DNA from: Fimbriimonadales bacterium
GTDB lineage: Bacteria > Armatimonadota > Fimbriimonadia > Fimbriimonadales > JABRVX01
Assembly (NCBI GenBank): GCA_045862955.1
Contig: BTVI01000005.1
Span: 39,765-103,764, forward strand
Direction of reading: 5' to 3'
Length of the DNA: 64,000 bases
Shown here: in pieces, positions 1 through 64,000 of the stretch
Position numbering within the stretch: the first letter of the stretch is position 1
Layout: every line of letters begins with the position of its first letter
The notes under the pieces: generated by a model
The model's database searches: none
Told to the model about the DNA's origin: nothing
The model's input: only the letters and a program-made list of their open reading frames with translations
Translations under genes and position numbers: made by a program

Positions 1-1
1 C

Positions 2-316
2 CGACTCCCTACGGGCGAGACCCTCGACATCCGCACTTGGCGTGACCTGATGCTACGCGTTGTGGAGTGGGCTGACCGCCAAAAGCCGATTCCGGTGCCT
101 TTCAGAGGGCAATCGCGGGGAAAGCGCCTGTTCATCAACAAGAGTCCCGTGCATGAGGACGGCCACGGCATGCGTGGCTACTATCAGATTACGCTTTCCA
201 CCGGAACGGGGTACGTTGACGTCTTTCGGTCGGCCCGAGACTTCGCCAGGTCCCTAGCGACCCTCTGCGAATCGCTGGGCATGGACCCATCCGAGATTGT
301 CGTAGAGCTCTCCTAG
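2..316 (+). CDS. C-terminal part of a protein running in from the left edge; hypothetical, resembles C-terminal domains of some HsdR-N-type restriction proteins
   Basis: Frame is open from base 2 (RLPTGETLDIRTWRDLMLRVVEW...) to TAG at 316. Family resemblance is weak recall only. Confidence 0.5.
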   Translation, partial: RLPTGETLDIRTWRDLMLRVVEWADRQKPIPVPFRGQSRGKRLFINKSPVHEDGHGMRGYYQITLSTGTGYVDVFRSARDFARSLATLCESLGMDPSEIVVELS

Positions 317-510
317 GGCCCTTGTCGTGACGGCGTGAAGCCGCTGCGAAGTTACGTGGTTATTTAGGATCGCTGTCCCATGTCACCACTGCGCCTGACG
401 GATCGGTCGCTGAGACGCGAGAGCATCCCAGCGGCGCACTGAATCGTCGTTCCCCTACGGTGGAGCTACTCACCTGAGCGGAGAAACTAGGCGATCTCGG
501 TGGGAGGAAT

Positions 511-702
511 CTACTCGGGGGTCTTCGTCTCTTCTGGTTCCCCTTCCACGGTCTCTCGCACGACCCTTTGGGACTCGCGAATGCCCTTCTGCAACTCGCC
601 GACGGCCTGCCCGACCGAGCGGGCCAACTCGGGAATGCGCTTGGCGCCAAAGAGCACGAGGATGAGGATGCCACCGACGACGAGTTCAGGCGTACCGATC
701 AC
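511..702 (-). CDS. tatA: Twin-arginine translocase TatA/TatE subunit
   Basis: IGTPELVVGGILILVLFGAKRIPELARSVGQAVGELQKG is the TatA TM-FG hinge-amphipathic helix. GTG at 702 follows a GGAGGT RBS. Confidence 0.9.
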   Translation of the reverse strand: MIGTPELVVGGILILVLFGAKRIPELARSVGQAVGELQKGIRESQRVVRETVEGEPEETKTPE

Positions 703-801
703 AATTGAACCTCCACCCGCCACAGCCGAACGAAGCGGTGTAGGCGGACAACCTTATTATACGTCTTTGGAGCCCGCTTTGGTTGACTTCGCGTTGCGGT
801 A

Positions 802-1365
802 TCAGCGACGCGGCGCGGGGCTCGGCTGGAATCGGACCGATCCATCCGCAAACGCCGCGTTGTTACCGGGGCCCGACTTCGTGCGGTGGCGGCCTTCCGG
901 CGGCAGGCTGGTGACGGGGTCGGCGGCGTTTCGCGCGAGGTTGGCCGAGTCGTACAGAAGGAAGGTGAGGCGGGGAGCGGCGATACGCGGGAGCGGCCGG
1001 GCGGCGAGATCCGCGTTCAACGCATAGCCGTACCTGTCCGACTCTGAACCGAACACCGGACACCGCAGGGAACGGCTCGAGGAGAGGTTCGGTCGTAGCG
1101 CGTCCATCCACACGGCGGCTGGAGGAAAGTAGCCGGAGTGGTCCTCGGCATACGCCAGGGCGGCTTGCGAGAGCAGGCGGAGGCGCGACTGACACCGATC
1201 GGTGTTACGTTCGGCCCACTGCAGGCTTAGTTTGGGGAACGCGATTGCGAGGAGCGCGCCCGACAAAACCAACAGCGTCCCGAACGCGACCAGCACCCAC
1301 ACGATGACACGCGCCCTTCGGCGAACCACATCGCGATTATGCGGAAGCCGCGTCGGTCGGGTCAA
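802..1365 (-). CDS. DUF1559/H-X9-DG-like membrane-anchored protein lacking a canonical prepilin cleavage motif
   Basis: TM segment, then C..RLRLLSQAALAYAEDH..FP, CP motif, YGYALN and C-terminal RH...GNNAAFADGSV. Start uncertain. Confidence 0.7.
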   Translation of the reverse strand: MTRPTRLPHNRDVVRRRARVIVWVLVAFGTLLVLSGALLAIAFPKLSLQWAERNTDRCQSRLRLLSQAALAYAEDHSGYFPPAAVWMDALRPNLSSSRSLRCPVFGSESDRYGYALNADLAARPLPRIAAPRLTFLLYDSANLARNAADPVTSLPPEGRHRTKSGPGNNAAFADGSVRFQPSPAPRR

Positions 1366-1409
1366 CCGAAGGGCGAAAGGAGCCCGGTCGGCTGGGGCAT
1401 AATGGCGGC

Positions 1410-2774
1410 GTGAGCGACGATGCGAGGCGCAGGCTGCCTTCTGTAGACCGCCTTCTTGGGCGGCCCGAGCTGGCCCCTTACTTCGTGCTCGGCCGGGTGC
1501 TGCTGCGTGACTGCTGTCGCGAGGTACTCGAGGATGCCCGCCGGACCGGGGAGACGCCGGATGCGACGGAACTGGCCCAACGCGTGGCGACCAGGGCTGC
1601 CGATGCCAGGACCGTCCGGCTTCGCTACGCCATCAACGCCACCGGGGTGGTGCTTCACACAGGGCTCGGGCGAGCGAGGCTGAGTGAAAAGGCAGAGTCC
1701 GCCGTGCACGACGTGGCGAAGGGCCACAGCGTGTTGGAGATCGACGAGGAGACCGGACGGCGAGGCTCCCGCGTGGAGAGCATCCGTACTCTGCTGCGGC
1801 GCCTGACCGGAGCGGAGGACGCGCACGTCGTCAACAACAACGCCGCGGCGGTACTGCTATGCGTGAACACCCTGGCCGCGGGTCGCGAAGTGATCCTGTC
1901 GCGAGGTCAGAGCGTGGAGATCGGCGGGTCCTTCCGAATGCCGGAAGTGATCGCCGCCGCGGGGGCGACGTTGGTGGAGGTGGGCACCACCAACCGTACG
2001 AGGCTGTCCGACTACGAACAGGCCATCGGACCGAATACCGGCTGCATCGTGCGCTGCCATCCGAGCAACTTCCGCATCGTGGGCTTCACCGAGGAGCCAT
2101 CGGCAGCGGCGCTGGCAGCGCTGGGGCGGGAGCGCGGGGTGCCCGTGCTGGACGACGTGGGCAGCGGCTGCCTGGTGGATATGGAGAGGGCCGGGCTACC
2201 GCACGAGCTGACACTCTCGGAAGCGGTGCGAGCGGGTGCGGACTTGATCACCGCGAGCGGAGACAAGCTGCTAGGCGGCCCGCAGGCCGGGATCGTTCTG
2301 GGCCGGCCCGAGCTCGTGCGTGCTGCGGCGAGGAACCCCATCGCACGCGCGGTTCGGTGTGACAAGCTGACGCTGGCGGCGCTGGAAGCCACTCTTCGCG
2401 AGTATCTCGATCCCGAGGCCGTGTGGAGCGCCATCCCTACCCTTCGCTACCTCTCCCGTCGTGCGGAGGACGTCGGGCAGCTTGCCGAGATGCTAGCAGC
2501 GGAGCTCGGGCCAAACCGGTGTGAGGTCTGCGACGGCGTGTCTGAGATAGGCGGTGGAGCGCTACCGGGTAGCCAGTTGCCGACTCGTGTTGTTAGGCTC
2601 CGGTCGGGGAGGCCTGCCGAGGAGGTGGCGCGGGCGCTGCGATTGGGAACTCCTCCCGTGTACGGGCGGATCGCGGAGGATGCCGTGTGTCTGGACCTGC
2701 GGACGGTAGAGGAGAACGAGGTGCCGTTGTTAGCCAGGGCTGCTCTGTCGGTTTTGGCGTCGGCGGGGGAGTAG
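1410..2774 (+). CDS. selA: L-seryl-tRNA(Sec) selenium transferase
   Basis: INATGVVLHTGLGRA, VNNNAAAV, EIGGSFRMP, EVGTTNRT, HPSNF and SGDKLLGGPQAG motifs. Confidence 0.97.
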   Translation: MSDDARRRLPSVDRLLGRPELAPYFVLGRVLLRDCCREVLEDARRTGETPDATELAQRVATRAADARTVRLRYAINATGVVLHTGLGRARLSEKAESAVHDVAKGHSVLEIDEETGRRGSRVESIRTLLRRLTGAEDAHVVNNNAAAVLLCVNTLAAGREVILSRGQSVEIGGSFRMPEVIAAAGATLVEVGTTNRTRLSDYEQAIGPNTGCIVRCHPSNFRIVGFTEEPSAAALAALGRERGVPVLDDVGSGCLVDMERAGLPHELTLSEAVRAGADLITASGDKLLGGPQAGIVLGRPELVRAAARNPIARAVRCDKLTLAALEATLREYLDPEAVWSAIPTLRYLSRRAEDVGQLAEMLAAELGPNRCEVCDGVSEIGGGALPGSQLPTRVVRLRSGRPAEEVARALRLGTPPVYGRIAEDAVCLDLRTVEENEVPLLARAALSVLASAGE

Positions 2775-2837
2775 AGGCATGCAACGCTCTCATGTCCGCA
2801 GCACCTATTCTGTCGGGTACCAATCCAGACATCTTGC

Positions 2838-3448
2838 CGTGATTCTGAGCTCGACGAGGCATGGCAACCGCTCATCCACCCGCGACGCGGCGAGCCACAC
2901 CGTCATGCTGAGCCTGTCGAAGCATGGCAACCACCCAACGCGCTCAGAGCGCAGGCCCGGCAACGTCTCCTCGAGGCGCGAGACCGTGATGGTAGGTCCT
3001 CTGCATCGGGACCACCACGCAGCCACGCGGGAGGACAGTCCCCACACCGTCATGCTGAGCCTGTCGAAGCATGGCGACCACCCAACGCGCTCAGGGCGCA
3101 GTCCTGGCAGCGTCACCTCGAGGCGCGAGACCGTGATGGTAGGTCCTCTGCATCGGGACCACCACGCAGCCACGCGGGAGGACAGTCCCCACACCGTCAT
3201 GCTGAGCCTGTCGAAGCATGGCAACCACCCAACGCGCTCAGGGCGCAGGCCCGGCAACGTCTCCTCGAGGCGCGAGACCGTGATGGTAGGTCCTCTGCAT
3301 CGGGACCACCACGCAGCCACGCGGGAGGACAGTCCCCACACCGTCATGCTGAGCCTGTCGAAGCATGCGATCGGTAGCCGCATGGCAGCAGATCAAAGAG
3401 TCGGGTTGGCGGCCCCTGCCCGCATGCTTCGACAGGCTCAGCATGACG
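2838..3448. repeat. REP-like array: 147-bp unit x3 bounded by CGTC-tagged palindromes CGTCATGCTGAGCCTGTCGAAGCATG, plus an inverted copy
   Basis: Direct copies start at 2901, 3048, 3195 and 3342 (period 147). Inverted copy at 3423-3448, degenerate copy near 2838. Confidence 0.93.
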
Positions 3449-3524
3449 GGCACTGGTCCTGCGTATCTCCTAAGGTCTCCACAGACGTCCACACCCTTCC
3501 GGGTGATGCTGGCAGGTGCTCCTA

Positions 3525-4016
3525 ATGAAGGGGAAGGTGCTGATCGGTCTCGGGCTGATAGTGGTCCTACTCCTGCTGCGCCTGCTGCTCTCGGCACTGG
3601 GCCCTGCACCCAACGACGTGGACCAGATTCAAGCGTTGATCGAGGAAGCGCGCATCGGTGCCGAGGCGGGCGAGCCGAATCGCATCACCGACTCGATTGC
3701 GGAGAACGCCGTGGTGCAAGGCATGACGCGGCGCGAGTTGGTACGTCTCATGCGTGCCAGTCTCCGCCAAGCAGAGAACATCCGAGTTACGCTCTCGAGG
3801 CCATCGGTGCGCGTCGAAGGCGACAAAGCTACGGCGCAGATTGACAAGGCGAGCGTGTCTTATACGTGGAATGGTATGGACACCAGTCTCGGGCTGACCG
3901 GCTTGACGCTGCACCTGGAACGGCAGAAGGTGCGGAAGTGGCTGGTGTTCACCGAGAGCCGCTGGCAGATCGTGCGCGCAACGGCGTCGGGAGCACCCAG
4001 TATGGGAGGTTTCTAG
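3525..4016 (+). CDS. Hypothetical membrane-anchored protein, NTF2/SnoaL-like fold likely
   Basis: N-terminal hydrophobic anchor, then DQIQALIEE...ITDSIAENA...VRVEGDKATA...WQIVRA. Confidence 0.65.
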   Translation: MKGKVLIGLGLIVVLLLLRLLLSALGPAPNDVDQIQALIEEARIGAEAGEPNRITDSIAENAVVQGMTRRELVRLMRASLRQAENIRVTLSRPSVRVEGDKATAQIDKASVSYTWNGMDTSLGLTGLTLHLERQKVRKWLVFTESRWQIVRATASGAPSMGGF

Positions 4017-4018
4017 GC

Positions 4019-4750
4019 GTGGCACTTGCACACGTGCGCTTCTTCAGCCAATCGCTGGAGAAGTGTTCCGAAATGGTAGTGTTGTTGCCCGAAGGGGATC
4101 GGCTCGGCCCCTACCCCGTGTGGTATCTGCTGCATGGCCTGAGCGACGATTGCACGGCCTGGAGCCGATACACCACCATTCAGCGCGCCGTGGAGGGGTT
4201 GCCTCTGGTAGTAGTCATGCCTGACGGCGGTCGGGGCTACTACACCGACAACGCACAAGGGCCGGCATGGGAGGCGCACTTCTTTCGAGACGTGGTACCG
4301 TTCGTCGAGCGCACCTTCTCTGTTAGGACGGAGGGAGCGTGCCGCGTCGTCTCGGGGCACTCGATGGGTGGATACGGTGCGATCAAGTTCGCGCTTCGTC
4401 GACCGGACATGTTCGTAGCCGCGGTGGGGCATTCGGGAGCTTACCTCGCCCCGTTCGAGCGAACGGATCCGGAGGGAGTACGCATCTTCGGCCGTGCTCC
4501 GGCGGGCGGGCCGGACGACCTGCTATCGCTTGTCGCCTCCGCTAGCGGTTCGGAACTCCCGGCGCTTCGGCTGGATTGCGGGACCGATGACTACCTCCTC
4601 CACCACTCGCGCAGTCTGCATGACAGGCTGATGGAACTAGGTATCGAGCACGACTACCACGAGTACGCCGGCGCCCACACGTGGGACTATTGGCAACAGC
4701 GCCTACCGCAGACGGTGGCATTCGTGGCCCGCCAACTAGGGCTACGGTAG
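4019..4750 (+). CDS. Alpha/beta hydrolase, putative esterase (tributyrin esterase/FrmB-like)
   Basis: YLLHGLSDD, VVMPDGG, GHSMGGYGA nucleophile elbow, DCGTDD and GAHTWDYW. GTG at 4019 follows GGAGGT. Confidence 0.9.
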   Translation: MALAHVRFFSQSLEKCSEMVVLLPEGDRLGPYPVWYLLHGLSDDCTAWSRYTTIQRAVEGLPLVVVMPDGGRGYYTDNAQGPAWEAHFFRDVVPFVERTFSVRTEGACRVVSGHSMGGYGAIKFALRRPDMFVAAVGHSGAYLAPFERTDPEGVRIFGRAPAGGPDDLLSLVASASGSELPALRLDCGTDDYLLHHSRSLHDRLMELGIEHDYHEYAGAHTWDYWQQRLPQTVAFVARQLGLR

Positions 4751-4773
4751 GCACGCGGCTCGTCGAGGCCGAG

Positions 4774-5511
4774 CTACCAGGAGACGAACTTCACATGACC
4801 GCCCACGTATAGCACGTTCGACCTTCGCACGCCGTGAACACTACGGGTTGCCGCTCCCGCAGCATAGTCCAGCCACAGCGCATCCTCGAGGTAGGGTGTA
4901 TCCGGCGCCAAACTTCGCAGCCGATGTCGCAAGGTGTGACCTTCGCCCTCATACATGCAACGCTGCAGACGAAAGTCCAACTCGTAGCTAGTGTACAGCG
5001 AACGATGGTCCTTCGGATCGTCCATGTCGGCCAGAAAGCTCGGGTCGGCGCGGAACCTATCCGCGGCACACCAGAAGACCTCGTCGGAGCGAGTGTACAT
5101 CTTAAGGGAGTCCCGCCAGAGCTGTGGTCGGCCTGCGATGAAGCATTTCAGGTTGTCATAGGGGGGCGGGTAGTCGTCCCGGTACTCTTCGGGAGGGGGC
5201 GCAGATGTACCGCCGCCCTCCCCTGGCTTCAGCGCCCAGTAATGGGTCTGGAGCGGATGGCACGGTAGCAGTCCTACGTGATCGTCTGCGTACATCACGC
5301 TAGCTTTGTGAAGCTGCGCAAGATTGGATGCGCAGCTCCCGGCTTGCGCTTTCGACTTGACGAAGTTGAGAACCGGCATGCTAATCGCGGCGAGCGCGAG
5401 CAGGATGGCGATGACCACGAGGGTCTCGACCAGAGTAAGCGCTCGTGAGCAGCAGCTTCGGCCCAGCGAGGTTGACCTAGTTACGGCTATTCCGGCCATA
5501 GGAGTTCGCAT
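4774..5511 (-). CDS. Prepilin-type N-terminal methylation/DUF1559-like protein (cassette 1)
   Basis: A|LTLVETLVVIAILLALAAI..P, CASNLAQL..MYADD, VFWC, YTSY and degenerate end HGVRRSNVLYVGGHVKF. Start uncertain. Confidence 0.8.
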   Translation of the reverse strand: MRTPMAGIAVTRSTSLGRSCCSRALTLVETLVVIAILLALAAISMPVLNFVKSKAQAGSCASNLAQLHKASVMYADDHVGLLPCHPLQTHYWALKPGEGGGTSAPPPEEYRDDYPPPYDNLKCFIAGRPQLWRDSLKMYTRSDEVFWCAADRFRADPSFLADMDDPKDHRSLYTSYELDFRLQRCMYEGEGHTLRHRLRSLAPDTPYLEDALWLDYAAGAATRSVHGVRRSNVLYVGGHVKFVSW

Positions 5512-6191
5512 CGCTTCCTGGCAACCTGCCCCACGTCATACTCCCCAGTGCAGTCGGTAGTGTAGTAGTAGTGCCTCTGGCAAGAAGTCGGGTAGCAATT
5601 GTAGTTCTCGTTGATGCACTGCGTAGCGTGATTCGCGAGCTGCCGGTACGACATCCCCGAGCCCCACGGCGCGCACGCGATAAGCTCGCACACGCGGTGC
5701 CCTTGTCTGCAATTCGAACGGTCTTCCAGCATTAGACCGATGCTGGCCCAGCCTAGTCCTACCGCTAGGAACAGGACAACGGCCCCAACGCTGCGCGCGG
5801 CAACGGTAGGACACTGGCTAGCCGACATCTGTCGCACCGTCGCTACAGCTATGACAGCGAAACAAGTCCAGACGCCGAGGCACAGCGGGCAGACCATGCC
5901 ACCGACGGCCATGGAATTCAGGGCCACCACCGCGACAGGCAGCCCGCAGAACGTGCAGAAGCGCCCTAGGCGCTGCCATATGCCGTGCTCGCCGCGAGCG
6001 AAAAGCTGAAGCACGAAGTAGCCGATGCCAGCGATTGGAGGCATGAACGCGATGAGTGTCGCTCCGACGAGAACAGCGCCCGAGCAGTCGCAGATGCGCA
6101 ACCCTCCGGCAGATGCGATCCTAGCAGCTAATAGGGAAAGGGAAAGTACTACCCCTACCCAGCACGCCCAGTTCGTAAGCTTATTCGTCAT
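5487..6191 (-). CDS. VKOR-like (CxC...CPLC) membrane protein fused to a Cys-rich C-terminal domain (cassette 1)
   Basis: Several hydrophobic segments with ICDCS and VCPLCLGVW, then a further hydrophobic segment and an 8-Cys tail. Paralog at 7422-8140. Confidence 0.7.
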   Translation of the reverse strand: MTNKLTNWACWVGVVLSLSLLAARIASAGGLRICDCSGAVLVGATLIAFMPPIAGIGYFVLQLFARGEHGIWQRLGRFCTFCGLPVAVVALNSMAVGGMVCPLCLGVWTCFAVIAVATVRQMSASQCPTVAARSVGAVVLFLAVGLGWASIGLMLEDRSNCRQGHRVCELIACAPWGSGMSYRQLANHATQCINENYNCYPTSCQRHYYYTTDCTGEYDVGQVARKRCELLWPE

Positions 6192-6242
6192 TCCTACACC
6201 TCTCCGTTGCATCCTCTGCGGTCTGCAGAGCATGCCTAGTCA

Positions 6243-6271
6243 AATATACAGCGTCTCGCTCCGCAGGTCAA
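6243..6271 (-). promoter_or_regulatory. Putative sigma70 promoter of cassette 1
   Basis: TTGACC-17 bp-TATATT on the minus strand, positionally conserved with 8197-8225. Confidence 0.7.
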
Positions 6272-6297
6272 GTTCTCACCGCGAAACTCCTGTAAAC

Positions 6298-6624
6298 CTA
6301 CACGAGGAAAAGGCTTGCGGTCAATCTGGTGCCTGGACTCACGTCAGCGTTTGCGGACCGAGGCGCAGGCGCAGATGTACCGCCGCCCTCCCCTGGCTTC
6401 AGCGCCCAGTAATGGGTCTGAAGCGGATGGCACGGTAGCAGTCCTACGTGATCGTCTGCGTACATCACGCTAGCTTTGTGGAGCTGCGCAAGATTGGATG
6501 CGCAGCTCCCGGCTTGCGCTCTCGACTTGACGAAGTTGAGAACCGACATGCTAATCGCGGCGAGCGCGAGGATGATCACCACTACCACCAGCAGCTCCAC
6601 AAGCGTTATTGCGCCTAGTCTCAC
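6298..6624 (-). pseudogene. Truncated duplicate of the 4774-5511 prepilin-type gene
   Basis: 6368-6570 matches 5198-5400 with about 4 mismatches, then runs into the cassette upstream region. The C-terminal domain is absent. Confidence 0.8.
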
Positions 6625-6791
6625 ACCACACCTCGTTTCGGCCGGCCCACATTGGCGGTGGGAGCAACTGCGGGCCTACCCGCCGCAGCCCCACGGTACC
6701 TCGCGGCAGGCGACGAAACTGGCAGTCTCGTTGTCGGATGCCTCCGCTGTGCCCGGCATCGGGCAGCTCGTGGTGCCAGCGTAGTTCAGGA

Positions 6792-7412
6792 CTAGTCCGC
6801 CCGCGTATACCGCACGCTGCCATCGAGGTAGAGCGCGTTGGCGCCGCCACCGTGGAACGTCTTCCAAGACGTCGAACCTGGTCGCGGCCACCACTGCGCG
6901 TCGCCGATGTAGGGGGTCTCAGCCGGTCCGCGCTTTGTCCTGTCAAGACGAATCGCGAGGGCCTGGCTTGGTCCCCACGATGACCTCATGTGGGCGAGAA
7001 CTGCCATCCGATAGCTGGTATACAGGTAGCTCTTGTCTTCTGGGTAGTCGAGGAAGACCACGAAGGGCTTCCCCCGATACCCGTCGGCGGGACACCAGAA
7101 CACCTCTCGGGACTTGGCGTAAACGGCTAGCGCGTCCCGCCACTCCCTGGGACGACCGATCACCTTGGTCTCCATCCTACCACGTTCGTCAACAGCCTTG
7201 ATAGACTGAATGGAGTGGCAAGGTAGCCAGCCGCTGTGGTCGCCCGCATACATCAGGACGGCCTTTCCGATCTGGCTCAGGTTATTTGCGCACCCGGACA
7301 CGAGGCTTCGGGACCTAACGATGTTCGCGACAGGCAGAGCGATAGCAATCAGCGCCAACAAGATCACCACGACGACCAATAGCTCGACGAGCGTGAAGGC
7401 TTTAGTCCTCAT
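6792..7412 (-). CDS. Prepilin-type N-terminal methylation/DUF1559 H-X9-DG protein (cassette 2)
   Basis: MRTKA|FTLVELLVVVVIL, CANNLSQIG..MYAGD, VFWCPAD, YTSY and HGGGANALYLDG (H-x9-DG). Confidence 0.88.
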   Translation of the reverse strand: MRTKAFTLVELLVVVVILLALIAIALPVANIVRSRSLVSGCANNLSQIGKAVLMYAGDHSGWLPCHSIQSIKAVDERGRMETKVIGRPREWRDALAVYAKSREVFWCPADGYRGKPFVVFLDYPEDKSYLYTSYRMAVLAHMRSSWGPSQALAIRLDRTKRGPAETPYIGDAQWWPRPGSTSWKTFHGGGANALYLDGSVRYTRAD

Positions 7413-7421
7413 ATCACACCG

Positions 7422-8140
7422 CTACTTCGGGGGTGGAGGCAGATGATGACAGCATTTCCTGCTATAGTACTGGCCGTACCACCACCCGTTGCCTGGGCAG
7501 TCCGGCTCCTCGTACACCCTCATGAAGCAGCTCATCCAGTCGCAGCCCGGGCCATTCCAGTCATAGCAGCGATCGTAACCATTTGGCAGTCTCAACGTCG
7601 AACCGCCGAGAGGGCCCTCAGGGTAGCAGCCGTAGTCACAGCAGTGGCCGTCCGGATCGCAATTTGGATTGGGCTCAGACATTGCGCCCACGCCCTGTGC
7701 GACCGCGATACCTACTACGAGAAGCACTACTACCGATGCGAGGCTACGAACCACCGAGAGGGGCTTGGCACGAGCCACGATCTCCCGCACGGTCGCCGCG
7801 ACTACGACACCGAAGCACACCCAGACGCCGAGGCACAGCGGGCAGACCATGCCACCGACGGACATGGAATTCAGGGCCACCACCGCGACAGGCAGCGCGC
7901 AGAACGTAGACAGGCGTGAGAAACCCTGCCATCTTCCGCGCTTCCAGCTGCCGAGTAGCTGGATGATGAAGTAGCCGATGCCCGCGATTGGAGGCATGAA
8001 GGTCATGAGTGTCGCCCCGACGAGGACTGCGCCCGAGCAGTCGCAGATGCGCAACCTCCGGCTGATGCGATCCTAGCAGCTAATAGGGAAAGGGAAAGTA
8101 CTACCCCTCCCCAGCACGCCCAGCTTGTGAGTTTGTTCAT
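7422..8140 (-). pseudogene. VKOR-like/Cys-rich fusion (cassette 2) with a 1-nt frameshift near 8055; may be a sequencing error
   Basis: MNKLTSWACWGGVVLSLSLLAARIASAGG from 8140 matches cassette 1. GCAACCTCCGG here versus GCAACCCTCCGG in copy 1. Downstream ORF has CPLC and a 10-Cys tail. Confidence 0.7.
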
Positions 8141-8196
8141 CACGCCTACACCTCTTCCGGGGCACCCTGTGCGTGCTGCAGAGCATGCCCAGTTAA

Positions 8197-8225
8197 AAGA
8201 TACGGCGACCGCTGTAAGATGTCAA
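8197..8225 (-). promoter_or_regulatory. Putative sigma70 promoter of cassette 2
   Basis: TTGACA-17 bp-TATCTT on the minus strand. Confidence 0.7.
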
Positions 8226-8356
8226 GTCCTCACCAAGAGATTCCTGTGACTCCGCATGAGGGTAAGGCTTGCGGCCACGCCCGTGCCTGGTTTCACGCTA
8301 GCGTCTCCGGCCCGTCGCACAGGCACAGCTTTCTGGCGGGAGAGCGTAGGTGTGAC

Positions 8357-8396
8357 AACCCTCACCCCGGCCCTCTCCCTTCGAAGGGAGAGGGAG
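8357..8396. repeat. Second REP-like palindrome family (CCCTCACCCC..CCCTCTCCC-n-GGGAGAGGG)
   Basis: Hairpin just after the prfA stop. Similar copies at 17969-18010 and 61790-61830. Confidence 0.8.
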
Positions 8397-8399
8397 GGG

Positions 8400-9461
8400 C
8401 TACTGTGCGGCAGCGGCGAGAAGCTTGGCTTGGTGATCGGCGATGAGGGCGTCGCAAAGGGGCTGCAGGTCGCCGTCCATGATGCCTGACAGGTTAGTGA
8501 TGGTCAAGTTGATCCGATGGTCGGTTACGCGGTTCTGGGGGTAGTTGTAAGTGCGTATCTTGTCGCTCCTATCACCGGTTCCGATGGCAGCCTTTCGGGA
8601 GGCGTCGGCCGTGGCGGTCTGCGCAGCCAGCTCGCGTTCATACAGCTTCGCGCGCAGTACCTTCATCGCCTTGTACTTGTTTTGTGCCTGCGAGCGCTCG
8701 TCCTGACACTGCACCACGATGCCCGATGGCTTGTGCACCAAACGGACTGCCGTCTCGTTCTTCTGCATGTGCTGCCCGCCCGCGCTGCTCGCACGGAAGC
8801 TCTCCCACTCGATATCCGCCGGATTGATCTCGACGTCCACCTCATCGGCCTCTGGGATCACTACCACGCTGGCAGCGCTGGTATGGATGCGTCCGCTGCT
8901 CTCGGTGGCGGGGACCCGCTGCACTCGATGCACGCCGCTCTCGTGCTTCAGCTGGCTGTATGCGCCTTTGCCCTCGATGTTGAAGGTGATCAGGCTTGCC
9001 CCGCCCATGTCGGACTCTTCGTAGTCCACCAGTTCGGTCTTCCAGCCTTTGCGTTCGGCAAAGCGGGCGTACATGTTGTACAGGTCTCGCGCAAAGAGGG
9101 CAGCTTCCTCGCCGCCGACCCCCGCACGGATCTCGATCACGACGTTCTTTTCGTCGTTCGGATCCTTGGGTAGCAGCATGATGCGCAGCTTGTCCTCGAA
9201 TTCTGCGATCTGGGCGCGGAGCCGGTCCACCTCGTCGAGGGCCATGTCCCTCATCTCGGGGTCATCCACCAGGGCTCGCGCCTCGGCGAGCTGCTCGTGG
9301 GCCTCTCGATAGGCGCGATACACGCCGACGATGTCCTCCAGCTCGGCCCGGATCTTCCCTAGCCGCTGCAGTTCCTTGGGGTTCGAGGCAACGTCCGGGT
9401 CCGCCAGCAGACGCTCTGCCTCTTCATAGCGCTCTTCTACCTGTTTCAGCTTGTCTAGCAC
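8400..9461 (-). CDS. prfA: Peptide chain release factor 1
   Basis: HESGVHRVQRVPATE (PAT specificity motif), GGQ, CQDERSQ and IRTYNYPQNRVTDHRI. Confidence 0.97.
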   Translation of the reverse strand: MLDKLKQVEERYEEAERLLADPDVASNPKELQRLGKIRAELEDIVGVYRAYREAHEQLAEARALVDDPEMRDMALDEVDRLRAQIAEFEDKLRIMLLPKDPNDEKNVVIEIRAGVGGEEAALFARDLYNMYARFAERKGWKTELVDYEESDMGGASLITFNIEGKGAYSQLKHESGVHRVQRVPATESSGRIHTSAASVVVIPEADEVDVEINPADIEWESFRASSAGGQHMQKNETAVRLVHKPSGIVVQCQDERSQAQNKYKAMKVLRAKLYERELAAQTATADASRKAAIGTGDRSDKIRTYNYPQNRVTDHRINLTITNLSGIMDGDLQPLCDALIADHQAKLLAAAAQ

Positions 9462-9548
9462 GAGGATAAGGATACCAGCGGGAACCGGTCCTCTTTGTGG
9501 AGTAGTATCCGCATTGGGCTGTTCCCGGTTGCCCGCTGGTGCAGATGT

Positions 9549-10400
9549 ATGGTCGAAGTGTGCCTTCTTGCCGCGCTGTCTCCCATAGTTGCTGAGCCTG
9601 TAGAGATCGTTCGTAGCTTTCGGCAGGGCGAGAAGGCTTCATACGTGGTCACCCGCAAGCAGAAGGATGCGGACGCCGTGATGAAGGGCTCGGGAGGCAC
9701 CTGGCGCGTGGACCTCGAGGTGCTGTCGGTCCGCCCGGACGAGACCAAGTTGCGGCTGACTCGGACCACGGTCAAGCTGGACGCCGAGGGCTCGCCAGCG
9801 CTTAGCGACGATTTGCTGCAGCAGATGAAGCGTTCCTCTCAGGTTCAGGTGCTGATTCGCAGCGACGGCAAGCTGGAGGTAACGGGCGACACTGCGGCGC
9901 CCGGGGGCTTCGAGGGCTGGATGCAGTGGTACCGGGACGTGATGCTCTCCGCCCTGCCTCCCAAGCCGGTCGAGCCTGGCGATACGTGGGACGAGCCGTA
10001 TCCCGTCGTAGACCTTTCCCCCGCCCTGCGCCCGGTTGGCGCTCCCAAGATATCTTACAAGTTCGAGGGGATGGAGGACCTCGCGGGACAGCCGAGCCTG
10101 AAGCTAGGCGCAGTGACTGCACTCGACCAGGTCAGCGATGCGGGGCTGGGGGGTGAAAGGCCGAAGATAGACCTTCGTATCCACCGTGAGCTGCGCTACA
10201 CGATGTGGTTGCGCCCTGCCGATGGCCGACTGCTGAAAAACACGGGCACGGAGACCCTCACGCTCGAGTCCAAGTCCCCGGAGCTGCCTTTCCGTCACAG
10301 CTTTACCATGACCTTGGAGGTACTGCCTCTGCCTGGGGAGGCAAAGCGCAGTATGCGAGTGCTGTGGATCCCCTTTGCGGTAGTCGCCTACTTGGACTGA
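9549..10400 (+). CDS. Hypothetical exported beta-rich protein (DUF6263-like), related to the 30.3-33.2 kb cluster
   Basis: Signal-like start, VEIVRSFRQGEKASY, LPPKPVEPGDTW and W...DGRLLK shared with the paralogs. Confidence 0.6.
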   Translation: MVEVCLLAALSPIVAEPVEIVRSFRQGEKASYVVTRKQKDADAVMKGSGGTWRVDLEVLSVRPDETKLRLTRTTVKLDAEGSPALSDDLLQQMKRSSQVQVLIRSDGKLEVTGDTAAPGGFEGWMQWYRDVMLSALPPKPVEPGDTWDEPYPVVDLSPALRPVGAPKISYKFEGMEDLAGQPSLKLGAVTALDQVSDAGLGGERPKIDLRIHRELRYTMWLRPADGRLLKNTGTETLTLESKSPELPFRHSFTMTLEVLPLPGEAKRSMRVLWIPFAVVAYLD

Positions 10401-10413
10401 AGGGAGTAGGTAT

Positions 10414-12354
10414 CTAGAGCCCGACCTGCTCGAGGGAGTAGCACTCGATGAGGTCCCCTTCGGCGTAGCCAGTGAACCCTTCGAGCTGAATACCGCACTC
10501 GAAGCCCGCCGCCATCTCCCGCACGTCCTCTTTGACGTGCTTTAGCGAGGCGATAGAGCCGTCGAACAGGGGCTCTTCGACACCCGGACGTCGGACCCGA
10601 GCACGGGCGCTGCGCAGGATCTTCCCTTCTGTCACGTAACACCCAGCGACGGTATAGCCTTTCGAGAGCTTGAAGACCTTTCGGATTTCGGCGACCCCGT
10701 GGAGCACCTCCTCGAACTTCGGAGCGAGCAGGCCCTTGGCGGCCAACTCCATATCTTCCAGTAGCTCGTAGATGATGCTGTACTGGCGCACGTCTATGTT
10801 CTGGTCCTTGGCCGCCCTCTTGGCTCCCGGCTCGATGCCGGTGTTGAAGGCGACGCACACCGCTGATGCGGCGCGTGCGAGAAGAATGTCGTTTTCGGTG
10901 ATCGAGCCGACGCCTTGGGATATCACCTTGACCTTGACGTCTTCGAACTCGAGTTTGTTGAGCTGCTCGGCGATAGCCTCGACCGAACCGCGCACGTCGG
11001 CTCGAAGGATGATGTTCAGCTCTCTAGTCTCGCTCTCGGCCATGGAGCGGAGGAGGTCCTGGAGGCTGGCCCTGTGGTGGGGTGTGGGTGCCATGCTCTG
11101 CTCACGAAGGGCCATTTTCACCTCTTCGGCCTTCGCGCGCGCCTCGCGCTCGTTCTTACAGGCAACCACCTTGTCTCCAGCGTTTGGCGGTTCGGAGAGG
11201 CCGAGCACCTCGACCGGAGTGCCGGGACCCGCCTCGGTCACCGTCTTGCCTTCGAAGTCGCTCATCGCCCGCACGGTGCCGTATGCTCCCGACACCTGAA
11301 TGGCATCGCCTCTCCGAAGGGTGCCCTCGTGGACGAGAATGGTGGCTACGGGCCCCCGCCCCTTGTCCAACTTGGCCTCGATCACCACCGCGTCGAGTGG
11401 CGCCTTGGGGTCGGCCGCGATCTCGGCCATGTCGGCTACCAAAAGGATCATCTCGAGCAGGTGGGGGACGCCGTCGCCCGTCAGTGCCGAGATGTTGCAA
11501 ACAACGGTCTCGCCGCCCCAGTCTTCGGGCACGAGGCCATGCTCCGTGAGCTGCTGCTTCACGCGCTCGGGGTTCGCGTCGGGCTTGTCGCACTTGTTGA
11601 TGGCGACGATGATGGGGACGCCGGCACTTTTCGCGTGGTCTATGGCCTCGCGGGTCTGCGGCATGATGCCGTCGTCGGCGGCAACCACCAAGATTGCGAT
11701 ATCGGTGACCTGAGCGCCTCGCGCACGCATGGCGGTGAAGGCCTCGTGGCCGGGGGTGTCCAGGAAGGTGATCTTGCGCCCCTCCGCCTCCACCTGGTAG
11801 GCACCGATGTGTTGCGTGATGCCGCCCGCCTCCCCCGCGGCCACTGCGGAGTGGCGGATATGGTCCAGAAGCGTGGTCTTGCCGTGGTCTACGTGGCCGA
11901 GGATGGTGACGATGGGTGGGCGAGGCTGTGCACCCGTCTTCGGCTTAGGCTTGTGAGCGGCGGGCTTGGGGGGGGCAGCGGGGGTGGTGCCCTCGTCCCA
12001 CTCCAGAATGTAACCGAGTTCGTCGGCGAGCTGCTCCACGACCTCCGGCTTGAGGCGTTGTGTCAGGCCGACCAAGAGGCCGTCCTGCATCAGCCGCTTT
12101 TGCAGTTCTTCCGGCTTGGTGTCGAACACCTTGGCGAGGGAGCGCACCGTCTGGTTGGGCTTGACGTACACGCGGTCGTTGTCGAAGGATTCGTCCTGAA
12201 CGAGTTCCCTGGCGGCCTCGATCACGTCCTCGGACAGCTCGGGGTCGTCGGTCTTGACTTCGACCCCGACCTGTTGCAAGACGCGAAGAAGCTGGTGCGG
12301 CAGGATGCCCAGTTCTTTTGCCAGATCACTCAGTTTCAGTTTGGTTACCGCCAA
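10414..12354 (-). CDS. infB: Translation initiation factor IF-2
   Basis: [46 protein letters not shown] and NKCD. TTG start after GAGGTG. Confidence 0.98.
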
Positions 12355-12628
12355 TATTCACCTCGTTTTCCCAGGTCGCCACGAACTCCTCGATAGCATT
12401 TTTGGCTACCGAGCGGCGAAAGGCTCGTTCGAACCTGCCGCGCTTCGCAGCAGCTCGCGCGCACGCTGCGCCGCACACGTAAGCGCCTCGGCCGGGCAAG
12501 CGGTTGCGCTGGTCCCGCCGAAGCCGGCCTTTCGGGTCGAGGGCCAGCCGAACCAGATCGCCTTTTGCAGCCTTGCGCGCACAGCCCACGCAGGTGCGGA
12601 CCGGTACATGACTTCTGCCGTCGCCCAT
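12326..12628 (-). CDS. ylxR: YlxR (RnpM) family RNA-binding protein
   Basis: PVRTCVGC...LVRL...PGRGAYVC...C...RAFR, directly upstream of infB. Confidence 0.88.
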   Translation of the reverse strand: MGDGRSHVPVRTCVGCARKAAKGDLVRLALDPKGRLRRDQRNRLPGRGAYVCGAACARAAAKRGRFERAFRRSVAKNAIEEFVATWENEVNIGGNQTETE

Positions 12629-12769
12629 CTCGCATCCGTTCGCGCCGCTGCGCGGCACACGATCCCGGGATAACGCATCATTATACCCGCGAACGCCCGG
12701 CGTCCCGGCTTCGAACCTGGGCCCCGATGGCCGAGCCCAATCCTGGGGAAGGCATAATAGCCCTTAGGT

Positions 12770-15700
12770 ATGAGTTCCCTGTTCCTAGAGACGCTGCAGA
12801 AGCGCTTGCTGATTTTCGACGGTGCGACCGGTACATCGCTGCAGGCCGCGGGTCTAACGGCTGCCGACTTCGACGGTCTGGAAGGCTGCAATGAGATACT
12901 GAATGCTACTCGGCCGGACGTGGTGGCATCTCTAGCACGGGGGTATTTCGAGGCAGGCGCCGATGCCGTGGAGACCAATAGCTTCGGTGCAAACTGCATG
13001 AACCTGGGCGAGTACGGCATTGCCGACAGGACGCGCGAGCTGAGCAGGTTGGCCGCGTCCATAGCGAAAGAGGTGGCAGCCGAGTTCTCGACACCTGATA
13101 GGCCACGGTTCGTGGTCGGCTCGATGGGCCCTGGGACGAAGCTGGTCACGATGGGGATGATCGGCTTCGACGAGCTGCTCGCCAGCTATCGTGAGAACGC
13201 ACTGGGGCTGATCGAAGGCGGCGCCGACGCACTGATGATCGAGACGTGCCAGGATCTGCTGCAAGCCAAGTGCGCGGTGATTGCGGCATGCGAGGCCTTC
13301 TCGGAGTCGGGTGGCAAGCTACCGCTCATCGTCTCGGTAACCATGGAAAGCAACGGCAAGATGTTGCTGGGCACCGAGATCGGCGCGGCGCTAACAACCC
13401 TAGAAGCGTTTCCGGAAGTGGATGTCATCGGCCTGAACTGCGCGACCGGGCCGCAGGAAATGGTAGCGCACGTTCGCTACCTGAGTGCGCACTCACAGAG
13501 GCCGATCAGCGTGCTTCCGAATGCCGGGCTTCCGCAAATGGTGGATGGCAAGGCACACTATCCGCTATCCCCCGAAGAGCTGGTGGAATACCACTCGCTC
13601 TTCGTGCACGAGTTCGGGGTGAACATCGTAGGTGGTTGCTGCGGGACTACCACAGAGCACATCCGTGCAGTGTCACAGGCATTGGCGGGTGCGATGCCCG
13701 CAAGGCGTAACCCTCACCATGTCCCCGCGTGTGCGAGCCTGTATCAGCAGGTGCCCTATCAGCAGGACACTAGCTTCTTGATCGTGGGTGAGCGGACCAA
13801 CGCCAATGGAAGCCGAAAGTTCCGCGATCTCCTGCTGGCAGGGGACTGGGACGAGATGGCGCAGATGGCACGCGATCAGGAGCGCGAGGGCGCACACGTG
13901 CTCGATGTGTGCATGGCATACGTAGGGCGAGACGAGGTCGCGGATGCAACCACACTGATCCCTCTTATCAATCAGCAGGCCACCATTCCGATCATGATCG
14001 ACTCCACCCAGCCCGAGGTCATGGAGGCGGCGCTAAAGCTGATCTCCGGCAAGCCTATCGTGAACTCGGTGAACTTGGAGGACGGTGGCGAGCGTCTGCG
14101 CAGAGTGCTGGCCCTGTGTCGTAGGTACGGTGCAGCAGTCGTAGCACTCACGATTGACGAAGAGGGCATGGCGAAGACCGTAGACCACAAGCTGCAAGTA
14201 GCCGAGCGGCTGCACCGGATCGCCACACAGGAATTCGGCATTGCACCCGAGGACATCTTCTTCGATGCGCTGACATTCACGCTGGGCAGTGGGGATGAGG
14301 AGTTTCGCGGGGCGGGCGCTAATACCATAGCTGCAGTGCGTGAAATCAAGAGACGCTGGCCGGAGTGCAATACGCTGTTAGGTGTCAGCAACATCTCCTT
14401 CGGTCTGAAGCCTGCTGCGAGGGTGGCACTCAACTCCGTGTTTCTTCACTATGCGTTGGAAGCAGGCCTGGACGCTGCCATCGTTCATGCGGGCAAGATC
14501 GTGCCTTTGAACCGCATTGACCCCGAGGTTCGGGAGATCGCCCGACGTCTCATCTTCGACGAGAGGGTGGATGGTGAGGACCCGCTGCACGCCCTCATGG
14601 CACTCTTTCGTGAAGACGTTGCGGTCGAGCCGACCACCGAGGACCTAACCGCCCTGCCTATCGAAGAAAGACTGCAGAGGCACATTGTGGATGGTGTCAA
14701 GACGTCGCTCGAGGCATCGCTCGATGAAGCGCTCACGACGTACGAACCGTTGGCTATCATCAACGAGATTCTGCTGCAAGGGATGAAGACGGTGGGCGAG
14801 CTTTTCGCCTCGGGCGAGATGCAACTGCCGTTCGTGCTACAGAGCGCCGAGGTGATGAAGCGCGCAGTGACATACCTGCAGCCCAAGATGCAGAAGGTCG
14901 AGGGGGCTTCTCGGGGCAAGCTGGTGCTAGCGACCGTCGCGGGAGACGTTCACGACATCGGCAAGAATCTCGTGGACATCATCCTTAGCAACAACGGCTA
15001 CGAGGTGGTCAATCTCGGTATCAAGCAGCCCATCGCGAACATCCTCAAAGCGTACGAGGAAACGGGCGCGGATGCGATTGGGATGAGTGGCTTGTTAGTG
15101 AAGTCCACGCTGATCATGCGCGAGAACTTGGAGGAGATGAACCGCCTCGGATTGTTCAGTGCGCCTGTGCTGTTGGGTGGAGCTGCGTTGACACGTAGCT
15201 ACGTGGAGAATGAGCTACGTAACATCTACCACGGCAAGGTGTTCTATGCGCAAGACGCATTCGAGGGATTACGCCTGATGGACGAGGTGATGAAGGGACC
15301 TGCCGCGATGGAGGAGCTGTATCGCAGGTCTGCCCCCACGACGCACTCGGAAGTCAGGCTGCCAACGGCGACAGCGGGCACGACCGACACTCGACGCAGT
15401 GACGTGTCCCCCGATGTGCCTATTCCCGAACCGCCGTTCTGGGGCGTCCGTGTGGTCGACGACATAGATGTGTGGGACGTGTACCCCTTCGTAAATTCCG
15501 AGGTCGCTCTGTTTCGCGGGCAGTGGCAGATGCGCAGAGGCAAGCTGACGAAGGAGGAGTTCGAACGGCTACTAGAAGAGGTTGCACGCCCGACCTACGA
15601 GCGACTGAAGAAGCAGTGTGCAGAGGAACGACTGTTAGTGCCGAAGGTGGTGTACGGGTATTTCCCGGCCCAGTCCGAGGGTAACGACCTGATCGTGTAC

Positions 15701-16219
15701 CACGAGGATCGCAAGACGGAACGCCTGCGGTTCACGTTTCCTCGGCAGGCGTCGGATCGCAGGCTCTGCTTGGCGGACTTTTTTGCTCCCAAAGACAGTG
15801 GCCGAATGGATGTCGTGTGCTTCACCTGTGTAACGGTGGGCAGCCGCATCTCCGAGTACGAGAGAGAGCGGTTTGCCGCAGGAGACTATCAGGAGTACCT
15901 GTACCTCCACGGCATGGGAGTGGAAGTTGCGGAAGGCTTGGCCGAGTACTGGCACAAGAAGGTGCGAGAGGAGTTGGGGATCGCAGACAAGGATGCCAAA
16001 GAGATCCGACTGCTGTTCAGCATGAGCTACCAGGGGGCACGCTATAGCTTCGGCTATCCGGCATGTCCGAACCTGGAGGACCAGCGGCTCTTGTTCGAGC
16101 TGCTCGACCCCAGCCGCATCGGGGTGGATCTGACCGAGGAGTGTCACATGGTGCCGGAGCAGTCCACGTCTGCGATCATCTGTCATCACCCGGAGGCTAG
16201 GTACTTCAACATCCGGTAG
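12770..16219 (+). CDS. metH: Cobalamin-dependent methionine synthase
   Basis: GLNCATGP, GGCCGTT, GERTNANGS, GDVHDIGKNLV and RYSFGYPACP motifs; 1149 aa. Confidence 0.97.
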   Translation: MSSLFLETLQKRLLIFDGATGTSLQAAGLTAADFDGLEGCNEILNATRPDVVASLARGYFEAGADAVETNSFGANCMNLGEYGIADRTRELSRLAASIAKEVAAEFSTPDRPRFVVGSMGPGTKLVTMGMIGFDELLASYRENALGLIEGGADALMIETCQDLLQAKCAVIAACEAFSESGGKLPLIVSVTMESNGKMLLGTEIGAALTTLEAFPEVDVIGLNCATGPQEMVAHVRYLSAHSQRPISVLPNAGLPQMVDGKAHYPLSPEELVEYHSLFVHEFGVNIVGGCCGTTTEHIRAVSQALAGAMPARRNPHHVPACASLYQQVPYQQDTSFLIVGERTNANGSRKFRDLLLAGDWDEMAQMARDQEREGAHVLDVCMAYVGRDEVADATTLIPLINQQATIPIMIDSTQPEVMEAALKLISGKPIVNSVNLEDGGERLRRVLALCRRYGAAVVALTIDEEGMAKTVDHKLQVAERLHRIATQEFGIAPEDIFFDALTFTLGSGDEEFRGAGANTIAAVREIKRRWPECNTLLGVSNISFGLKPAARVALNSVFLHYALEAGLDAAIVHAGKIVPLNRIDPEVREIARRLIFDERVDGEDPLHALMALFREDVAVEPTTEDLTALPIEERLQRHIVDGVKTSLEASLDEALTTYEPLAIINEILLQGMKTVGELFASGEMQLPFVLQSAEVMKRAVTYLQPKMQKVEGASRGKLVLATVAGDVHDIGKNLVDIILSNNGYEVVNLGIKQPIANILKAYEETGADAIGMSGLLVKSTLIMRENLEEMNRLGLFSAPVLLGGAALTRSYVENELRNIYHGKVFYAQDAFEGLRLMDEVMKGPAAMEELYRRSAPTTHSEVRLPTATAGTTDTRRSDVSPDVPIPEPPFWGVRVVDDIDVWDVYPFVNSEVALFRGQWQMRRGKLTKEEFERLLEEVARPTYERLKKQCAEERLLVPKVVYGYFPAQSEGNDLIVYHEDRKTERLRFTFPRQASDRRLCLADFFAPKDSGRMDVVCFTCVTVGSRISEYERERFAAGDYQEYLYLHGMGVEVAEGLAEYWHKKVREELGIADKDAKEIRLLFSMSYQGARYSFGYPACPNLEDQRLLFELLDPSRIGVDLTEECHMVPEQSTSAIICHHPEARYFNIR

Positions 16220-16249
16220 TTCCTCTGGCGATCGTGTGACCCTAACCAC

Positions 16250-17940
16250 TTCGCATGGATGGGTCGGGGAGGGCGTGCAGCCGTCCGGAACCGTCATGCT
16301 GAGCCTGTCGAAGCATGCGCCCTTGGGTGCCAAGGCCAACGAGTGAACTCGAGGACGTGCGGCTGGCGGGGTCTGGGAGGGCGTGCAGCCGTCCGGGACC
16401 GTCATGCTGAGCCTGTCGAAGCATGCGCCCGTGGGTGCCAAGGCCAACGAGTGAACCCGAAGACGTGCGGCTGGTGGGGTCATGCTTCGACTGGCTCAGC
16501 ATGACGAAGGGTGTGGTATGACATCGGGTCGGCATGGCGTGAGGTCCTGCATGGCGAACGGTTTGCTATTGGCGGCAGGCTTGGCATGGTCACAGGTTCG
16601 GTATGGCGTCGCCGGTGATCCACCCTCTGAGCGTTGATGGCTCAGGGAGAAGGAAGCACCGCACCCGGGGCGCGTCCCAAACCGTCATGCTGAGCCTGTC
16701 GAAGCATGCGCCCGTGGGTACCAAGGCCAACGAGTGAACTCGAAGACGTGCGGCTGGTGGGGTCTGGGAGGGCGTGCAGCCGTCCGGGACCGTCATGCTG
16801 AGCCTGTCGCAGCATGCGCCCGTGGGTGCCAGGGCCAACGAGTGAATTCGAAGACGTGCGGCTGGCGGGGTCATGCTTCGACAGGCTCAGCATGACGGAG
16901 GGTTCAGCGTGGCGATCCAAAGACGTGCGGTCGGCGGGGTCATGCTTCGACAGGCTCAGCATGACGAAGGGGCTGGTATGACGACGGGTCGGTATGGCGA
17001 CAAGCTCAGCATGGTCACAGGCTTGGCATGGTGGCAGGTTCGGTATGGCGCCGCCGGTGATCCACCCTCTGAGCGTTGGTGGCTCAGGGAGAAGGAAGCA
17101 CCGCACCCGGGGCGCGTCCCAAACCGTCATGCTGAGCCTGTCGAAGCATGCGCCCGTGGGTACCAAGGCCACCGCGTGAACTCGAAGACGTGCGGCTGGT
17201 GGGGTCATGCTTCGACAGGCTCAGCATGACGAAGGGTGTGGTACTGGCGACAGGCTCAGCATGACGAAGGGTTCAGCGTGGCGATCCAAAGACGTGCGGT
17301 CTGCGGGGTCATGCTTCGACAGGCTCAGCATGACGAAGGGGCTGGTATGACGACGGGTCGGTATGGCGACAGGCTCAGCATGACGGAGGGTGTGGTATGA
17401 CATCAGGTCGGCATGGCGTGAGGTCCTGCATGGCGAACGGTCTGCTATGGGCGGCAGGCTTGGCATGGTCACAGGTTCGGCGTGGAGATTCGAAAACGGG
17501 CGGTCAGCGGGGTCATGCTTCGACAGGCTCAGCATGACGAAGGGTGTGGTATTGGCGGCAGGCTTGGCATGATCACAGGTTCAGCGTGGCGATTCGAAGA
17601 CGTGCGGCTGGCGGGGTCATGCTTCGACAAGCTCAGCATGACGAAGGGTGTGGTATTGGCGACAGGCTCAGCATGACGAAGGGTTCAGCGTGGCGATCCA
17701 AAGACGTGCGGTCGGCGGGGTCATGCTTCGACAGGCTCAGCATGTCGAAGGGGCTGGTATGACGACGGGTCGGTATGGCGACGGGCTCAGCATGACGGAG
17801 GGTGTGGTATGACATCAGGTCGGCATGGCGTGAGGTACTGCATGACGAAGGGGCTGGTATGACGACAGGCTCAGCATGGTCACAGGTTTGGCATGGTGAC
17901 AGGTTCGGTATGCCGTCGCCGGTGATCCACCCTCTGCGCA
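16250..17940. repeat. Large mosaic array of CGTC-tagged REP-like palindromes in both orientations, with segmental duplications and a ~17-bp minisatellite
   Basis: About 13 full copies of CGTCATGCTGAGCCTGTCGAAGCATG (+ near 16292, 16400, 16683, 16791, 17125; - near 16481, 16872, 16941, 17206, 17310, 17514, 17617, 17722) plus several half copies, between convergent genes. Confidence 0.93.
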
Positions 17941-17968
17941 TGGTGAGGAGTAGCAGCGCGGCGTAGGA

Positions 17969-18010
17969 AACCCTCACCCCAACCCTCTCCCTTTCAAAAG
18001 GGAGAGGGAG
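17969..18010. repeat. CCCTCACCCC..CCCTCTCCC/GGGAGAGGG palindrome
   Basis: AACCCTCACCCCAACCCTCTCCCTTTCAAAAGGGAGAGGGAG, downstream of the secretin gene. Confidence 0.8.
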
Positions 18011-18066
18011 GGGGAGCCCCTCCCTCTGCAGCGGTGTCCACAATGATGGCTAACGCATGCGCGGAC

Positions 18067-20688
18067 CTACTCCTGCACCACTCGTACTGTGAGAAACAGT
18101 ACCACCTCGGACCCGGTCTTGGTCTTCGAGCGATGGCGGAATAGCTGTCCCAAGAAGGGCAGGTCACCTAACAGCGGCACCTTGGTCATCGTCATCAGCT
18201 CTTCTTCGCGGATGAGGCCGCCGATGACGATGGTCTCGCCGTCCCTCATGCGGATGTTAGTGTCCACGTTGCGCGATGCCACCTGCGGGAGCTTCCCGCC
18301 ACCGGGTACGTCGTTGAACGCAGTGATGAGGCTCACGTCGGTCGCCAATGACAGTGTCACGCTGTTGTCGGGTGCTACGCGAGGCGTGGCGTTCAGCAGG
18401 ATGCCGGCTTGGACCTCGCCGATGGTGATGGTCGGACCGGTGGTAGTCTGCGATATCTGCTCGACGTACTTCACGATGTCGCCGATGAAGATTCTCGCCG
18501 GCCTGCCATCCAGCGCCGACACCTTGGGACTGGCTAGCAACTTGGATCTCTTACTTACTACCAGGGCGTCCAAGATGCCGTTGATAGATCCGATGAAGGT
18601 TTTCGGATTGAACGACATGTTGAACGTGTTGACGATGGGATCGCCGAGCGTCTCGAACGTTCGCTGCCAGTCGTTAGTAGTATTGTACTGGTTCCTCTGC
18701 TCGAAGGTATTGTTACCCACCTTATCGTTCAGCTGCGAGTTGCCGTCGCGTACGTTCTGCTGAGTCTCGCCGGTACTGGCACGCTCGATGTTCTGAACGT
18801 TGATGACACCGTTGTCGAATAGGTCCCACTTGACACCCAGCTTGTCCAAGTCGTCGCGCAGAACGTCCATGACCTTGGCCTCTATGACCACCTGCGGCTC
18901 CGGCTTGTCGAGCTGAGCTAGCAGCTGCAGTGCCTGCCCGACCTGCTCTTTGGGGCCGGTCACTAACAGGTGCCGAGAGGGCTCGGGTTCCCGTTGCTGT
19001 GTCTTCACTCCGGCGGGCACGATGGTCATCGGACCTTCGGTTACCTTCACCCCAGGGATGAGGCTCGATGTGCCGTCGCCCGACTTGCCACCCGAATCGG
19101 TTCCGCCGGAGAAGAGGGATTGTAGCGAGCGGCTGCTCAGGTGCTTGGCGACGTACACCTCGGTAACCTGATCGAACGGCACGTCGAGAACGGCGAGAAT
19201 TTCGAGAGCCTTATCTACCGCCGCTCGCGGGCCCTTCAGAACCAGCTTGCGATCGTCGCCGCTCGCAGGGCCCGTTTCGCCGCCGCCTGCCGGCTTCGTC
19301 TCCGTCTTGGCAGCTTCTTCCTGCGCGGCGCCGCCGGCCTCTTGCGGCTCCTCGGGCACAGCGCCACCGGTCGTCTTCGTGGTCGCGGCCTGTTCCGTGT
19401 CCTTTGCCTTGGCCGCAGACGCGCCGGCCTGGGCTCCTTTGGCCTGCTTAGCAGCCATGCCGAGGGCGGAAGGGCCCACCATCGCTAGCACGCCGGGCAC
19501 CAGGTTCTTCGCTCCCTGGAAGTAAGTCTTCAGGTCGTGAGCGTCACGGTGGCGCGCGGTGTAGATCTCGATCACCTCATCCTGCGAGAGGTGCGTAGTG
19601 AGCAGCATTCGCGCGCGTTGCACCTCTGGAGCCGGTCCCCGAATGGCTACCACCGGCGCTCCGCCAGCAGGCCCGGGCATCACCTTGACGCTCGGCATGA
19701 GCGATTGTAGGGACTCCGCGATCTCCTGTGGCGAGCCTGTCACTGGCACGAACTCCGTGACATCCTGAAGCGGTACATCCTGCTGACCGGGAGGCGCCTC
19801 GGTGGTAGCGAAGCGCTTCAGGAAATCCTCGGTGCCGACAACGTAGGTTCGGCCGACCAGCGCGTAGCGATACCCGGCCATGGTGGTGATTAGTTCGAGT
19901 GCGGTTCGCACACTCTCGTCGCGCATCGAGACGGTGATCTCCCCCTTCACGTCCGGTGCAGTGACGATGTTCACACCGGCGTTCTGGGCGAGTGCGCGCA
20001 GGATAACCACCACGTCGGCCTTCGGGAACTCGAGCGAGACCTTGGCATCCGGCACCGGCGGCCGCTGAGCCGCTTGGGGAGCCGCGGCACGCACGCGCTG
20101 CTGCTGAGTCTCACGCTGCCGCTGCTGTTCTGCCAGGTCTGCCTTGCCTTCGTAGGTGTTCTGGCGGACGGTGTCAGCAGTCTTCGGAGCTACCGTCGGC
20201 ATCGGCTCGGAAGCGGGTATCACGGCAGGCGCAACCGGCTTCGTAGCCGGGTCGACCTTCGGAGTGACATCGGGCTTTGGCGCGACAGCAGGCGACTTTT
20301 CCGAGACCACTCCCAGCCAGATCAGCCAGTCGCCGTTAGATGCTTGCTCCACGACGGGCTGGACGCCTGGGTCGATCCAGGCAAGCACATTGACGACCGG
20401 AGGCTTAGCTTTGAACCACCCATACTGGACGTAACGTACCTTAGGCTGCTTGAGCGAGACGTACTGCGCCTTAATTCCGAGCGAGGCATTGAACGATGCG
20501 ATCCATGCCTTGCCGGCGTTCGACCGTGAAAATGTAGGCTGCGGGAGGTCGGTGCCTTGCACACGGACGACTGCGCCGTCGCCCTGCTTGGTCACGGTTA
20601 CTTTGGTGATGGTCGGCCCTGCCCAAGCCATGCCGGTGAGCAGCAGGCCGGCCCCCAGAACAACGAAGCTATTTCTTGTCTTCAACAA
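18067..20688 (-). CDS. pilQ: Secretin (PilQ/GspD family) with N-terminal AMIN-like domain
   Basis: Signal peptide, N0 (VSLEFPKADV..ILRALAQNAGVNIV), LDKPEPQVVIEAKV, LLASPKV and DGETIVIGGLI..KVPLLGDLPFLGQLFR. Confidence 0.9.
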   Translation of the reverse strand: MLKTRNSFVVLGAGLLLTGMAWAGPTITKVTVTKQGDGAVVRVQGTDLPQPTFSRSNAGKAWIASFNASLGIKAQYVSLKQPKVRYVQYGWFKAKPPVVNVLAWIDPGVQPVVEQASNGDWLIWLGVVSEKSPAVAPKPDVTPKVDPATKPVAPAVIPASEPMPTVAPKTADTVRQNTYEGKADLAEQQRQRETQQQRVRAAAPQAAQRPPVPDAKVSLEFPKADVVVILRALAQNAGVNIVTAPDVKGEITVSMRDESVRTALELITTMAGYRYALVGRTYVVGTEDFLKRFATTEAPPGQQDVPLQDVTEFVPVTGSPQEIAESLQSLMPSVKVMPGPAGGAPVVAIRGPAPEVQRARMLLTTHLSQDEVIEIYTARHRDAHDLKTYFQGAKNLVPGVLAMVGPSALGMAAKQAKGAQAGASAAKAKDTEQAATTKTTGGAVPEEPQEAGGAAQEEAAKTETKPAGGGETGPASGDDRKLVLKGPRAAVDKALEILAVLDVPFDQVTEVYVAKHLSSRSLQSLFSGGTDSGGKSGDGTSSLIPGVKVTEGPMTIVPAGVKTQQREPEPSRHLLVTGPKEQVGQALQLLAQLDKPEPQVVIEAKVMDVLRDDLDKLGVKWDLFDNGVINVQNIERASTGETQQNVRDGNSQLNDKVGNNTFEQRNQYNTTNDWQRTFETLGDPIVNTFNMSFNPKTFIGSINGILDALVVSKRSKLLASPKVSALDGRPARIFIGDIVKYVEQISQTTTGPTITIGEVQAGILLNATPRVAPDNSVTLSLATDVSLITAFNDVPGGGKLPQVASRNVDTNIRMRDGETIVIGGLIREEELMTMTKVPLLGDLPFLGQLFRHRSKTKTGSEVVLFLTVRVVQE

Positions 20689-21265
20689 CGCCCCCTCCGA
20701 TTGCCAGAGTCACGGTCTTCTTTAGATGCCGTACGGTCACGGAACGAGGTGTCACCTTCAGAATGCGAGTCGTGTCGTCTGCCGTGTGGCCCTCGCGAAC
20801 CAACACCTGTTCTCCCGTGGCATTGCGCAGGACGACGATGGGAACGGGTCCGACCACCACCCCGACTGCTTCCCAGCCACAGCCGTTCAGGGCCTTCTCG
20901 GCAGGCAGTGATGGAGGTGGGTTGCCGCCGAGCGGCTCGAGCTTGGGCGAATCGATGGCCTGGGTAGGGCGCTCCGCTTCCGGCGGCCTGAACCGCGTGC
21001 CATCCGGCAGACGCCCCGGGCCTGTCTCGGTTGCCGCCGTTGCACCCGCAGGCTTCGCGAACGGGTCTCGCACCGGCCCGATGCGTACGCCGTCGGGCAG
21101 CGGCATCTCTTGCGCCGGCTCGGCGCCCTTGGTCTCTGCCTGCTTCTTCGGCTGCTTGGGCTCGGGACGCGGCTCGTTCTTCGGCCCTCCTATGAATTGG
21201 AGTGCGCCCACGCCGAGCAACGCCACTGCCAAGGCACCGACGATGAGAACCTTCTTATCCGCCAC
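20669..21265 (-). CDS. PilP/GspC-like membrane-anchored protein
   Basis: TM anchor, RDPF motif and C-terminal beta domain (AVGVVVG..VLVREG..ILKVTPRSVTV), between pilO and the secretin. Confidence 0.65.
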   Translation of the reverse strand: MADKKVLIVGALAVALLGVGALQFIGGPKNEPRPEPKQPKKQAETKGAEPAQEMPLPDGVRIGPVRDPFAKPAGATAATETGPGRLPDGTRFRPPEAERPTQAIDSPKLEPLGGNPPPSLPAEKALNGCGWEAVGVVVGPVPIVVLRNATGEQVLVREGHTADDTTRILKVTPRSVTVRHLKKTVTLAIGGGVVEDKK

Positions 21266-21962
21266 CGCTCACCCCCTGAGTCGAGCCCGGACGATCCGTG
21301 GACGCTCGGGATGGGGACTCCGCGAGGTTTTGTGGTTTCGTCGGGAAGATGTACGCCCTAACGCCAAAGGTTGCGGTCAGCTTTGGCGGACCTACGTCTC
21401 TCGGGTTCGGCGAGGCGCTGATGGACACGGATCTCACGGCAATGATCTTCGGGAATCCGCTGACCATTTCGAGGAACTTGAGGACCTGAAGGTACTGGCC
21501 GGTGGCCTCGATTTCGAAATCCATCTCCTCGTAAGGCTTCCGCTCTTCCTTTTTCTTGGAATCGTCCTTCGGTGCACCGGGAGCGGCCTGCTCTTTCTCC
21601 TCGCCCGTGGGCTTCGGCTTCTCCTTTTTGGGCACGGGGCGCACACCGGTAATGCGCAGGCCCGAGGCATGCCCCATCGCCTCTAGCTCGCGGAGCATGG
21701 TGGGGACGTAGTCGCGGGTCGGGAGGTTGAGCTCCAAGTGCGCGACGGCCAGCCGGCTGGAAACCGTGGCGTTTCGCAGCTGCGAGACCTGGCGGCGCAG
21801 GGCTTCCGGGTTCTCCAGCTCTTTCGCCAGCTTGTCGGCTTCGGATTTGACCGACTGCCACTCGGCTGCCTGCATGTAGCTCAGTCCACCGGCGAGGATC
21901 AGTGAAATCACCGTCAGTAATAGGAACACACGCTGCGACTTTGCGAGGGCATCATGAGTCAC
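21255..21962 (-). CDS. pilO: Type IV pilus PilO-like protein
   Basis: TM, coiled coil, LP..VPTMLRELE..SGLRI and YEEMDFEIEATGQYLQVLKFL..FPKIIAV. Confidence 0.8.
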   Translation of the reverse strand: MTHDALAKSQRVFLLLTVISLILAGGLSYMQAAEWQSVKSEADKLAKELENPEALRRQVSQLRNATVSSRLAVAHLELNLPTRDYVPTMLRELEAMGHASGLRITGVRPVPKKEKPKPTGEEKEQAAPGAPKDDSKKKEERKPYEEMDFEIEATGQYLQVLKFLEMVSGFPKIIAVRSVSISASPNPRDVGPPKLTATFGVRAYIFPTKPQNLAESPSRASTDRPGSTQGVSGGG

Positions 21963-22554
21963 CGGCCTTGCCTCCTTCCTTCGCTTCGGCGTCCCTCGGA
22001 ACGGTGAGCTTTGCAACGATTTCGAACTCGACGCCGACGTTGTTGCCGGACTCCTTTTCCTTGGTGTACTTCAGCTCCACTTGAGCGAGGTCTGGACACT
22101 CGTTCAGTCTTTGCATAACCGTGCCGACCAAGCTCTGGTCCTGAGCGTAACCTGCGAACCGAATCTCCACACCTTGCCCCGCGGTCTTCGCCTCCTGAGC
22201 TCGGAGGCTCGTCAGCCAGGTGTTCTGGGGCATTCGAGCCGCGACGTGGCCGAGCACACGATGCCACGTCCCGGTTGCGCGGCTTGCTGCTTGGAGGGTG
22301 GTCAGCTTGGGACGAAGGACTGCCAGTTCCTTTTGACCTTCTGTGATGGCATGCTGATAGGGTTGCATGCCGGCACTCTTAGACTTCAGGTCAGCGAGTC
22401 GGTCATTCTGGCGGTCCACTTGCCACGTCAGCCCACCGACAGCTGCCAGCCCGGCACCGAGTGAGATGACCCAGGCAAGCATGAACGCACGCGTCTTGCG
22501 CACCGCCAGCCGCTTCAGGGCCCTCTGTTCTGAGATCAGGTTGACTAAAGGCAC
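21952..22554 (-). CDS. pilN: Type IV pilus PilN-like protein
   Basis: MPLVNLI start motif, TM, coiled coil and W..VL..MPQNTWLTSL. Confidence 0.85.
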   Translation of the reverse strand: MPLVNLISEQRALKRLAVRKTRAFMLAWVISLGAGLAAVGGLTWQVDRQNDRLADLKSKSAGMQPYQHAITEGQKELAVLRPKLTTLQAASRATGTWHRVLGHVAARMPQNTWLTSLRAQEAKTAGQGVEIRFAGYAQDQSLVGTVMQRLNECPDLAQVELKYTKEKESGNNVGVEFEIVAKLTVPRDAEAKEGGKAGDS

Positions 22555-22568
22555 GGTGAACTCACCTC

Positions 22569-23672
22569 CTAAGCCACCATCGCCTGGCGGCCGGTGCGTC
22601 GCATGGCCAATCCTGTGGCTACGCCGTATTCGGAGCCTTCTTCTGGGTCCACCCCCTCGCTGCCGACGAGGAACCTCGGGCTTTCCCAGGCACTGAGGAA
22701 CTGACAGGGCAGACCCAGCTTGTATCCGAGGTAATCGGCGATCCCCTTCATTCGCGCTGCCCCGCCGCTTAGTAACAGCACCGACACAGGCGCGACCGAT
22801 GAGGCCTCGGACTGCTGGGTCTGGTAGTAGTTGATGGAGCGGCGCAGCTCTCGAACCATCTCGTCCACGATGGGTTGCACCAGGCGGAGCTGGGGTGGCA
22901 CCTCGGTGTTCTGTTCTGCACCGACGAGCGGCGAGAAGTCGAGCGAGTGCTTGGAGGTCCTTGCTGTCTCCTCGTCAGTCCGGAAGAAGGTCTTGAGGGC
23001 TTCTGTGAGGGTCTCTCCGGCGATGGGGATGGAGCGCGTAAGGGAGAACTGTCCGTTAGCCACCACGCTTATGTGGGTGTGTGCCGCCCCCATGTCGACC
23101 AGAGCCATCGTACGCTCCGCGTAGGCATCGTCACGACGTGCCTCGATGAGGGCCCGGTAGAGAGCGAAGCCTTCGATGTCTACCACCTCGGTCTCGAGGC
23201 CCGCGTGATGGAGCGCGGCAACACGGCTCTCGACCATGTCCTTCGGCGCGGCGACAACCAAGACATCCATCTTGCCGTCCCCCGCGTCTCCCATCATGTC
23301 GAACTCGATGTAGCTGTCCTCCACCGAGGACGGCACGTACTTGCCAGCTTCGAACTTGATGGACTTGCGGAGAGCCGCTTCGTTCATTTTGGGGAGCTTG
23401 ATGGAGCGTACGATGACCGAGGAGCCGGCGACTGCGATGTTGGCGGCGGTAGCTCCTACTCCCGTGCGTCTCAACAGGTCCCGCAACGCAACGCCGAGCC
23501 TGTCCGGGTCCACGACGACACCGTCCCGCACCGTCTCCTCTGGCGTTTCGGCCTTAGCGAAGTGGCTAACCAGCAGTCTGTCGCCCGCGGGCTCGACCTG
23601 AGCGATCTTGATGGAATAGCTCCCTATGTCTACGCCGACGAACGTGTCTCGGCTGAATAGCTTAAGACCCAT
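22569..23672 (-). CDS. pilM: Type IV pilus assembly protein PilM
   Basis: VGVDIGSYSIK, VLVVAAPK, LVDMGAAHT, LLSGGAA and ATGLAMR. Confidence 0.93.
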   Translation of the reverse strand: MGLKLFSRDTFVGVDIGSYSIKIAQVEPAGDRLLVSHFAKAETPEETVRDGVVVDPDRLGVALRDLLRRTGVGATAANIAVAGSSVIVRSIKLPKMNEAALRKSIKFEAGKYVPSSVEDSYIEFDMMGDAGDGKMDVLVVAAPKDMVESRVAALHHAGLETEVVDIEGFALYRALIEARRDDAYAERTMALVDMGAAHTHISVVANGQFSLTRSIPIAGETLTEALKTFFRTDEETARTSKHSLDFSPLVGAEQNTEVPPQLRLVQPIVDEMVRELRRSINYYQTQQSEASSVAPVSVLLLSGGAARMKGIADYLGYKLGLPCQFLSAWESPRFLVGSEGVDPEEGSEYGVATGLAMRRTGRQAMVA

Positions 23673-24120
23673 CCGTGTCCTCCTCCAAGTCCGTCTCGGC
23701 CAGAACCGGATCCAGGGACTGGGCCGCCAGCCAGTCGTCCAGGGCAGCCTTCGGGAAGCGCCATTTGCCCTGCAATCGGAACGCTGGCACCTGGTGTGTC
23801 TCGCATAGCTGTTCGAGCTCCGCAGCCGAGAGCCTGACGTACTTCGCGGCCTCGCGCAGGGTGAGAACCGAGTGCGCTCCTCCGATGATGCCGCGGAACA
23901 ACACGCTGAGCTGGTCGGGGCTTAGGAACAGTTCGAGTCGAACTACGCTGCCGCCGAAGACGCTTGCGGAGGGAGGCGCAGGCTGAGCCACGTGTACCGG
24001 TCGGGTCCCTGCCGTGGCAGAGGAGGGCGGCACGACGGGAGGGGATTCCGGCACGAGAGCCGGATCGGCCACCGGCGTTGGGTTCTTGGCGGCTTGCCTT
24101 ATGGCGTCTACGAGCTGCAT
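23662..24120 (-). CDS. Excisionase-like (HTH_17) domain protein
   Basis: VLTLREAAKYVRLS....QVPAFRLQGKWRFPKAALDDWL; overlaps pilM. Confidence 0.8.
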   Translation of the reverse strand: MQLVDAIRQAAKNPTPVADPALVPESPPVVPPSSATAGTRPVHVAQPAPPSASVFGGSVVRLELFLSPDQLSVLFRGIIGGAHSVLTLREAAKYVRLSAAELEQLCETHQVPAFRLQGKWRFPKAALDDWLAAQSLDPVLAETDLEEDTDGS

Positions 24121-24121
24121 T

Positions 24122-24937
24122 CTAGGCTGCCCTCTCCTCGAAGTCCTGCGTGATCGAGTGCATCGTCACCCCGTCTATGTGCCTCAGCCCCTGGGCCATC
24201 CCAACCATCAGTGCGTTGTCGGCGAGCTGACTAATAAGTCGTGGGGTCCCGCCACTGACCCGATGGATTTCGAACACTGCGTCCGGAGTGAAGGGAGACT
24301 GCCCGTTGGCGTAGCCCGCTACCCTCATGCGATGGGCGATCATTTCGCCGGTCTCTTGGGGATCGAGCGCCTTCAGCTCGTACTTCACGGCGATGCGCTG
24401 CTTGAGGGCGGGCACCTTCTCCAGCCGATCTCGCAGTTCGAGCTGTCCCATGAGCAGAAGGCTCATCAAGAACTGGTCGTTCATCTGGCAGTTCAGCAGC
24501 AGCCTCAGCTCCTCGAAGGTCTGGGCTGATTTGATGAGATGGGCTTCGTCTACGAGAAGCACCACCTGCTGACCACGCTCGTAGGCACTCAGGAGGGTTC
24601 CGTGGAGTGCGCTAACCATGGCTTGGCGCGTGCGACCCGTCGCCGTGGCTCCCAGCTGTTCGAGGATTTCTCGAAGCATCTGGGTTGGGGACAACAGCGG
24701 GTCCACGATCAAGACCACCTTGTAATTCACTGGGTCGAGCAGCTCGAGGAGCTTTCTGCTGACGGTGGTCTTGCCGTAGCCGATGTCTCCGGTCAGCAGA
24801 CCTGCCCCCTTGTTGCGCGTGATGGCGTAGTGCAGCATCATCAGCGCATCCTCGTGCTTTCGGCTCAAGTACAGGAAGCGCGGGTCGGGCGTGAGGCTAA
24901 ACGGAGGCTCTAGCAGCCCCCAGTACTGCTCATACAA
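24122..24937 (-). CDS. ExeA/GspA-family AAA ATPase
   Basis: MYEQYWGL..PFSLTPDPRFLY, GDIGYGKTT, LLVDEAH, MGQLEL and GTPRLI..LAD. Confidence 0.92.
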   Translation of the reverse strand: MYEQYWGLLEPPFSLTPDPRFLYLSRKHEDALMMLHYAITRNKGAGLLTGDIGYGKTTVSRKLLELLDPVNYKVVLIVDPLLSPTQMLREILEQLGATATGRTRQAMVSALHGTLLSAYERGQQVVLLVDEAHLIKSAQTFEELRLLLNCQMNDQFLMSLLLMGQLELRDRLEKVPALKQRIAVKYELKALDPQETGEMIAHRMRVAGYANGQSPFTPDAVFEIHRVSGGTPRLISQLADNALMVGMAQGLRHIDGVTMHSITQDFEERAA

Positions 24938-25113
24938 TTCAGTTCCTCCCGGCGGGACTCACGCTGCAATTATCGTCACCGCCCAGGCAAACCTATAGGC
25001 GCGCTCCAGGTTTCCTTGCGCAGGGTTTTGAGCGTGGGCGGGCGCTCCGGGTAACCTTGCTAGGTGCCTCCGCCCGTTGCGGTGAAGGTAGTTGCTCGAT
25101 ATGGGAGGAAGCG

Positions 25114-25413
25114 ATGGCTCTCATGGAAATCTCGGTGGTGCCGGTGGGCACCGGAAGCCCTTCGATTGGCGACTACGTTGCCGCTGCGCATCGGATTGCG
25201 GTCGAGTCGGGCCTCCCCCACATGCTCTGCGAGTTCGGCACGGTCATCGAAGGCGAGCCAGAGGAATTGCTGGCATTGGCGGCACGCATTCACGCCGCCC
25301 CTTTCGCGTCCGGGGCGAAGCGGGTGGTCACCACGATCAAACTGGATCAGAGGACGGACAAGGAGGTCCACCTCGGCGACAAGGCTGCCGCGGTTCAGCG
25401 TAGATTGGAATAG
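25114..25413 (+). CDS. MTH1187/YkoF family thiamine-binding protein
   Basis: EISVVPVGTGSPS..YVA, GTVIEG and RVVTTIKLDQRTDK. GGAGG RBS. Confidence 0.88.
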   Translation: MALMEISVVPVGTGSPSIGDYVAAAHRIAVESGLPHMLCEFGTVIEGEPEELLALAARIHAAPFASGAKRVVTTIKLDQRTDKEVHLGDKAAAVQRRLE

Positions 25414-25425
25414 GAGAGGTTCGGG

Positions 25426-25614
25426 ATGGAACCCATACGTAGGCCCGACCCACAGCATCTGGTTCACGCTGTGAAATTCCGGCTCAAGGCGACGCCGCTG
25501 GACGCGAACCACATCGCGGACGTGGTGGTAAGCATGTTCGACGAGGTACTGGTTCAAGTGGAGCAACGGCTGGCGGAGCTGGAACAGCGAGTTCGCCGGC
25601 TGGAGGAAAGGTAG
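25426..25614 (+). CDS. Small hypothetical protein with C-terminal coiled coil
   Basis: 62 aa, RBS upstream, LAELEQRVRRLE. Confidence 0.55.
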   Translation: MEPIRRPDPQHLVHAVKFRLKATPLDANHIADVVVSMFDEVLVQVEQRLAELEQRVRRLEER

Positions 25615-25882
25615 TTGCCTGGAGCCTTCGGGAAGCGGTTTCTCGCTTAGACAAGCTCGGCGTGAGGGCTTCTTGGGTGCGCGAAGGCTCCAAAGGACCC
25701 AAGCCCGGGGTCGAGTGCAGGTTACTGCTGTTGGGGAGGTACGCTAGCGAAGCCCAAGAGCGCTGCTCGGGCGCGCCCCAGACGACGTGCGAGCATTTGC
25801 TGCGTTCCGTGCCGACAATTAGGCAGATTGCGCCGATAATCAACAGCGACGCCATGGGCGGCGTCGCTAGGGAGGGTGGTTC

Positions 25883-26470
25883 ATGAGCCTGGTCCCCATG
25901 GTGGTGGAACAGACTGCACGCGGTGAGCGTGCCTATGACATCTATTCGCGGCTTCTGAAGGACCGCATCGTCTTCCTGGGCGAGCCGGTTGACGACCACG
26001 TCGCCAACCTGATCATCGCCGAGATGCTGTTCCTGGAGAAGGAAGACCCGGATAAAGACATAGAGCTATATATCAATACTCCGGGCGGGGTAGTTGCGGC
26101 CGGCTTGGCCATCTATGACACGATGCAGATCCTGAAGTGCGACGTTGCGACGATCTGTGTCGGGCAAGCCGCGAGCATGGGAGCCGTCTTGCTCTGTGGA
26201 GGTACCGAGGGCAAGAGATACGCACTGCCGCACGCTCGAATCATGATCCATCAGGTCCATGGGGGCTTTCAGGGCACTGCGATAGACATCAACATTCAGG
26301 CCCGAGAGATCGAGCGCAACATGGAATACCTGAAGCAGATCCTCTCTCGGCACACGAAGCAGCCCATCGAGAAGGTCTCCAAGGACACGGAGCGGGACTA
26401 CTTCATGTCCGCTGAAGAGGCGAAGGCATACGGTCTCATCGATCAGGTTCTCGACCGAGGCGGTCGCTAG
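25883..26470 (+). CDS. clpP: ATP-dependent Clp protease proteolytic subunit
   Basis: [29 protein letters not shown] and RIMIHQ. Confidence 0.98.
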
Positions 26471-26483
26471 GGAGGACATCGGA

Positions 26484-27755
26484 GTGGCGAAGATGGGAAT
26501 GGAGCGTCTTGACGGGCGGTGCGTTCTTTGTGGGAAGTCTCGCGATCAGGTGCGCAAGCTGATCGTCGGCCTTTACGGGGGCGTATGCTCGGAATGCATT
26601 GATTTGTGCCTGGATATCATGCGCACCGAACCGCCGAAGACGCCAAAACCGGCGGGCCGCACGTTCGTAGAAACCATTCCCAAGCCCAGAGAAATCTACG
26701 ACTTTCTCTGCCAGTACGTGGTGGGGCAAGAGGCGGCAAAGCGCACTCTCTCCGTCGCTGTGTACAATCACTACAAGCGCATCCGGATGGGCCCGAGTTC
26801 CGACGTCGAGCTGCAGAAAAGCAACATCATGCTGGTGGGCCCGACTGGCAGCGGCAAGACGCTGCTTGCACAGACCTTGGCCAAGATCCTCAACGTACCC
26901 TTTGCCATCGCCGACGCTACGTCTCTCACAGAAGCGGGCTACGTGGGCGAGGACGTAGAAAACATTCTCCTCAAGCTCTACCAAGCGGCAGATACGGGCG
27001 ACCCGAAGACCACGGTGGAGGCTGCCGAGCGCGGCATTATCTATGTGGACGAGGTGGACAAGATCGGGCGCAAGTCCGATAACCCTTCCATCACGCGCGA
27101 TGTGTCGGGCGAAGGCGTGCAGCAAGCGCTACTCAAGATCTTGGAAGGGACGATTGCGAACGTGCCGCCGCAAGGAGGCCGCAAGCACCCCCATCAGGAG
27201 TACATCCAGATGGACACCTCGAACATCCTATTCATCTGTGGCGGGACGTTCGAGGGAGTGGAGAACATCATCGCGCGACGACTGCGCGACAACTCGATGG
27301 GCTTTCGGGCCAAGCCTGCCAGCAAGTCCAAGCCGTCGCAGAGCCTGCTACCCCATCTGCTTCCCGAAGACCTGCTTCGCTTCGGGTTGATTCCGGAGTT
27401 CATTGGACGACTGCCGGTGATTGCCACGCTGGATCCGCTGGACGAAGCGACCTTGGTGCGCATCTTGGTGGAGCCGAAAAACGCACTCGTGAAGCAATAT
27501 CAGAAGTTCTTCGACATAGACGGCGTGGAGCTGGAGTTCGAGGAGGGGGCGCTTCAGGAGATTGCGCGGGAGGCCATGAAGCGCGGCACCGGCGCGCGGG
27601 CGCTGCGGGCGATCATCGAGAGCATCATGGTCAACGTGATGTATGAAGCCCCTTCCACGCCGAGCGTAAAGAAGGTGATCATTCCACCGAAGCCTTTCAG
27701 CGAAGGCCAGCAGCCGCGCATGCTTACAGCGGACGAGATAAAGCAGGCCAGCTAG
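26484..27755 (+). CDS. clpX: Clp protease ATP-binding subunit ClpX
   Basis: C4 zinc finger, [17 protein letters not shown] and PPQGGRKHP. Confidence 0.98.
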
Positions 27756-27769
27756 GGCGGCGGATAGGT

Positions 27770-30139
27770 ATGCGCGTGCGCGATACGTCTCAGCAGAGCT
27801 CTACGCGACGGCGACGTAGCGGCGAACACGACGGCGTTCTTTCCACGCTGCCCGTCCTCCCGATTCGCGATGCAGTTCACTTCCCCGAAGAGCTCTCAAC
27901 CCTTCTCGTCGGACGCGAGAGGTCACTGAGGGCGCTGGACCGCGCGTTGAAGACGGACCGCCTGCTGCTCGTCGTGGCGCAGAAAGACGTGACGGTCGAC
28001 GAGCCCGAGCCGAGCGACCTGTACCGTGTGGGGGTGGTGTCCGAGGCGGTACAAGCGCTGCCCGTCCCGGACGGCACGATGCGCGTCGTTCTCCGCGGCC
28101 AGCGTCGTGCCGAGATCGCTGAGATCGTCTCCTCTCACCCCTTCGCCCTAGCGGCCATCAAGCCGATCGAGGTGACCGAGACGCACTCGTCGGAGATGGA
28201 AGCGCTGATGCGTGAGTGCGCGAGCCTGTTCGAGCGGGTCGCGCAGATGAGCAAGCAGGTTCCAGCCGAAGCGGTCACCTCGGTCATGTACATCGAGCGT
28301 CCGGGCCGGTTGGCCGATGCAGTGGCTCACCACCTACCTTTGAAGCCTGCGTTGAAACAGCAGGTGCTGGAGGCTGCGGATACGCGCGCGCGCCTCGAGG
28401 TGGTAATTCGGCTGCTGCTGAACGAGCTCGAAGTCTTGCAGGTCCAGCAGGACATCCGCAGCCGTGTAGAGCGGGAGATGGGTGACACGCAGCGGGAGTA
28501 CTACCTTCGCGAGCAGCTTCGCGTCATTCAGCAGGAGTTGAACGAGCGCGACGAGCGCGGAAGCGAGATCGAGGAATACGCCGAGCGGATCGCCCGCGCG
28601 AAGATGCCTGAGGAAGTCGCCGAGCACGCCGAGCACGAGATTCGGCGGCTCGAGAAGATGCCCAGCGCCGCACCCGAAGGCGTGGTGATCCGCACGTACC
28701 TGGACTGGCTGTGCGGGCTACCGTGGGCGATCGAGACGGAAGACACGGTGGACATTCGTGCAGCGGCACGGATCCTGGACGAGGACCACTACGGTCTGCA
28801 GAACGTGAAGGAACGCATCATCGAGTTCCTTGCGGTCCGACAGCTTACGGCGCGGCAGAAGGGCCCGATCCTGTGCTTCGTTGGGCCTCCTGGAGTAGGC
28901 AAGACCTCGATCGGACGCAGCATCGCCCGCAGCATGGGGCGCAAGTTCGTGCGAGTTTCGCTGGGCGGTGTGCGGGACGAGGCGGAGATACGCGGCCATC
29001 GCCGCACGTACATCGGCGCGATGCCCGGCCGTATCATTCAGGGCATCAAGCAGTGCGGCACCCGCAACCCTGTGTTCATGCTGGACGAGATCGACAAGCT
29101 GGGCATGGACTTCCGGGGGGACCCGACTGCAGCGCTTCTCGAGGCCTTGGACCCCGAGCAGAACGAGCGCTTCTCCGACCACTATCTGGAAGTGCCGTTC
29201 GACCTGTCCAACGTGATGTTCATCATGACTGCGAACATTCTGGACACTGTGCCGCCGGCGCTGCAGGACCGCATGGAGACGATCCGCTTCCCCGGGTACA
29301 CGGAAGAGGAGAAGCTGGCTATCGCAAAGGGTTTCCTGCTGCCGCAGAACCTGGCAGAGCACGGCCTGACAGCCAGCAAGCTGAAGATGGATGACGCCGC
29401 CCTGCGCACCGTAATCCGCAGCTACACGCGGGAGGCTGGCGTGCGGGGCCTCGAGCGGGAGATCGCGAGGGTCTGCCGCAAGGTTGCGCGCAAGATCGCC
29501 GAGGGGACCGCGCGCTCCACCACTGTGCGCACCAAGAACCTCGCCGAATACCTCGGCAGGCGGCGGTACCGGTACGGCGTTGCGGAGGCGGAAGATCAAG
29601 TGGCCGCCGCAACAGGCCTGGTCTACACGGAGTTCGGTGGAGACATCATCACCATCGAGGTGAGCTTCGTGCCGGGCGAGGGAAAGGAGCTTCTGCTCAC
29701 GGGGCAATTGGGCGAGGTGATGAAGGAGTCGGCTCATGCGGCGCTTACGTACGTGCGGTCCCGCGTAAAGGACCTCGGCGGGAACGCGGAGTTGTTCCGG
29801 ACGCACGACCTGCACATCCATGTTCCAGCGGGGGCGGTTCCCAAGGACGGGCCGAGCGCGGGCATCACGATAGCGGTAGCCCTGGCAAGCGCAGTGACCG
29901 GCCGGCGGGTGCATCGGGACATGGTGATGACCGGCGAGATCACGCTACGTGGGAAGGTGCTTCCTGTCGGGGGCATCAAGGAGAAGATGCTGGCCGCGCA
30001 CCGCGCGGGCATGTCGAACGTGATTCTGCCGAAGGACAACGACGCCGACCTGGCAGACTTGCCCGAGGTGGTGCGGGAGACGATGCACTTTCACTTGGTC
30101 TCGTCGGTGGACGAGGCTCTTCGGCTCGCGCTGGTCTAG
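27770..30139 (+). CDS. lon: Endopeptidase La
   Basis: GPPGVGKTS, RGHRRTYIGAMPG, KDGPSAG and PVGGIKEK. Confidence 0.98.
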   Translation: MRVRDTSQQSSTRRRRSGEHDGVLSTLPVLPIRDAVHFPEELSTLLVGRERSLRALDRALKTDRLLLVVAQKDVTVDEPEPSDLYRVGVVSEAVQALPVPDGTMRVVLRGQRRAEIAEIVSSHPFALAAIKPIEVTETHSSEMEALMRECASLFERVAQMSKQVPAEAVTSVMYIERPGRLADAVAHHLPLKPALKQQVLEAADTRARLEVVIRLLLNELEVLQVQQDIRSRVEREMGDTQREYYLREQLRVIQQELNERDERGSEIEEYAERIARAKMPEEVAEHAEHEIRRLEKMPSAAPEGVVIRTYLDWLCGLPWAIETEDTVDIRAAARILDEDHYGLQNVKERIIEFLAVRQLTARQKGPILCFVGPPGVGKTSIGRSIARSMGRKFVRVSLGGVRDEAEIRGHRRTYIGAMPGRIIQGIKQCGTRNPVFMLDEIDKLGMDFRGDPTAALLEALDPEQNERFSDHYLEVPFDLSNVMFIMTANILDTVPPALQDRMETIRFPGYTEEEKLAIAKGFLLPQNLAEHGLTASKLKMDDAALRTVIRSYTREAGVRGLEREIARVCRKVARKIAEGTARSTTVRTKNLAEYLGRRRYRYGVAEAEDQVAAATGLVYTEFGGDIITIEVSFVPGEGKELLLTGQLGEVMKESAHAALTYVRSRVKDLGGNAELFRTHDLHIHVPAGAVPKDGPSAGITIAVALASAVTGRRVHRDMVMTGEITLRGKVLPVGGIKEKMLAAHRAGMSNVILPKDNDADLADLPEVVRETMHFHLVSSVDEALRLALV

Positions 30140-30297
30140 GTACTCTCTCCCGGTATTCGACTTACGTCCCCGAGTATAATGCCGCGCGGCAACCCGCGAG
30201 GGACCCCTGGCGTATTGGAGTCGAGAACGGGTTATCCCGCGGCGGCTCGCAGGCGAGCCGACGATCATCCCAACGTAGGGTAACTGAGGAGGATTTC

Positions 30298-31203
30298 GTG
30301 AGAGCACTGCATCTTTCGGCCATACCTGTCGCCTTTGCGCTTCTTGCCGCCGCGGCCGCACAGGAGGGCTACCTGCTTCGGCTCAAGCTCGAGCCAGGCG
30401 TCATCACGTCGTACAAGGTCACCAACAACATGAGCGGCACCATGAGCAGTGGCATGATGGGTGGATACGAAGCTCAGGAGATGGTGATCAAGCAGACGAT
30501 GGTGATGCGCCACAAGCTGGCCGGGGTCAAGGAGGACATCGGCACTTTCATCACCACGTTCAAGGACTTCGACATCGAGATGACCATGGGTGGCATGGAC
30601 ATTTCACAGTTCGCTGGAGCCGACAAGGACCAGGTCGAGAAGATCACCATCACGTCCCGCATCAACCAGCGCGGTGAGACCGTCGAGAGTAAGTTCGAAG
30701 GTCTGCCGGAGTCGATGGCGGGCATGAGCATGAGCGGCGGCGCCAACTTCAACATGATGGCTCTGCTGCCCGTGTTCCCTGAGAACCCCATTCAGATTGG
30801 CGAGAGCTGGACCTCGGTCGTCAAGAACCCGATGCTCGCGACGATGGGAGAGCGGGGCAAGAACATGAAGCTCCCGGACGTGAAGATCGTGTCGAAGCTC
30901 GAAGCCGTGGAGAAGCTGAAGGACGTGGACTGCTACCGCATCAGCTTCGAGCTGAGCCTCCCGATGGACATGGACATGAGCGGCATGATGGGTGGCGGAG
31001 GCGGTGAAGACACCTCCGTCAAGTCCAGCGGCACGTCCAAAATCAAGGGCATGGTGTGGCTGAACAAGGACACCTGCGCGCTGGCTAAGCAGACCTTCGA
31101 CTCGCAGACGGACATGACCATCAAAGTCCAGGGCATGACCGAGATGGAGATGAATATTAGGATGGCCGGCAAGGGTTCGGTCGAGCAAATCGAGACGAAA
31201 TAG
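30298..31203 (+). CDS. Secreted Met-rich hypothetical protein (DUF6263-like)
   Basis: Signal peptide, LLRLKLEPG..SY and FPENPIQIGESW. GAGGAGG RBS; TATAAT at 30175. Confidence 0.75.
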   Translation: MRALHLSAIPVAFALLAAAAAQEGYLLRLKLEPGVITSYKVTNNMSGTMSSGMMGGYEAQEMVIKQTMVMRHKLAGVKEDIGTFITTFKDFDIEMTMGGMDISQFAGADKDQVEKITITSRINQRGETVESKFEGLPESMAGMSMSGGANFNMMALLPVFPENPIQIGESWTSVVKNPMLATMGERGKNMKLPDVKIVSKLEAVEKLKDVDCYRISFELSLPMDMDMSGMMGGGGGEDTSVKSSGTSKIKGMVWLNKDTCALAKQTFDSQTDMTIKVQGMTEMEMNIRMAGKGSVEQIETK

Positions 31204-31352
31204 GTTCGCTGCGAGTGTCACGACACAAGGCCGCTGTGCGCTACGGGCGGGCACGGCTACAGCCAACAACCCGCGCGAACCGTGCACGGGGGCCGGGCTC
31301 GATGAGTGACCAGAGCGGCCTCTCGGGCACGCAGAACGAGGAAGGACAGACT

Positions 31353-32369
31353 ATGTCGAAAAAAGCACGCGCCGCAGGCTGGCTCCTCGGCGTCTTTGCG
31401 CTTATCGCGTTGCTGGCTGGCTGCACGGCGGAGCCGGCGCAGACTGGCCAAAGCGAGAACGGGAAGCAGACCGCAACCAAGAGCGACAACGGCCAGCCGA
31501 GGTCGGATGTTGCTGGCACGACGGAGGCGGAGAAACCGGCCGTTTCCGAGGAGGCCAAGCCGGGCTCTGCTGTGGATATGGCGGAGCAGAAACCCGCTGA
31601 GGACCCGGCCAAGGTGGGCCCGTGGGACCTAAAGGTGCGTTTCAAGAAGGGCGAGGCGCACACCTACTCCATCAAGAGTGACAGTTCGGTCAGCGTCAAG
31701 ATCGGGGACGGCGATCCCATGCCGCCCCAGCGGATGACTGACGAAGCGACTATCTCGGTGAAAGCCCTCGAGGCGAGTGACAAGATGGCCAAGGTCGAGT
31801 ACAAGGTCACTCCCAAGAAGAAGAAGGAGGGCGCGGAAGCAGAGAAACCGACGACGCTCGTGGTGTCGGTGGACAGCAAGGGCAACTCGAAGGCGCAGGG
31901 GGAGTCGAAGGACCCCCGTGATCGGATGCTCGCCTCGCTCCCGCTCTCTGCAATCCACTGTCCGGACAAGCCGGTGAAGCTGAACGACAAGTGGACGGCG
32001 AGTATTCAGCACCCGTTGAAGGCGTTCCCACAGCTTGCCATGATGGGCCTCAAAGTTGCTGATACGATGAAGATCTCGTATCAGCTCGTCGGGATAACGG
32101 ACAAGGGGTTGAAGGTGCGAGCCACCGCGGGAGACAAACTCGCATTGAACGTAAAGGAAGGCACCGCGGGTGCACCCGGACCGGGGCATGTCGATATCTC
32201 GCTGCAGTTCACGATGGACTACCTCGTGGACCCGAAGACGGCGCAGGTTTTGAGCGCAAGTATCGTCCAGGCCTCCAAGTCCAACGCCGAGCAAACGATG
32301 GGCGAGGGCAAGAAGGTGAAGCAGAGCAGCGACTCGAAGACGACGGTCACGCTGAAGCGAACGAAGTAA
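31353..32369 (+). CDS. Lipoprotein, DUF6263-like paralog
   Basis: LLAGC lipobox, low-complexity linker, DLKVRFKKGEAHTY and PDKPVKLNDKW. Confidence 0.75.
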   Translation: MSKKARAAGWLLGVFALIALLAGCTAEPAQTGQSENGKQTATKSDNGQPRSDVAGTTEAEKPAVSEEAKPGSAVDMAEQKPAEDPAKVGPWDLKVRFKKGEAHTYSIKSDSSVSVKIGDGDPMPPQRMTDEATISVKALEASDKMAKVEYKVTPKKKKEGAEAEKPTTLVVSVDSKGNSKAQGESKDPRDRMLASLPLSAIHCPDKPVKLNDKWTASIQHPLKAFPQLAMMGLKVADTMKISYQLVGITDKGLKVRATAGDKLALNVKEGTAGAPGPGHVDISLQFTMDYLVDPKTAQVLSASIVQASKSNAEQTMGEGKKVKQSSDSKTTVTLKRTK

Positions 32370-32381
32370 GTCGAGGCCGTC

Positions 32382-35252
<2,871 letters not shown>

Positions 35253-35253
<1 letters not shown>

Positions 35254-35933
35254 TGCTGCCGATGGCCATCGCCCTCATTCGAGATGTTCCGGGCTTCATA
35301 GAGATTCTGGCGAAGCTCGGGCTGGCGGCGCTCCTCGGTGGGGTCATTGGGTGGGAGCGCGAGCGCGCGGGACGGCCTGCCGGTGTGCGCACCCACATGC
35401 TCATCGTGCTGGGCTGCACTTTGTTCACCGAGCTTTCCTCGCAGTTCGGAAGTGGCACCGACAACTCGCGGGTAGCTGCACAGATCGTGACGGGTGTGGG
35501 CTTTCTGGGGGCAGGAGCTATCATCCGGCGCGGAGGCGAAATCCGGGGTCTTACGACGGCCGCGAGCGTGTGGATGTCGGCGGCCATCGGTATGGCCGTG
35601 GGCGTGGGAGGGGACTTTTACCTCGTGGCCGTTGCGGCGACCCTGCTGGCCTTACTAACGCTCGGCGTGGTAGACGTGTTGACGGACCGAGCCTTCGGCA
35701 ACCGGGCGCATTGCGAACTCGAAGTGACCCTTCAGGTCGGCGCGCCCGCTGCTTCGGTGTTCGCCCTGCTCGAAGAGTCCGGCATCGAGTTGATGCGATC
35801 GCAACGCGCGGTCCGGCACGACGGGTCGGTGCTCGATCTGACGCTCGCAGGCTCGCGCGAGGATTTGCACTCGGTGATTGACCGTCTCGCCGCTCTGCCG
35901 GAAGTGAGGTCCATCGTCCGCGATCACGCCTAA
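35253..35933 (+). CDS. MgtC/SapB family protein with C-terminal ACT-like domain
   Basis: IGWERE..PAGVRTH, RVAAQIVTGVGFLGAG and GLTTAASVW. Confidence 0.92.
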
Positions 35934-36044
35934 GGGCCCGTTCTCCTATCCTGCCTCCTCCGTGACCGGTAGAATCCCTTTGCGAGGCACCTTTGCCCCT
36001 GGGCGAATGCGGGTGCCGACAGACGTCGCGGAGGACCCTGCGAG

Positions 36045-36494
36045 ATGGATTGCGCTCACGCTGCACCGACGAATTCCGAAGTGAACTGGGAGGTGGCACG
36101 CTCGTTTCACGGTCACCTGGGGCCTTGGTTGGCTTTGGGGCTGAAGATCGGTCACGAAGCTGTTAGGCGGCTGAATGCCGAGCCGCACTGGGGCCTCGAT
36201 GTGAAGGCGGAGTGCACGCTGGAGCCTCCGGTCTCCTGTCTGCTGGACGGGCTGCAGCTAGGTACGGGTGCCACCTATGGCAAGCGGAACATCGAGGCAA
36301 CTCAGTCGGACTCCGTGTGCGTGCGCACGGTGAACACGGAGAGCGGCGAGGGCCTGGAGTTTCGCCTGCGCCCGGAGGCAGAGCGCCTCTTCGATGAGTG
36401 GTATCGGGCAGTCGGTGAGGACGAGACGGCTTACCGCGTGTATGCTGCCGACCCCTCGATGCTATACGAGGTGGTCGAGCTCGACCTCGGCTAG
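36045..36494 (+). CDS. FmdE family protein
   Basis: FHGHLGPWLALGLKIG and SCLLDGLQLGTGATYGKRNI. Confidence 0.85.
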   Translation: MDCAHAAPTNSEVNWEVARSFHGHLGPWLALGLKIGHEAVRRLNAEPHWGLDVKAECTLEPPVSCLLDGLQLGTGATYGKRNIEATQSDSVCVRTVNTESGEGLEFRLRPEAERLFDEWYRAVGEDETAYRVYAADPSMLYEVVELDLG

Positions 36495-37429
36495 TCCACT
36501 CGCAGGCCGAGGGTGCTAGCTAACCGCACCGCTTCGAGGTACTCCTCTTCGCTAACACGGCGATAGATCTCGGGAAAGTTGCGGAGTGAGACGAGTCCTG
36601 CGGGACGATACTGGGCCATCACGTTGACGTAGGTATCCGGTGCGATCTCGTTGGCCAGGAAGCGAAGGATCGAGGAGGTGTCCTCTCCCCTGCCCGGCAC
36701 TACCAGATGTCTGACGAGTACTCCACGCACGGCAAGGCCTCCCTCGTCGAAGCGCAGCACTCCTACCTGCCTATGCATTTCACGGATGGCTTCGCGAGCT
36801 GCTTCGGGGTAATTCGGTGCTGTTAGGTATCGCTGTGCCGCATCCTCCTTCCACAGCTTGAAATCGGGCATGTAGATGTCCACGATACCGTCCAGCAGTC
36901 GGAGGGATTCGAGGGAGTCGTAGGCCGAGGTGTTGTACACGATGGGCAGCCGTAGGCCTCGGGCCACGGCGATGGGCAGGGCCTCCAGTAGGTGCGGCAC
37001 CACGTGACTGGGAGTAACCAGGTTGAGGTTGTGACACCCATACTCCTGCACGGCGAGGAAGATGCGCGCGAGCCGCTCGGCGGAGACCTCCGCGCCCTCC
37101 TCTTCGTGGCTAATCTCGAAGTTCTGACAGAACACACAGCGGAGGTTGCAGCCAGCGAAAAACACGGTCCCACTGCCGCGCGTACCTCTCAGGCATCGCT
37201 CCTCACCATGGTGGGGGCCATAGCTGGCAACTTTGGCATGCCTACCAATGCCGCACGTGCCGGTTGCCTCTGTGCGGTCGACCCTGCACGCACGCGGGCA
37301 GGTGCGGCAGTCCGCGAGCATCTCGCGAGCCGCCTCTGCGCGGCGCTCCAGCTCGCCGCTCTGGTGAAGCGGCAGGTAGGCCGGGCTGAACCCGCGGACG
37401 ACGTAACGATCTCTGTCACCCATCAGCAT
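36491..37429 (-). CDS. Radical SAM protein (PflX-like)
   Basis: CRTCPRACRVDR, HHGEE, GCNLRCVFCQN, DIYMPDFK and VNVMAQYRP. Confidence 0.9.
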   Translation of the reverse strand: MLMGDRDRYVVRGFSPAYLPLHQSGELERRAEAAREMLADCRTCPRACRVDRTEATGTCGIGRHAKVASYGPHHGEERCLRGTRGSGTVFFAGCNLRCVFCQNFEISHEEEGAEVSAERLARIFLAVQEYGCHNLNLVTPSHVVPHLLEALPIAVARGLRLPIVYNTSAYDSLESLRLLDGIVDIYMPDFKLWKEDAAQRYLTAPNYPEAAREAIREMHRQVGVLRFDEGGLAVRGVLVRHLVVPGRGEDTSSILRFLANEIAPDTYVNVMAQYRPAGLVSLRNFPEIYRRVSEEEYLEAVRLASTLGLRVD

Positions 37430-37444
37430 CGCAGGTCCCGTCGC

Positions 37445-40291
37445 TCAGAATGGCGGCAGAACAACGTCCTTTCGCCGCTCCGGCGGCCTGACTTCGAGAC
37501 GCAGCAGCTTGCCACCCTTGTACACTCCCTCCACCGTGGTCTTCTTCGGGGCGCAAAGCTTGAACTCTACATCCCACTCAGCGGGCCACGCGGGTAACAA
37601 GAGTATCCTATCGTCATCCCATTGCATCAGCATCGTCTGCAGGGCCATCATCCCGTTGCCCCCATGATCCTGGTCTGGTATCCAATCGAAGTTCGGGCCC
37701 CAGAAGGCGGGAAACCGACTCCCTTCGTCTTTCATGCCGAAGCGCTTCACTAGGTACTGCTTCGCGTCGTTCGTCATTCCGAGAAAGGCCATCTGCGTAT
37801 CGTCCTGCTGCCAACCCCAGTAGCCTTTGAACCTCCTGTGTTCCATTGCGCGCCGTGCGAGTTCGATCTCGGGCTTGCCCACTCCATACAGGCGATAGGG
37901 GAAGATGGCGTACAGCTCGGGGTTTTCCACATTGCTGAGTCGTGCGAACGAATCGGCCGGAGCCAGCATCGGCTGACCGCCTTCGGTACGCGTGGGTATC
38001 GGCGGCAGCTTGGCGAGCACGCTCGACCAGTAGGCCCTCCGGTCGGCACCAACAGAAGCTTCGGGCAGCTTCAGCGCCTGCTGTAGCACGAAGCGCAGAC
38101 CGGCCACCTCGGGCAGTGGGTTGACGCAGTCCCACCAGGTCTCCAGCGCTTGCGCTGGATGGAAGCGTATCTTTCCTTTCTCGTCCGTAGGATAGTGCTC
38201 GGCGAAGTAACGTACGATGTCGGTCAAGAGTGGCAGCATCGTATCACGCAGGAACGCGTCGTCTTCGGTGAACTGGTAGTAGTCGAGCATCATCGCGCTC
38301 AGCTCGAGTCCACCGGACATGTAGTTGCCGATGTAGTGATTTTGCGGCGGCCACAGCCCCAGTCCCTCGCGGTCCCAGCCGTACCCCATCTCTCCATTGT
38401 GGTATGTGCCCCAGAACTGCATCGTCTCGGGAAAGCAAGCGCCGTCGTGGCCGAAGTACAGCTTGGTGCGGACACGCGCGAGCTCCAGTGCATTTCTGTA
38501 CATGTGGAAGAGCGGAAGCATCATCTCGTGGTCGCCCGATGCGAGCAAGGGCCAGTAGGGTAGGCGCGTGTTTTGGAACCAGTACGCTCCTCCCCAGCGC
38601 CGGTAGTCCGGATCGTACTTGCCTTGCACGTCTACCGTGAAGATGGAGCCGTTGAACTTGATAGGATACGCGCCCCGGCCAGCGCAAGCCGTGACGTACC
38701 GCTGCAGCACGTAGCCCTGCGTGACCACCTCGTGCTCATCTGCCTCGCTCCGATGGACGGCTACCATCTCTCCGTTGACGTACAGACACTGCTCCCCCTT
38801 TCGCGCGTCGAACACTCCTACCACGTGTGTCCACCGGTCTGTGGGTAGCTTGGCATCGTAGGTCAGCACGGCGTAAGCCGTGATCATGCGCAGCGAGGAT
38901 CCCGGGTACGTGTCGAGCAGATATCCATTCTGAGTACCTGCCTTGGACTTGTCTATGATGCGGCCCCCTCCCGCGGGCAAAGCCCCAGGCTTCACCCACG
39001 CCTCCAAGGTAACGGCCTCGCTGAGGTTCAAGGAGCTGGGGTCCTCAGCCTGAAGGTAGCCGTGTCCCGAGAAGCCAATCGAGCCTTCGCCTGTCTTCAC
39101 GTCGCCGATTGGCTTTACGGTTGCGGCGCCCGGAATGCGTTGACCACCTACCACTAACACACAGCCGGGAGGTGGCTTTCCACCCGATGATAGCCGCTTC
39201 ACTTCGTCGGCATTCAATGCCCGCGAATACACACGCACCTCGCGCATCTGTCCTACGAAACCGTTGTCACCTTCGCTGTCCGCGCCGATGCGAAGAGGCA
39301 GGTCGTTGGTCTCCAGTGGGACGGCGCGCAGGCGTGGGTGCGAGTCCGTGATCCGGATCCAACTGCGATCCCAAAACTCGCGCCACCATCTGCGATGATC
39401 GCGAAGCGCTCTGGAGCCGTCGTTCGCCTCGCACGCATCAGCGCTCCGTTCTGCCCGACGCACCCAGTCCTCCGCTGTAGGAGTCGTCGCTGTTAGTGGG
39501 TAGATGCGTAGGGAGAAGGAACGGGAGGGTCGTGCAGTCGTGAGCGCCGTGTCGGAGTGCCGCACGAAACCGTCGCCGCGCAGGATCGCACCGAAGGTGC
39601 GATTGAGCAGTGGGTCCTCCTGGCGCTCCAGAAGCTCGGCCAGCCCTTGGTGCCGAAGCGAGGTCTCCCAGAGGGACTTCTCGTTGCGGTGGTACCACAC
39701 AACATCGTTCCTGCGCCCGGCGAGCACGACGTCCGGATACGAGATGGCGATCTCGCCCTGGTAGAAGGTGTCAACGCCGAACATCTCCCCCTCTTGGTCC
39801 AGAGGGCGCTCGCGTCGGCGCCAGTTCTCTAGCGTGGCTCTCACATGCACCGGCTTCTCACTGGTGCCCTCCAGCCTGATCACTGGAAGGTTGGCATCTA
39901 CCCAGAGATGAAGCGAGACGCTCTCGCCGCTACGTCCCGCCTCTACTACCATCTCGCCGTCGCGCAGCCTCAGTTCTTGTCGGAATGGCAGGCCCGCGGC
40001 GAAGGGATTGGGGTGAATGGTGACCCGTATTCGGCCGAGTTTCAACAGACGGGCATAGGCATCCCATGCGTCCGTCTTGCTGATGTAGAACAGTAGGTCG
40101 CCATCCTCCTCCACCCACGCGTTGACCCCGATGTCGCCGTTCCCCAAGGGCATCGAACCGGAGGAGTTCGAGCTGGGAGTGTCCCAGACGACGTTGTAGC
40201 GGTCCACAGGGTCACCTGCCACGGCTACACCAGATGCCAGGACTGCCGTCAGCGTGGCAATGACACGGTTCCGGATCTGCCCGCTCACCAT
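37445..40291 (-). CDS. Secreted DUF5703/GH95-like glycoside hydrolase with inserted LamG-like domain
   Basis: SMPLGNGDIGVNAWVE, PIKFNGSIF, YWFQNTR, ENPELYAIFPY, WIPDQDHGG and LLPAWP. Confidence 0.82.
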   Translation of the reverse strand: MVSGQIRNRVIATLTAVLASGVAVAGDPVDRYNVVWDTPSSNSSGSMPLGNGDIGVNAWVEEDGDLLFYISKTDAWDAYARLLKLGRIRVTIHPNPFAAGLPFRQELRLRDGEMVVEAGRSGESVSLHLWVDANLPVIRLEGTSEKPVHVRATLENWRRRERPLDQEGEMFGVDTFYQGEIAISYPDVVLAGRRNDVVWYHRNEKSLWETSLRHQGLAELLERQEDPLLNRTFGAILRGDGFVRHSDTALTTARPSRSFSLRIYPLTATTPTAEDWVRRAERSADACEANDGSRALRDHRRWWREFWDRSWIRITDSHPRLRAVPLETNDLPLRIGADSEGDNGFVGQMREVRVYSRALNADEVKRLSSGGKPPPGCVLVVGGQRIPGAATVKPIGDVKTGEGSIGFSGHGYLQAEDPSSLNLSEAVTLEAWVKPGALPAGGGRIIDKSKAGTQNGYLLDTYPGSSLRMITAYAVLTYDAKLPTDRWTHVVGVFDARKGEQCLYVNGEMVAVHRSEADEHEVVTQGYVLQRYVTACAGRGAYPIKFNGSIFTVDVQGKYDPDYRRWGGAYWFQNTRLPYWPLLASGDHEMMLPLFHMYRNALELARVRTKLYFGHDGACFPETMQFWGTYHNGEMGYGWDREGLGLWPPQNHYIGNYMSGGLELSAMMLDYYQFTEDDAFLRDTMLPLLTDIVRYFAEHYPTDEKGKIRFHPAQALETWWDCVNPLPEVAGLRFVLQQALKLPEASVGADRRAYWSSVLAKLPPIPTRTEGGQPMLAPADSFARLSNVENPELYAIFPYRLYGVGKPEIELARRAMEHRRFKGYWGWQQDDTQMAFLGMTNDAKQYLVKRFGMKDEGSRFPAFWGPNFDWIPDQDHGGNGMMALQTMLMQWDDDRILLLPAWPAEWDVEFKLCAPKKTTVEGVYKGGKLLRLEVRPPERRKDVVLPPF

Positions 40292-40581
40292 CTCACCTCG
40301 ATTCGGGTGTTTGTCCACTTGGTGGGGTTTTCGGGGCGAGGGAGAGCATTTCCTTGTACACCTGCACTTCCCCATCGCGGGTGGGGTATCACTAGCCTCG
40401 TGCTGTGCCCGACACCGACACTTTCGATTCCCCGGTTGCCTTTGCCGCAGGCTGTCGCGTCATCGCGGCGATCTTCCGGTGGCTGTCCGGAAGCATCTTC
40501 GCGCGGTCGCACCGGGCACGAGTCCCGCTTACGAGGTGACTCGCGCTGAACGCTACAGTCGCGTACCTCCGTTCCTCTGGA

Positions 40582-41613
40582 TTGTTGCGTCCCGGTGTTC
40601 TCGTCGCAGCAGGCGCTTTCCTCCTCACCTGTGCCGCGGGCTATGTGTTCGCGCTCTCCCGGCCCCTAGCAGAGCGGGCAGAGCTGCCACTGAAGATGAC
40701 GCTCTCGGTTCCCATCATCTATGCGTTTCTCTACGCGGCGCTTACGCTCGGGTCGCCGCGAGTGGTGGCGCGATGGCGCGAGCGCGTGGATGCGAACCCT
40801 GCACTCATCTGGACCTATCCGTACCTGGTAGTGGTGCTCTACCTCGCGTTCGCAGTGCCCACTCACCAAGTGCGACTGTGGGAGTTCTCGACGCTGTTAG
40901 GTTATGCCTTCGTGCCAGTAGCCCTGGCCACCCTGCGACGGCTTTGGGCGGACTGGCTGATCGCCATATGCTTATGGTGGCCGGTGCAGGTAAAGGCGCT
41001 GAGCCTTCCGCAGATGCCGCTGGAGAACGGCGGGTTACCTACGGAGGTGCTCGTCGCTGTCACGATCGCATTCTGGACGCTACTCGTTGTGCGGAGGCTA
41101 GAAGGCTTCCACCTACCACTAACGGTGTCACTGAGCGACCTGAGATACGGCCTTAAGCTCTTCGCGGTGTTTGCCGTGGTTATGCTGCCGCTCGGGTTGC
41201 TGACAGGCTTTCTGCAGTGGAGACCGTTCACGTTACATCACACCTATGGCCTCTCGAACGGCGTCGGGCCGTTCCTGCCGTTCTTGTACGTGCTGCTACC
41301 GTTCGGTTTGTACTTCACCGTCGCGGTGCCGGAGGAGGCGCTGTTTCGCGGGATCGTGCAGAACCTGTTGAGTCGCACTCTGCGGGCGCCGATCGTGGCG
41401 TTGGTGTGCTCGGCAATCCTGTTCGGTATCGTGCACTCTAGGGGGCAGCACGAGCCATTCTACCTTGTCATGTACATGGCGTTCGCCGGACTGGCGGGAG
41501 CATTCTACGGTTGGGCGTACTACAAGACGGGCAGACTGGCCGCGGGCGCCGTAATGCATGCAGTAGTAGATTGGACGTGGCTGATTCTGTTCAATCCTAA
41601 CTGGCAAGGATAG
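40582..41613 (+). CDS. CPBP (Abi/CAAX) family intramembrane metalloprotease
   Basis: Multi-TM protein with PEEALFRG, LFGIVH and AVMHAVVD. Confidence 0.88.
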   Translation: MLRPGVLVAAGAFLLTCAAGYVFALSRPLAERAELPLKMTLSVPIIYAFLYAALTLGSPRVVARWRERVDANPALIWTYPYLVVVLYLAFAVPTHQVRLWEFSTLLGYAFVPVALATLRRLWADWLIAICLWWPVQVKALSLPQMPLENGGLPTEVLVAVTIAFWTLLVVRRLEGFHLPLTVSLSDLRYGLKLFAVFAVVMLPLGLLTGFLQWRPFTLHHTYGLSNGVGPFLPFLYVLLPFGLYFTVAVPEEALFRGIVQNLLSRTLRAPIVALVCSAILFGIVHSRGQHEPFYLVMYMAFAGLAGAFYGWAYYKTGRLAAGAVMHAVVDWTWLILFNPNWQG

Positions 41614-41614
41614 C

Positions 41615-44053
41615 CTAGCTGGCAGTCGAGAAGCGCATTCTGAGTAGGTTGCGGATCTGCAGCACGGTAAAGCCGATGAGTAGCGAGCCCATCACCCATG
41701 CCGCTGCGGTAGCATAGCCGAACTTCAGATACATGAAGGCGTTGTACCAGATTTCCAAACCCAGCACTCGCGTGGCGTTCAGCGGGCCGCCGCCGGTCAT
41801 CACGAAGATGTTCTCCATCGCCTTGAAGCTCGCGATGAACACACCTACCAAGTTGATGAGGATGAGTGGTTTCAGCCCCGGCAGGGTGATGTGGCGGATC
41901 TTGTGCCAGATGCCTGCGCCGTCGAGGTCCGCGGCCTCGTAGGACTCCTCCGAGATGTTCTTCATGGCAGCAAGGTAAATAATGCTTCCCGGGCCTGCTC
42001 CCGCCCACACTGCTACGATCACGATGGACAGCATGGCCAACTTCGGGTTGCCGAGCCAGTCTTGCGTAACGGCAATCTGCCCGATGGAAGAGCCGAGCGC
42101 GCCGTTGATACTCCCTATCAGAGCATTCAGCCCATGGAACACCGGAGCTAGCAAGGTATTGATCAATCCGGTTTCTGCGGCGTCATAGAAGTCGCGCCAC
42201 ACCAGCATGATGACGATGCCGCTGGTGACGGCTGGTAGGTAGTAAAGCGTACGGAAGAGCATCTTGCCGCGCGGAATCTCGTTCAGCCCGATGGCCAGAA
42301 TCAGGGGCGCGAAGAAGCCTATGGCCAGTGACATCACCGTATACAGCGTGCTGTTCCATAGGGATATCCAAAAGGTGTCCGAGAAGAACACCTCGATGAA
42401 GTTGTCCATGCCTGCCCACTTGGGTGGCAGCAGGATCTTGTAGTCCTGGAACGCGATCACGAGGCCACGGGCGAGTGGGTAGTACGCCCAGACCGCTATG
42501 GTCGCGACGGCGGGAAGCATCAACAGCCAGGCCGTAGCCCATTGCAGCGGTCCCCGCGTGCCTGCAGGCCGGCTTACGGGCCCGTCGTCGGTAGGTTTCC
42601 TTCGCAGAACCCATCGGATGACGAGCGCCGACGCGAGCACTAACAGCCCGGCGAGAATGCTCCAGGCCCAACGTCGCCGCGCTTCCATCACCTTCGGCGG
42701 CACGTAGTTGAGCATCTTGCGATTCATCTCGGCTGCCGCGTCGTCGAGCAGCTTACGGGAGTCCAGTTTCGGGTTCTGCACTGCGCGCTCGAGAGGCGTA
42801 TCCAGAAGGAGATACACGAGCTGAGTGTTCTTGCCGTTCACTTCCGGGTGGCCATAGCGGAACATCTGCTCGTTTGCCGCCACCCACTGCGGATCTACCT
42901 CTTGGACGTACCGCTCGTACCCGAACTTCTTCAGGTGGTATGGGTTGATCAGCTTCGCGAAGCCCTGCTTGACGAAGGCCTCGGTCTGGACGCGCTGCGC
43001 CTCTTCGCCAGCCATGAACTTGATGAACTGCCAGGCGGCGTCGCGCTTGCGCTTGTCCTTGATAGTCGCGTTGATTGCCCAGCTGCCGGCATTGATCTCG
43101 TTGCCCCATCCGGCCGGCCCCTTCGGGATCGGCGCGATACCCAGCAGCTCGGGGTTCAGCTCGGACATGTTCACCATGACATCGCTGGAGTAGGAGAGCC
43201 ACATGGCGACGCGTCCGGCGTTCACGTTCTCCCAAAGCGGCATGTTCGTGGGGGCGATGGGACCCATCACTTCGCCGTTGGGTCCTCGCCAGGTCTCCGT
43301 GGTGAGGCGTTTGTAGAAGTCCAGCGTCTTCACACCGGCATCGGTGTTGAACGCCGCTCGGAACTGCCCGTCCGGCCCGCGCTTCAGCACCTCTCCCCCC
43401 GCACCCCACAGGAAGTTGGTCCAGAACCAGGACTTGCCCTGGGGTGCCTGATCGAACATGAAGCCGTAAAGGCGCGGGTTCTTGCGTGTGAGCCTGCGGC
43501 CGTATTCGATAAACTCGTCCCAGTTTCGTGGCGGGCGGTCCGGGTCTAGGCCCACCGAGGCGAAGAGGTCCTTACGGTAATACAGCGCCATGCACACCTG
43601 GAACCACGGCAGACAGTAGACGTGCCCATCTATCGTGAGAACTTCGCGAATCGTGGGGTGGACCGTCTTCCAGACGTCGGGGTCCTTCGCGATGTACTCA
43701 TCGAGCGGATACATGAACCCCTGCTCGTAGAAGTTCCAGAGCTGGCGGAAGTTGACGTAGAAGACGTCAGGCGCCACGTCGCCGGCCATGGACATGAGGA
43801 AGTTGGCCTCGCTGGCCGGCCCCCGGATCATCAGCCCGCCGATGGCCTCGATGCGGATGTTAGGATGGGCTTTGTGGAAGGCGTCGAAGACCGCGCGGGT
43901 CGCATTGGAGCGGGGGTCGCTGGCCTCCTTGGGCGGAATGCCCCAGGCCCCGATGCCCCCCAGCATGCGCAGCCGAACGACCTCCTCGGCCCGGGTAGGG
44001 CTAGCGAGCAGGGCTCCCAGAGCGAGCCATAGGCATGCGTGGACGCACCGCAT
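41615..44053 (-). CDS. Carbohydrate ABC transporter substrate-binding protein fused to permease
   Basis: Signal peptide, CUT1-type SBP (YYRKDLF..GLDP..PP.NWDE), then permease with YEAADLDGA EAA loop. Start set at MRCVHA. Confidence 0.88.
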   Translation of the reverse strand: MRCVHACLWLALGALLASPTRAEEVVRLRMLGGIGAWGIPPKEASDPRSNATRAVFDAFHKAHPNIRIEAIGGLMIRGPASEANFLMSMAGDVAPDVFYVNFRQLWNFYEQGFMYPLDEYIAKDPDVWKTVHPTIREVLTIDGHVYCLPWFQVCMALYYRKDLFASVGLDPDRPPRNWDEFIEYGRRLTRKNPRLYGFMFDQAPQGKSWFWTNFLWGAGGEVLKRGPDGQFRAAFNTDAGVKTLDFYKRLTTETWRGPNGEVMGPIAPTNMPLWENVNAGRVAMWLSYSSDVMVNMSELNPELLGIAPIPKGPAGWGNEINAGSWAINATIKDKRKRDAAWQFIKFMAGEEAQRVQTEAFVKQGFAKLINPYHLKKFGYERYVQEVDPQWVAANEQMFRYGHPEVNGKNTQLVYLLLDTPLERAVQNPKLDSRKLLDDAAAEMNRKMLNYVPPKVMEARRRWAWSILAGLLVLASALVIRWVLRRKPTDDGPVSRPAGTRGPLQWATAWLLMLPAVATIAVWAYYPLARGLVIAFQDYKILLPPKWAGMDNFIEVFFSDTFWISLWNSTLYTVMSLAIGFFAPLILAIGLNEIPRGKMLFRTLYYLPAVTSGIVIMLVWRDFYDAAETGLINTLLAPVFHGLNALIGSINGALGSSIGQIAVTQDWLGNPKLAMLSIVIVAVWAGAGPGSIIYLAAMKNISEESYEAADLDGAGIWHKIRHITLPGLKPLILINLVGVFIASFKAMENIFVMTGGGPLNATRVLGLEIWYNAFMYLKFGYATAAAWVMGSLLIGFTVLQIRNLLRMRFSTAS

Positions 44054-44231
44054 TTCGTCGGATTGTTCGCTGTCGGGCAGGTTCGATCCTGTGTCGGCTG
44101 CCGGGGTACTGCCCGCTCGTCTAGCAGGTTCAGCGCCCCGAGGACACGATTCGGCGTTTCCGTCCTTCGGTCTAGTGCGGCAATGTGGAATGAATTCGAG
44201 GGGCGTTCGCGCGCCGCCCGTGCGTTTTGCT

Positions 44232-45956
44232 ATGCATACCGGCGAAATCTTCGTACAGGAAGGGCTTATCACCCCCGAGCAGCTCGAACACGCGTTGCAG
44301 GTGCAGCGCGAATCGGGTGGCTCGGATACGATTGCGCGGGTATTGGTGAAGCTCGGAGCCATCTCCGAGAAAGATCGCCTCCGCTGCATGGGCAAGATGT
44401 GGGGTGTTCCCTTCGCCGACTTGTCCGAGCGACCGCCCTCGCCCGAAGCTGCGATGCTGATTCCCGGCAGGATTGCGAGGAAGCTGAAGAGCATTCCCGT
44501 GAGCCTCAGCGACGGCTCGCTGCACCTTGCCATGGCGAACCCACTGGACGTGTTTGCCATAGACGAGGTGCGGTCCATCGTGGAGATGGACGTGGAGCCG
44601 ATGATCGCCTCCGAGGAGGAGATTGCCGCCTGCATCGAGGCGATGTACAAGACGGATTCGGACGTTCACAGCACCCTGAAGGGCGTGATATCGGAGTTCG
44701 AAGACGACGTGTTGGTAACCGATGCCGGTGGCGACGAGGATGTCTCCGTTGACGAACTGCGCGAGATGGGAGAAGAGGCTCCCGTCGTACGTCTTGCAAA
44801 CCTCATCATCACCCAGGCGATTGCGGACGGAGCCAGCGACATCCACGTCGAGCCACATGCTACGGGTGTGAAGGTGCGATACCGCATCGACGGAGTCCTG
44901 GCGGACGCGATGAACCTGCCGAAGAAGCTGTTCCCGCCGCTTTCCAGCCGTCTGAAGATCATGGCGGACATGGATATCTCGGAGAAGCGCGTTCCGCAGG
45001 ACAACCGCATCAGTGCGGTGATCGGCGGTCGGGAGTTCGACTTTCGTGTCTCGACGCTTCCTCTGATCCATGGCGAGAAGATCGTGTTGCGCGTGCTGGA
45101 CAAGCAGAGCATCTCCATCGGCCTAGAGAAGCTCGGGTTCCTCGATGACACGCTCAGCCTGCTTCGCAGACTTTGTTCGCGCACCTTCGGGATACTACTG
45201 GTTACGGGACCGACCGGTTCTGGCAAGTCCACGACTCTCTACTCGATTCTCAACCAGGTGAACACGGGGCTGACGAACATCTCTACCATCGAGGACCCGG
45301 TGGAATACGAGCTGCCAGGCATCAACCAGTGCGGTGTGAACGTTCGGGCCGGTATGACGTTTGCGGCGGGACTGCGCGCACTGCTTCGCCAGGACCCCGA
45401 CATCATCATGGTAGGGGAGATGCGCGACACGGAGACCGCCACCATTGCCATGGAGGCCGCTCTCACGGGCCACCTCGTGTTCTCGACCTTGCACACGAAC
45501 GATGCCCCCAGCGCACCCAGCCGCTTGTTGGATATGGGTGTCGAGCCGTTCCTCATCGCATCCTCTATCATCGGCGTGCTCGCGCAACGGTTGGTACGCG
45601 TGGTCTGTCGCAAGTGCGCGGAGGAGTACGAGGAGAGTCTGGACGCTTTTCGACGATACGGTTTCGAAGTTCCCGAGGAGGTGGTACGCGAGTCGGGCGG
45701 CAAGCTGACGTTGAAGCGTGGCAAGGGCTGCGACTATTGCAAGGGCACGGGCTACAAGGGTCGCACAGGCATTCACGAGCTGATGGAACTAACAGACGAA
45801 CTGCGTGACCTGGTACTGAAAAAGGAGCCCTCGCACAGACTGCGCGTTGTTGCCGAGCAACAAGGTATGCGCAACCTGAAGGACGATGCCGTGGCCAAGG
45901 TGTTGCGGGGAACTACCACGTTGGACGAGGTGGCCCGCGTGATCTATAGCGGGTGA
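44232..45956 (+). CDS. pilB: PilB/GspE-family assembly ATPase with N-terminal MshEN-like domain
   Basis: GASDIHVEP, GPTGSGKSTT, TIEDPVEY, LRQDPD, STLHTND and tetracysteine motif. Confidence 0.93.
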   Translation: MHTGEIFVQEGLITPEQLEHALQVQRESGGSDTIARVLVKLGAISEKDRLRCMGKMWGVPFADLSERPPSPEAAMLIPGRIARKLKSIPVSLSDGSLHLAMANPLDVFAIDEVRSIVEMDVEPMIASEEEIAACIEAMYKTDSDVHSTLKGVISEFEDDVLVTDAGGDEDVSVDELREMGEEAPVVRLANLIITQAIADGASDIHVEPHATGVKVRYRIDGVLADAMNLPKKLFPPLSSRLKIMADMDISEKRVPQDNRISAVIGGREFDFRVSTLPLIHGEKIVLRVLDKQSISIGLEKLGFLDDTLSLLRRLCSRTFGILLVTGPTGSGKSTTLYSILNQVNTGLTNISTIEDPVEYELPGINQCGVNVRAGMTFAAGLRALLRQDPDIIMVGEMRDTETATIAMEAALTGHLVFSTLHTNDAPSAPSRLLDMGVEPFLIASSIIGVLAQRLVRVVCRKCAEEYEESLDAFRRYGFEVPEEVVRESGGKLTLKRGKGCDYCKGTGYKGRTGIHELMELTDELRDLVLKKEPSHRLRVVAEQQGMRNLKDDAVAKVLRGTTTLDEVARVIYSG

Positions 45957-46822
45957 GTCGTGGCATGACGGCATTCTCAGAACCTCGAGGCACCGTGGAG
46001 CAGATCCTTGGCAAGGTCAAGGAGATCGCGGTCCTCCCGCAGGTGGTATACAAGGTGATCGAGATTACCGGCAGCCAGACGGCCAGTCCCAAGGATATCG
46101 AGGCTGCGGTCGAAGTGGACCCAGGCTTCTGCGCGCGCATTTTGCGCGTAGTGAACTCTGCGTACTACGCTCTCCCCCGCCAGGTCAGCTCGCTTCGCGA
46201 GGCGGTCTTGCTATTAGGCTTTCGGGCTCTGCGGGAACTGGCAATGACGATTGGAGCCTTCGACCTGTTCATGGGCAAGACGGATAAGAGTAGCATGCGT
46301 AGGCGTGTGTGGTGGCGCCACTCACTCGACGCCGCGCTGGCGGCGAGAGCGATGGCGCGAGTGCTCCCTGATATGAATCCCGAAGAAGCGCATGCCGCGG
46401 CACTGCTACACGACATTGGGAAACCGATGCTAGACCGCCATAGCGGTGCCGCATACGATCAGGCCGAGCTGCTGATTGCAGCAGGAATGCCTATCTTGGA
46501 AGCAGAGCGGCGCACACTGGGTGCGGATCACTGTGAGGTTGGTGTGGCCGTCGCAAAGCTATGGAGGTTCCCCGCTGCACTGACGGAGACGATCGGGTGT
46601 CATCACGTGCCTGGGCCGGACATGGACTATCCTACGCTATGCGCGCTGATAGCCTTGTGCGACGCGTTCTCGCACTGCAAGATGGCAGGCTCGGACCCGG
46701 TGGGAGCCGTGCCCGAATGGGCCCATATCGCGCTCGGCTTCGATAGTGACCAAGTACTAGCTGCCTATGAGGTGTGCTGCAAGGCGATTGACGACTCGGC
46801 ATCTTTCGGTGGTGCGTTCTAG
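45953..46822 (+). CDS. HDOD domain protein
   Basis: LPQVV..DPG..ILRVVNSAYY, WRHS, LLHDIGK and DHCEVG..WRFP..HH. Confidence 0.9.
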   Translation: MSRGMTAFSEPRGTVEQILGKVKEIAVLPQVVYKVIEITGSQTASPKDIEAAVEVDPGFCARILRVVNSAYYALPRQVSSLREAVLLLGFRALRELAMTIGAFDLFMGKTDKSSMRRRVWWRHSLDAALAARAMARVLPDMNPEEAHAAALLHDIGKPMLDRHSGAAYDQAELLIAAGMPILEAERRTLGADHCEVGVAVAKLWRFPAALTETIGCHHVPGPDMDYPTLCALIALCDAFSHCKMAGSDPVGAVPEWAHIALGFDSDQVLAAYEVCCKAIDDSASFGGAF

Positions 46823-46835
46823 GAGGTAGATACAA

Positions 46836-48047
46836 ATGCCGCAGTATTTCGACTGGAAGAAGGTGGTCCCACAAGACCTGGAGTGCCCTACCCAGGGGAT
46901 GTCGGAGGCACGCAACGAGCTGGACGTGGAGCGCGAGCTGATACGCAAGGCGCACGGCTATGATCCGGCAGAGGTACCATCCGTCGAAGAGCTGCACATA
47001 GATGATCTGCTGCGTGAGTGCGTAGAGAGAAAGGGGTCGGACCTGCATATCACGGTGGGTTTGGCACCCGTGATCCGTGTGGACGGTGAGTTGCAGCACC
47101 TGCAATACCGCCGGCTGGAGGAGCACGATACGCGACGGCTCGTCTACGATGTCTTGTCCACTGACCAGCTTCAGACTTTCGAGCGCACGCATGAGCTGGA
47201 CTTCGCCTATGGTGTCAAGGGCGTCGCGCGATTCCGTTTCAATGTATATATGCAACGTGGCAGCGTGGCGGCGGCGATGCGCGTGATTCCGTCGCGCATA
47301 CCGTCGTATGAGGACCTCCGCCTGCCCAGCGTGATCCGCGAGTTGTCGAAGCGTAGCAGCGGTTTGATCCTGGTGACTGGGCCGACCGGCTCAGGCAAGT
47401 CCACGACGATTGCTACGATGATTGACGATATCAACACTACGCGGACGTGCCACATTGTCACCATCGAAGATCCTATCGAGTACCTGCATACGCACAAAGG
47501 GTGTATGGTGAACCAGCGCGAGGTCGGACACGATACAGAGAACTTTCACAACGCATTGCGTGCGGTGCTGCGCGAGGACCCGGACGTGATTCTCGTGGGA
47601 GAGATGCGGGACTTGGAAACCATCCAGGCAGCACTGACACTCGCGGAGACGGGACACCTGGTGTTCGGAACACTCCACACGCGAAATGCTCCCCAGACGA
47701 TAGACCGAGTGATTGACGTCTTTCCTCCTCAGCAGCAAGAGCAGATCCGCGTGCTGCTGAGCAATACACTGGAGGCAGTCATCTCCCAGCAATTGATCCC
47801 GATGCTAGGTGGAGGCCGTATCGCCGCTATCGAGATTATGGTGGCGACCGCAGCCATACGCAACTTGATTCGAGAGGCGAAGACCCATCAGATGTACTCA
47901 ATCATCGAGACGGGGTCCGAATATGGGATGCAGACGATGGACCACAGTCTCGCTTTGCTTCATCGGCAGGGGTACATCAGCTTCGACGAGGCGAGCCGAC
48001 GGGCGATTGACAGGGAGACGTTCATACGATTGGCAAAGGCGGCCTGA
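46836..48047 (+). CDS. pilT: Type IV pilus retraction ATPase PilT
   Basis: GSDLHI, RFRFNVY, GPTGSGKSTT, REDPD, AIRNLIRE and GMQTMD. Confidence 0.94.
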   Translation: MPQYFDWKKVVPQDLECPTQGMSEARNELDVERELIRKAHGYDPAEVPSVEELHIDDLLRECVERKGSDLHITVGLAPVIRVDGELQHLQYRRLEEHDTRRLVYDVLSTDQLQTFERTHELDFAYGVKGVARFRFNVYMQRGSVAAAMRVIPSRIPSYEDLRLPSVIRELSKRSSGLILVTGPTGSGKSTTIATMIDDINTTRTCHIVTIEDPIEYLHTHKGCMVNQREVGHDTENFHNALRAVLREDPDVILVGEMRDLETIQAALTLAETGHLVFGTLHTRNAPQTIDRVIDVFPPQQQEQIRVLLSNTLEAVISQQLIPMLGGGRIAAIEIMVATAAIRNLIREAKTHQMYSIIETGSEYGMQTMDHSLALLHRQGYISFDEASRRAIDRETFIRLAKAA

Positions 48048-48124
48048 GTGCGCGACGGGGCGCGCTGACGACGCCTGTCGAGCAGGGGCTCGACCGCGGA
48101 CCGACGGGTGCCGCGACACACTCG

Positions 48125-48156
48125 AAGGCCCGACCCCAGGGATGGGGTCGGGCCTT
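48125..48156. terminator. Hairpin between convergent pilT and S8 protease genes
   Basis: AAGGCCCGACCCC-AGGGAT-GGGGTCGGGCCTT, a perfect 13-bp stem. Confidence 0.7.
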
Positions 48157-48178
48157 ACACCTGGGACACGATGCGCTA

Positions 48179-49849
48179 CTAGTATCCCATCATGCGTAGT
48201 CGGCAGCGATCCACTGCATAGTTGTGCGGTAGAGCGCTCGAGGTGAGTAGCCGAACCCGAACCTTGTTCGAGCTGGAGATGTAGTTCGATACTCCAGAGG
48301 GGAAGTCAATCGCCCACGTGTTCTCGGTCAGCCCGATGTTAGAGCTGATAAGGGCATACTCCCACCTAGCAGCAGACCAGTTGTACAGCTGTACTCTCTG
48401 GATTCCCGGGTTGGTAGTGAATGCGGTCAGGTCTATGGTTCCAGAAACCTTGGAGCCCGAGCCCACATCGAATTGTGCGTATAGGTCGGTGCCATAAGTC
48501 TCACGGATGGGAAAACCGGGAATGATGTAGGTGAAGAGGACGTCGGATTCCGTGTGCAGACGGTTGCCGTCCAGCGCGTGCAGTGACTGGTAGTTGCCCG
48601 ACGTGAACATGCCGAGCAGCACCGTTACCGACTCTGCCTGATAGGTGAACTCGGTCGGCGGGCCCTGGAGCGACTGGAGCGCAGCGGCCACGTTGATCCT
48701 TCCATAGGCGACCCAAGTGCCGACGTTGACACAGGTGCTCTCGATGGCGTTCCTAACCACCACTGCATTGGCATTGGAACGGCTGGACGAGTACTTGCTG
48801 TACACCAGGCCTGCGGCTCCCGCAACGTGTGGGCAAGCCATGGAGGTGCCGTCGAGGTTCGTGTAGGAGCTGCCGTAGGTGGAGTAGATGCTAACACCAG
48901 GCGCTGCCACGTCTACCCAGCTGGAACCGTAGTTCGAGAACGATGCGCGGGTATCGCTGCTCGTGCTGGCTGCCACGGCAATGCAGTTGGTGTAGGCCGC
49001 AGGATAGAACTGCTGGGTCGACCCGTTGTTACCTGCAGCGGCTACCACGACGACGCCGTTGTTCCAGGCGTTGTTCACAGCACTCTCCATCGTACCGCTA
49101 GGGCTCGAGGAACCCAGGCTCAGGCTGACAACCTTTGCGCCGTTACTGGTAGCATAGTTGATTCCCGCAGCAACCGACGAGTCGCTGCCAGAGCCGCCCG
49201 CACCCAGCACCTTGCACGCCATCAGCTTGCAGTTGAAGGCAACACCGGCGATGCCTACACCGTTGTTGGTAGCGGCTGCAGCGATGCCGGCGCAGTGCGT
49301 CCCGTGACCGTTGTCGTCCATGGGATTGCTATCGTTGTTATAGAAATCGTAGCCGCCGACGTACTTGCTGCTCAAGTCGGGATGGTTGTAGTTGATTCCC
49401 GTATCCACGATGGCGATGACCGTACCTGCATCACCCTGATGAATGTCCCATGCGCCCTGGCAGTTGATCTTCTGTGGACCCCACTGCTGGCTCCAGTAGG
49501 TGTCGTTCGGCGTGAACTCGGCATAGACCACCCCGTCCGGCTCCGCGAAGCGCACCTGCGGGCTCTTACTGATCTGCGCGATTTTCGCGAAGATGTCGGT
49601 ATCTTCCGGGTAGAGTACCACTGCCACCTTGATCTCGGGCATGTACATGCCCACTACGCCTCCGAAGAGGGCGGTGCCCTTCTGCACCGATGGGGTGGCG
49701 ATGTTCTCCTTGAAACCTACAAGCACCCGACCCTTATAGTAGGGCTTGCCGTCCTTGTCCACGGCGATCGGCGTGTCCGCCAACTGGGCCGACGCCATAC
49801 ACGCGGAGACTGCGATGCACAGCGCGGCGACAATTCGTAAAAAGCTCAT
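48179..49849 (-). CDS. Secreted S8 subtilase (thermitase-like) with unrecognised C-terminal domain
   Basis: AIVDTG, HGTHCAG, AAAGN and GTSMACPHVAG. Signal peptide from MSFLRI. Confidence 0.93.
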   Translation of the reverse strand: MSFLRIVAALCIAVSACMASAQLADTPIAVDKDGKPYYKGRVLVGFKENIATPSVQKGTALFGGVVGMYMPEIKVAVVLYPEDTDIFAKIAQISKSPQVRFAEPDGVVYAEFTPNDTYWSQQWGPQKINCQGAWDIHQGDAGTVIAIVDTGINYNHPDLSSKYVGGYDFYNNDSNPMDDNGHGTHCAGIAAAATNNGVGIAGVAFNCKLMACKVLGAGGSGSDSSVAAGINYATSNGAKVVSLSLGSSSPSGTMESAVNNAWNNGVVVVAAAGNNGSTQQFYPAAYTNCIAVAASTSSDTRASFSNYGSSWVDVAAPGVSIYSTYGSSYTNLDGTSMACPHVAGAAGLVYSKYSSSRSNANAVVVRNAIESTCVNVGTWVAYGRINVAAALQSLQGPPTEFTYQAESVTVLLGMFTSGNYQSLHALDGNRLHTESDVLFTYIIPGFPIRETYGTDLYAQFDVGSGSKVSGTIDLTAFTTNPGIQRVQLYNWSAARWEYALISSNIGLTENTWAIDFPSGVSNYISSSNKVRVRLLTSSALPHNYAVDRCRLRMMGY

Positions 49850-50069
49850 TCCCCACTTCTCCTTCGTAGTTGCCCTGCGGTGTCGTAGGTGGGCTGATAG
49901 GCGGGTTCCAGCGCGCAGCGACACTCAGCGGGTCGCACTCACGATGAACTCCCCCGGCCCTCTTCCGCCGGCTAAGCATACGACAAGATTCGGGCCGAAA
50001 GAGTTCCTGGGCCTCTCCGCTTCGAGCCCGAACCGCACCGGGAACATTCAGCAGAGTATGCACAGAGGA

Positions 50070-50097
50070 CCGCGGGCCGGCACCTGCCGGCCCGCGG
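50070..50097 (-). terminator. GC-rich hairpin after the S8-dockerin gene
   Basis: CCGCGGGCCGGCA-CC-TGCCGGCCCGCGG; no strong U tract. Confidence 0.55.
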
Positions 50098-50122
50098 AAC
50101 CCGTGGTGTCCGATACAGCCAA

Positions 50123-52081
50123 TTACGGCATACCGGTCAAGCCGAAGTTGACGAGAATGATATTTAGGTCGGCCAGGGTGACGGTCCCGTCCCAGTCCAA
50201 GTCTCCCGAACCGCTCTCACCGATGCGTGTCAGCACCAAGTTCAGGTCCGTCAGATTCACCTGGTTGTCGTCGTTCGCGTCACCGTTCACAAGGTCGAAG
50301 TTCAGCGTCGTCGTCCCTGCGACCGACACACCAACCTTCACTTCCCGAAGCCAGTTCGAGAACTTTAGCGCGACGTCGTAGGTGCACGCAGTGGTGGAGG
50401 CCGTGTAGTTGCCGCCGCTGTCCAGCACGATAGGCACGCTGTCCAGCACGATCGACGTTCCCGGCTGTCGAAACTCCATCACTGCGCTTTGCCCAGCCCC
50501 GCCGAGATACTGTTGGAGCGTTACCTTGCCGGTCACTTGAGCGGTGGAGGAGCTCAAGCCGACCGTCATGTCGTAGGTGTTCTGCGTCCCGCTTGCGAGG
50601 TAGACGCGAATGAAGAAGTCGCGTGCCGGCGCGTTGTTGTGGAAGTTAACGGTCTCCGAGTTACCGGTCGACCTACTGAAGGCGACGGGCGAGCCGCCGC
50701 AAGCGTCGTACACTTCGAGATCCACGTTGCCATTGGCATGAGTGAAGCTGAGCGAGACGTTCAGTGTGCTGCACGATGGAACCGTGATGCGATACCAGTC
50801 TTCGCTCGTGTTCTTGACGATCAGCCCGGGCCACGTGCCGGGTGTCACCCATGCTGCGGCCCCGCAGGTGTCATTCGGCTCGAAGTCGTCGTCTTGCGGA
50901 ATGAGTGACTGAATCGCCGCACTGAGATTGATTCGTCCCTTCGCCACCCAGTTGCCGACGTATACGCAGGTGTTCTCGAGAGCGTTCCTCACGATCTGGG
51001 CGTTCGCAAGGCTCCTCGAGCCGCCGATGTAGCTGTAAAGAAGTGCTGCGGCTCCAGCCACGTGCGGCGATGCCATCGAGGTACCGTCCAAGTACGAGTA
51101 CGAGCTTCCCATCGTGGAGTAGATGCTGACACCTGGTGCTGCTACATCCACCCAACTCGATCCGTAGTTGGACCAAGATGCGCGTGAGTCTGTGGTCGTA
51201 GAGGCTGCCGTTGCAATGCAGTTCGTATACGCTGCAGGATAAAGTTGGTTGGTGACACCGTCGTTACCCGCTGCAGCCGCGAGCACCACACCATTATTCC
51301 AGGCATTGTTTACGGCGCTCTGGAGTGTGCTACTTCCCGAGTAGGAGCCGAGGCTGAGGTTGATGACCTTGGCACCGTTGGTTGTCGCATAGTTGATCCC
51401 CTGGGCAACCGTAGAAAGCGACCCGGACCCACCTGAGCTCAACACCTTAACGGCCATCAGCTTGCAGTTGAAACCAACGCCAGCGATGCCCACACTGTTG
51501 TTTGTCGCTGCAGCGGCGATGCCGGCGCAGTGGGTGCCATGTCCGTTGTCATCCATCGGATTGCTGTCGTTGTTATAGAAGTCGTAGCCACCCACATACT
51601 TGCTCGAGAGGTCTGGATGATTGTAGTTGATGCCGGTGTCTACGATGGCGATGACCGTTCCCGCATCGCCCTTGTGAACGTCCCAGGCGGCCGGGCACCC
51701 GATCTTCTGCGGCCCCCACTGCACCCCCCAAGAAGGATCGTTGGGAACGAAGGTAGCATACACAACGCTGTCCGGTTCTGCAAAGCGCACGATAGGGCTC
51801 TTAGCAAGTTGCGCGATCTTCGCCATGATATCCGTCTCTACCGGATACTCGATCATCACGACCCGGATCTCCGGCATGTAGAGCCCGACTGTGCCCCCTA
51901 AGAGCCGCATCCCTTTTTGCGGCGTCGGGAGGGAGACACCCTCCTTCAGCCCGACGAGCACTCTGCCCTTAATGAAGGGGTTTCCCTCGCGGTCGAAACC
52001 GATGGGGCCAGGCAGATCTGCCTGCGCCAAGCCGACGCTCAGCGTCACCAGAAGCGAGAGGAACGTCACGCAAAACCTCAT
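50123..52081 (-). CDS. Secreted S8 subtilase + PPC domain + dockerin-like C-terminal tail
   Basis: Catalytic DTG/HGTH/GTSM motifs, DDFEPND..EDWY..VDLEVYD, and GDANDDNQVNLTDL...GDLDWDGTVTLADL. Confidence 0.93.
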   Translation of the reverse strand: MRFCVTFLSLLVTLSVGLAQADLPGPIGFDREGNPFIKGRVLVGLKEGVSLPTPQKGMRLLGGTVGLYMPEIRVVMIEYPVETDIMAKIAQLAKSPIVRFAEPDSVVYATFVPNDPSWGVQWGPQKIGCPAAWDVHKGDAGTVIAIVDTGINYNHPDLSSKYVGGYDFYNNDSNPMDDNGHGTHCAGIAAAATNNSVGIAGVGFNCKLMAVKVLSSGGSGSLSTVAQGINYATTNGAKVINLSLGSYSGSSTLQSAVNNAWNNGVVLAAAAGNDGVTNQLYPAAYTNCIATAASTTTDSRASWSNYGSSWVDVAAPGVSIYSTMGSSYSYLDGTSMASPHVAGAAALLYSYIGGSRSLANAQIVRNALENTCVYVGNWVAKGRINLSAAIQSLIPQDDDFEPNDTCGAAAWVTPGTWPGLIVKNTSEDWYRITVPSCSTLNVSLSFTHANGNVDLEVYDACGGSPVAFSRSTGNSETVNFHNNAPARDFFIRVYLASGTQNTYDMTVGLSSSTAQVTGKVTLQQYLGGAGQSAVMEFRQPGTSIVLDSVPIVLDSGGNYTASTTACTYDVALKFSNWLREVKVGVSVAGTTTLNFDLVNGDANDDNQVNLTDLNLVLTRIGESGSGDLDWDGTVTLADLNIILVNFGLTGMP

Positions 52082-52253
52082 AATCTACACCCTCATTTTC
52101 TCTGCTGGGCGACCCAATGGTATCGAGGCGCCCGCCTATTGCCGGAGCCGGCGACAACTCGAACGGACGCCGGACCAGCAAGTATTTGAACAAGATCGAT
52201 GCCACTCGGGTTCCTCATGCGATGTTCCTATAAGACACACCTGGACCAGGGCA

Positions 52254-52283
52254 GAGCGGGCGGCTCGTGCGAGCCGCCCGCTC
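52254..52283 (-). terminator. GC-rich hairpin after the trypsin-like gene
   Basis: GAGCGGGCGGCTCG-TG-CGAGCCGCCCGCTC. Confidence 0.55.
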
Positions 52284-52301
52284 GACTATCCAAGGCACGT
52301 C

Positions 52302-54410
52302 TTACGGCATTCCAGTCATGCCGAAGTTCACTAGGACGATGTTCAGGTCTGCCAGCGAGACGATCCCGTCCCAGTCCAGATCGCCGGAACCGGTCTCACC
52401 GATGCGGGTCAGTACCAAGTTCAAGTCCGTCAGGCTTATCTGGTTGTCGTTGTTCGCGTCACCGTTCACGAGGTTGAAGTTGAGGGTAGTCGTCCCTCCG
52501 ACGAATACGTTGTACTTCACCTCGCGCAGCCAGTTCGAGAACTTCAGCGCCACATCGTACGTGCACGAGGTGGTGGGCGCAGTGTAGTTACCGCCGCTGT
52601 CCAGCACGATGGGCACACTGTCTAGCACGATGGACGTTCCCGGCTGCCGAAACTCCATCACGGCACTCTGGCCAGGCCCGCCGAGGTACTGTCCTAGCGT
52701 CACCTTGCCGTTAACTTGAGCCGTCGAGGAGCTGATCCCGACTGTCATGTTGTATTGGTTGCGGGTGTCACTGGCCAGAAACACTCGTAGGTAGAAGTCC
52801 TGCGTCGGACCGACATTGACGTAGCCGATGCTCTCGGAGTTGGATTGCGTGCGGCTGGACTCGAGAACGTTACCGCCACATGCATCGTACAGCTCGAGGT
52901 CGATGTCGCCCCATGCGTGGGTCAGACTCACCGAAACGTCGAGAGAGGCGCATGCCGGCAGCGTGATTCGATACCAGTCCTCGCCAACGCTCTTCACCAC
53001 CAGGTTGTTGTACGTGCCTGGGCTGAGGGAAGCTGCGTTCGCGCACGAATCGTTGGGCTCGAACGCATCGTCACTGCCCGACTGCAGGTACGAGGAAAAA
53101 CCGCCTGAAGAGTAGGCGGTACTGAACTTGCCGAAGTAGTCGGGGGCAGTCGGGGTCTCACAGAATGAACCTCCGCAGCAGAGATTTCCTACCACCAGTC
53201 CCGATGCTGCGAGCAGCAGCGCGCTGCCCGAAGAACCGTAATCGGTCACGCCCCCGTTCGTATTCCAAGTGACGCGATGCGAGGTGGGCCCTGAAGCGTT
53301 GCCGGTTTTCTTGCCGAAGGAGATGCGCTTCCAACTACCCTGAGGATGCTGGATGCACACGACGTCGGTGTTGATAGGGGGATCGGTGGTCGTCCAGCCG
53401 AGCCACGCAACGCCTGTCGGTACCGTTCCCTGCAAGAGTAGCAGGGTCGAGTCGGCTGTCGAGTAGGTGCGAACGAGATTGGCATAGCTGGCATACTTAC
53501 TCGTCGCGAAACTTCCCCCACAGGTCGTGCGCTGGTAGAAGAACCGCGCAGATACCGTCCTCGCAACGTTGTCCGTACTAATGCAGTGGTTCGCGGTGAG
53601 AATATACGGCGTGTAGTCGCTTGCGGCAGTATTGATGAGTTGGGCGCTACACAGATACGTCCCACCATCCGTGAACGTAACATAGTGGCAGGCATTGCGT
53701 AGCGTCATCCAAGGCTCCCCGTAGCAGGCCGAATCGAGCCAGCACGAGTCGTCGGCAATCGAGACATCGTCCCACTCTCGAAAGATGTCGCGGTAGATGT
53801 GCTGAACTTCGTCTATGCCGAATGGCAGACGCTCCGGGCGGACGGGGCCCGGGCTGAAATACTCCACGCACACCATGTTGCCGACGACGTCCGGCGTGTA
53901 GAACTGCCCCTCGTCCCAGGGGCCGCGACCGTAGAACAACTCGAGGCACTCGAGCGGCCGGTCCGGTGGGAATACCGCGAGCTCTGCACCGTCTGGCATG
54001 TTCACGTAGACGAAGTGCAGGCGCAGCCCGTAGGCGCCCTGGGCGCGGATGGCGGTGCTCCACACCCAGCCCTCGTCTCCGGCCCGCCTCCACTCGCCCT
54101 GTTCGGCGGCGATGCCCACCGGTCTCGGCACGCCGACGCGCAGGGCCTTGCACTTCGAAGCGTTCTCCTCGTCCTCCAGCTGTAGCGTGAGCGAGTCGAC
54201 GGGGCCCAACTCGTGCCACTCGGAAGCGAACGGCCCCCCGAGGCCGAAGCGTATGCTGGGCGGTTCGGCCGGCGGCTTCGCGTCATACGGCGAACGATGG
54301 TCTACGAGCAGCGGCGCTCGCTCGGCCACGGCCTTCGCTCGCTGAGCGGGCGCGGCGGCAATCAGAAGCACAGCCGACAGGGCTGCGCACATGCAGGGAG
54401 TCACTCTCAT
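52302..54410 (-). CDS. Secreted trypsin-like (lysyl endopeptidase-type S1) protease + PPC + dockerin-like tail
   Basis: LTANHC, DSTLL, HPQGSWKRIS and GSSGSAL. Tail is highly similar to that of the neighbouring gene. Confidence 0.88.
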   Translation of the reverse strand: MRVTPCMCAALSAVLLIAAAPAQRAKAVAERAPLLVDHRSPYDAKPPAEPPSIRFGLGGPFASEWHELGPVDSLTLQLEDEENASKCKALRVGVPRPVGIAAEQGEWRRAGDEGWVWSTAIRAQGAYGLRLHFVYVNMPDGAELAVFPPDRPLECLELFYGRGPWDEGQFYTPDVVGNMVCVEYFSPGPVRPERLPFGIDEVQHIYRDIFREWDDVSIADDSCWLDSACYGEPWMTLRNACHYVTFTDGGTYLCSAQLINTAASDYTPYILTANHCISTDNVARTVSARFFYQRTTCGGSFATSKYASYANLVRTYSTADSTLLLLQGTVPTGVAWLGWTTTDPPINTDVVCIQHPQGSWKRISFGKKTGNASGPTSHRVTWNTNGGVTDYGSSGSALLLAASGLVVGNLCCGGSFCETPTAPDYFGKFSTAYSSGGFSSYLQSGSDDAFEPNDSCANAASLSPGTYNNLVVKSVGEDWYRITLPACASLDVSVSLTHAWGDIDLELYDACGGNVLESSRTQSNSESIGYVNVGPTQDFYLRVFLASDTRNQYNMTVGISSSTAQVNGKVTLGQYLGGPGQSAVMEFRQPGTSIVLDSVPIVLDSGGNYTAPTTSCTYDVALKFSNWLREVKYNVFVGGTTTLNFNLVNGDANNDNQISLTDLNLVLTRIGETGSGDLDWDGIVSLADLNIVLVNFGMTGMP

Positions 54411-54507
54411 GGCAGCAAACCTCTTCCTTGTCCCGAGTAGCCCGAAATCTGGGGGCCGAATCAATAAACAGGTGCGAAAGAAAGCGGTTCCCAACAGGTG
54501 GGCGGGC

Positions 54508-56040
54508 TCACAAGAGGCCGTGGCATCTTCCTAGCCAGAATGCCAGGAGCCAAGCAGCTCCGTCCTCCTCCATCGTTCCGTCGCCTCCTCCGTCGGCAAC
54601 GTACGGGTTGGTGTTCCAGCGGTAGACGGGTCGCTCGGACGGGGACAGCACCGTGGTCAGTTGGCGCTTGCCGAATCGATCGGGCATTGGATCGAACTTC
54701 ACATCTGTCCGAAAAGAGTTCCGGCATTCCCAATCGCGCAGGTCCCACGGCCACTCCTCGAGCGTCCTGCGCGCATCGGCGATCAGGCCTTCGTCACGTT
54801 CGATGGCGGCAGCGATCAGATTGAACAACGAGCACCGCTCCGGTCGCTCGATCTCTATGCTGCGCCGGAGGCTCTGTAGCAGCAGCTCCCGGTTCTCACC
54901 AGGCGGAAGAAGCTGTGCGAGAGAGTAGTAGGCCAAGAAGGCAAGTTGGTCGTCCGAGTGGTTTACCTCGAAGGGCGGCAACATCTTCTGTGTCAGCGCG
55001 TTGCGCATGTATCCGTGTTGCTCGATGAGGTGCTGCATGGCCTGGTAGTACGTCTCATTTCCGCAGAGCAGGTGCCCGACTGCGAGAAATGCGAGGATGC
55101 AAAGCGAGTTGAGGCCGCGTTCGTGGTCCCACTCCGGGTCTTCATTCAGACTACTCGGGCGGAAGTTGGCCCATCTCGTTGGCTGACCGCCGGGCCCGAT
55201 CAAGCGGAGGTCGTTGTGCAGGAGATGGTCCAAGATGCGGCCGCACGTCACCGCGGTCTGTTCGCGATGGCGCCCCTCCGGCATCAAAGTCCAGTAGACG
55301 TGATAGGCAAAGAAGTGACCGGAGAGTTCGTCTGACGAAGTGTCTCCCTTCCACCAGGAGCCTGGAATCGTCTCGCTCTCGAACCATTCGCCCTCGTTCC
55401 AAAGTACGTTTGCAGCACCTCTTCGGACGAGACTCCGCGCGGGGAAGCCGGGGATGCCCGTCGCCCGCTCCAGGCTCAGCAGAGCGGCCATCGACTCGTC
55501 GGCGAGTCGGGCAGCATCGGGGTCGGCGGTGGAGGCAAAGCGGAAGCACTGCGCGGCCACGTAGAGACCTGTCCACAGGCCGTCGTTGTCCACCGAGCGG
55601 TAGAAGTGACCGGGCTCGCCACCGGGGCAGAGCCTGCATCGTGCAACGAAGCCGCCTAGGGTGTGTCGCTCTTCAGTAAGGCTTTGATAGTGCTTCGCCT
55701 TCAGCTCTAGGGTCATCGGGCGCCGCTCGATTCGCGACCAGCCGGAATCCGTCCTGAGCCAGACGTCGAAACCGTCGAACCGGAGTTCGGTGACGTGGTT
55801 CGCAGGCAGCCATCTTCTGCCCCAGAAGCAGCGCCACTCGCCAGCGGCATAGCGAGCGGCCCCGTGTTCGCCGGCCACCCACACTTCGCCTAGGGGCCCG
55901 TGAGCGGCTACGTCCCAAGTCGGAAGCGGGCAGCCCGGGGGCACCTCCACTGGGGCAAGCGGTTGCTTCGGCGGCGCTTCGGGCAGGGGGTAGTGCGCGA
56001 TGTCCTGGAGGAACGTACCCGAAGCGCCGCCTGCACTCAC
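54508..56040 (-). CDS. Hypothetical protein, probable alpha/alpha-barrel (six-hairpin glycosidase-like)
   Basis: DNDGLWTGLY..FRF, GIPGFPARS, WKGDTSSDE and NHSDDQLAFL. Function not assignable. Confidence 0.65.
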   Translation of the reverse strand: MSAGGASGTFLQDIAHYPLPEAPPKQPLAPVEVPPGCPLPTWDVAAHGPLGEVWVAGEHGAARYAAGEWRCFWGRRWLPANHVTELRFDGFDVWLRTDSGWSRIERRPMTLELKAKHYQSLTEERHTLGGFVARCRLCPGGEPGHFYRSVDNDGLWTGLYVAAQCFRFASTADPDAARLADESMAALLSLERATGIPGFPARSLVRRGAANVLWNEGEWFESETIPGSWWKGDTSSDELSGHFFAYHVYWTLMPEGRHREQTAVTCGRILDHLLHNDLRLIGPGGQPTRWANFRPSSLNEDPEWDHERGLNSLCILAFLAVGHLLCGNETYYQAMQHLIEQHGYMRNALTQKMLPPFEVNHSDDQLAFLAYYSLAQLLPPGENRELLLQSLRRSIEIERPERCSLFNLIAAAIERDEGLIADARRTLEEWPWDLRDWECRNSFRTDVKFDPMPDRFGKRQLTTVLSPSERPVYRWNTNPYVADGGGDGTMEEDGAAWLLAFWLGRCHGLL

Positions 56041-56054
56041 CTATCGAGCCGCCG

Positions 56055-57236
56055 TTAGCTGAGGTTCTCCACGATGACCGCCAGAGCCTCGCCGCCACCG
56101 ATGCAAGGTGTTGCGAGACCGAAACGGCCGTCATGCTGCTTCAGCGCGTGGATGAGTGTGACCAAGAGCCTGGCTCCGGTCGCCCCGATTGGGTGGCCCA
56201 GCGCGACCGCGCCGCCATGCACGTTCATCTTGGCCCGGTCGATCCCGAGCTTGCCCGAGACGGCAAGCGCCACCACTGCGAACGCCTCGTTGATCTCGAA
56301 GAGCGAGATGTCGGAGAGCGTCATATCCGCTCGCCGGAGTGCATGCTCGATGGCGCCCGCGGGGGCGGTGGTGAACCACTCGGGCGCTTGGGCGCAGCCG
56401 CCGTGGGCCACGATCCGGGCGATGGGCTTGGCGCCCAGCTTCTCGGCTGTCTCGGCGCTAGCAAGCACCAGGGCGGCTGCACCATCGTTGATAGAGCTCG
56501 CGTTCCCGGCGGTAACGGTGCCGGTAGGTTCGAATGCGGGCTTCAAGGTGGGCAGCTTCTCCAGGTTCGAGCGGCCAGGCTCCTCATCGGTGTCCACCAG
56601 GATGGGATCGCCCTTGCGTTGCGGGACTGTAACCGGCTCGATCTCTTCGCGAAAGCGACCTTCTGCGATGGCGGAGAGAGCGCGCTCGTAGCTCTCGATG
56701 GCGAACTCGTCTTGTGCATCCTTCGAGATGGCGAACTCGCGAGCACACAGCTCGGCGGCATTGCCCATATGGAAGTCGTTATAAGGGTCCCATAGCCCGT
56801 CGTGCACCATCGTGTCCACGATAGTTGCGTTGCCCATTCGGTAGCCCGTGCGCGCCTTGTCCAAGGCATACGGTGCAAGGCTCATACTTTCCATGCCGCC
56901 CGCGACGACGATGTCGGCGTCTCCGCATCGAATGGCCTGCGCTCCCATGATCACGGTCTTCATTCCGGAGCCACACACCTTGTTCACCGTGGTGGCGGGC
57001 ACGTGGTTGGGCACTCCTGCCCCGATGGCGGCCTGGCGGGCGGGGGCTTGCCCCAGGCCACCCGTAAGCACGCAGCCCATGAACACTTCGTCCACCTTGT
57101 CCGGCGGCACGCTGGCCCTCTCGAGTGCCGCACGAATGGCGGTGGCACCCAGCTTGACTGCGGGAACGGTCCCAAGCGATCCGAGGAAAGACCCGATCGG
57201 CGTCCTTGCCGCGGATAGCACTACAACGTCTCTCAT
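56055..57236 (-). CDS. Acetyl-CoA C-acetyltransferase (thiolase)
   Basis: RTPIGSF, NKVCGSG, NEAF, GHPIGATG and CIGGG. Confidence 0.96.
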   Translation of the reverse strand: MRDVVVLSAARTPIGSFLGSLGTVPAVKLGATAIRAALERASVPPDKVDEVFMGCVLTGGLGQAPARQAAIGAGVPNHVPATTVNKVCGSGMKTVIMGAQAIRCGDADIVVAGGMESMSLAPYALDKARTGYRMGNATIVDTMVHDGLWDPYNDFHMGNAAELCAREFAISKDAQDEFAIESYERALSAIAEGRFREEIEPVTVPQRKGDPILVDTDEEPGRSNLEKLPTLKPAFEPTGTVTAGNASSINDGAAALVLASAETAEKLGAKPIARIVAHGGCAQAPEWFTTAPAGAIEHALRRADMTLSDISLFEINEAFAVVALAVSGKLGIDRAKMNVHGGAVALGHPIGATGARLLVTLIHALKQHDGRFGLATPCIGGGEALAVIVENLS

Positions 57237-57374
57237 GTCGGTTTCTCCCTTCCCTGTGCTGCCCTGACCCCGTTGACAGGGCTCGCAGACATTGTACAGG
57301 TCGCGCGCTCGTGTGGCCAAGGGGAGGCCCGGCATGCAGAACGAGTAACGAAGAGTAAGGGGGTATTAGAACAG

Positions 57375-57450
57375 TGGTGCCGCAGACCGGGCTCGAACCG
57401 GTGACACCTGGATTTTCAGTCCAGTGCTCTACCAACTGAGCTACCGCGGC
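57375..57450 (-). tRNA. tRNA-Phe (GAA)
   Basis: GCCGCGGTAGCTCAGTTGGTAGAGCACTGGACT-GAA-AATCCAGG...GTTCGAGCCCGGTCTGCGGCACCA. Confidence 0.97.
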
Positions 57451-57456
57451 ACCGTA

Positions 57457-57534
57457 TGGCGCGGACGACGGGACTTGAACCCGCGACCTCCGGCTTGACA
57501 GGCCGGCGCTCTAACCGAACTGAGCTACGCCCGC
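57457..57534 (-). tRNA. tRNA-Asp (GTC)
   Basis: GCGGGCGTAGCTCAG...GCCGGCCT-GTC-AAGCCGG...GTTCAAGTCCCGTCGTCCGCGCCA. Confidence 0.97.
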
Positions 57535-57616
57535 GTGTTGGCTGTTGCTCGCCGCTCGACCCGAGGACGCCCCTCAATCCCGCCTACCCGGGACTGCCAA
57601 GAGCGCGGCACCGGCC

Positions 57617-57691
57617 TGGTGGGCGAAACAGGATTCGAACCTGTGACATCTTCCTTGTAAGGGAAGCGCTCTACCACTGAGCTATTCGCCC
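57617..57691 (-). tRNA. tRNA-Val (TAC)
   Basis: GGGCGAATAGCTCAGTGGTAGAGCGCTTCCCT-TAC-AAGGAAG...GTTCGAATCCTGTTTCGCCCACCA. Confidence 0.97.
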
Positions 57692-57706
57692 GAACGAGCA
57701 GCGTGC

Positions 57707-57735
57707 ATTGTGGCACGGAATCCGTTCCATGTCAA
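57707..57735 (-). promoter_or_regulatory. Putative sigma70 promoter of the tRNA cluster
   Basis: TTGACA-17 bp-CACAAT, 15 bp upstream of tRNA-Val. Confidence 0.75.
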
Positions 57736-57790
57736 TGAAGCCCGCGCCCCATTGATTGTTCCGGCGAAGCCTGTTTCGGCGCGGTCCTAC

Positions 57791-58348
57791 CTACGGACCG
57801 GAGCGGCGCCAGAGGGCTTTGCGGAGGGTCCGGAACATTCCATAGCACCCCAACACGCCCAGTCCGATCAACGACAGGAGCGCAGCCTGCCAGTACCCAG
57901 CCAGACCCGCTGGCAGAGCATCGCGGAAACGTGCCAGCAGCCCCTTGCCGGATGGGTCGCTCGCCGCCTGTCCTGCGGTCTTCCACCAACTGGAGCCTAG
58001 GGCGGAGGCTTCGTTCCAGAAGCCCGCGAAGCCGCCGGGGAAGAAAAGGTAGATCATGGTGACGAACAGCGTCGGGAAGCCGAGGCCGCACACCCAGCCG
58101 GCGATGCGATTGCGGCGGATTCGCGCCGCCTCACAGCGGACTCTGAACTTGACCTTATCGGCCAGGTCGGCAGGCGGCTCCGGGACGGGCACGCGTTCCA
58201 GTTCCTCGACGAACGCTCTCGCGCGTGCCAGTTCGGCTGCGCAGCTCGTGCAGGCAGCGATGTGCATCGAGAAATCGGGGGCCACGCTCGGCTCCAGTCG
58301 CTCCTCGATGGCCGGTTCCAGCAGTGCAAGGGCCTGTTCACACGTCAT
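57791..58348 (-). CDS. Zinc-finger (zf-HC2) membrane anti-sigma factor
   Basis: MTCEQ...HIAACTSC (HxxxCxxC) and two TM segments; overlaps the sigma stop by 4 bp. Confidence 0.88.
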   Translation of the reverse strand: MTCEQALALLEPAIEERLEPSVAPDFSMHIAACTSCAAELARARAFVEELERVPVPEPPADLADKVKFRVRCEAARIRRNRIAGWVCGLGFPTLFVTMIYLFFPGGFAGFWNEASALGSSWWKTAGQAASDPSGKGLLARFRDALPAGLAGYWQAALLSLIGLGVLGCYGMFRTLRKALWRRSGP

Positions 58349-58935
58349 CTTGCTAGCTCCTCGGTAGGAAGTGGGGTCGGGCTGAGAACGGCGAGCTCTC
58401 GCCGAAGCATGGCGCGAGCGCGGAAGAGCCAGCTCTTCACGGTGCCTTCCGGCACGTTCAGTAGATCGGCAATCTCCTCGACATCCATGTGCTGGAAGTG
58501 TCGGAGAACGATGATCTGCCGGTACTTTTCGGGCAGGTTCGCCACGGCTCGGTGCACGGCGCGCTCGCGGTCCTGTTCCAGCACCTGCTCCTCGGCAGGT
58601 GGCGCTGGGTCGCGGAGGGTGTGCTGGTGTTCTTCCAGCGGGTCCGGCGCTCTGCTGCGGGCTCGGCCAATGTCTATGGCCACGTTCGCACAGATCTTGG
58701 AGAGCCACGGCCTGAGAGCCCTCTCCGTGTTGAACTCGGGCAAAGCGCGATAGGCCTTCACGAAAGTCTCTTGGACGGCATCCGACGCGTCCTCCGAGTT
58801 GCCCAGCATTCTGTAGGCAAGCCCGAAAAGCGCCCGGTAATGCATGTCCACGAGCTCGTCGAAGGCCCCGGTATCGCCTCTTGCAGCCCGTCGGATCAGC
58901 TCGGCCTCGGGCGGGCAGGTGACTTCGAGTTCCAT
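58345..58935 (-). CDS. ECF sigma-70 factor
   Basis: GDTGAFDELV, DAVQETFVKAY, WLSKI and EEIADLLNVPEGTVKSWLFRAR. Start may be 58953. Confidence 0.93.
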   Translation of the reverse strand: MELEVTCPPEAELIRRAARGDTGAFDELVDMHYRALFGLAYRMLGNSEDASDAVQETFVKAYRALPEFNTERALRPWLSKICANVAIDIGRARSRAPDPLEEHQHTLRDPAPPAEEQVLEQDRERAVHRAVANLPEKYRQIIVLRHFQHMDVEEIADLLNVPEGTVKSWLFRARAMLRRELAVLSPTPLPTEELAR

Positions 58936-59126
58936 GCGACTTCTCCGTAGCATTACGCCGGCACGCCTGGCCGGGTTGCGGCCCATCGTGCTGGATTCGA
59001 GTGAAGAGGCAGCCCGGACCGGCAAGCCGTATCGGATGCTACCCCGAAGACAGGACGAACGGACGGCCGAACCCGAGGGTCGCGGCCGCCCGCCGTTGCG
59101 ATGGGGCTCTGTTTGTAGCAGGGCTG

Positions 59127-60761
59127 TTACTTGAGGCTGAAGGCGTAGAACCAGGACTTGTGGTAGCCATCGCTGCCGAACGCGCCCTGGAAGCCGAATG
59201 CGACCCCCGCTGCCGTCGGCATGGTCGGCAGGGTGCTGGTGACGGTACCGTTGATGCTGGGCCGAAGCATGTAGTAGTTCAGCCCGAGCGTGGAGCAGAA
59301 GGCGTAACCCACGCCGTCGGTCGAGAAAGTCCAGATGTAGGGCGGGGCGTCGGGTTCGTCACGCGTTGCCACCGCGAGCGACCCCAGCGCGCCCGAGCCC
59401 GGGATGGGAATGGTCGGGTATCCCGCCACATTCGCGCCGGTAATGAGGTCGAGCCCACGGATTACGCGGTCTTCACATAGAATGAACACGCTCCTAGGTC
59501 CCGCAGTCACGAGGTCCACGATGGGAGACTGCTGGGGAAGGAGCCAACGAAGCCTCTGCCCGGCCACGCTCAGACTGCCCACTTGGTTGTCGGCGGTGCG
59601 GAAGGCCAAGTACGAGCCGAGGTCGTTCAGCTGCAGCCGGCCGACTATCGGGCTGTCGGCGACTCTCAGCTGCCATCGCACTGCGAGGTCGGTCGTGTTG
59701 AGACACGCGATGCGGCCGGTCGACGTGCCCACGAAGACGTTCCCGTTGATGGCAACAGGCGGCGTGGTGGCGACGAACGGAATCGAGACGGACTGCGTCC
59801 ACACGCCCTGGCGGGTCACCTTGTGGATGCGGTTGTCCGCGGTGAGCACGATGAACTGCGGACCATAAGCAACGGGCTCGAACACCACCGGTGCAAGGTT
59901 CACCGGCCGGGTGATTAGCGTAGACGGCGGCGAGCCTGCGTCCAACGGGGACGTGTCGACAATCAGTAGGCGTCCATCGTCCAAAGACCAGGCCATGTGA
60001 ACGCCGGAAAAACTCGGGCGACCGACGGGGAAACAGTTGATAGGGTATCCCGTCGGCCACAGCTCGCCCACTTTGCCGATGAACAGGTTGCCGTTTACGC
60101 CGGCGAGATAGGCATAGCGGCCGTCCGCACCGACAGCGTGGACACGCTCGGCCTGGCTGCTCCACTGTTGCGACGCGACCCAGTCGTCCGCCCTGCGGCC
60201 TGCGACCACCACGTCGCTCCAGGAGATCGAAGACATCGAGCCCACCTCTCCGGTGCCGAGGGAAGAGACGGTGGCCACGCCGAAGAGCCCGTCGCTCAGC
60301 ACATTGGCGTTCGGAGCGCGGAACACCACCCTGAATGTGTAGCTCTGCCCCCGGTCCAGTTCCACGGTGTTGTCCTGAATAGGTCCGCCTTGCGAGTTGG
60401 TGATGCACCCTGCGTATTGGGACTCGCTCTGCCACCATTCGAGATTTTCCGACGCGAAGGAAAGACGGAATCGGTCCAGTCCGTTACCAGTGTTCGTGAA
60501 GGTGGCAGTGACGAACGTATTCGTCGCGGCGCCCCAGGTGCGCCAGTTGTTTTCGGGGACGATCTGCCCGGTGACCCCATACACCTGACGCACGACGCAA
60601 TACGCCTGGGGAGAATAACTGTTGAACGTGGAGCCCTTGGCGTCGCGATACGACGCGGACGCGTAGGAAGACAGAGCCACGTGTGCGGGAGCCATCTGCG
60701 CCTGACAGGACAAGGCGCAGCCCATCGCCATCAATGCCCAAAGTGGCAAAACAGACCGCAT
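59127..60761 (-). CDS. Secreted protein with Ig-like N-terminal domain and PQQ-like beta-propeller
   Basis: Signal peptide, [13 protein letters not shown], and [24 protein letters not shown]-type blades. Confidence 0.7.
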
Positions 60762-60998
60762 TGCAGTTCACCTTCCAAAAATGCCGTAACGCCAGACTTC
60801 TTCCACGAAACTCGGTCTGCGCTTACCCGCACATCCCCGAGACCCGTACGGCTAACTCAATTCATTGCCAGGTCGGGCAGCGTGTGCCCAAACTTCGCCG
60901 AACGTGGCGTACAATGTTCGCACGCCCGGTGCACGAGGTACTTCCCCGAGAAACTCTGTGCACCGAGGCAGACTCGTGCCCGAGCGGAGGAGGACCTC

Positions 60999-61775
60999 AT
61001 GGCTCGAAGGGGTTTTACCCTAATCGAACTACTGGTAGTCATCGCGATCATAGCGATCCTAGCAGCAATACTGTTTCCGGTGTTCACTCGGGCACGAGAA
61101 GCCGCGAAGTCTACTTCGTGCCTCAGCAACATGAAGCAGCTGGGCATCGGATTTCGCATCTACCTGGACGACTTCAACAACCGCTATCCTAAGGCGGCAG
61201 AGGGTTATCGGACTGCGGGGATCCCCTACACTGCGAACTGGGTGACGGCGGGGTCAGGGGGTGGATCGGCCGATCGCTGCCCTCCTGACATGCGCGTGCT
61301 TTCCTACTGCTTGGACGTGGCAGACCCAAAGACGGGGAGTCTTTACCGATATGTCAAGGACGTACGCGTGTACACCTGCCCGAGCAATCTGAAGTCGCAA
61401 CCTAACTGCGGGTTCAACCACTGCCCGGGCGGCGTAAAGAACAGCTACGGAACGATCCAGTGGGCAGGCAACCAAGCCAAGACCACCTACTCCATGAACT
61501 CGATGTTCGACAATGGTGGCACTCAGACACCGGGTATTCGCTATCAGCAGGTGCGATACCCCTCCTCGACGTTTATGCTGTACGACGAATGGGGAATGAC
61601 TATCAACGATGCTTACTTCGTTGCTACTACTTTCGACTCGTTCGGGGAGCAGCACAACACGGGTGCGAACATGCTTCACGCCGATGGTAGCGCGAAGCGC
61701 TATAACTTCGATGATGTGAACAGCAACGGAGGACGCTTCTACTACCGCTACAATCCCTTCCGTGAGGAGGAGTAG
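60999..61775 (+). CDS. Prepilin-type N-terminal methylation/DUF1559 H-X9-DG protein
   Basis: [39 protein letters not shown] and [23 protein letters not shown]. Confidence 0.93.
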
Positions 61776-61789
61776 CATTAGGTGTGTTC

Positions 61790-61830
61790 CTCCCTCTCCC
61801 TTCTAAAGGGAGAGGGTTAGGGTGAGGGTT
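61790..61830. repeat. CCCTCTCCC/GGGAGAGGG..GGGTGAGGG palindrome, reverse orientation
   Basis: Same family as 8357 and 17969, lying between convergent genes. Confidence 0.8.
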
Positions 61831-61866
61831 CCTGCCGAGCATCCATACGCCTTCTGCGGTGGAAGC

Positions 61867-62931
61867 TCAGGGAGTGAGTCGCACGTGACTGGCATCGCCT
61901 AACACTAGGCGTGCATCGGTGGGGCCTCCTGTTACAACTACGTCACTCCCAATCAGGCTGTCACGGATCACGAGGCCCGGGCCTTCGATACGGCACCCCG
62001 ACATCAAGATGGAGTTCTCGATGCGGCAGTCGCGCAGCACACACCCCTCGCCGATGGACACGTTCGGGCCGACCTGCACCGACCGTAGCACACACCGTTC
62101 ACCGATGGTTAGCGGCCCGTGAAGGACGGTAGCCTCCATCTTGCTATCAGTGCCAATCTGCACACTGCCCTCCACGTGGCAATCTAGCGCAATCGGGTTG
62201 GTAGCCGAACGGTCGGGTGGCAAGTCTTCCAGCACGAGCCTGTTAGCATCTAGGATCGCCTCCACTGTGCCCGTGTCTTTCCACCAACCCGTCACGATGT
62301 GAGAACGCACGTGGCCGCCGCTCGCGATGAGGCCCTGGATGGCATCGGTGATCTCCAGCTCTCCACGCCTCGACGGTGTTAGTTTCTCGATGATTGGATG
62401 GATGGAAGCATCGAACAGATACACCCCGACGAGCGCGTAATCGGATCGCGGCTGCGCGGGCTTCTCCTCCAGCCGCACGATGCGATCCCCATCGAGTTCT
62501 GCGACTCCGAAGTCCTGCGGGTTTGGCACGCGGCAGAGCAGGATCGTGGCGTTGGGCCGCTCCTGCTCGAACTCCTGGACCAGCGCCCGCACGCCCGACT
62601 TGATGAGATTGTCTCCGAGGTACATAAGGAAGGGGTGATCGGCCAGATACGCTCGGGCCGTCTTGACGGCGTGCGCGAGGCCGAGGGGTTCGTCCTGCCG
62701 GATGTAAGTGACACGCAGGGCCCAGCGGCTGCCGTCGCCCACCGCAGATCGTATCTCGGCTTCGGTGTCGCCGACGACGATGCCGATGTCATGGATGCCG
62801 GCGTCGCGCATGGCCTCCAGGCCGTAGAACAGCACCGGCTTGTTGGCGACGGGGACGAGCTGCTTCGCCATGCTGAAGGTGATTGGTCGCAGCCGCGTGC
62901 CCTTGCCCCCGCTGAGAATGAGCCCTTTCAC
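61867..62931 (-). CDS. Glucose-1-phosphate thymidylyltransferase, long form
   Basis: GGKGTRLRPIT..KQLVPVANKP, PLGLAHAV, RGELEITDAIQ, WWKDTG and C-terminal hexapeptide repeats. Confidence 0.92.
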   Translation of the reverse strand: MKGLILSGGKGTRLRPITFSMAKQLVPVANKPVLFYGLEAMRDAGIHDIGIVVGDTEAEIRSAVGDGSRWALRVTYIRQDEPLGLAHAVKTARAYLADHPFLMYLGDNLIKSGVRALVQEFEQERPNATILLCRVPNPQDFGVAELDGDRIVRLEEKPAQPRSDYALVGVYLFDASIHPIIEKLTPSRRGELEITDAIQGLIASGGHVRSHIVTGWWKDTGTVEAILDANRLVLEDLPPDRSATNPIALDCHVEGSVQIGTDSKMEATVLHGPLTIGERCVLRSVQVGPNVSIGEGCVLRDCRIENSILMSGCRIEGPGLVIRDSLIGSDVVVTGGPTDARLVLGDASHVRLTP

Positions 62932-62989
62932 GATACCGAGAGTTCTGCGCCAGAACAGTCGGCCCTCCCGCTAGAGGTACCCTCGTGGC

Positions 62990-63739
62990 ATGGGAGAGTT
63001 GGGTCACGTGTTGGCGTTGGTGACGGGAGCGGGGAGCGGGATAGGACGAGCGGCGGCGCTGAGGCTGGCGGCTGCGGGTGCCAGGGTCCTCGTTCACTAC
63101 AACTCGTCGCGCGACGGTGCAGAACGCACGCTCGCGGGGTTGGGTGAGAAGGGTGTGGGGTTGCTGCAAGCAGACCTCTGCGGCTGGGAGGCAGGCAGTT
63201 CGGCGATGCAGCGGGCCCTAGCTGAGCACCCGGCCCTGAACCTGCTGGTCGCGAACGCCGGCATTTACGAGCCGATGCCTTTCCTCGAGGCCGAGCTCAC
63301 GGTAGCCGAGAACTGGTCGCGCACTCTGGACATCAACCTGATGAGCGCAGTGGGTATGGCGCACGCATTCGCCCGGCACCGGCGCGGGCAGGGTGGCAAG
63401 GTCATCATGGTTTCCAGCCGGGCGGGGCACAGGGGTGAAGCGGGCGCAGCGGCATATGCGGCAAGCAAGGCGGCGATGATCAACTTGGTGAAGTCGCTGG
63501 CCGTGGAGCTGGCTGCGGAGCGCATCTACGTGACCGCCGTCGCGCCAGGTTGGACCGACACGCCGATGTCTCAGGCCGAGCCCGCAGAGAAGCAGGAGGC
63601 CGCCGTGCAGAGCATCCCGTTCGGGCGGATGGCCACCGCTGACGAGATCGGAGCCATCGTCGCCTTTCTCGCGAGCCGGGAGGCCGACTATCTGACCGGC
63701 GTGACGATTGACGCGAACGGGGCGAGCTATCTGAGGTAG
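62990..63739 (+). CDS. SDR family oxidoreductase
   Basis: TGAGSGIG, NAG and YAASK. Confidence 0.93.
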   Translation: MGELGHVLALVTGAGSGIGRAAALRLAAAGARVLVHYNSSRDGAERTLAGLGEKGVGLLQADLCGWEAGSSAMQRALAEHPALNLLVANAGIYEPMPFLEAELTVAENWSRTLDINLMSAVGMAHAFARHRRGQGGKVIMVSSRAGHRGEAGAAAYAASKAAMINLVKSLAVELAAERIYVTAVAPGWTDTPMSQAEPAEKQEAAVQSIPFGRMATADEIGAIVAFLASREADYLTGVTIDANGASYLR

Positions 63740-64000
63740 CGCATCGCGAGGTCCTCGGATCGGCTGTGCAGGTTCAGTCCGTGTGGCCCGGGCTCTCTTT
63801 GGAACGGAGGCCGCGAGAGGTCGCCATAGGAGCAGAGGCCGAACCGAGCCGCTCAAGATGTTGCCGAACACCGGCAGCCTAAGTCCCCGGTCCACACACC
63901 TCGGGAAGAGAGAGGCAGACCTAGCTAGGCCGGTTAGCCCGTCGCGGTGGAGCGAGATTCGGTCTCGACGAGGGCAGCGAAGGCGCGAGGGAGGTGGTGC

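Follow-up and report, generated by a model that had tools for sequence, protein, structure and literature searches.

An eight-cysteine miniprotein followed by a DUF1559-type pseudopilin: a recurring two-gene module in Fimbriimonadia

The window analysed here, a 64-kb stretch of DNA from a Fimbriimonadales bacterium, carries two tandem minus-strand units, A and B, spaced 1953 nt apart. Each comprises a promoter-like site, a membrane protein gene and a prepilin-type gene (Table 1), as an earlier note on this DNA had described. Two sigma-70-like promoter sites were found against 1.0 expected in shuffled sequence, and the same motif lies 5′ of the related copies C49 and C2. The start of pilin B (5499 or 5511) overlaps the stop of membrane gene B. 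The truncated pilin gene between the units is a duplication relic. Genes for a secretin, for PilM and for two T2SSE ATPases also lie in the window, in agreement with the note's mention of a type IV pilus/type II secretion machine.

Table 1. Features of the two-unit locus (window coordinates).
Feature	Coordinates	Strand	Basis or remark
Unit A promoter-like site, TTGACA-17-TATCTT, sigma-70-like	8197..8225	-	Kept in C49, C2 and unit B
Unit B promoter-like site, TTGACC-17-TATATT, sigma-70-like	6243..6271	-	Motif search
Membrane gene A, 5′ piece: helix 1, 45 codons then stop	8003..8140	-	Frame comparison with B and C49
Membrane gene A, 3′ piece: VKOR-like helices 2-4 (CDC, CPLC), helix 5, 8-Cys domain	7422..8054	-	
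Unit A 8-Cys-family domain, 10 Cys, 69% identity to C2 copy	7425..7664	-	
Pilin A, 206 aa: prepilin N-terminus, DUF1559, C-terminal H-X9-DG motif	6792..7412	-	
Truncated pilin-B-like gene, 108 aa, between units	6298..6624	-	92% identity to pilin B over 239 nt
Membrane gene B, intact, 234 aa: VKOR-like four-helix core, helix 5, 8-Cys domain	5487..6191	-	
Unit B 8-Cys domain, predicted all-beta	5490..5714	-	Model core pLDDT above 90
Pilin B, partner-pilin clade member	4774..5499	-	Alternative start 5511

The predicted layout of the membrane protein (a CDC loop, a CPLC motif, a fifth hydrophobic segment and a Cys-rich tail of 75-80 aa) was recovered, but gene A is not intact. Compared with B and C49 it lacks 1 nt at about 8056, which places helix 1 and the remainder of the protein in separate frames. 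DNA contigs from four studies span all 30 bins of the locus, yet break near 8056, so the frameshift may be real or an assembly error. A joint between 6220 and 8176 was present in two runs, one side of it amounting to only 30 letters. In RNA runs, a fraction of only 0.06-0.19 of the sequence words was present. Frameshifts affect two of the four fused copies that have a 5′ end, and the G001 C4 copies are both broken; on this sequence evidence the VKOR-like fusion may be decaying. The membrane parts of A and B, described earlier as near-identical, match at only 82% along one stretch of 284 nt and 90% along another of 101 nt. Their longest exact DNA block is 45 nt and the core proteins are 74% identical.

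By sequence, the assignment of the N-terminal domain to VKOR is weak, resting on motifs and on look-alikes in the Atlas, without a curated family match. The Atlas comparison gave a feature score of 0.93, and TM values of 0.64-0.66 between the Atlas model and VKOR clusters, below the Atlas naming bar. The VKOR model PF07884 (cut-off 27.5 bits) scored unit A at 11.2 bits (E 0.43) and had no match in gene B. In a genome-wide VKOR search, fused copies ranked second and third (11.8 and 11.6 bits) after the canonical gene, and hhalign returned a probability of 0.3% with the VKOR of this genome and of 0.2% with the protein from G093. The CxxC residues C101 and C104 are invariant in all seven sequences and align with the CxxC of the genome's VKOR. 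The loop carries CxC in six of the seven and a single Cys in P0010, and the spacing is tighter there than in the VKOR of this genome. The Ser/Thr that VKOR conserves after its second loop Cys does not occur at the aligned position, and an invariant Thr45 lies three residues on. VKOR is described in PMC4555120 as having two loop cysteines and four conserved Cys in all. An AlphaFold2 model of the whole fusion, built from seven sequences, shows five helices at a pLDDT of 46.6, too poor for a fold test; searches with it by Foldseek and VIA-align gave generic helical rows, with no VKOR among the matches listed. The earlier suggestion of a VKOR-like domain is supported by the Atlas look-alikes; neither curated models nor the low-confidence structure of the fusion demonstrated VKOR membership. 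Since a canonical VKOR-DsbA is encoded separately in the same genome, the fused copies look dedicated.

What had been seen as a variable tail is a conserved 8-cysteine domain, predicted to be all-beta. The tails are indeed divergent (mean identity 22%) but not free-form, as the 8-Cys scaffold is kept, C49-type tails having lost two scaffold cysteines. The 8-Cys profile had no sequence match in the PDB, the domain had none in the Atlas, and no Pfam family was found in more than one of 35 members. Its model reached a pLDDT of 83.8 overall; Foldseek gave no match at E 0.001 and the best VIA Z was 3.3, which does not by itself establish a new fold. Genes for the miniprotein occur in 23 of the 228 genomes of the class Fimbriimonadia. 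In five members (L064, L067, L093-L095) the signal peptide is followed by a double-glycine-type leader, recognised by eye; C39 peptidase genes are present in the L107 and L103 clusters (E 5e-16 to 1e-16). Leader and peptidase are confined to a minority of relatives and are absent from both window units.

What recurs is not the VKOR fusion but a pair of genes: one for an 8-Cys miniprotein with a signal peptide and, behind it, one for a DUF1559/H-X9-DG pseudopilin. Loci were collected with the peptide profile alone, the pilin playing no part, and a pair was scored when a same-strand pilin started within -60 to +300 nt of the peptide-ORF stop. Of the 43 distinct ORFs to which the 8-Cys profile gave a score, 36 have a pilin directly downstream, which bears out the expectation that a disulfide-rich small protein and a DUF1559-type pilin form a recurring cassette. 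The VKOR fusion, which the note had placed at the centre of the architecture, was rejected as the defining unit; it is a rare local variant of this genus and of one unplaced protein (P0010). Three distant members come from outside the class, and no pilin is in view beside them; a match in G537 was absent on rescan. The neighbourhoods consist of housekeeping genes. The module was not described in the literature searched, which took in few subscription papers and no supplements.

Planctomycetes genomes each encode dozens to hundreds of DUF1559 pilin-like proteins, and this genome has about 50; we know of no function for them. Pilin A exceeds the cut-off for PF07963 (22.8 bits; cut-off 21.2) as well as those for PF07596 (26.6 bits) and TIGR04294 (25.1 bits). 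Pilin B falls under the PF07963 cut-off at 18.6 bits, with Ala replacing Gly at -1, and has no PF07596 or TIGR04294 match, its aligned H-X9-DG motif carrying G for D. When a profile built from the heads of 22 partner pilins of other genomes was run against this genome, the five cassette pilins came out on top (93-124 bits; next, 67; 48 matches). In a FastTree phylogeny one clade (0.889) takes in 28 of the 31 partner pilins and none of 37 other pilins of this genome; an interim IQ-TREE tree, lacking support values, groups 30 of the 31. Distances among peptides and among pilins are weakly correlated (rho 0.245, 26 pairs, 29 of 5000 permutations), a value inflated by kinship, and peptide and pilin share their nearest neighbours in only 10 of the 26. 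Among PDB sequences, the partner-pilin profile matches the Geobacter pilin helix best (7tgg, E 1.5e-11), over its first 64 positions only.

Comparison of the five fused copies shows that the four-helix core is exchanged without regard to helix 5, tail and pilin. Identities are 46-90% for the core and 22-69% for the tails; the unit A core is 90% identical to that of C49, whereas its tail shares 69% with C2 and only 27% with C49. Helix 5 follows the tail, and tail and pilin move together. The idea of a polymorphic cassette system is supported as to a conserved carrier, a variable C-terminal part and shuffling among paralogues; in place of unrelated toxin domains, all tails belong to one 8-Cys family. 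A CxxC thioredoxin-like (DsbA-like) gene adjoins 7 of 25 unfused loci, which supports the proposed dedicated link to oxidative folding; no adjacent oxidase was found within the flank read in the other 18. In G093 a VKOR-like-DsbA gene lies directly 5′ of peptide and pilin, in unfused order.

Several known systems offer partial parallels. The fusion shares with bacterial VKOR and the VKOR-thioredoxin/DsbA fusions (PF07884; PMC4555120) a layout of four helices, cysteine(s) in the loop and a P-x-A-x-x-G motif behind it, a CxxC ahead of helix 4, and a fifth helix that leads to an outer domain. It differs in that the outer domain is an 8-Cys miniprotein rather than a thioredoxin fold, the loop has CxC or a single Cys, the Ser/Thr is out of place, scores lie below the Pfam cut-off and copies are multiple. 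In the type IVb minor pilin-exoprotein pairs TcpB/TcpF (PMC10120004) and CofB/CofJ (PMC6048534), as here, the gene of a Sec-exported protein accompanies that of a pilin which would pick it out specifically. In contrast to both, the present pairs are small, numerous and paralogous, each a two-gene unit away from the pilus operon; no test for a sequence or fold link to either pair was positive. In Geobacter, PilA-N/PilA-C (PMC11046646) are likewise a pilin and a small partner encoded side by side, but the pilins here have their own 170-aa head, and their disulfide-rich partner has no match in fold. The pilins themselves are members of the DUF1559/SBP_bac_10/H-X9-DG prepilin-like proteins (PF07596, TIGR04294), for which the portions available of PMC8567305 and PMC4807772 describe no partner, subfamily or function. 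Double-glycine/C39 peptides share the leader motif and C39 neighbours with the minority of members noted above; they differ in that the present leader has a Sec signal in front and the C39 has no fused ABC transporter.

We consider the chances about even that the fused miniprotein is oxidised by the VKOR-like domain, cleaved, and bound by its own pilin on a type IV filament. Five helices and basic inner loops would place the tail outside the membrane, where the VKOR-like domain likely oxidises it in cis, disulfides possibly passing from tail to loop Cys, CxxC and quinone without DsbA. In membrane gene B, helix 5 ends like a signal peptidase substrate; cleavage by signal peptidase I might occur there (small residues at -1 and -3, by eye). 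The mature miniprotein could then bind the cognate pilin head as cap or cargo, on a filament presumably built by the PilM, secretin and ATPases of the window. Paralogous pairs, added by duplication and lost by frameshift, might serve as interchangeable surface tips that adhere or recognise ligands. That Fimbriimonadia hold a modular "pilus-tip library", in which every DUF1559 pilin takes up its own new-fold disulfide miniprotein, and that a self-oxidising precursor arose in this lineage, its stripped-down VKOR handing disulfides directly to the fused substrate without DsbA and moving between cassettes like a cartridge, is a bolder proposal, which we regard as possible but doubtful. With its single small cognate partner, the defined DUF1559 subfamily would allow the role of these proteins to be tested directly on two purified domains. 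If true, the fusion of a VKOR-like domain to its substrate, in place of a thioredoxin, would be a new oxidative-folding route; the 8-Cys domain offers a compact scaffold without Pfam or PDB match.

Somewhat less probable still is that the miniprotein is released, as a bacteriocin-like or signalling peptide, with the pilin serving it as export adaptor, receptor or sensor instead of displaying it. The leaders in five members, the C39 genes in two clusters, the divergence of the tails and the Rhs-like fragments that, by eye, adjoin three loci would suit such a peptide; most members, however, including all the fused ones, have neither leader nor C39 neighbour, no small immunity gene recurs behind the pilin in the neighbourhoods examined, and the two closest pairs give tail dN/dS values of 0.16 and 0.25, below 1, with no positive selection found. 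The missing immunity gene and positive selection make a toxin-immunity reading weak. An immunity role for the pilin, as the note had entertained, is unlikely because of its prepilin anchor and conserved head; the downstream gene encodes a membrane-anchored pilin of one clade. The dN/dS values show no sign of an arms race.

Two further explanations strike us as improbable, to nearly the same degree. The slightly less favoured is a pilus-borne device that, as proposed for other DUF1559 proteins, would capture a nutrient or metal at a binding site made up of pilin and miniprotein, the cysteines perhaps ligating metal. DUF1559 is entered in Pfam under the name SBP_bac_10, and DUF1559-type genes in Planctomycetes are often flanked by signal-peptide genes (PMC8567305), yet no transporter, catabolic gene or regulator recurs in the neighbourhoods, and DsbA-like neighbours suggest disulfides over metal ligation. 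The other takes the VKOR-like part for a dead relic of a deletion that joined VKOR-DsbA to a peptide gene, now providing only promoter, start and membrane leader. The unfused order in G093, the abnormal loop motif, the frameshifts in two of four copies and the frequency of deletions would fit such a relic. Against this, the loop Cys and CPxC are invariant in all seven sequences, P0010 (about 30% identity) included, and dN/dS for the core is 0.22-0.45 in all ten pairs.

The two minus-strand units, A and B, lie 1953 nt apart between a convergent esterase gene and a reading frame which, from its GGQ motif, we take to be prfA. Each runs from a sigma-70-like site through a membrane gene to a prepilin-type gene, and the start of pilin B overlaps the stop of its membrane gene. 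The tandem order of promoter, membrane gene and pilin described in the earlier note is present, but the note overlooked that unit A is frameshifted and that the units are separated by a truncated pilin which matches pilin B at 92% identity across 239 nt. Relative to unit B and to the copy on contig C49, membrane gene A shows an apparent 1-nt deletion at about 8056, which leaves helix 1 in a separate short frame. Contigs from four other studies span the locus but break off near this position. Contigs from two other runs connect promoter A (window 8176) to the start of gene B (window 6220), with 30 letters on the short side; this junction is possibly a further recombinant. Repeats are also present: a palindromic, REP-like 45-nt element (8355-8400) with many clustered copies genome-wide, and 147-nt tandem repeats (2800-3450) containing a 27-nt element that is also present inverted and apparently recurs near 15700 (about 15600-15850).

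Genes of the cassette region, in window positions
Feature	Position	Strand	Remark
Esterase gene	3866-4750		convergent to the units; one border of the region
Unit B membrane gene	6191-5487	minus	intact, 234-aa protein
prfA (presumed)	8400-9461		other border of the region

The membrane gene occurs four times in this genome: in the two window units, on C49 and on a further contig, C2. The C2 copy is frameshifted (2 nt) as well as that of unit A, so that two of the four are intact. A fifth unit, at the junction of C49 with contig C63 (141-nt overlap), retains only the end of the tail and the pilin. In G001, a genome of the same genus whose protein is assigned to Fimbriimonadia bacterium at NCBI, two copies on contig C4 are deleted or frameshifted. 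The cassette is frequently gained and lost.

Comparison of protein B with 41 relatives gave weak matches confined to its Cys-rich tail. The matching proteins, 115-150 aa long and beginning with a hydrophobic leader, each come from a standalone gene that directly precedes a pilin gene. Among 228 Fimbriimonadia genomes, iterated profiles detected this family first in at least 16 and then in at least 23; a phylum sample of 401 genomes contained it in 11, four of which belong to other classes. Two cysteines are invariant among 35 aligned members and six more are conserved at 90% or above. The domain is predicted to be small and all-beta (AlphaFold2, mean pLDDT 83.8); Pfam and PDB-sequence searches gave no match, and fold comparison none that was clear. 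Mean column identity is 19%. The tail, called variable in the earlier note, keeps this eight-cysteine pattern; dN/dS values of 0.16 and 0.25 for the two closest pairs indicate that the tails are old conserved types rather than variants under rapid selection. Outside the class, at loci L103 (1570-9756), L105 and L104 (14424-14771), 8-Cys-like genes encode a signal peptide plus a double-glycine leader, have no pilin, and adjoin LolA-like/DUF2092 and LolA-like-C39 genes; at L104 a LuxR-type gene lies upstream. Rhs/YD-repeat-like fragments, read by eye, adjoin three loci (L108:8528-9661, L026:2-559 and L103:11927-13684).

Across all loci, a same-strand pilin gene begins -60 to +300 nt from the stop of 36 of 43 distinct profile-scored ORFs. 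Among the seven exceptions, two have the pilin directly upstream, two lie near a contig end (one outside the class), two more belong to the family but come from outside the class and lack a pilin, and one is a false match. The pilin profile, built from 17 of the adjacent pilins, helps detection but cannot produce the adjacency, because loci were retrieved by the peptide. Peptide-pilin pairs form tandem arrays in three relatives (G144, G184 and G190). The recurrence in Armatimonadota that the earlier note proposed to test is seen for the Cys-rich tail with its pilin neighbour; for the VKOR-like part, this genome gave the sole match in the phylum sample. Related pilin genes number about 50 in this genome, where the motif matched 55 times, and a head profile from 22 partner pilins of other genomes ranked its five cassette pilins at the top of 48 matches. 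In a tree whose outgroup pilins all come from this one genome, 28 of 31 partner pilins form one clade, apart from 37 other pilins of the genome. The distances among peptides show a weak correlation with those among pilins (rho 0.245; nearest neighbours agree in 10 of 26), which could be explained by shared descent alone. A further protein of the window (802-1365, minus strand; 187 aa) resembles a pilin in its body and has an H-X9-DG-like end, but lacks both prepilin motif and Pfam match; similar partners without the motif occur in L026, L028 and L034.

The fusion was seen in this genome, in G001, on a metagenome contig together with its pilin (L087/P0007) and in a distant protein found without genomic context (P0010, 29%). 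Its identification as VKOR-like draws on motif layout and on ESM Atlas clusters with VKOR members, the nearest to residues 1-150 (scores 0.93 and 0.89, TM 0.64-0.66, under the Atlas bar for naming a family); against it, profile comparison gave no significant match. A PF07884 search of this genome ranked the canonical VKOR-DsbA gene first and two fused copies next, far under the cut-off. On alignment with that VKOR-DsbA, the CxxC, the post-loop motif and the fifth helix correspond, but the loop bears either one Cys or a CxC motif, and the Ser/Thr is shifted from its usual place. Judged by the VKOR-defining features in the accessible part of PMC4555120, the fused domain may at best work like VKOR.

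Oxidase-like genes also flank unfused loci. Within about 1.5 kb of 25 such loci, a CxxC thioredoxin-like gene lies immediately downstream of the pilin in six, and in one, G093, a membrane-plus-DsbA gene lies immediately upstream of the peptide. Pfam support for these seven genes is over the cut-off for one, at E 7e-4 to 0.09 for five and absent for one, which is truncated; six tandem-array genes outside the count have no neighbour of either kind. The G093 gene shows the VKOR motif layout without a Pfam VKOR match, and its order of VKOR-like-DsbA, peptide and pilin would give the fusion of the window if the DsbA part were deleted. Larger clusters at L107:2758-6096 and L106:4817-9120 hold genes for a C39 peptidase, DUF1573-like, VKOR-like-DsbA and pilin proteins and a GG-leader peptide.

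Unit A is a mosaic. Its core is 90% identical to that of C49 (dS 0.19) versus 54% to that of C2 (dS 1.39); its helix 5 (dN 0.09) and tail (69%) agree with C2, and its pilin is nearest C2, narrowly (58% versus 53%). This places the exchange point between helices 4 and 5, suggesting that helix 5 behaves as the signal peptide of the peptide itself. Small residues stand at -1 and -3 at the end of helix 5 in all six full-length proteins (read by eye).

The likeliest mechanism, to which we give about an even chance, is that the precursor would insert in the membrane through five helices, the fused tail would receive its disulfides in cis, signal peptidase would free the oxidised tail, and its cognate pilin, carried on a type IV filament, would then bind the freed tail. 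The window does encode the pilus/secretion machinery ascribed to it (a secretin, PilM and two assembly-type ATPases), and the available portions of two papers offer precedents: in one, TcpF binds the minor pilin TcpB (PMC10120004), and the other concerns a two-gene Geobacter pilin (PMC11046646). Some relatives have double-glycine leaders and genes for C39 peptidases, which favour instead a released bacteriocin-like or signal peptide, a possibility to which we assign perhaps one chance in four. That the VKOR-like part is a dead relic seems unlikely; dN/dS of 0.22-0.45 in the core indicates purifying selection. A ligand-capture device is marginally less probable still.

A literature search found no description of the module. 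DUF1559 is simply listed in the accessible parts of PMC4807772 and PMC5352709, and signal-peptide genes often flank such pilin genes according to the portion of PMC8567305 available. The cassette is best regarded as a putative pilin-partner system that brings in a new domain family and joins a likely enzyme to its substrate in a fusion so far undescribed. Three consecutive genes on contig C6 of genome G000 (about 76950-78600; L016:2948-4587) encode an unrelated secreted Cys-rich protein of about 124 aa, a pilin and a membrane protein of 146 aa, without a match in an NCBIfam search; L045:9059-10460 resembles this arrangement. Another module, at L044:3479-5542 and L046:11830-13874, comprises a CxxC protein, a pilin, a small Cys-rich protein and a secreted protein of about 220 aa. 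Similar but unrelated modules thus extend the pattern beyond the 8-Cys family.
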